Shown here: positions 1 to 12,093 of the stretch, piece by piece
Layout of the letters: every line of letters begins with the position of its first letter
Position numbering within the stretch: the stretch's first letter is position 1
Translations under genes and position numbers: made by a program
The notes under the pieces: model-generated
Seen by the model: the letters and a program-made list of their open reading frames with translations, nothing else
Told to the model about the DNA's origin: nothing
Databases searched by the model: none
Virus record (IMG/VR): IMGVR_UViG_2671180299_000005
Strand: one strand, 5' to 3'
DNA from: a virus
Lineage: Duplodnaviria > Heunggongvirae > Uroviricota > Caudoviricetes
DNA: 12,093 bases

Positions 1-21
1 GGTGCCTGGTGCCTCCAGGTG
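1..21 (-). repeat. 21-bp element GGTGCCTGGTGCCTCCAGGTG, copy 1 of an inverted pair (partner at 11834-11854); contains a CCTGG-N5-CCAGG dyad with an SD-like GGAGG on the minus strand
   Basis: Read directly. The reverse complement of 11834-11854 is GGTGCCGGGTGCCTCCCGGTG, a 19/21 match. On the minus strand, GGAGG sits 11 nt before the window edge, so any start codon lies outside the window. Confidence 0.6.
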
Positions 22-137
22 ACGTTAACCAGTTAACAATTAACGCCGGATACAGAGAATCCACCCATAACACTGTTTTTGGTTTTAACTGTTCCGCGTG
101 CGCTTAGCCGCATTCACCGCATCACAAAATTCACTTT

Positions 138-195
138 AAAAAGGGCGGCAGAGCAGTCACGGAGTAAAACTGATACCGCCAAACGTCACCAGAAA
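138..195 (-). ncRNA. dicF: DicF small RNA (53 nt, FtsZ-translation inhibitor) plus 3' T-run
   Basis: The reverse complement of 143-195 reads TTTCTGGTGACGTTTGGCGGTATCAGTTTTACTCCGTGACTGCTCTGCCGCCC, followed by TTTTT (138-142 on the minus strand). This matches my recollection of DicF from the Qin dicB operon base for base. It is co-oriented with and downstream of three small genes, as dicF is in ydfABC-dicF-dicB. Confidence 0.75.
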
Positions 196-536
196 ATTGA
201 TAACAGAGGGCGTTGCAGCGGGGTTGTCACTTAAGCGTATGGTCAACCTGACAACCCGGTGTCCTCAACGGGGGAAGGAATAACCCCGCCATACTTACCG
301 CCGCGCCATTTCGCGGATTGCCACAACCGGAAGCGCACGGTCGACGAAAATTTAACGACAGGCTATCTATGAACCAGCTACCTCGCCGTGCGCTTTCGCG
401 TTATGGTCTGACTTTTCAGGGAAATATCCTTTCAGTAAACTGTCAGTGCCGGATGCTCACCCGTGTCCGGCGCACGCACTCCACCTCACCCGTGGAGAAC
501 TCCTTAATTACCAACCTTAGCTTCGTTGGTTAGCTA

Positions 537-755
537 TTAACGCGGGTATGTAATCATTCTGGCAATGCTTAATGCCGCTGCTTTTTCCAGCCTGGTGATA
601 TCCTGCTCCAGAGCGGACAGATTTTCAGCCTGCTTAGCCCTGGCTTCATTGGCCCATTTCAGATCCTGCGCTGCATTAATTTTCTGGTGCATCCACTCAT
701 AAAGTTCATCATCGGTATAGTCTGGCGCGATGATGACGGGTTCTCGTTTCTGCAT
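537..755 (-). CDS. small early-left operon protein, 72 aa (YdfC-like by position and length)
   Basis: ORF-track ORF. The ATG (755-753) is preceded on the minus strand by GAGGA with a 6-nt spacer. It is the third of three co-oriented small genes between the repressor and dicF. Identity rests on length and position only. Confidence 0.55.
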   Translation of the reverse strand: MQKREPVIIAPDYTDDELYEWMHQKINAAQDLKWANEARAKQAENLSALEQDITRLEKAAALSIARMITYPR

Positions 756-784
756 ACTGATTCCTCGCGGTGCTGTTTCGCTTA

Positions 785-913
785 TCAGCCGTTAGATTTT
801 GCCGAGCTGGAAAGCGCCTGTTTAAATTCGCTGAAGCTGAGAGCTTCTTCGCCTTCGGCAAGGCCTTCGAAGTATTCTTCGTAAGCCTTTTCCATGATTG
901 TGTCGAAATCCAT
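785..913 (-). CDS. small early-left operon protein, 42 aa (YdfB-like by position and length), MDFDTIMEKAYEEYFEGLAEGEEALSFSEFKQALSSSAKSNG
   Basis: Not in the ORF track (under 60 aa). Translated by hand from the minus strand: ATG at 913-911 preceded by AGGTGG, stop at 787-785. It sits tightly between the 51-aa and 72-aa genes. The overlapping track ORFs 709-918(-) and 770-967(+) look low-complexity. Confidence 0.45.
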   Translation of the reverse strand: MDFDTIMEKAYEEYFEGLAEGEEALSFSEFKQALSSSAKSNG

Positions 914-914
914 A

Positions 915-1070
915 TCACCCACCTGAATTTCTTTCCAGCCAGCGACGCGCTCCAGATTCGGTTTTAAACGTTTTGCTTTTGGTATACGTCATCGCGGTGA
1001 ACGTACCGTCCTGGTTGGGGAACACGCCACATACCAGAGATTCGCTGTTGCCAAGATTGATAGTATCCAT
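915..1070 (-). CDS. small early-left operon protein, 51 aa (YdfA/DUF1391-like by position and length)
   Basis: The track ORF 915-1151(-) is 78 aa, but the internal ATG at 1070-1068 has a GAGG with a 5-nt spacer and gives 51 aa (MDTINLGNSE...). It is the first gene downstream of the OL-like promoter at 1252-1280. Confidence 0.5.
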   Translation of the reverse strand: MDTINLGNSESLVCGVFPNQDGTFTAMTYTKSKTFKTESGARRWLERNSGG

Positions 1071-1251
1071 GCTGACCTCATTTCCCCTTAACGCCGGGGT
1101 AGCGGAACAAAAACCTGCTGCATAGTTATTAAAGTTGAACCCTGCCGTCATGTTCTTACGCCTCGGGCTGGCTACTTAACCCCTGACCACTGCCTGGTAA
1201 CTCGAGGTATTGCCCTGTATTGTGTGGGACGGGATGGGTTGGTATGGGAAA

Positions 1252-1299
1252 ACTATAGGAAATGCCTAATTACTTGTCAATAGGCTATGCCTAATAATT
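1252..1299 (-). promoter_or_regulatory. OL-like operator/promoter module downstream of the repressor gene, driving the minus-strand early-left operon
   Basis: On the minus strand: -35 TTGACA (plus-strand coordinates 1280-1275), 17-bp spacer, -10 TATAGT (1257-1252). It is overlapped by the dyad ATAGGC-TAT-GCCTAAT (1280-1295) and TAGGA-AAT-GCCTAAT (1256-1270). 1264-1294 is a near reverse complement of the OR region 1921-1952. Confidence 0.55.
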
Positions 1300-1388
1300 T
1301 GGGCGCGACCTAATAGGTGATGGTTTGTGGGAGAGGTAGTAGGAGTTAACTAACGGGAACTAGGAATTTCCCGTCGGACCATATAAGT

Positions 1389-1865
1389 TTAAGTTCCTGT
1401 CTTGGTGATGTTCTGGCTTTTCCGTTTTGATTCTTGATTTTTCAGATAGTTAGCTACCTTCATTTCCATTGCGGCAATGTAGGCGCGAACGTCATGATCA
1501 ACCCAACTAGGCTCCGTAGCATTTCCAGATAAGAGGAAAGCCACAATTGCTCTTTTTTCATCAGAGGCGGCTTGATAAAGGCTGTTTATGTCTAAAAGTT
1601 CACTTTTTGTATCTGAAGTGGATGGGGTTGGTATGGGGTATTCGTTAAGCCCCCAATGCTCTGGACCAACCACATCAGAAAAGAAACGCCATAGTTCTGG
1701 AAGTTTGTCTTTACTTATCGAACCTTTCTTAATCCAGTCATGGATTGATGGTGGTTGGACTTTGAAATGACGTGCGATTTCCGCCTTTGATTTGACGGCT
1801 CCTGATGCAATTTTTTTGTTAATGGCCTGCTCTATCGCTCGGCCTAAGTCTTTACCACTAAGCAT
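1389..1865 (-). CDS. racR: Rac-prophage-type repressor RacR, 158 aa, HTH (cI-like role)
   Basis: ORF-track ORF (MLSGKDLGRAIEQAINKK...). The sequence and length match my recollection of E. coli RacR. It is divergent from ydaS/ydaT with operators in the shared intergenic region. AGGAGA lies upstream of the ATG on the minus strand. Confidence 0.8.
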   Translation of the reverse strand: MLSGKDLGRAIEQAINKKIASGAVKSKAEIARHFKVQPPSIHDWIKKGSISKDKLPELWRFFSDVVGPEHWGLNEYPIPTPSTSDTKSELLDINSLYQAASDEKRAIVAFLLSGNATEPSWVDHDVRAYIAAMEMKVANYLKNQESKRKSQNITKTGT

Positions 1866-1892
1866 TGCTTAATAGTCTCCTATGCGCATCGC

Positions 1893-1962
1893 GTTAGGCA
1901 ATCCCTACTCTCGATGTGTTAGGCATAGCCTATTGACAATTGTATTAGGCTAAGCCTAATAT
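1893..1962 (+). promoter_or_regulatory. OR-like divergent operator/promoter region between racR and ydaS
   Basis: Three dyad sites with TTAGGC/GCCTAA half-sites: ATTAGGC-TAA-GCCTAAT (1944-1960, perfect 7-3-7), TTAGGC-ATA-GCCTAT (1919-1933) and a weaker TTAGGC-AAT-CCCTAC (1894-1908), centres about 25 bp apart. The ydaS promoter has -35 TTGACA (1933-1938), an 18-bp spacer and -10 TAATAT (1957-1962), which the perfect site overlaps. Confidence 0.6.
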
Positions 1963-1989
1963 TGTTGCGTGTTTTTTGGAGTTCATTCG

Positions 1990-2313
1990 ATGAAAAAAGA
2001 TAACTATTCATTCAAACGAGCTTGTGCTGTTGTCGGTGGGCAATCAGCAATGGCTAGGCTTTTAGGTGTATCTCCTCCAAGCGTAAATCAATGGATCAAA
2101 GGTGTACGTCAGTTGCCTGCTGAGAGATGTCCTGCGATTGAACGAGCAACAAAAGGTGGTGTCCTGTGTGAAGAACTTCGTCCTGATGTTGATTGGACAT
2201 ACTTACGACGCTCGTCATGTTATTCGCAGAATATGTCGATGAAGCAACCAAATGACGAAAACGATCATACCCGAAGCATCAAGAGGCAAATGATTCATGA
2301 AAATCAAACATGA
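1990..2313 (+). CDS. ydaS: Cro-like HTH protein YdaS (reported toxic when derepressed)
   Basis: ORF track gives 1969-2313 with a GTG start. The ATG at 1990 (MKKDNYSFKRA...) has GGAG 9 nt upstream and is preferred. The HTH region is GQSAMARLLGVSPPSVNQWIKG. It is the first gene of the rightward operon facing racR. Confidence 0.75.
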   Translation: MKKDNYSFKRACAVVGGQSAMARLLGVSPPSVNQWIKGVRQLPAERCPAIERATKGGVLCEELRPDVDWTYLRRSSCYSQNMSMKQPNDENDHTRSIKRQMIHENQT

Positions 2314-2722
2314 GCACATCCGCATGGCGATGAATGCCTGGGCATACCCTGATGGTGAGAAAGTTCCTGCAGCTGAAATAGCCCGGACTTATTTCGAACT
2401 GGGGATGACGTTCCCTGAACTGTACGACGACAGCCATCCGGAAGCCCTGGCCCGTAATACACAGAAAATTTTCCGTTGGCTGGATAAAGACACCCCTGAT
2501 GCTGTTGAAAAAATTCAGGCTCTGTTACCGGCGATCGAAAAGGCAATGCCGCCTCTGCTGGTGGCCCGTATGCGCAGCCACAGTTCTGAATATTACCGTG
2601 AGATCGTCGAACGGAGGGATCGGCTGGTGAAGGATGTCGATGATTTTGTTGCGTCAGCGGTTGTTTTGTATGACCAGATGAATCGCGGCGGCCCGGCAGG
2701 GAATGCTGTGGTGATGCACTAA
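2297..2722 (+). CDS. ydaT: YdaT-family protein, 141 aa (CII-like position)
   Basis: ORF-track ORF. It overlaps the ydaS 3' end by 17 nt, with AGAGG upstream. Length and sequence are consistent with my recollection of Rac YdaT. Confidence 0.75.
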   Translation: MKIKHEHIRMAMNAWAYPDGEKVPAAEIARTYFELGMTFPELYDDSHPEALARNTQKIFRWLDKDTPDAVEKIQALLPAIEKAMPPLLVARMRSHSSEYYREIVERRDRLVKDVDDFVASAVVLYDQMNRGGPAGNAVVMH

Positions 2723-2744
2723 AAGCACGGTGTTCGGGGGTTTT

Positions 2745-3707
2745 ATGAGCAGCAAGCTTCATGGTCTTGTCTGGGAAGGGTGCGCCTTCACCGGCATGAT
2801 CTTATCCAGGGTGGCGGTTATGGCCCGTCTTGCAGACTACAGCAATGACGAGGGCGTGTCATGGCCTGCCATTGAAACTATCCGGCGTCAGATCGGTGCA
2901 AGAAGTGAATCCACAGTGAAATCGGCTATTGCAGAACTGGCGAAAGAGGGCTGGCTGACGAAGGAAGAGCGTAAGGTCGGTGGGCGTAATGTAAGCAATA
3001 TCTATCGGCTTAATGTGGAAAAACTCGAAGCAGCTGCTGCGGCGGCGCGTGAGTCATATAAACCGAAAAGAAAAATTAGCCCGGCAAAAAATGACCCGTT
3101 AACAGTTGACCCGTCAAATATTGCCCCCTCAACGGTTGACCCGTCAAATTTTGATGGATCAACTGTTGATAACAAACTGCCGATTAGGGGGGCGATGATT
3201 GACCCCGATCCGTCAGTATTAAAACCTGATCCGTCAGATAAAAGATCTTCTTGTCCGGACGCTTCGCAACCGGACCCGCAGACGGCTGAACAGAATTTTT
3301 TAACCCGACACCCTGACGCGGTTGTGTTCAGTGCGAAAAAACGCCAGTGGGGAAGTCAGGAAGATTTGGTGTGCGCACAGTGGATCTGGGGACGAATCGT
3401 GAGTCTTTACGAGCAGGCGGCCAGCGATGATGGCGAGATCACGAGACCGAAAGAACCCAACTGGACTGCATGGGCCAATGACGTGCGGACAATGCGGATG
3501 CTGGATGGCAGAACTCACAGACAAATTTGTGAAATGTTTGGGCGTCTCCAGCGGGATTCGTTCTGGGTAAAAAACATCATGAGTCCGGCAAAACTCCGGG
3601 AAAAATGGGATGAACTGGTTATCCGCCTGGGGCGTTCGCCCGCGCAGCGTTGCGTGAATCACATTTCTGAACCGGACACTGAAATACCGCCGGGATTCAG
3701 GGGGTGA
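2745..3707 (+). CDS. replication initiator, O-like (YdaU-like position), N-terminal winged-helix, internal origin repeats
   Basis: ORF track 2730-3707 (GTG start). The ATG at 2745 has GGGGG 5 nt upstream. It sits immediately upstream of the DnaC-like gene and contains the iteron cluster (3092-3237) that encodes DPSN/DPSV/DPSD peptide repeats. Confidence 0.7.
   Translation: MSSKLHGLVWEGCAFTGMILSRVAVMARLADYSNDEGVSWPAIETIRRQIGARSESTVKSAIAELAKEGWLTKEERKVGGRNVSNIYRLNVEKLEAAAAAARESYKPKRKISPAKNDPLTVDPSNIAPSTVDPSNFDGSTVDNKLPIRGAMIDPDPSVLKPDPSDKRSSCPDASQPDPQTAEQNFLTRHPDAVVFSAKKRQWGSQEDLVCAQWIWGRIVSLYEQAASDDGEITRPKEPNWTAWANDVRTMRMLDGRTHRQICEMFGRLQRDSFWVKNIMSPAKLREKWDELVIRLGRSPAQRCVNHISEPDTEIPPGFRG
3092..3237 (+). 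repeat. putative replication origin: iteron cluster inside the initiator gene
   Basis: The palindromic 12-mer TTGACCCGTCAA occurs at 3106-3117 and 3136-3147, exactly 30 bp apart. Degenerate copies: TGACCCGTTAAC (3092-3103), TTGACCCCGATCCGTCAG (3199-3216), TGATCCGTCAG (3227-3237). A more A+T-rich stretch follows to about 3256, the same layout as ori-lambda within O. Confidence 0.55.
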
Positions 3708-3713
3708 CGTGTC

Positions 3714-4454
3714 ATGAAAAACATTGCGGCAGTTGGGGTTCTTGAACGTATTCGCAGACTTGCACCACAGGGGGCGGTTCCACCGTACCGGACGGTGGAG
3801 GAGTGGCGGGAATGGCAACTTGCTGAAGGACGAAAACGCAGCGAGGAGATTAACCGCCTGAATCATCAGGTGCGGGTTGAAAAAATCCTGAACCGTGCGG
3901 GCATCCAGCCGCTTCACAGGAAGTGCTCATTCGGGAACTACCGGGTGCAGAACGACGGTCAGCGCCATGCTCTGAGCCAGGCGAAATCCATTGCCGATGA
4001 ATTGATGACCGGATGTACAAACTTCGTGTTCAGCGGTAAACCTGGTACCGGTAAAAATCACCTGGCAGCAGCGATTGGCAATCGGCTGATGGCGAAGGGG
4101 AGAAGCGTGATTATCGTCACCGTGTCCGATGTCATGAGCGTGTTGCATGACGGCTACGACAACGGCCAGTCCGGGGAAAAATTTTTACAGGAGCTTTGTG
4201 GAGTTGACCTTCTGGTCCTTGATGAAATTGGCATGCAGCGGGATACGCGCAACGAGCAGGTCACGCTGAACCAGATAGTCGACCGCAGAACGGCTTCGAT
4301 GCGTAGTGTCGGAATGCTGACGAACCTGAATCACGCAGCGATGAGCACACTCCTCGGAGATCGGGTGATGGACCGTATGACCATGAATGGTGGTCGTTGG
4401 GTGAATTTTAACTGGGAGAGCTGGCGGTCAAACGTTGGACGTCAGGGTATGTGA
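3714..4454 (+). CDS. DnaC/IstB-like AAA+ helicase loader (lambda P functional analogue; YdaV-like)
   Basis: ORF-track ORF, 246 aa. P-loop GKPGTGKNHLAAAIG and Walker B LLVLDEIG are present. The ATG lies 6 nt after the initiator stop. Confidence 0.85.
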   Translation: MKNIAAVGVLERIRRLAPQGAVPPYRTVEEWREWQLAEGRKRSEEINRLNHQVRVEKILNRAGIQPLHRKCSFGNYRVQNDGQRHALSQAKSIADELMTGCTNFVFSGKPGTGKNHLAAAIGNRLMAKGRSVIIVTVSDVMSVLHDGYDNGQSGEKFLQELCGVDLLVLDEIGMQRDTRNEQVTLNQIVDRRTASMRSVGMLTNLNHAAMSTLLGDRVMDRMTMNGGRWVNFNWESWRSNVGRQGM

Positions 4455-4479
4455 GAATTTTTGACGAGGTAAATTTTCG

Positions 4480-5229
4480 ATGGAAACTGTATTGCATGCA
4501 CTGAAAGCGATGGGAAAAGCCAATTCTGTTGAACTGGCGGCGCGGCTTGATATCAGCCGTGAAGAAGTTCTTAACGAACTGTGGGAACTCAAAAAAAATG
4601 GCGTTGTTGATAAAACGGGTCACACCTGGTTTCTGGCTGTCGAAGGTGAAGCCGGGGTAACCGAAGGGCAGGCACTACAACCTGAAGCGCCGGATGTGGT
4701 AACCGAAGAGGTCGCTCCAAAAGTTACCGCAGACATGATGGTTGAGTTTATCGGTCAGGATGGTGCTAAAACGTGTGAGGAACTGGCGGGTAAGTTCGGC
4801 GTCAGTACTCGCAAGGTTGCTTCCACGCTGGCGGTGGTAACCGCAACGGGGCGGCTGGCACGCGTTAATCAGAACGGTAAATTTCGTTACTGCATGTCGG
4901 GGGGTAATTTACCAGCAGATCCGAAAGCCGCGCCGGTAACGAAAAATGATGGTAAGGCCTTTCCTCAGCCAGCAGGTGCTGCGTTACCAGTCCGGGAAGC
5001 CGCAACACAGGAAGAAATTAAAACAGAAACTGTGGCGGACATTGTGCAGCCGTTGCTATCGTTTACCGAAACGCAAGCAGATGAGCTGATTTTTCCGTCC
5101 CTGCGCAGGGCGAAAAGTGATGTTCAGAAGTGGGAGCGAGTCTGCGCCGCGCTGCGGGAGCTGAACAAGCACCGGGATATTGTTCGACAGATTACTGATT
5201 CTTCCCGCCGTGTTGTATCGGAAAAGTGA
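4480..5229 (+). CDS. hypothetical phage protein with two winged-helix-like units
   Basis: ORF-track ORF, 249 aa, GAGG upstream. The N-terminus (SVELAARLDISREEVLNELWELKKNGVV) and a second unit (KTCEELAGKFGVSTRKVASTLAVVTATGRLARV) look like wHTH repeats. The family assignment is not certain. Confidence 0.6.
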   Translation: METVLHALKAMGKANSVELAARLDISREEVLNELWELKKNGVVDKTGHTWFLAVEGEAGVTEGQALQPEAPDVVTEEVAPKVTADMMVEFIGQDGAKTCEELAGKFGVSTRKVASTLAVVTATGRLARVNQNGKFRYCMSGGNLPADPKAAPVTKNDGKAFPQPAGAALPVREAATQEEIKTETVADIVQPLLSFTETQADELIFPSLRRAKSDVQKWERVCAALRELNKHRDIVRQITDSSRRVVSEK

Positions 5230-5244
5230 TAGCCGGAGGCGCTT

Positions 5245-5640
5245 ATGGCGAAACCTTTTACACACGAACAGCGTGAAGAACTGAAGGCCCGAATTATCGG
5301 GCTGGTACGCAAAAATGAACGCATGACGATATCACAACTGGAGAGAGCGACGGGAGCAGGCTGGCATTCAGTCAGACGTTGCCTTGTGGATGTACTGGCT
5401 TGTGGCGATTTATACATGCCCGGTAAATACGGTGTTTTTACATCAGAACAGGTGTATCGCGTATGGCGTAAGGCAGCGGAGAAAGCAACCGACCAGACAT
5501 TGATTCGAAAGTTACCAGACGGAGTAATACGCCGCTACGACAGACAACAGAACATAATCTGTGGCGAGTGCCGGAAGAGTGAAGTTATGCTGCGTGTACT
5601 GGCGTTCTATCAGGGCAATTTTCAGGAGGCGGTACTGTGA
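5245..5640 (+). CDS. hypothetical phage protein, 131 aa, probable N-terminal HTH
   Basis: ORF-track ORF. GGAGG lies 9 nt upstream of the ATG. HTH-like segment MTISQLERATGAGWHSVRRCL. Confidence 0.55.
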   Translation: MAKPFTHEQREELKARIIGLVRKNERMTISQLERATGAGWHSVRRCLVDVLACGDLYMPGKYGVFTSEQVYRVWRKAAEKATDQTLIRKLPDGVIRRYDRQQNIICGECRKSEVMLRVLAFYQGNFQEAVL

Positions 5641-5696
5641 GTGAATTAGCTATCAGGCTTCAATTGTCGCTGGCATTCGCATCAAAGGAGAATGAG

Positions 5697-6281
5697 ATGA
5701 CCACTTTTACAAAAGAGCAGTTAATCAGTCATGTTAGTGAAAATGTAAAGGCGATGAAATTTGCAGTAAAACAGACAGTATTCAAAAATTCTCTCGAGGC
5801 AATTGAGTTGGATTTAGCACTGGCCCTTGTTGCTCAGGCTTCGCTGGAAGCAGAGCCCGTGCTTTATATGAATCGATTTACCGGAAAGACATTCTCACTG
5901 GAAGAGCAACCCGGTGCTGATAAGGAACCGGAAATATACGTGCCGCTATATGCTGCCCCGCCAGACAGCGCCGCCATGCTTCAGGCTGGAAACTTTCGGG
6001 AAAATAAGGGTTCGTCAACCAATAATTTTCGGGAAATCTCGGAAACGTCAACCAACTATCCGGTAACTCCGGATGGTTGGATAAGCTGTAGTGAGCGAAT
6101 GCCGGATGATGGTCAGCACGTAATTATTTTATGTGATGGCGCATTCGTTCTTTATGCGCAATATCGAGACGGTGAGTTTTTTGATGTAGTCCGTAATGGT
6201 GATGAATTTTTCGAAACACAGAGCCGCAATGTAACCGACTGGATGCCGCTACCAGAACCGCCGCAGGAGGTGCGCCAATGA
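5697..6281 (+). CDS. DUF551-like phage protein
   Basis: ORF track 5637-6281 (GTG start). The in-frame ATG at 5697 follows AAGGAG with a 6-nt spacer and is preferred. The C-terminus (PDGWISCSERMPDDGQHVII...VTDWMPLPEPP) resembles the DUF551 signature. Confidence 0.65.
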   Translation: MTTFTKEQLISHVSENVKAMKFAVKQTVFKNSLEAIELDLALALVAQASLEAEPVLYMNRFTGKTFSLEEQPGADKEPEIYVPLYAAPPDSAAMLQAGNFRENKGSSTNNFREISETSTNYPVTPDGWISCSERMPDDGQHVIILCDGAFVLYAQYRDGEFFDVVRNGDEFFETQSRNVTDWMPLPEPPQEVRQ

Positions 6282-6361
6282 TCTGGCCTGAAGCCTTTGC
6301 AATTACAGGCGTTGCTATAGCTATTGATTTTTTAGTATATGTTATTTGTCGGTGGGGGTAA
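6278..6361 (+). CDS. micro-ORF, 27 aa hydrophobic peptide MIWPEAFAITGVAIAIDFLVYVICRWG
   Basis: Hand-translated. The ATG overlaps the upstream stop (ATGA) and GGAGG lies 7 nt upstream. The product is a single predicted transmembrane-like segment. Below the ORF-track size cutoff. Confidence 0.3.
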   Translation: MIWPEAFAITGVAIAIDFLVYVICRWG

Positions 6362-6396
6362 AAACGTTCGCCGGGATTCACACCAAAGGAGGGAAT

Positions 6397-6501
6397 ATGT
6401 CGGATGATATTTCACTGGCAATGGAAGGTGCTCTGGCTGTTATTGCTGTTGTGGGCGTTTACTGCCTGGTTGTGTTTTTGATGGATCGACTAGGGAACTG
6501 A
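6397..6501 (+). CDS. micro-ORF, 34 aa hydrophobic peptide MSDDISLAMEGALAVIAVVGVYCLVVFLMDRLGN
   Basis: Hand-translated. AAGGAGGG lies 4 nt upstream of the ATG. An alternative ATG at 6404 in another frame also gives a hydrophobic 25-mer, so the frame is uncertain. Confidence 0.35.
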   Translation: MSDDISLAMEGALAVIAVVGVYCLVVFLMDRLGN

Positions 6502-6510
6502 ATTCATTAC

Positions 6511-6530
6511 GATATGGGAATTCCCATATC
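6511..6530. repeat. perfect 20-bp palindrome GATATGGGAATTCCCATATC
   Basis: Read directly; the sequence is its own reverse complement. No T-run follows on either strand, so it is not a canonical intrinsic terminator. Confidence 0.9.
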
Positions 6531-6746
6531 GGGTAAAAACGGTTTGCGGTAAAGCGAGAGTTAAGTAGAATTGCTGCGGGTGCTTGAGGCTGTCTGCCTC
6601 GGGCATGCCACCGTAAGGCAGACAGAGAAAAGCCCCAGTTAACATTACGCGTCCTGCAAGACGCCTAACATTAATCTGAGGCCAATTTCATGCTAGACAT
6701 ATGTAGGTTAGCCTCTTACGCGCCGAAAGGCAAGGAGAAGCAGGCT

Positions 6747-6902
6747 ATGAAGCAGCAAAAGGCGATGTTAATCGCCCTGATCGTCATCTGTTTAACCGTC
6801 ATAGTGACGGCACTGGTAACGAGGAAAGACCTCTGCGAGGTACGAATCCGAACCGGCCAGACGGAGGTCGCTGTCTTCACAGCTTACGAACCTGAGGAGT
6901 AA
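6747..6902 (+). CDS. hokD: Hok/Gef-family type I toxin, 51 aa (HokD/RelF-like)
   Basis: MKQQKAMLIALIVICLTVIVTALVTRKDLCEVRIRTGQTEVAVFTAYEPEE matches my recollection of HokD/RelF. AAGGAG lies 9 nt upstream. The track ORF 6690-6902 is an in-frame upstream extension (mok-like start with GAGG 8 nt upstream). The mRNA 5' segment 6578-6589 is complementary to the 3' segment 6952-6964, as in hok tac/fbi pairing. Confidence 0.85.
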   Translation: MKQQKAMLIALIVICLTVIVTALVTRKDLCEVRIRTGQTEVAVFTAYEPEE

Positions 6903-6970
6903 GAGACCCTGCGAGGGAGAAATCCCTCGCCACCTCTGATGAATCAGGCATCCTCAACGCACCCGCACTT

Positions 6971-6999
6971 AACCCGCTTCGGCGGGTTTTGTTCTTTTT
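6971..6999 (+). terminator. intrinsic terminator at the hok mRNA 3' end (copy 1 of a duplicated terminator)
   Basis: Hairpin CCCGC-TTCG-GCGGG followed by TTTTGTTCTTTTT. The 23-mer AACCCGCTTCGGCGGGTTTTGTT is identical to 8321-8343. Confidence 0.7.
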
Positions 7000-7043
7000 G
7001 TGAAAAAAATTCCCTTAAAGGAGATTTTTTTTAACTAAAAAGG

Positions 7044-7071
7044 TTTACTTTGCTTTCGTATATGGTAAATT
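7044..7071 (+). promoter_or_regulatory. candidate sigma70 promoter for the XRE/peptidase operon
   Basis: -35 TTTACT (7044-7049), 16-bp spacer, extended -10 TGGTAAATT (7063-7071). The 10-mer TGGTAAATTT is identical to the PR'-like -10 region at 10978-10987. Sequence-only prediction. Confidence 0.3.
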
Positions 7072-7147
7072 TTAGGAATTAGAATTTAAGCGCCCATCAG
7101 GCTTGCGTTAGGCAAGTCTGCTAAATCAACAAATTGAGGATAAAATC

Positions 7148-7507
7148 ATGGCACTCACTGAATTCGGTAAGGCCGTTAGAAAAGCGAGGATCGATACTGA
7201 CAGTACTCTTCTGACTATGTCTCAAGAACTGGGCACTACGCCAGCGTTTCTTAGCGGTTTAGAAACTGGTAGCAAAAAAATACCTCTGAAGTGGGTTAAG
7301 AAGATTGATTCTTACTTCAAGGCCAAAGGTGTAGAAATTGAAGGGTTACAGGAGTTAGCGGCAGTTGCGAATGACTCAGTTCCAGTAAACGGTTTGTCTC
7401 AGCAACAGAAAATGCTTGTAGCGGGATTCGCTAAGTCGCAGTTTACGCCGGAACAGCTAAAGAGTTTTGCAGATTTATTGCAAAAGATTAATAACAATGA
7501 GGGGTAA
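7148..7507 (+). CDS. XRE-family helix-turn-helix transcriptional regulator, 119 aa
   Basis: ORF-track ORF. GAGGA lies 7 nt upstream. The HTH is FGKAVRKARIDTDSTLLTMSQELGTTPAFLSGLETG. Hand-counted 60-mers give roughly 33-43% G+C against about 57% for one 60-mer in DUF968 (9001-9060). Confidence 0.8.
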   Translation: MALTEFGKAVRKARIDTDSTLLTMSQELGTTPAFLSGLETGSKKIPLKWVKKIDSYFKAKGVEIEGLQELAAVANDSVPVNGLSQQQKMLVAGFAKSQFTPEQLKSFADLLQKINNNEG

Positions 7508-7509
7508 TT

Positions 7510-7986
7510 ATGTATCAAATGAGAGGTAACAGGGTGTCACCGATGCAAGAAGAAGAAATAGCCTACAGAGCTATAAACTTCTGTAATGCTATTGGTCTTA
7601 CAGCCTCAAAGCGCAAAAGAAAGCGTTATGATATGTTCTTTGAAAGCCTGTCAATTTATGGGGTTACTCTTGACGTCAGGACCGACAAAGAGTGGGAGGC
7701 TCTGACGTATGATCTAACTATCGGACATTGTGACCCCGCTTCTCTAACAATTACGGTTCCCAATAAAATATATGTGAATGCTTGCCTTGGGGAAGAGCAT
7801 GCACTTGCTGTTATCTTCCACGAGCTAGGTCATTTGCTTCTTGGACACAAAGCAGTTTTACACTTTTCAGTTAAAGAACCTACTCGTATTGAGGATGCAG
7901 AATGGCAGGCAGATACATTTGCGGATATCGTACTGGAAACAATTGGCGTGAGAACACAACAGATGTCGTTCGATTTTTATATGTAA
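7510..7986 (+). CDS. ImmA/IrrE-family (COG2856, M78-like) zinc metallopeptidase, 158 aa
   Basis: ORF-track ORF. It starts 2 nt after the XRE stop, so the two are probably co-translated. The HExxH motif is in VIFHELGHLLLGH. The gene order (HTH then peptidase) matches ImmR/ImmA and CapH/CapP pairs. Confidence 0.8.
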   Translation: MYQMRGNRVSPMQEEEIAYRAINFCNAIGLTASKRKRKRYDMFFESLSIYGVTLDVRTDKEWEALTYDLTIGHCDPASLTITVPNKIYVNACLGEEHALAVIFHELGHLLLGHKAVLHFSVKEPTRIEDAEWQADTFADIVLETIGVRTQQMSFDFYM

Positions 7987-7987
7987 A

Positions 7988-8010
7988 AGCCCTGCGCTAA
8001 CAGGGCTTTT
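7988..8010 (+). terminator. probable intrinsic terminator after the peptidase gene
   Basis: Hairpin AGCCCTG-CGCTAAC-CAGGGCT followed by TTTT. The T-run is short. Confidence 0.5.
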
Positions 8011-8153
8011 AGGGACGGAAAGTGCGCTAACACATTCCGTAGTGTATGGAGATAATCCAATCACAACACTTTTTGTAGACAAGCGAAGTGTAGTGGTTCT
8101 CCCAACAAAGTGCAACCTGTGTGGATTCACAGGTGAGCAGGGAAAACGAAATC

Positions 8154-8303
8154 ATGGCAATGGGTACCTGTCGCAAATGTGGCTGTCCATGTGAGATCAT
8201 TTTTCGCTACTCTGTGTGTGTAGATGGTGTAATGCGCCACGCGAAAAAAGGGAAGCCTTTCCCGATCCCACTTTGCAGTTGTAGTGGCAAGCACGCAGCT
8301 TGA
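8154..8303 (+). CDS. Cys-rich micro-protein, about 49 aa (MAMGTCRKCGCPCEIIFRYSVCVDGVMRHAKKGKPFPIPLCSCSGKHAA), possible zinc ribbon
   Basis: ORF track 8121-8303 (GTG start). The in-frame ATG at 8154 is preferred but the RBS is weak. It has CxxCxCxC and CxCxGxH motifs and lies between two terminators inside the AT-rich cassette. It could be non-coding. Confidence 0.35.
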   Translation: MAMGTCRKCGCPCEIIFRYSVCVDGVMRHAKKGKPFPIPLCSCSGKHAA

Positions 8304-8318
8304 TATTCAGTACTGACA

Positions 8319-8347
8319 AAACCCGCTTCGGCGGGTTTTGTTTTTTC
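8319..8347 (+). terminator. intrinsic terminator (copy 2 of the duplicated terminator)
   Basis: Hairpin AAACCCGC-TTCG-GCGGGTTT followed by TTTTGTTTTTT. Shares the 23-mer with 6971-6999. Confidence 0.7.
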
Positions 8348-8418
8348 CTAGCATTCTGGTTTACAATTCGCACGCCAGCCTGAACAACTGGCACCTGCTG
8401 CGCCAGCAGAGACAACCG

Positions 8419-8697
8419 ATGGCGCACGATACCAAATTATACAATTCTGATGATTCTGCCGTCTTTGCCAGCAGGCGCGGACGGTGTTTTCACGCATTCA
8501 AATCTGACTGGTACCAGCATCCCCCATGCACTGAAGAACAGGCCGAATGGCTCATTCAGTGTTACCGCAGGCGCGGATGCGAGGTTAAAAAAGCCCTTAG
8601 CCTCGACTACCGTCACTGGATAATCTCCGTCAGGCTCCCTTACTCCGAACGGCCACCGCGTCCGTCCCGCACATTCCAGCAACGGATCTGGAGGTAA
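8419..8697 (+). CDS. small nin-region protein, about 92 aa (Rem-like by position between hokD and DUF968)
   Basis: ORF track 8338-8697 starts at a TTG inside the terminator T-run. The internal ATG at 8419 (MAHDTKLYNSDD...) is more plausible, though the RBS is weak. Identity is by position only. Confidence 0.45.
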   Translation: MAHDTKLYNSDDSAVFASRRGRCFHAFKSDWYQHPPCTEEQAEWLIQCYRRRGCEVKKALSLDYRHWIISVRLPYSERPPRPSRTFQQRIWR

Positions 8698-8698
8698 T

Positions 8699-9748
8699 GT
8701 GCGGGTATTACTTCGACCTGTTCTGGTACCGGAACTCGGTCTGGTTATCGTTAAGCCAGGCCGTGAATCAATGTCAGCATTCCATAACGGCAGAATACTG
8801 GTGGAGCCGGAACCAAAAAGCATGCGAGCTCTGCCGTCCGGGGTTGTACCTGCCGTTCACCAGCCGCTGGCGGAAGATAAATCACTACTGCCATTTTTCA
8901 GCGATGAGCGGGTGAGCCGTGCTGCGGGTGGCGCTGGTGCACTGTCTGACTGGTTATTACGTCACGTGAAATCCTGCCAGTGGCTACACGGTGATTATCA
9001 TCACAGCGAAACCGTCATTCACCGTTACGGTACCGGCGCAATGGTGTTGTGCTGGCACTGCGACAACCAGCTGCGTGACCAGACATCCGAATCACTCGAG
9101 CAACTTGCTCATCAAAACCTGTCAGCATGGATGATTGACGTCATCGGTCACGCAATAAGCGGTACGCAGGAGCGTGAATTATCTCTGGCTGAATTATCCT
9201 GGTGGGCGGTCCGCAATCAGGTGGCGGACGCGCTACCGGAAGCGGTATTACGTCGTTCGCTGGGGTTGCGTGCGGAAAAAATCCGCTCCATGTACCGTGA
9301 AAGCGACATCGTACCGGGAGAGCAGACCGCCACCAGCATACTGAAACAGCGCACAAAAAATCTTGCGCCGCTGCCTCACGCCCACCAGCAACAGAACCCA
9401 CCACAGGAAAAGACGGTGGTCAGCATTGCCGTTGATCCTGAGTCTCCGGAATCTTTCATGAAACGACCTAAACGTCGCCGCTGGGTTAACGAGAAATACA
9501 CTCGCTGGGTGAAGACACAGCCGTGTGCGTGTTGTGGTAAGCCAGCCGACGATCCCCATCACCTGATTGGTCATGGTCAGGGCGGAATGGGGACAAAATC
9601 TCACGATATTTTCACGCTACCGCTGTGTCGGGAGCATCACAACGAGCTTCATGCGGATCCGCTGGCGTTCGAAGAAAAGCATGGTTCTCAGGTTGATTTA
9701 ATTTTTCGTTTTCTTGATCACGCCTTTGCAACTGGCGTGCTTGGGTAA
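8699..9748 (+). CDS. DUF968-family phage protein (YdfU-like), 349 aa, C-terminal Cys/His HNH-like motif
   Basis: ORF-track ORF with a GTG start 1 nt after the upstream stop. The true start is uncertain; an ATG at 8771 is an alternative. The C-terminus (CACCGKPADDPHHLIGHGQG...CREHHNELH) resembles a zinc-binding HNH-like motif. Confidence 0.7.
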   Translation: MRVLLRPVLVPELGLVIVKPGRESMSAFHNGRILVEPEPKSMRALPSGVVPAVHQPLAEDKSLLPFFSDERVSRAAGGAGALSDWLLRHVKSCQWLHGDYHHSETVIHRYGTGAMVLCWHCDNQLRDQTSESLEQLAHQNLSAWMIDVIGHAISGTQERELSLAELSWWAVRNQVADALPEAVLRRSLGLRAEKIRSMYRESDIVPGEQTATSILKQRTKNLAPLPHAHQQQNPPQEKTVVSIAVDPESPESFMKRPKRRRWVNEKYTRWVKTQPCACCGKPADDPHHLIGHGQGGMGTKSHDIFTLPLCREHHNELHADPLAFEEKHGSQVDLIFRFLDHAFATGVLG

Positions 9749-9760
9749 AAGAGGTGACTG

Positions 9761-10135
9761 ATGCTCATAGATTTGGTTTTACCTTACCCGCCGACGGTGA
9801 ACACTTACTGGCGACGCCGTGGCAGCACATATTTTATCTCGGAGGAGGGAAAGCGTTATCGCCGGGCTGTGGCGCTTATTGTTCGCCAGCAGCGGCTGAA
9901 ATTAAGCCTGTCCGGAAGGCTGGCGATAAAGATTATTGCCGAGCCACCGGATAAGCGCCGCCGTGACCTGGACAATATTCTGAAAGCGCCGCTGGATGCG
10001 CTGACGCATGCGGGGTTGCTAATGGACGATGAGCAGTTTGATGAAATCAATATCGTTCGTGCTCAGCCAGTATCTGGTGGACGTCTGGGGGTGAAGATTT
10101 ACCCCATAATGCTTGAAGGGCAGGTCAAAAAATGA
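9761..10135 (+). CDS. rusA: RusA-family Holliday-junction resolvase, 124 aa
   Basis: ORF-track ORF. GAGG lies 6 nt upstream. RusA hallmarks are present: LPYPPTVNTYW near the N-terminus and the acidic DLDNILKAPLDAL segment. Confidence 0.85.
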   Translation: MLIDLVLPYPPTVNTYWRRRGSTYFISEEGKRYRRAVALIVRQQRLKLSLSGRLAIKIIAEPPDKRRRDLDNILKAPLDALTHAGLLMDDEQFDEINIVRAQPVSGGRLGVKIYPIMLEGQVKK

Positions 10136-10953
10136 AACTGGAAGATTTACCGAAATACTACTCCCCAAAATCCCCCGGCCTGACTGATGCATCGGCCTCA
10201 ACGTCGAAAGATACGCTGAGTATCACTGATGTGATGGCTGCGCAGGGCATGACACAGAATTGGGCTGAGATGGGGTTTTCTGCGTTCCTTGGGAAAATGG
10301 GCATTAGTATGAATGACAGAGAGCGGGCAACAGAATTGCTGACAGAATATGCACTCAGTCGGTGTGATCGCGTGGCGGCGTTAAGAAAACTCCCGGCAGA
10401 AATAAAACCGGCAGTGATGCGTATTATGGCTTCGTATGCGTTTGAAGATTATGCCCGTAGCGCGGCGAGCAAAAAACAGTGCCCCTGTTGTCACGGAAAA
10501 AAATTTATTGAAAGCGAGGTTTTTACAAACAAGATCCAGTATCCGGATGGTAAGCCGCCAGTGTGGGCAAAGTGCACAAAAGGCGTGTATCCGTCTTACT
10601 GGGAGGAATGGAAAAAAGTCAGGGAGGGGGTAAAAGTTGCCTGTCCGGAGTGTGGAGGGAAGGGAGAGGTATCCACTGCCTGTAAAGATTGTCGTGGGCG
10701 CGGTGTTGCCATTCATCGTGAAGAGTCGGTAAAACGTGGTATGCCTGTTATCAGAGACTGCCAGCGTTGTGGTGGTCGTGGCTATGAAAGATTACCTTCA
10801 ACGGAGGCATTTAATGCCATATGTAATGTAACCGATGCCATATCTCTTGATACATGGAAAAAAACAGTTAAACGTTTTTACGATACGCTGGTGGTGCAGT
10901 TTGATATTGAAGAAGCATGGGCAGAACAACAACTGAAAAAGGTGACCAGATAG
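10132..10953 (+). CDS. late-gene antiterminator Q, 273 aa, zinc-binding
   Basis: ORF-track ORF. The ATG overlaps the rusA stop (ATGA). Multiple CxxC pairs (CPCCHGKK, CPECGGKG, CKDCRGRG, CQRCGGRG). A PR'-like promoter and terminator follow immediately. Confidence 0.8.
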   Translation: MKLEDLPKYYSPKSPGLTDASASTSKDTLSITDVMAAQGMTQNWAEMGFSAFLGKMGISMNDRERATELLTEYALSRCDRVAALRKLPAEIKPAVMRIMASYAFEDYARSAASKKQCPCCHGKKFIESEVFTNKIQYPDGKPPVWAKCTKGVYPSYWEEWKKVREGVKVACPECGGKGEVSTACKDCRGRGVAIHREESVKRGMPVIRDCQRCGGRGYERLPSTEAFNAICNVTDAISLDTWKKTVKRFYDTLVVQFDIEEAWAEQQLKKVTR

Positions 10954-10958
10954 CTTTG

Positions 10959-10986
10959 TTGATTTTTCCCGAATCTGTGGTAAATT
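10959..10986 (+). promoter_or_regulatory. PR'-like late promoter with probable qut region
   Basis: -35 TTGATT (10959-10964), 16-bp spacer, extended -10 TGGTAAATT (10978-10986). GGTAAATTTGCCCTAACGATGGG resembles my recollection of the lambda PR' initial transcribed region (GGTAAATTTGACTCAACGATGGG). Confidence 0.55.
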
Positions 10987-11032
10987 TGCCCTAACGATGG
11001 GCGTTTTATGCCTGACGTTAGAAGATTTTTTA

Positions 11033-11057
11033 CACCCGTCGCCAGGCGGGTTTTTTT
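11033..11057 (+). terminator. tR'-like intrinsic terminator
   Basis: GC-rich hairpin ACCCG-TCGCCAGG-CGGGT followed by seven T. It lies about 45 nt downstream of the predicted PR' start. Confidence 0.65.
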
Positions 11058-11102
11058 ATGACTGAAATCACGCCAGTACAGTAAACGCGCTGGTGGTTGT
11101 GA

Positions 11103-11553
11103 ATACCGGTCTTTCAGCTTGCTGGCTTTTTCGACAAGAGTTATTGGTGTGTCACGTTAACCGGAAAAAGGAAAGTTTGAGAAACGCGATCTGGCACAGG
11201 CGGTTATTAATGCTGCCTACCTGGTGGCCTGTGCAGATGGTGAATGTGAGGCTTCCTAGAAAGCGAAGATCGAACAGGTACTGCGTAATCAGCCTGCGCT
11301 GTCCGCGTTTACGTCAGAAATTAATGCGATTAGCGCAACCATTATCGGTCAGCTGGATACGAACTTTAAAACTGGTCGTCGTGCGGCGTTACGTGAGATC
11401 GAGGATGTGAAACACGATACGCGTGAAGCGGAAGATGTGCTGGATGTGGCGGTGGCCATTGCGGAGGCAGACGGCGAAATTGAGCCGGAAGAGCGCAAGG
11501 TGCTGGAAGAGATTGCCGGTGTTCTGGGTCTTCGTCTGGAGAATCACCTGTGA
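11103..11553 (+). pseudogene. decayed TerB-domain gene: no start codon, apparent frameshift, in-frame TAG
   Basis: The frame ending at the TGA (11551-11553) encodes two TerB-like repeats (AAYLVACADGECEAS*KAKIEQVL and AVAIAEADGEIEPEERKVLEEIAGVLGL), interrupted by TAG at 11257-11259. There is no ATG, GTG or TTG before 11224. A TerB-like FFDK N-terminus lies in another frame (11103-11180), which suggests an indel near the A-run at 11164-11169. Confidence 0.4.
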
Positions 11554-11717
11554 CGGTAAAACTGCGCCTGGCTGTGGCTGCACTCCTGCTGTTTCTGGTG
11601 GTGATGGTGGATTTCACCAGCAGAATCATGTCGGTGCTGGCGGATGGGGTGCTGGTCTGCGGCATTATGGTATTGCTGTGGCCGGTGATAAAAAGAAACA
11701 GCCTGCATAATGCTTGA
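11550..11717 (+). CDS. small hydrophobic protein, 55 aa (VTVKLRLAVAALLLFLVVMVDFTSRIMSVLADGVLVCGIMVLLWPVIKRNSLHNA)
   Basis: Hand-translated. The GTG start overlaps the TerB-remnant stop (GTGA). Two hydrophobic stretches. No independent RBS; it may be a decayed coupled partner. Confidence 0.3.
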   Translation: MTVKLRLAVAALLLFLVVMVDFTSRIMSVLADGVLVCGIMVLLWPVIKRNSLHNA

Positions 11718-11833
11718 TTTTTTTGTTTGCTGTTTATTAAAAACACTTCTGCATGGTGAATCCCCCTGTGCGGTGGGGCAATCAGCAAGAAGGAATATGG
11801 GGTAATCGCGGATTCAGGTGCTGATACTGAATT

Positions 11834-11854
11834 CACCGGGAGGCACCCGGCACC
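11834..11854 (+). repeat. 21-bp element CACCGGGAGGCACCCGGCACC, copy 2 of the inverted pair (partner at 1-21), dyad CCGGG-N5-CCCGG
   Basis: Read directly. GGAGG at 11840-11844 lies 11 nt upstream of an ATG at 11855. Confidence 0.6.
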
Positions 11855-11918
11855 ATGCTTTGCCACAAAAGTGTTATTTCTGTTTTTCTCAAACTATCAT
11901 CGTTATCCCTTTATTTTC

Positions 11919-11947
11919 GGCTGCGCATGGCGCGGCTTTTTTTTTAC
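11919..11947 (+). terminator. possible intrinsic terminator
   Basis: Short hairpin GGCTGCGC-ATG-GCGCGGCT followed by nine T (11937-11945). The stem is short and partly wobble-paired. Confidence 0.3.
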
Positions 11948-12031
11948 GACCAGCCACTGGCAGATGGTCATCCTGTGATTTGATTCCGCTTCCGGCTTTT
12001 TAACTCTGTTCCTCTACACGGGAGAAATTCG

Positions 12032-12093
12032 ATGTCGATTAAACATTATGATGTTGTCAGGGCGGCGTCGCCGTCAGACCTTGCGGAAAAGCT
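12032..12093 (+). CDS. 5' end of an unidentified gene (MSIKHYDVVRAASPSDLAEK...), truncated by the window edge
   Basis: The ATG at 12032 follows GGGAGA with a 6-nt spacer. The frame is open to the window end. Only 20 codons are visible, so no family call. Confidence 0.3.
   Translation, partial: MSIKHYDVVRAASPSDLAEK

Follow-up and report, generated by a model that had tools for sequence, protein, structure and literature searches.

Gene content of the racR locus

The window, i.e., the whole stretch of 12,093 nucleotides that was analyzed, is 100% identical to a lambdoid prophage that lies beside tRNA-Ser/mtfA in Escherichia coli strain A1. The identities that a first-pass annotation had assigned to racR, ydaS, ydaT, and dicF from the letters alone agree with the RefSeq annotation of this identical genome as well as with Pfam and, for DicF, with Rfam. 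According to RefSeq, racR (1389..1865, minus strand) encodes a repressor of 158 aa. To its right, on the plus strand, the PR operon begins with a ydaS-like gene coding for a Cro analogue (1990..2313; Pfam YdaS_toxin, 3.8e-30, and P22_Cro, 1e-08; annotation). This is followed by ydaT, which encodes the CII analogue (2297..2722; Pfam and annotation; PMC9986795), and, from position 2745 onward, by O-like and DnaC-like replication genes, for which Pfam indicated an HTH_36 protein and then an IstB/DnaC-like ATPase. A divergent Cro-like gene in first position after PR, with cII-like and replication genes behind it, corresponds to the lambdoid gene order (Pfam, annotation).

To the left, on the minus strand, the PL operon starts with a DUF1391 gene (ydaF/ydfA-like; 915..1070; annotation and Pfam) and continues with ydfB (922-785) and ydfC (755-537; both from the annotation) as well as the DicF small RNA (143..194; Rfam, 76.7 bits, the gathering score being 48; annotation). 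Beyond the left end of the window, the annotation lists dicB, ydfD, an exonuclease gene, a DUF4224 gene, and a frameshifted integrase gene. While this left operon is Qin-like (DicF, ydfB, ydfC, dicB), the repressor is RacR and the dyads are those of RacR, which places the window outside the Qin (DicA) immunity group.

Paired dyad and promoter cassettes on both sides of racR

A repeat finder located a perfect 21-nt inverted repeat around racR, the arms of which (1274-1294 and 1919-1939) are 100% complementary. With one 1-nt indel, the match grows to 1264-1294 versus 1919-1950. The first-pass annotation had paired 1264-1294 with 1921-1952; the repeat itself is thus real, whereas its right arm had been placed 2 nt off. 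It had further described TTAGGC/GCCTAA dyads in opposite orientation on the two sides of racR, each overlaid by a near-consensus promoter pointing away from the gene, and this held throughout. The likeness is not confined to the -35 elements, since the 21 nt comprise a complete 15-bp dyad, TTAGGCATAGCCTAT, plus TTGACA, and another dyad lies 25-26 bp further on either side. Read leftward from 1294, the left cassette is TTAGGCATAGCCTAT-TGACA-AGTAA-TTAGGCATTTCCTAT-AGT; read rightward from 1919, the right cassette is TTAGGCATAGCCTAT-TGACA-ATTGTA-TTAGGCTAAGCCTAA-TAT. In both, a RacR-type dyad abuts TTGACA, and the second dyad, 25-26 bp off, overlaps the -10 hexamer. The left cassette is inverted relative to the right one, and the center-to-center distance between the dyads next to the -35 hexamers (OL2 and OR2) is 639 bp.

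Within the 12-kb window, 7 of the 8 matches to TAGGC-N3-GCCTA with at most 2 mismatches flank racR (starts at 1256, 1281, and 1300 on the left and at 1859, 1895, 1920, and 1946 on the right). When at most 1 mismatch was allowed, 5 sites were observed in the window compared to 0.19 expected, and 3 pairs of such sites were spaced by 24-26 bp, while none of 2000 Markov-1 randomized windows contained even a single pair. Furthermore, a promoter scan of positions 1-2400 returned only three promoter-like sites, of which PL and PR were the best two.

The right cassette is the ydaS promoter with its operator, an element already published for K-12. PR (1933..1962, plus strand) consists of TTGACA, an 18-nt spacer, and TAATAT and scored 10/12 in the promoter scan. 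The K-12 ydaS promoter has the same hexamers; primer extension located its start site, and it lost its activity when the -10 element was mutated (PMC9638921). Purified RacR footprints the K-12 racR-ydaS intergenic region, the ydaS promoter region being protected first, and the operator consensus derived from the K-12 OR is (T/A)TAGGC-n3-GCCTA(T/A), with one operator centered on the racR ATG (PMC9638921). Binding of K-12 RacR at OR was also reported by EMSA (PMC5700373). In the window, OL2, OR1, and OR2 belong to this dyad family with 0 mismatches and OL1 and OR3 with 1 each.

The four right-hand dyads differ in quality and position. OR1 (1945..1959) is a perfect dyad, TTAGGCTAAGCCTAA, embedded in a 19-nt palindrome (1943-1961), and overlaps the PR -10 hexamer, and OR2 (1919..1933; TTAGGCATAGCCTAT; 0 mismatches) abuts the -35 hexamer. 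OR3 (1894..1908; TTAGGCAATCCCTAC; 1 mismatch) lies over the racR promoter region, and every homologous locus has an equivalent at position -35/-36 relative to the ATG. OR4 (1858..1872) is a weak dyad with 2 mismatches, centered on the A of the racR ATG; it corresponds to the published O3 (PMC9638921), and almost every homologous locus has a counterpart at offset 0. The main racR transcript of K-12 is leaderless, and an isolated TTAGGC half-site inside racR (1842..1847, minus strand) has likewise been reported for K-12 (PMC9638921).

On the left, OL2 (1280..1294; ATAGGCTATGCCTAA, which reads TTAGGCATAGCCTAT leftward) has 0 mismatches and is the reverse complement of OR2. It abuts the -35 hexamer of PL, with which it has one T in common, and its half-sites are unchanged across 26 E. 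coli alleles. OL1 (1255..1269; ATAGGAAATGCCTAA, leftward TTAGGCATTTCCTAT; 1 mismatch to TAGGC-N3-GCCTA) ends in the 3 nt with which the -10 hexamer begins. This dyad is off consensus at two positions, and hence weakened, because the site must encode TATAGT; it is kept in K-12 and at every OL locus. By match to the consensus, the strongest sites should be OR1, with its perfect 19-nt palindrome, and OL2. The predicted sigma-70 promoter PL (1252..1280, minus strand; 11/12) is made up of a -35 TTGACA at 1280-1275, a 17-nt spacer, and a -10 TATAGT at 1257-1252. Its start site is predicted near 1245, and it points at DUF1391-ydfB-ydfC-DicF-dicB. From dyads identical to those at OR, we infer that RacR would occupy OL, and PL is likewise predicted from its sequence to be active. 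The PL leader had no Rfam match at E <= 1 and folded no better than shuffled sequences (z = +1.49). A doubtful third left site (1299..1313; TTGGGCGCGACCTAA; 2 mismatches; 19 bp from OL2) was rejected as a conserved operator, as only one half (TTAGGT) is kept, and this in Escherichia only, with other genera lacking it, and as its spacing is 19 bp.

The repressor gene thus lies between two operator clusters that, by sequence, have one recognition sequence, and each cluster overlaps an outward-pointing early promoter, which is predicted on the left and was mapped in K-12 on the right. This architecture is the textbook lambdoid layout, and we are confident, short of certainty, that the window represents a lambdoid prophage immunity region of the RacR immunity type. 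Since two near-identical, outward-pointing cassettes of promoter and binding sites flank racR, it is very probable that a single repressor keeps both early operons silent, among them that of the cell-division inhibitors DicF and DicB.

Conservation of the left cassette in E. coli

The 746-bp OL-racR-OR block was matched in 1086 of 5426 complete E. coli genomes and was covered to at least 80% in all 1086, compared to at least 193 genomes for a 2.8-kb query that includes the Qin-like left arm with DicF (coverage likewise >=80%). The block, whole in so many more genomes than the longer query, is therefore inherited as a unit, as expected of an immunity region. The module allele of the window type was found at >=95% identity in 459 complete E. 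coli genomes. In IMG/VR, the dyad pair was present in all 78 E. coli loci with enough flanking sequence, and further to the left the loci diverge into several classes of unrelated DNA, i.e., the left arms are mosaic. As the IMG/VR scan returned only near-identical E. coli alleles, it is useful for allele counts and not for diversity.

Alleles were compared at OL (26 distinct) and at OR (37 distinct). On either side, variation affected only 2 of the 32 half-site and hexamer positions, compared to 45 of 58 (OL) and 39 of 58 (OR) other positions, although the flanking columns are inflated by unaligned indels. Inside the 44-nt core, the contrast is smaller (2/32 versus approximately 7/12), the changes being located in the N3 spacers or in the linker of 5 nt that follows the -35 hexamer.

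Conservation of the left cassette in distant species

Co-variation of OL and OR half-sites in diverged homologues turned out to be uninformative, since conservation of the DNA-binding domain as well as of the half-site is too strong to leave such variation. Conservation against diverged flanks was therefore used in its place. An alignment of RacR homologues served to scan one genome per species, yielding 29 loci, 27 of which were non-redundant. A downstream dyad pair (<=1 mismatch, 24-26 bp apart) was identified in 14 of these 27 species-representative loci compared to none of 5400 randomized downstream sequences; the remaining 13 loci had no downstream pair within the flank fetched. Upstream of the repressor gene, dyads centered at -60, -35, and 0 from the ATG were found in nearly all loci, and Escherichia has an extra one at -87.

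The loci with a downstream pair include Mixta, Morganella, Proteus, and Erwinia of the Enterobacterales as well as the betaproteobacterial genera Achromobacter, Burkholderia, Pigmentiphaga, Sphaerotilus, and Comamonas. Every pair follows the common plan aTTAGGC-N3-GCCTA-TTGACA-N5-TTAGGC-N3-GCCTAaTAT and faces away from the repressor gene. The flanks are unalignable, yet the register of TTGACA and TAATAT is kept, and the PL hexamers are present in unchanged register in 15 distant loci. The distance from the repressor stop codon to the pair is 68-141 bp if no further gene intervenes and 0.7-1.9 kb if additional genes lie in between, at the place that rexAB occupies in lambda. The pair is also found in two isolated phages, vB_EcoS-683R6 and Klebsiella phage KpF5, in the latter after a DUF450 gene. 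In the K-12 Rac prophage, the same dyad pair is located between racR and ydaG together with TTGACA-17-TATAGT. The comparison of half-sites across Rac-like prophages that the first-pass annotation had proposed thus came out in favor of its reading, as the left module is conserved alongside repressors with the RacR domain and is co-inherited with racR and OR in the 1086 E. coli genomes.

An inverted repeat could also be the relic of a recent duplication or gene conversion, or a chance likeness of two strong promoters, in which case the left copy would have no regulatory role. The perfect identity over 21 nt would fit such an origin. Furthermore, the PR-proximal dyad of Escherichia has the spacer ATAG typical of OL2, compared to AATT at OR2 of other genera, which suggests past sequence exchange between the two sides. 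However, distant genera whose OL and OR differ carry the left pair as well, no pair arose in the randomized controls, and substitutions avoid the functional positions. The comparative data thus already contradict this explanation, which we consider highly improbable.

It is also conceivable that the operators formed by the left dyads are not accompanied by a working promoter and act as an auxiliary site, as a roadblock that contributes to ending racR transcripts, or mainly as a site for the Cro-like YdaS, and that the leftward genes are transcribed solely by read-through from racR. In line with this, Rho-dependent termination within racR has been invoked to explain the silence of kil (PMC4150792), and an intrinsic terminator directly precedes the left module in several distant loci. 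The same terminator, however, being upstream of the module, argues for a restart of transcription there. Moreover, in two classes of proteobacteria the hexamers TTGACA and TAnnnT, spaced by 17-18 nt, keep their register relative to the dyads, and they do not vary among the 26 E. coli alleles. This conservation of the hexamers points to selection on a promoter, beyond that on binding sites alone, and renders an arrangement without a left promoter very unlikely.

The RacR repressor and the response of the leftward genes

The N-terminal helix-turn-helix domain of RacR (residues 1-73) is almost invariant among homologues. Its C-terminal domain is not an S24 peptidase, RacR being devoid of Pfam matches, and the search for a solved structure of a RacR relative returned nothing below E = 0.6. 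While RacR thus falls outside the S24 (CI/LexA) family, homologues with its N-terminal domain match Peptidase_S24 at 1e-14 to 1e-24. Such S24-bearing homologues, which combine the RacR-type N-terminal domain with OL/OR cassettes, were found in Achromobacter, Pigmentiphaga, and Comamonas. The operator code is therefore common to cleavable and non-cleavable repressors.

Published expression data from K-12 bear on the predicted PL. [quoted passage not shown] This induction of leftward genes, which lie downstream of the predicted PL, agrees with direct repression by RacR without being proof of it, and it could be partly indirect, via YdaS/YdaT, excision, or read-through from racR. The interpretation of the two modules as OL and OR, with which the first-pass annotation had started, is supported by the RacR-footprinted dyad that both carry (PMC9638921), by their outward promoters, and by the rise of the leftward genes when RacR falls (PMC6765115). 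One RacR paper describes the regulon of RacR as uncharacterized and counts the racR-proximal operons ydaFG as part of it. OL/PL would provide RacR with a second direct target and would explain in a simple way why leftward Rac genes (ydaG, ydaF, kilR, and others) rise 40-70-fold upon the fall of RacR.

Comparison with known immunity regions

In its mode of action, the region would resemble the switches of lambda, CP-933P, and Qin. The likeness to lambda is extensive: a repressor gene lies between two operator clusters with a common recognition sequence, each over an outward early promoter; a cro-like gene is divergent; neighboring sites are spaced by 24-26 bp; the mRNA of the repressor has no leader; and the repressor is octameric. 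Some RacR-type relatives even have extra genes between repressor and OL, as lambda has rexBA. In contrast to CI, however, RacR (158 aa) lacks the S24 domain responsible for RecA-stimulated self-cleavage. Here, OL comprises 2 good dyads and one doubtful one and OR comprises 4, compared to 3+3 in lambda; the operators are approximately 0.64 kb apart rather than approximately 2.4 kb; one OR dyad is centered on the repressor start codon; and looping is a prediction. A further difference is that YdaS was reported not to repress racR (PMC9638921).

In prophage CP-933P of E. coli O157:H7, the repressor PaaR2 is likewise short, non-cleavable, and octamer-forming, and the right arm contains ydaS-ydaT (PMC8630535). 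A leftward PL933P with the PR hexamers and repeated operators (OL1-3) is present, and repression by PaaR2 and YdaS was demonstrated there (PMC8630535). However, its operators are palindromes of the GTTTAGTAA type with another immunity specificity, and a toxin-antitoxin pair lies between repressor and OL (PMC8630535). Qin contains the same early-left operon, ydfA/DUF1391-ydfB-ydfC-dicF-dicB, with the PL-type dicBp under an immunity repressor (PMC10448788). There, the repressor is DicA (P22 C2-like) with its own operators (dicA-dicC), whereas the same cargo is found here under RacR dyads. The K-12 Rac operators O1-O3 share both the dyad consensus and PR with the window (PMC9638921), with four inverted repeats described in PMC11014345, and the K-12 allele is 86% identical to the window in DNA over the 746-bp block and 92% identical in protein. 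The DNA used in the K-12 Rac papers spanned -186 to +85 of the racR start (PMC9638921, PMC11014345), whereas the K-12 OL pair lies downstream of racR.

Equivalents of OL/PL have been tested experimentally in CP-933P (PMC8630535) and Qin (PMC10448788). In the RacR literature searched, no description of OL/PL, of operators downstream of racR, or of looping was found for RacR. The work of Conter et al. 1996 on Rac kil may already describe repressor control of kil. What appears to be new here is only a defined, conserved OL/PL for the RacR immunity type, which has consequences for the RacR regulon, for the reading of the octamer, and for the control of DicF/DicB. With regard to the latter, a copy of DicF/DicB would be wired to RacR instead of DicA in a widespread prophage type, which is relevant to DicF expression in pathogenic E. 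coli.

Proposed mechanism and possible looping between OL and OR

In the mechanism that we propose, RacR dimers would recognize the 15-bp dyad TTAGGC-N3-GCCTAA through the N-terminal helix-turn-helix domain. Each early promoter is contained in a cassette of approximately 44 bp, [dyad]TGACA-N5/6-[dyad]. Here, the -35 hexamer begins with the final T of the upstream dyad, and the -10 hexamer begins with the final three bases of the downstream dyad. Since the dyads share bases with both hexamers, two bound dimers, 25-26 bp apart center to center, would exclude RNA polymerase. RacR at OR1/OR2 would thereby silence ydaS(cro)-ydaT(cII) and the replication genes from PR, and RacR at OL2/OL1 would silence DUF1391-ydfB-ydfC-DicF-dicB-ydfD-exo-xis-int from PL, while OR3 and the ATG-centered OR4, over the racR promoter, may serve autoregulation. 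Finally, one RacR octamer could bridge the four strong dimer sites OL1, OL2, OR1, and OR2 in a loop of approximately 640 bp, as lambda CI does.

RacR was found to be an octamer by size-exclusion chromatography, and the authors linked this to the four inverted repeats upstream of racR (PMC11014345). The predicted OL/PL suggests another reading of the octamer, namely two dimers at OL and two at OR. An octamer together with four strong dimer sites, and OL2 and OR2 at the distance given above, makes a CI-like loop between OL and OR plausible by analogy. The OL-OR distances across loci show no helical phasing (591-641 bp in the short class, with no common remainder, and up to approximately 2.5 kb elsewhere), and in this respect the sequence speaks neither for nor against looping.

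The published view of the octamer would also be compatible with a real, RacR-repressed promoter on the left. OL and OR would then work independently, and the octamer would serve only the four adjacent OR dyads, with no long-range loop. This agrees with the presence of four dyads at OR of Escherichia and with OL-OR distances that are unphased and range from approximately 0.6 to 2.5 kb. However, most loci outside Escherichia have just three OR dyads and still a two-dyad OL. A separation of approximately 640 bp, moreover, is favorable for DNA looping in terms of general DNA mechanics. Furthermore, the octamers of lambda CI and PaaR2 have been linked to OL-OR bridging (PMC8630535). We regard independent action of OL and OR as a substantial possibility, if one well below even.

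A further interpretation, with a likelihood not far short of even, regards the cassette of approximately 44 bp together with the RacR N-terminal domain as a portable immunity unit of ancient origin. Phages of Gamma- and Betaproteobacteria would use this unit twice each, at OL and at OR, and its partner would be either an SOS-cleavable S24 domain or the oligomerization domain of the RacR type. In the RacR type, one octamer would bridge OL1-OL2 and OR1-OR2, and the octamer would owe its existence to this unusually short loop of approximately 0.6 kb rather than to four adjacent sites at OR. If this is true, the short loop would couple the silencing of division inhibitors (DicF/DicB or KilR) to that of ydaS and ydaT.

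Dyad number and possible origin of OR in Escherichia

Comparison of window positions 1894-1959 with the regions upstream of the repressor gene in the RacR-homologue loci L007-L031 revealed that OR in Escherichia comprises four dyads, centred at -87, -61, -36 and 0 relative to the racR ATG, whereas three dyads, centred at -60, -35 and 0, are found in other genera. The PR-proximal dyad of Escherichia carries the ATAG spacer that is typical of OL2, while the ancestral OR2, with its AATT-type spacer, is still present at -36 but has lost its TTGACA. The OL2-type spacer, together with the persistence of the ancestral OR2, suggests that OR in Escherichia received a copy of an OL-type cassette. Such copying would also account for the perfect match of the 21-nt inverted repeat (1274-1294/1919-1939).

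On the left side, the palindrome ACCTAATAGGT (1308-1318) overlaps the doubtful third left site (1299-1313). Its arms resemble half-sites in a reverse, outward arrangement, and the TTAGGT arm is conserved within Escherichia.

Predicted PL leader and possible end of the racR transcript

The predicted PL leader lies on the minus strand (1071-1245), and its 5' end is rich in C and poor in G. Over approximately 70 nt of it (roughly 1090-1165), the allele of the window and that of K-12 hardly differ, so that this stretch is better conserved than racR itself. No Rfam match was obtained for this stretch, and its predicted folding was not unusually stable. It could serve for the loading of Rho or be a leader element of another kind.

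Just past the racR stop codon, there is a hairpin (1353-1375; ACGGGAA...TTCCCGT on the minus strand), which may mark where the racR transcript ends. In the K-12 allele, an A-T pair replaces one G-C pair, which constitutes a compensatory change. The T-tail of the hairpin is poor.

Variation among RacR-type immunity regions

The N-terminal DNA-binding domain of RacR was also found in combination with a peptidase domain of the S24 (LexA/CI) type, in loci L013, L015, L016, L019, L021, L022, L026 and L031 as well as in proteins P0101, P0102 and P0114; these come from Achromobacter, Pigmentiphaga, Comamonas, Aeromonas, an Azoarcus MAG, Herbaspirillum and Pectobacterium. In this fused form, too, the OR dyads are the same throughout, and the OL pair is present as well in L013, L015, L016, L019 and L026. 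Such domain swapping would alter the mode of induction while retaining operator specificity.

In several loci, the repressor gene is separated from OL by additional genes, which thus occupy the place that rexAB has in lambda: L033 (Klebsiella phage KpF5, 3634-4803), L018 (2990-4781), L013 (3628-4902) and L019 (3686-4544). The KpF5 insertion encodes a DUF450 protein of 389 aa, and that of a Burkholderia locus contains ORFs of 376, 143 and 74 aa. These genes are candidates for accessory or defence genes expressed in the lysogen.

A Rac-type immunity region is also borne by L005 (JARKOR010000130.1), a contig of 5.2 kb that had been binned under 'Candidatus Nanosynbacter'. Its dyad sites have the same sequence and spacing as the sites in L003 and L004, both from E. 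coli, and the RacR it encodes shares 92% identity with the query; the assignment almost certainly reflects binning contamination.

Other prophage elements in the window

To the right of the immunity region, a helix-turn-helix gene followed by a gene for an ImmA/IrrE-family metallopeptidase (7149-7987) is a second repressor/anti-repressor-like pair. Two further Rfam matches correspond to the sok antitoxin RNA (6578-6752; 114 bits), which adjoins hokD, and the small RNA STnc100 (11722-11894; 101 bits).

Follow-up and report, generated by a model that had tools for sequence, protein, structure and literature searches.

The locus

The window, that is, the whole stretch of 12,093 nucleotides that was analysed, is the early region of a lambdoid prophage integrated beside tRNA-Ser/mtfA in E. 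coli. The following genes were assigned.

Minus strand: dicF (143-195), ydfC, ydfB, ydfA and racR
143-195, minus strand: dicF sRNA gene with its terminator (Rfam RF00039, 76.7 bits), directly upstream of copy 1 (see below) in the transcript
Plus strand, in this order: ydaS/ydaT-like genes, replication genes, hok/sok, RusA, a Q-type antiterminator (10132-10953), TerB and DUF3927
12033-12093, plus strand: start of a late-region gene (DUF1737/SASA esterase family), assigned from the annotation of relatives and cut by the window end; the ORF starts are MSIKHYDVVRAA / MTFKHYDVVRAA

The two ends of the window carry copies of one short element. Copy 1 lies at the left edge and is read on the minus strand. 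Copy 2 lies on the plus strand downstream of TerB and DUF3927 and is followed by a terminator and then by the esterase gene. The TerB gene upstream of copy 2 (11093-11717 of the window; L001 25191-25553) is annotated in close relatives as a pseudogene, interrupted by an internal stop.

The 21-bp element

The window starts with GGTGCCTGGTGCCTCCAGGTG, and positions 11834-11854 read CACCGGGAGGCACCCGGCACC. An earlier, sequence-only reading of the window had reported these as an inverted 21-bp match. The match is real, and a repeat search extends it to 22 nt (1-22 against 11833-11854, 91% complementary), with identity at 20 of the 22 positions between 1-22 and the reverse complement of 11833-11854. 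Exactly two matches to the degenerate 21-mer are present in the window, the expectation from 200 shuffles being 0.00, and the match between the window ends is not due to chance. The copies are inverted because each of them is read in the sense direction of its own divergent phage arm. Both differences fall, as reported, on paired positions, namely the third pair of a 5-bp stem (CCUGG/CCAGG against CCGGG/CCCGG). The predicted covariation of these two positions was also found: among the 136 listed matches, they are either G/C (110) or U/A (26) and nothing else.

The same reading had allowed that the match could be part of a longer common repeat. Indeed, both copies match one covariance model of about 120 positions. 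That the similarity of the copies reaches far past 21 bp counts against the interpretation then given to the element, and the observation itself stands.

That interpretation was an RNA hairpin sequestering GGAGG as a Shine-Dalgarno box 11 nt before the start of a small ORF, or else a dyad protein-binding site. In copy 2 there is an ATG at 11855, 11 nt past GGAGG; the spacing is plausible and a 42-aa ORF follows. However, the ATG said to stand at the same distance from copy 1 does not exist: relatives that are not cut there read GCAUCA (GCAUCACAAAA...). In strain A1, where the sequence continues leftward, GCAUCACAAAACUCAUUGUUGAGGGCGCGAUA-AUG comes after copy 1; the start of dicB is 33 nt beyond the element, and this gene has a Shine-Dalgarno box of its own. 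The expectation that dicB should follow copy 1 was correct, as the leftward extension in relatives puts this gene just past the window edge. Directly after the element the sequence differs between members (AUGC, GCAUC, ACAAC, GUAGU and others), in step with bases located 75-110 nt upstream, which makes the ATG at 11855 a helix strand and not a conserved start codon. The ORFs beginning with this ATG are unrelated between relatives and extend beyond the terminator, and divergent members of the family have lost GGAGG. With neither a conserved start codon nor a conserved ORF, sequestration of a Shine-Dalgarno box is extremely unlikely and was rejected.

A site acting at the level of DNA, either a protein-binding dyad or a recombination hotspot at mosaic joints, would agree with the 21-mer being almost invariant as DNA across genera and with the window and strain A1 sequences parting immediately after it. 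On the other hand, the stem passes through G.U (G.T) states that break the symmetry of the DNA and preserve the pairing of the RNA, and it always lies within four further covarying helices and in the sense orientation to transcription. The wobble states and the surrounding helices led us to reject the dyad site, and we regard any DNA-level element here as highly improbable. Thus, of the proposed selection on structure, the RNA helix is retained, with compensatory changes at three of the five pairs and G.U intermediates, and neither the ribosome-binding site nor the DNA dyad.

Architecture of the RNA domain

Both copies of the hairpin are very probably helix P5 of a pseudoknotted RNA domain of about 110-135 nt (below, the module), which is the core of the prophage sRNA family STnc100; this assessment covers identity and structure together. 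In the Rfam model of STnc100, the hairpin is the last internal one of a multi-branched fold, and the sequence CACC-AUGC after it pairs with GCAUGGUG about 95 nt upstream.

The order of parts in the module is P1, a junction AAU, the P2 hairpin with the loop CUnnGCG, the pseudoknot, a variable insert P3, P4, P5 and the 3' strand of P1 (P1'). The partners in the pseudoknot are the stretch just past P2 and the loop of P4. P5 consists of 5 bp and the pentaloop AGGCA. The 21-mer comprises one nucleotide pair of P4, an unpaired A, the whole of P5 and the inner four bases of the P1 3' strand. P1 and P5 are predicted to make up a 13-bp coaxial stack, and the first and last hairpins have conserved loops: CUnnGCG in P2 and the nearly invariant loop of P5.

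A covariance model, R1, was built from 26 diverse modules. In the window it finds exactly two modules, with 95.6 bits and, for the one cut by the edge, 69 bits. R1 also detects modules in Qin of K-12, Rac-SA53, P7 and H-19B. When the two copies were aligned with the versions from K-12, Rac-SA53 and P7, they had blocks in common over approximately 115-135 nt, the 21-mer being the longest block. An alignment of the full module by MAFFT/RNAalifold recovered P1, P2 and P5 alone; it misses the remaining helices because the middle of the module varies in length.

The features of copy 2, which is complete, are as follows.

11714-11742, plus strand: candidate promoter TTGATT-N17-TTAAAA, weak, proposed from reading the sequence and absent from the calls of the promoter scan
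11751-11858, plus strand: copy 2, complete module (P1-P2-PK-P3-P4-P5-P1'), core of an STnc100-type unit (Rfam RF02076; R1)
11751-11758, plus strand: P1 5' strand GCAUGGUG, pairing with 11851-11858 in the Rfam and R1 alignments
11762-11777, plus strand: P2 hairpin with the conserved loop CUnnGCG (pairing and loop conservation in the alignments)
11781-11786, plus strand: pseudoknot 5' strand AUCAGC, complementary to 11820-11825
11810-11834, plus strand: P4 hairpin (GGAUUCAG / CUGAAUUC; Rfam structure line, alignment columns and pseudoknot test)
11820-11825, plus strand: pseudoknot 3' strand GCUGAU within the P4 loop (pseudoknot test)
11836-11850, plus strand: P5, the originally reported hairpin, CCGGG AGGCA CCCGG, with no spacer before the P1 3' strand (Rfam, R1, alignments)
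11851-11858, plus strand: P1 3' strand CACCAUGC, which includes the supposed start codon at 11855 (Rfam and covariation of pairs)
11859-11918, plus strand: spacer between module and terminator, seed-like region of the sRNA unit (divergence from strain A1; spacers of the family)
11919-11946, plus strand: intrinsic terminator, an 8-bp stem followed by a U run (terminator scan)

A divergent subfamily lies between two canonical STnc100 units (L023 3370-3482; also L045, L068, L074 and L092). It has CCGG-GAAA-CCGG as P5 and UCAG as the P2 loop. As the loops of P2 and P5 are both altered here, there is a hint of a loop-loop contact in the canonical fold.

Covariation and the pseudoknot

A motif scan of IMG/VR gave at least 120 loci, the sets of homologues being seeded with the exact P5 motif. 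The sequence GGUGAAU was observed 73-108 nt upstream of the element in 127 of the 136 listed matches. Across these matches, changes in the 3-6 bases that precede GGUG are accompanied by changes in those that follow CACC (GCAU/AUGC, GAUGC/GCAUC, GUUGU/ACAAC, UACUAC/GUAGU and others), so that the outer pairs of P1 covary; the whole helix does so in the alignments A2 and A3. The inner clamp GGUG/CACC is swapped for UAUG/CAUA, AACG/CGUU or GAUG/CAUC in the set with one genome per species. In the same set, three of the five pairs of P5 have undergone compensatory changes (C-G/U-A; G-C/U-A/A-U; G-C/U-A), and G.U occurs in addition.

In the two model-collected alignments, A2 and A3, which are fitted to the structure of the model, 96.2% and 94.8% of cells are paired, compared to 84% after shuffling of columns and 38-50% when the partners are slid by 1-3 columns. 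The double-sided changes number 200 and 253 against 58 and 66 expected, the counts being of related sequences and not of independent events. In P2, 98.6-99.4% of cells are paired and three to four of the five pairs have double-sided changes. The consensus fold of STnc100 (closing helix, P2, P4, P5) is kept, with covariation, and both copies align to it. Divergent members without GGAGG have the P5 loops AAGCA, ACGCA, CAGCA and UAGCG, and one subfamily has a GAAA tetraloop.

The pseudoknot strands are AUCAGC/GCUGAU in copy 2 and CAGUUAA/UUAACUG in copy 1; in all, there are 52 variants of this helix. Fixed alignment columns are unusable for counting it, as some subfamilies are one column out of register. 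The test was therefore made in narrow windows only, with mismatched controls in which partners were swapped between types. At least six contiguous pairs with the own partner were found in 67% of the RNAs among the listed matches, versus 7.3% with swapped partners. The Rfam structure of STnc100 lacks the pseudoknot and represents the RNA as a single sRNA, whereas in this analysis the core of about 115 nt behaves as a separable module. Neither the pseudoknot nor the modular usage appears to have been described so far.

Copy 2

The Rfam model RF02076 (STnc100) matches 11722-11894 with 100.8 bits, well above its gathering score of 47, and copy 2 is thus a member of the family. R1 gives 95.6 bits over 11747-11862. 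Copy 2 shares with STnc100 the closing helix, P2, P4 and P5, the location in the prophage late region and the downstream terminator. It is the 5' body of an STnc100/PasD-type unit, which consists of the module, a G-poor spacer of about 60 nt and an intrinsic terminator (stem 11919-11937, then a U run). The unit is flanked by the Q/TerB/DUF3927 genes on one side and the esterase/lysis genes on the other. The sequences of the window and of strain A1 part directly after CACCAUGC. The promoter of this presumed stand-alone gene is weak, so the 5' end may lie upstream of P1. Copy 2 is therefore of a known kind, an ordinary member of a catalogued prophage sRNA family.

STnc100 and PasD are Hfq-associated prophage sRNAs with a common structure, whose function is unknown (10.64898/2026.05.13.724894; PMC8550237). 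PasD1 and PasD2, from EPEC prophages, are Hfq-dependent (PMC8550237). They are likened to the module here by their description; the PasD papers contain neither the pseudoknot nor copies in dicB or kilR leaders.

Copy 1 in the dicF-dicB spacer

The features of copy 1 are the following.

1-126, minus strand: copy 1, the same module (R1); the outer 8 nt of the P1 3' strand are beyond position 1
5-19, minus strand: P5 of copy 1, CCUGG AGGCA CCAGG (sequence, Rfam and R1 alignments)
127-142, minus strand: conserved linker AAAGUGAAUUUUG..., from the DicF terminator tail to the module (comparison of upstream sequences)

R1 matches copy 1 with 69 bits over positions 1-118 of the window and with 89.6 bits in a relative that is not cut (L002 12493-12626). 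The STnc100 model gives 30.1 bits in the edge-cut window and 38.8 bits in L002, where model positions 21-154 only are matched. Both scores are below the gathering score of 47. Copy 1 is homologous to the core of STnc100 and yet lies outside the family as Rfam defines it. It differs from STnc100 further in having no terminator and no promoter and in its P1 of 12 bp; neither a promoter nor a terminator was found at this copy, and dicB follows. Copy 1 is thus a paralogue within the dicBF transcript, with the DicF terminator on one side and dicB on the other, and a new, sub-threshold variant of the STnc100 kind in the dicB leader.

The same arrangement exists in the Qin prophage of K-12, where the module (L125 1152-1285, 82.3 bits) is preceded by dicF (1083-1135) and followed by dicB (1310). 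The copy that precedes dicB has apparently gone unrecognised so far, and the literature searched reports nothing in the dicF-dicB spacer. The dicBF transcript is processed, with RNase III and RNase E sites mapped solely 5' of DicF (10.1101/2023.04.14.536235), and none has been reported for the spacer that holds the module. The dicBF study detected no RNA species spanning dicF and dicB (10.1101/2023.04.14.536235). Transcriptome-wide RNase III papers contain no site in this spacer and cite only the older DicF work.

In strain OkiPb01684 an IS3-family element (L001 12703-14073) is inserted exactly at the dicB start (...GAGGGCGCGAU|GAACCGCCCCGGG). The 'partial DicB' CDS assigned there by PGAP (13969-14073) actually covers copy 1 of the module and is probably an annotation artefact. 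This suggests that annotation pipelines miscall the module region.

The region upstream of dicF (205-335 of the window, minus strand; L125 946-1075) contains GUUGUGGCAAUCCGCGAAAUGGCGCGG...CUGCAAC, which resembles P1 and P2 of a decayed module. In K-12, the published 190-nt DicF species, whose 5' end is made by RNase III, would begin about 6 nt before the GUUGUGGCAAUCCGCGAAAUGGCGCGG region. A third, decayed module at this place (approximately 205-335, minus strand) was considered and rejected, as R1 gives 6.8 bits (E = 3.3) and the z-score of the fold is -0.07.

Distribution of the module

In the scan limited to a single genome for each species, the exact 21-mer was found across Enterobacterales; in the few cases that lack a module, the match is due to chance in a high-GC genome. 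The modules fall into two classes by the variable pair of P5.

All 26 listed matches of the U-A class (CCUGG/CCAGG) lie directly after a DicF-like terminator and are joined to it by the conserved linker. The linker is identical in 12 of 12 distinct upstream sequences of this class among the listed matches, and the DicF-like bodies differ. The next start codon, 32-44 nt past the module, is that of dicB, of kilR or of another small ORF, and each of these has a Shine-Dalgarno box of its own; for dicB and kilR, the box follows the module at a distance of more than 20 nt. The listed U-A modules were found to have neither a promoter nor a terminator. In Rac-SA53, the module is upstream of kilR. Thus the same core fold, unannotated and sub-threshold, occurs in the leaders of two classic prophage inhibitors of cell division, dicB (in Qin, K-12 included) and kilR (Rac-type). 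It likewise occurs, as a closely related module, in the terB leader of P7, 33 nt upstream of terB in the ban operon and after two tRNAs; the P5 of this module is of the G-C type with one G.U pair, and hence it is not an instance of the U-A class. The terB gene directly downstream of the P7 module is intact.

The G-C units are the Rfam STnc100 hits and are often tandem and beside phage tRNA clusters. Most G-C modules among the listed matches are followed by a spacer and then by an intrinsic terminator of widely varying sequence. Their spacers have a median length of 28 nt and 12.5% G and are unstructured; motifs complementary to the Shine-Dalgarno box occur in 14 of 54 spacers in the listed matches. 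A canonical sigma-70 promoter with the -10 box ending 8 nt before GGUG precedes 17 of the 80 distinct units listed (0.7 expected under the strict rule). The E. coli type units, copy 2 included, have a weak match to a promoter only. DicF-like sRNAs lie about 9 nt downstream of G-C modules in some phages. In H-19B, the module is approximately 105 nt downstream of stx1B, which agrees with the report of an STnc100 copy just downstream of stx2 in Stx2 phages (PMC12370729). As the context varies and the module is constant, the module is the repeating conserved unit and the RNA following it is interchangeable.

Several further arrangements were observed. Modules abut tRNA-Met(CAU) genes with a gap of 0-8 nt to the 5' end of the tRNA (L213 4789-4975; L204 4617-4824), and in Stx-type phages the Met/Arg/Arg tRNA island has clustered STnc100 units next to it (L023). 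In Pantoea, a plasmid and a chromosome (L166 946-1992; L190 6397-7837) contain five to six modules nearly back to back, some of them 5 nt apart. Some neighbouring modules in these arrays have neither a seed nor a terminator between them, and one module has AACG/CGUU in place of the inner clamp GGUG/CACC.

Cis-acting alternatives

With a single sense-oriented copy per divergent operon, the arrangement resembles nutL/nutR of lambda or putL/putR of HK022, which are also RNAs acting in cis and encoded once per arm, and P5, with its 5-bp stem and pentaloop, resembles boxB. However, boxA has 7 matches against 8.6 expected and none of them is adjacent to the hairpin; the loop, AGGCA, does not resemble GNRA; both copies lie at a great distance from pL and pR and are not promoter-proximal; and no N gene is annotated in the prophage. 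The module is absent from lambda and HK022, the search of the latter with R1, for similarity to the module only, giving nothing above 9.6 bits. The terminator that follows the module is evidently functional, given that short RNAs belonging to this family accumulate (PMC8550237). With boxA at the level of chance, another loop type and no N gene, a lambda-type nut site was rejected, and an antitermination RNA of the nut or put kind is scarcely credible here.

A riboswitch-like aptamer or attenuator would control the terminator (copy 2) or the Shine-Dalgarno box of dicB (copy 1) through a P1 dependent on a ligand or factor. The layout would fit: a promoter, a conserved multi-helix domain closed by P1, a variable linker, and a terminator or Shine-Dalgarno box. 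However, the 3' strands of the modules pair with their own terminators no better than with unrelated ones (-10.35 and -10.34 kcal/mol, respectively), and this equality of duplex energies between matched and mismatched terminators was taken to rule the mechanism out. In addition, the spacers are unstructured, the Shine-Dalgarno boxes of dicB and kilR are outside P1, and modules also stand before tRNAs and before other modules. We consider such regulation very unlikely.

Possible function of the module

We propose that the module is a stabiliser and insulator of the RNA that follows it. P5 would be an architectural RNA helix stacked directly on P1, and the P5 loop, GGUGAAU and the P2 loop may form a sequence-specific surface, serving as a tertiary contact or as a handle for a conserved partner. 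The domain is predicted to fold autonomously, with its 5' side buried in P1 and a compact knot presented outside. It could then shield the downstream RNA (an sRNA seed with its terminator, the mRNA of dicB, kilR or terB, or a tRNA) from 5'-end-dependent decay and from misfolding, and mark the boundary of a unit in polycistronic phage transcripts. Regulation through occlusion of a Shine-Dalgarno box would have no part in this. The stabilising and insulating role, which we deduce from anatomy, position and context, is put forward tentatively. The explanation as a whole, combining the identity of the module, its fold and this role, is on balance likely.

Stabilisers of the kind found in the ompA 5' UTR are simple hairpins and have no sequence conservation. 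They are similar to the module in that a base-paired 5' end stands before the functional part of the RNA. In contrast, the module has five helices, a pseudoknot and invariant loops, and it can also be found at internal positions and in arrays. Since a simple hairpin is enough for protection of a 5' end, the elaborate invariant fold looks over-engineered for this role. The back-to-back arrays, where there is nothing to protect, are better suited to the module itself being the payload.

According to the latter explanation, the module would be a trans-acting structured RNA that binds a conserved protein of the host or phage as a decoy, sponge or cofactor, and the terminator, tRNA or module that follows would merely set the 3' end. 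The conservation is the inverse of that in ordinary sRNAs, the module being nearly invariant across Enterobacterales and the spacer hypervariable; the loops and junctions are invariant; and the arrays contain five to six modules without seeds between them. However, RIL-seq ranks members of the family as Hfq-dependent base-pairing sRNAs (PMC8550237), and copy 1 is inside an mRNA leader with no obvious route of release. On this evidence, a payload role is rather unlikely.

The modules could also be processing cassettes that punctuate the transcript, where a tRNA-like or nuclease-recognised fold, or a self-cleaving ribozyme, frees the downstream RNA by cleavage at the border. Modules stand at a short and fairly fixed distance before very different RNAs, tRNA-Met (0-8 nt) and DicF-like sRNAs (about 9 nt), and some are beside phage tRNA clusters. 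The 13-bp stack of P1 and P5 with conserved terminal hairpin loops has a tRNA-like topology, the pseudoknotted fold is compact and has invariant unpaired bases, and the operon transcript of K-12 is heavily processed (10.1101/2023.04.14.536235). On the other hand, ARAGORN and the Rfam models of tRNA, tmRNA and ribozymes gave no match to the module and called only the genuine neighbouring tRNAs. The sRNAs of the family, 80-240 nt in length, suggest that module and seed remain joined (PMC8550237), and arrays of modules without cargo are left unexplained. Punctuation by cleavage thus seems quite unlikely.

A broader statement would be that temperate enterobacterial phages use the core of about 115 nt as a portable and autonomous RNA device, either a punctuation or self-cleaving element or a protein-binding decoy, placed before sRNAs, tRNAs and genes of toxic small proteins (dicB, kilR), including the dicF-dicB spacer of K-12. 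Taken jointly, this is doubtful. The invariant loops may imply a specific partner. The function of STnc100 and PasD is now testable in K-12, where assays for the toxicity of dicB and for the processing of DicF exist.

Other elements of the window

The sok antitoxin RNA (6578-6752, 114 bits) lies beside a hokD-type toxin gene, and the two form a type I toxin-antitoxin cassette in the nin region. A terminator-like 27-nt hairpin AACCCGCTTCGGCGGGTTTTGTT occurs twice, at 6971-6997 and 8320-8346, with 96% identity; the copy at 6971-6997 overlaps a weak match to isrK (6911-6992, 27.7 bits versus a gathering score of 50).

The racR gene is flanked by a perfect 21-nt inverted repeat TTGTCAATAGGCTATGCCTAA (1255-1301; 1274-1294 / 1919-1939), alongside which there are direct repeats of ATAGGnnATGCCTAAT. 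The repeats around racR are probably the operator sites of the immunity region. Finally, two 33-nt arms, 76% complementary and 1 nt apart (3101-3167), consist of GTTGACCCGTCAAAT-like repeats and fall within the ORF 2730-3707, a replication-initiator-like gene. These repeats are probably origin iterons.
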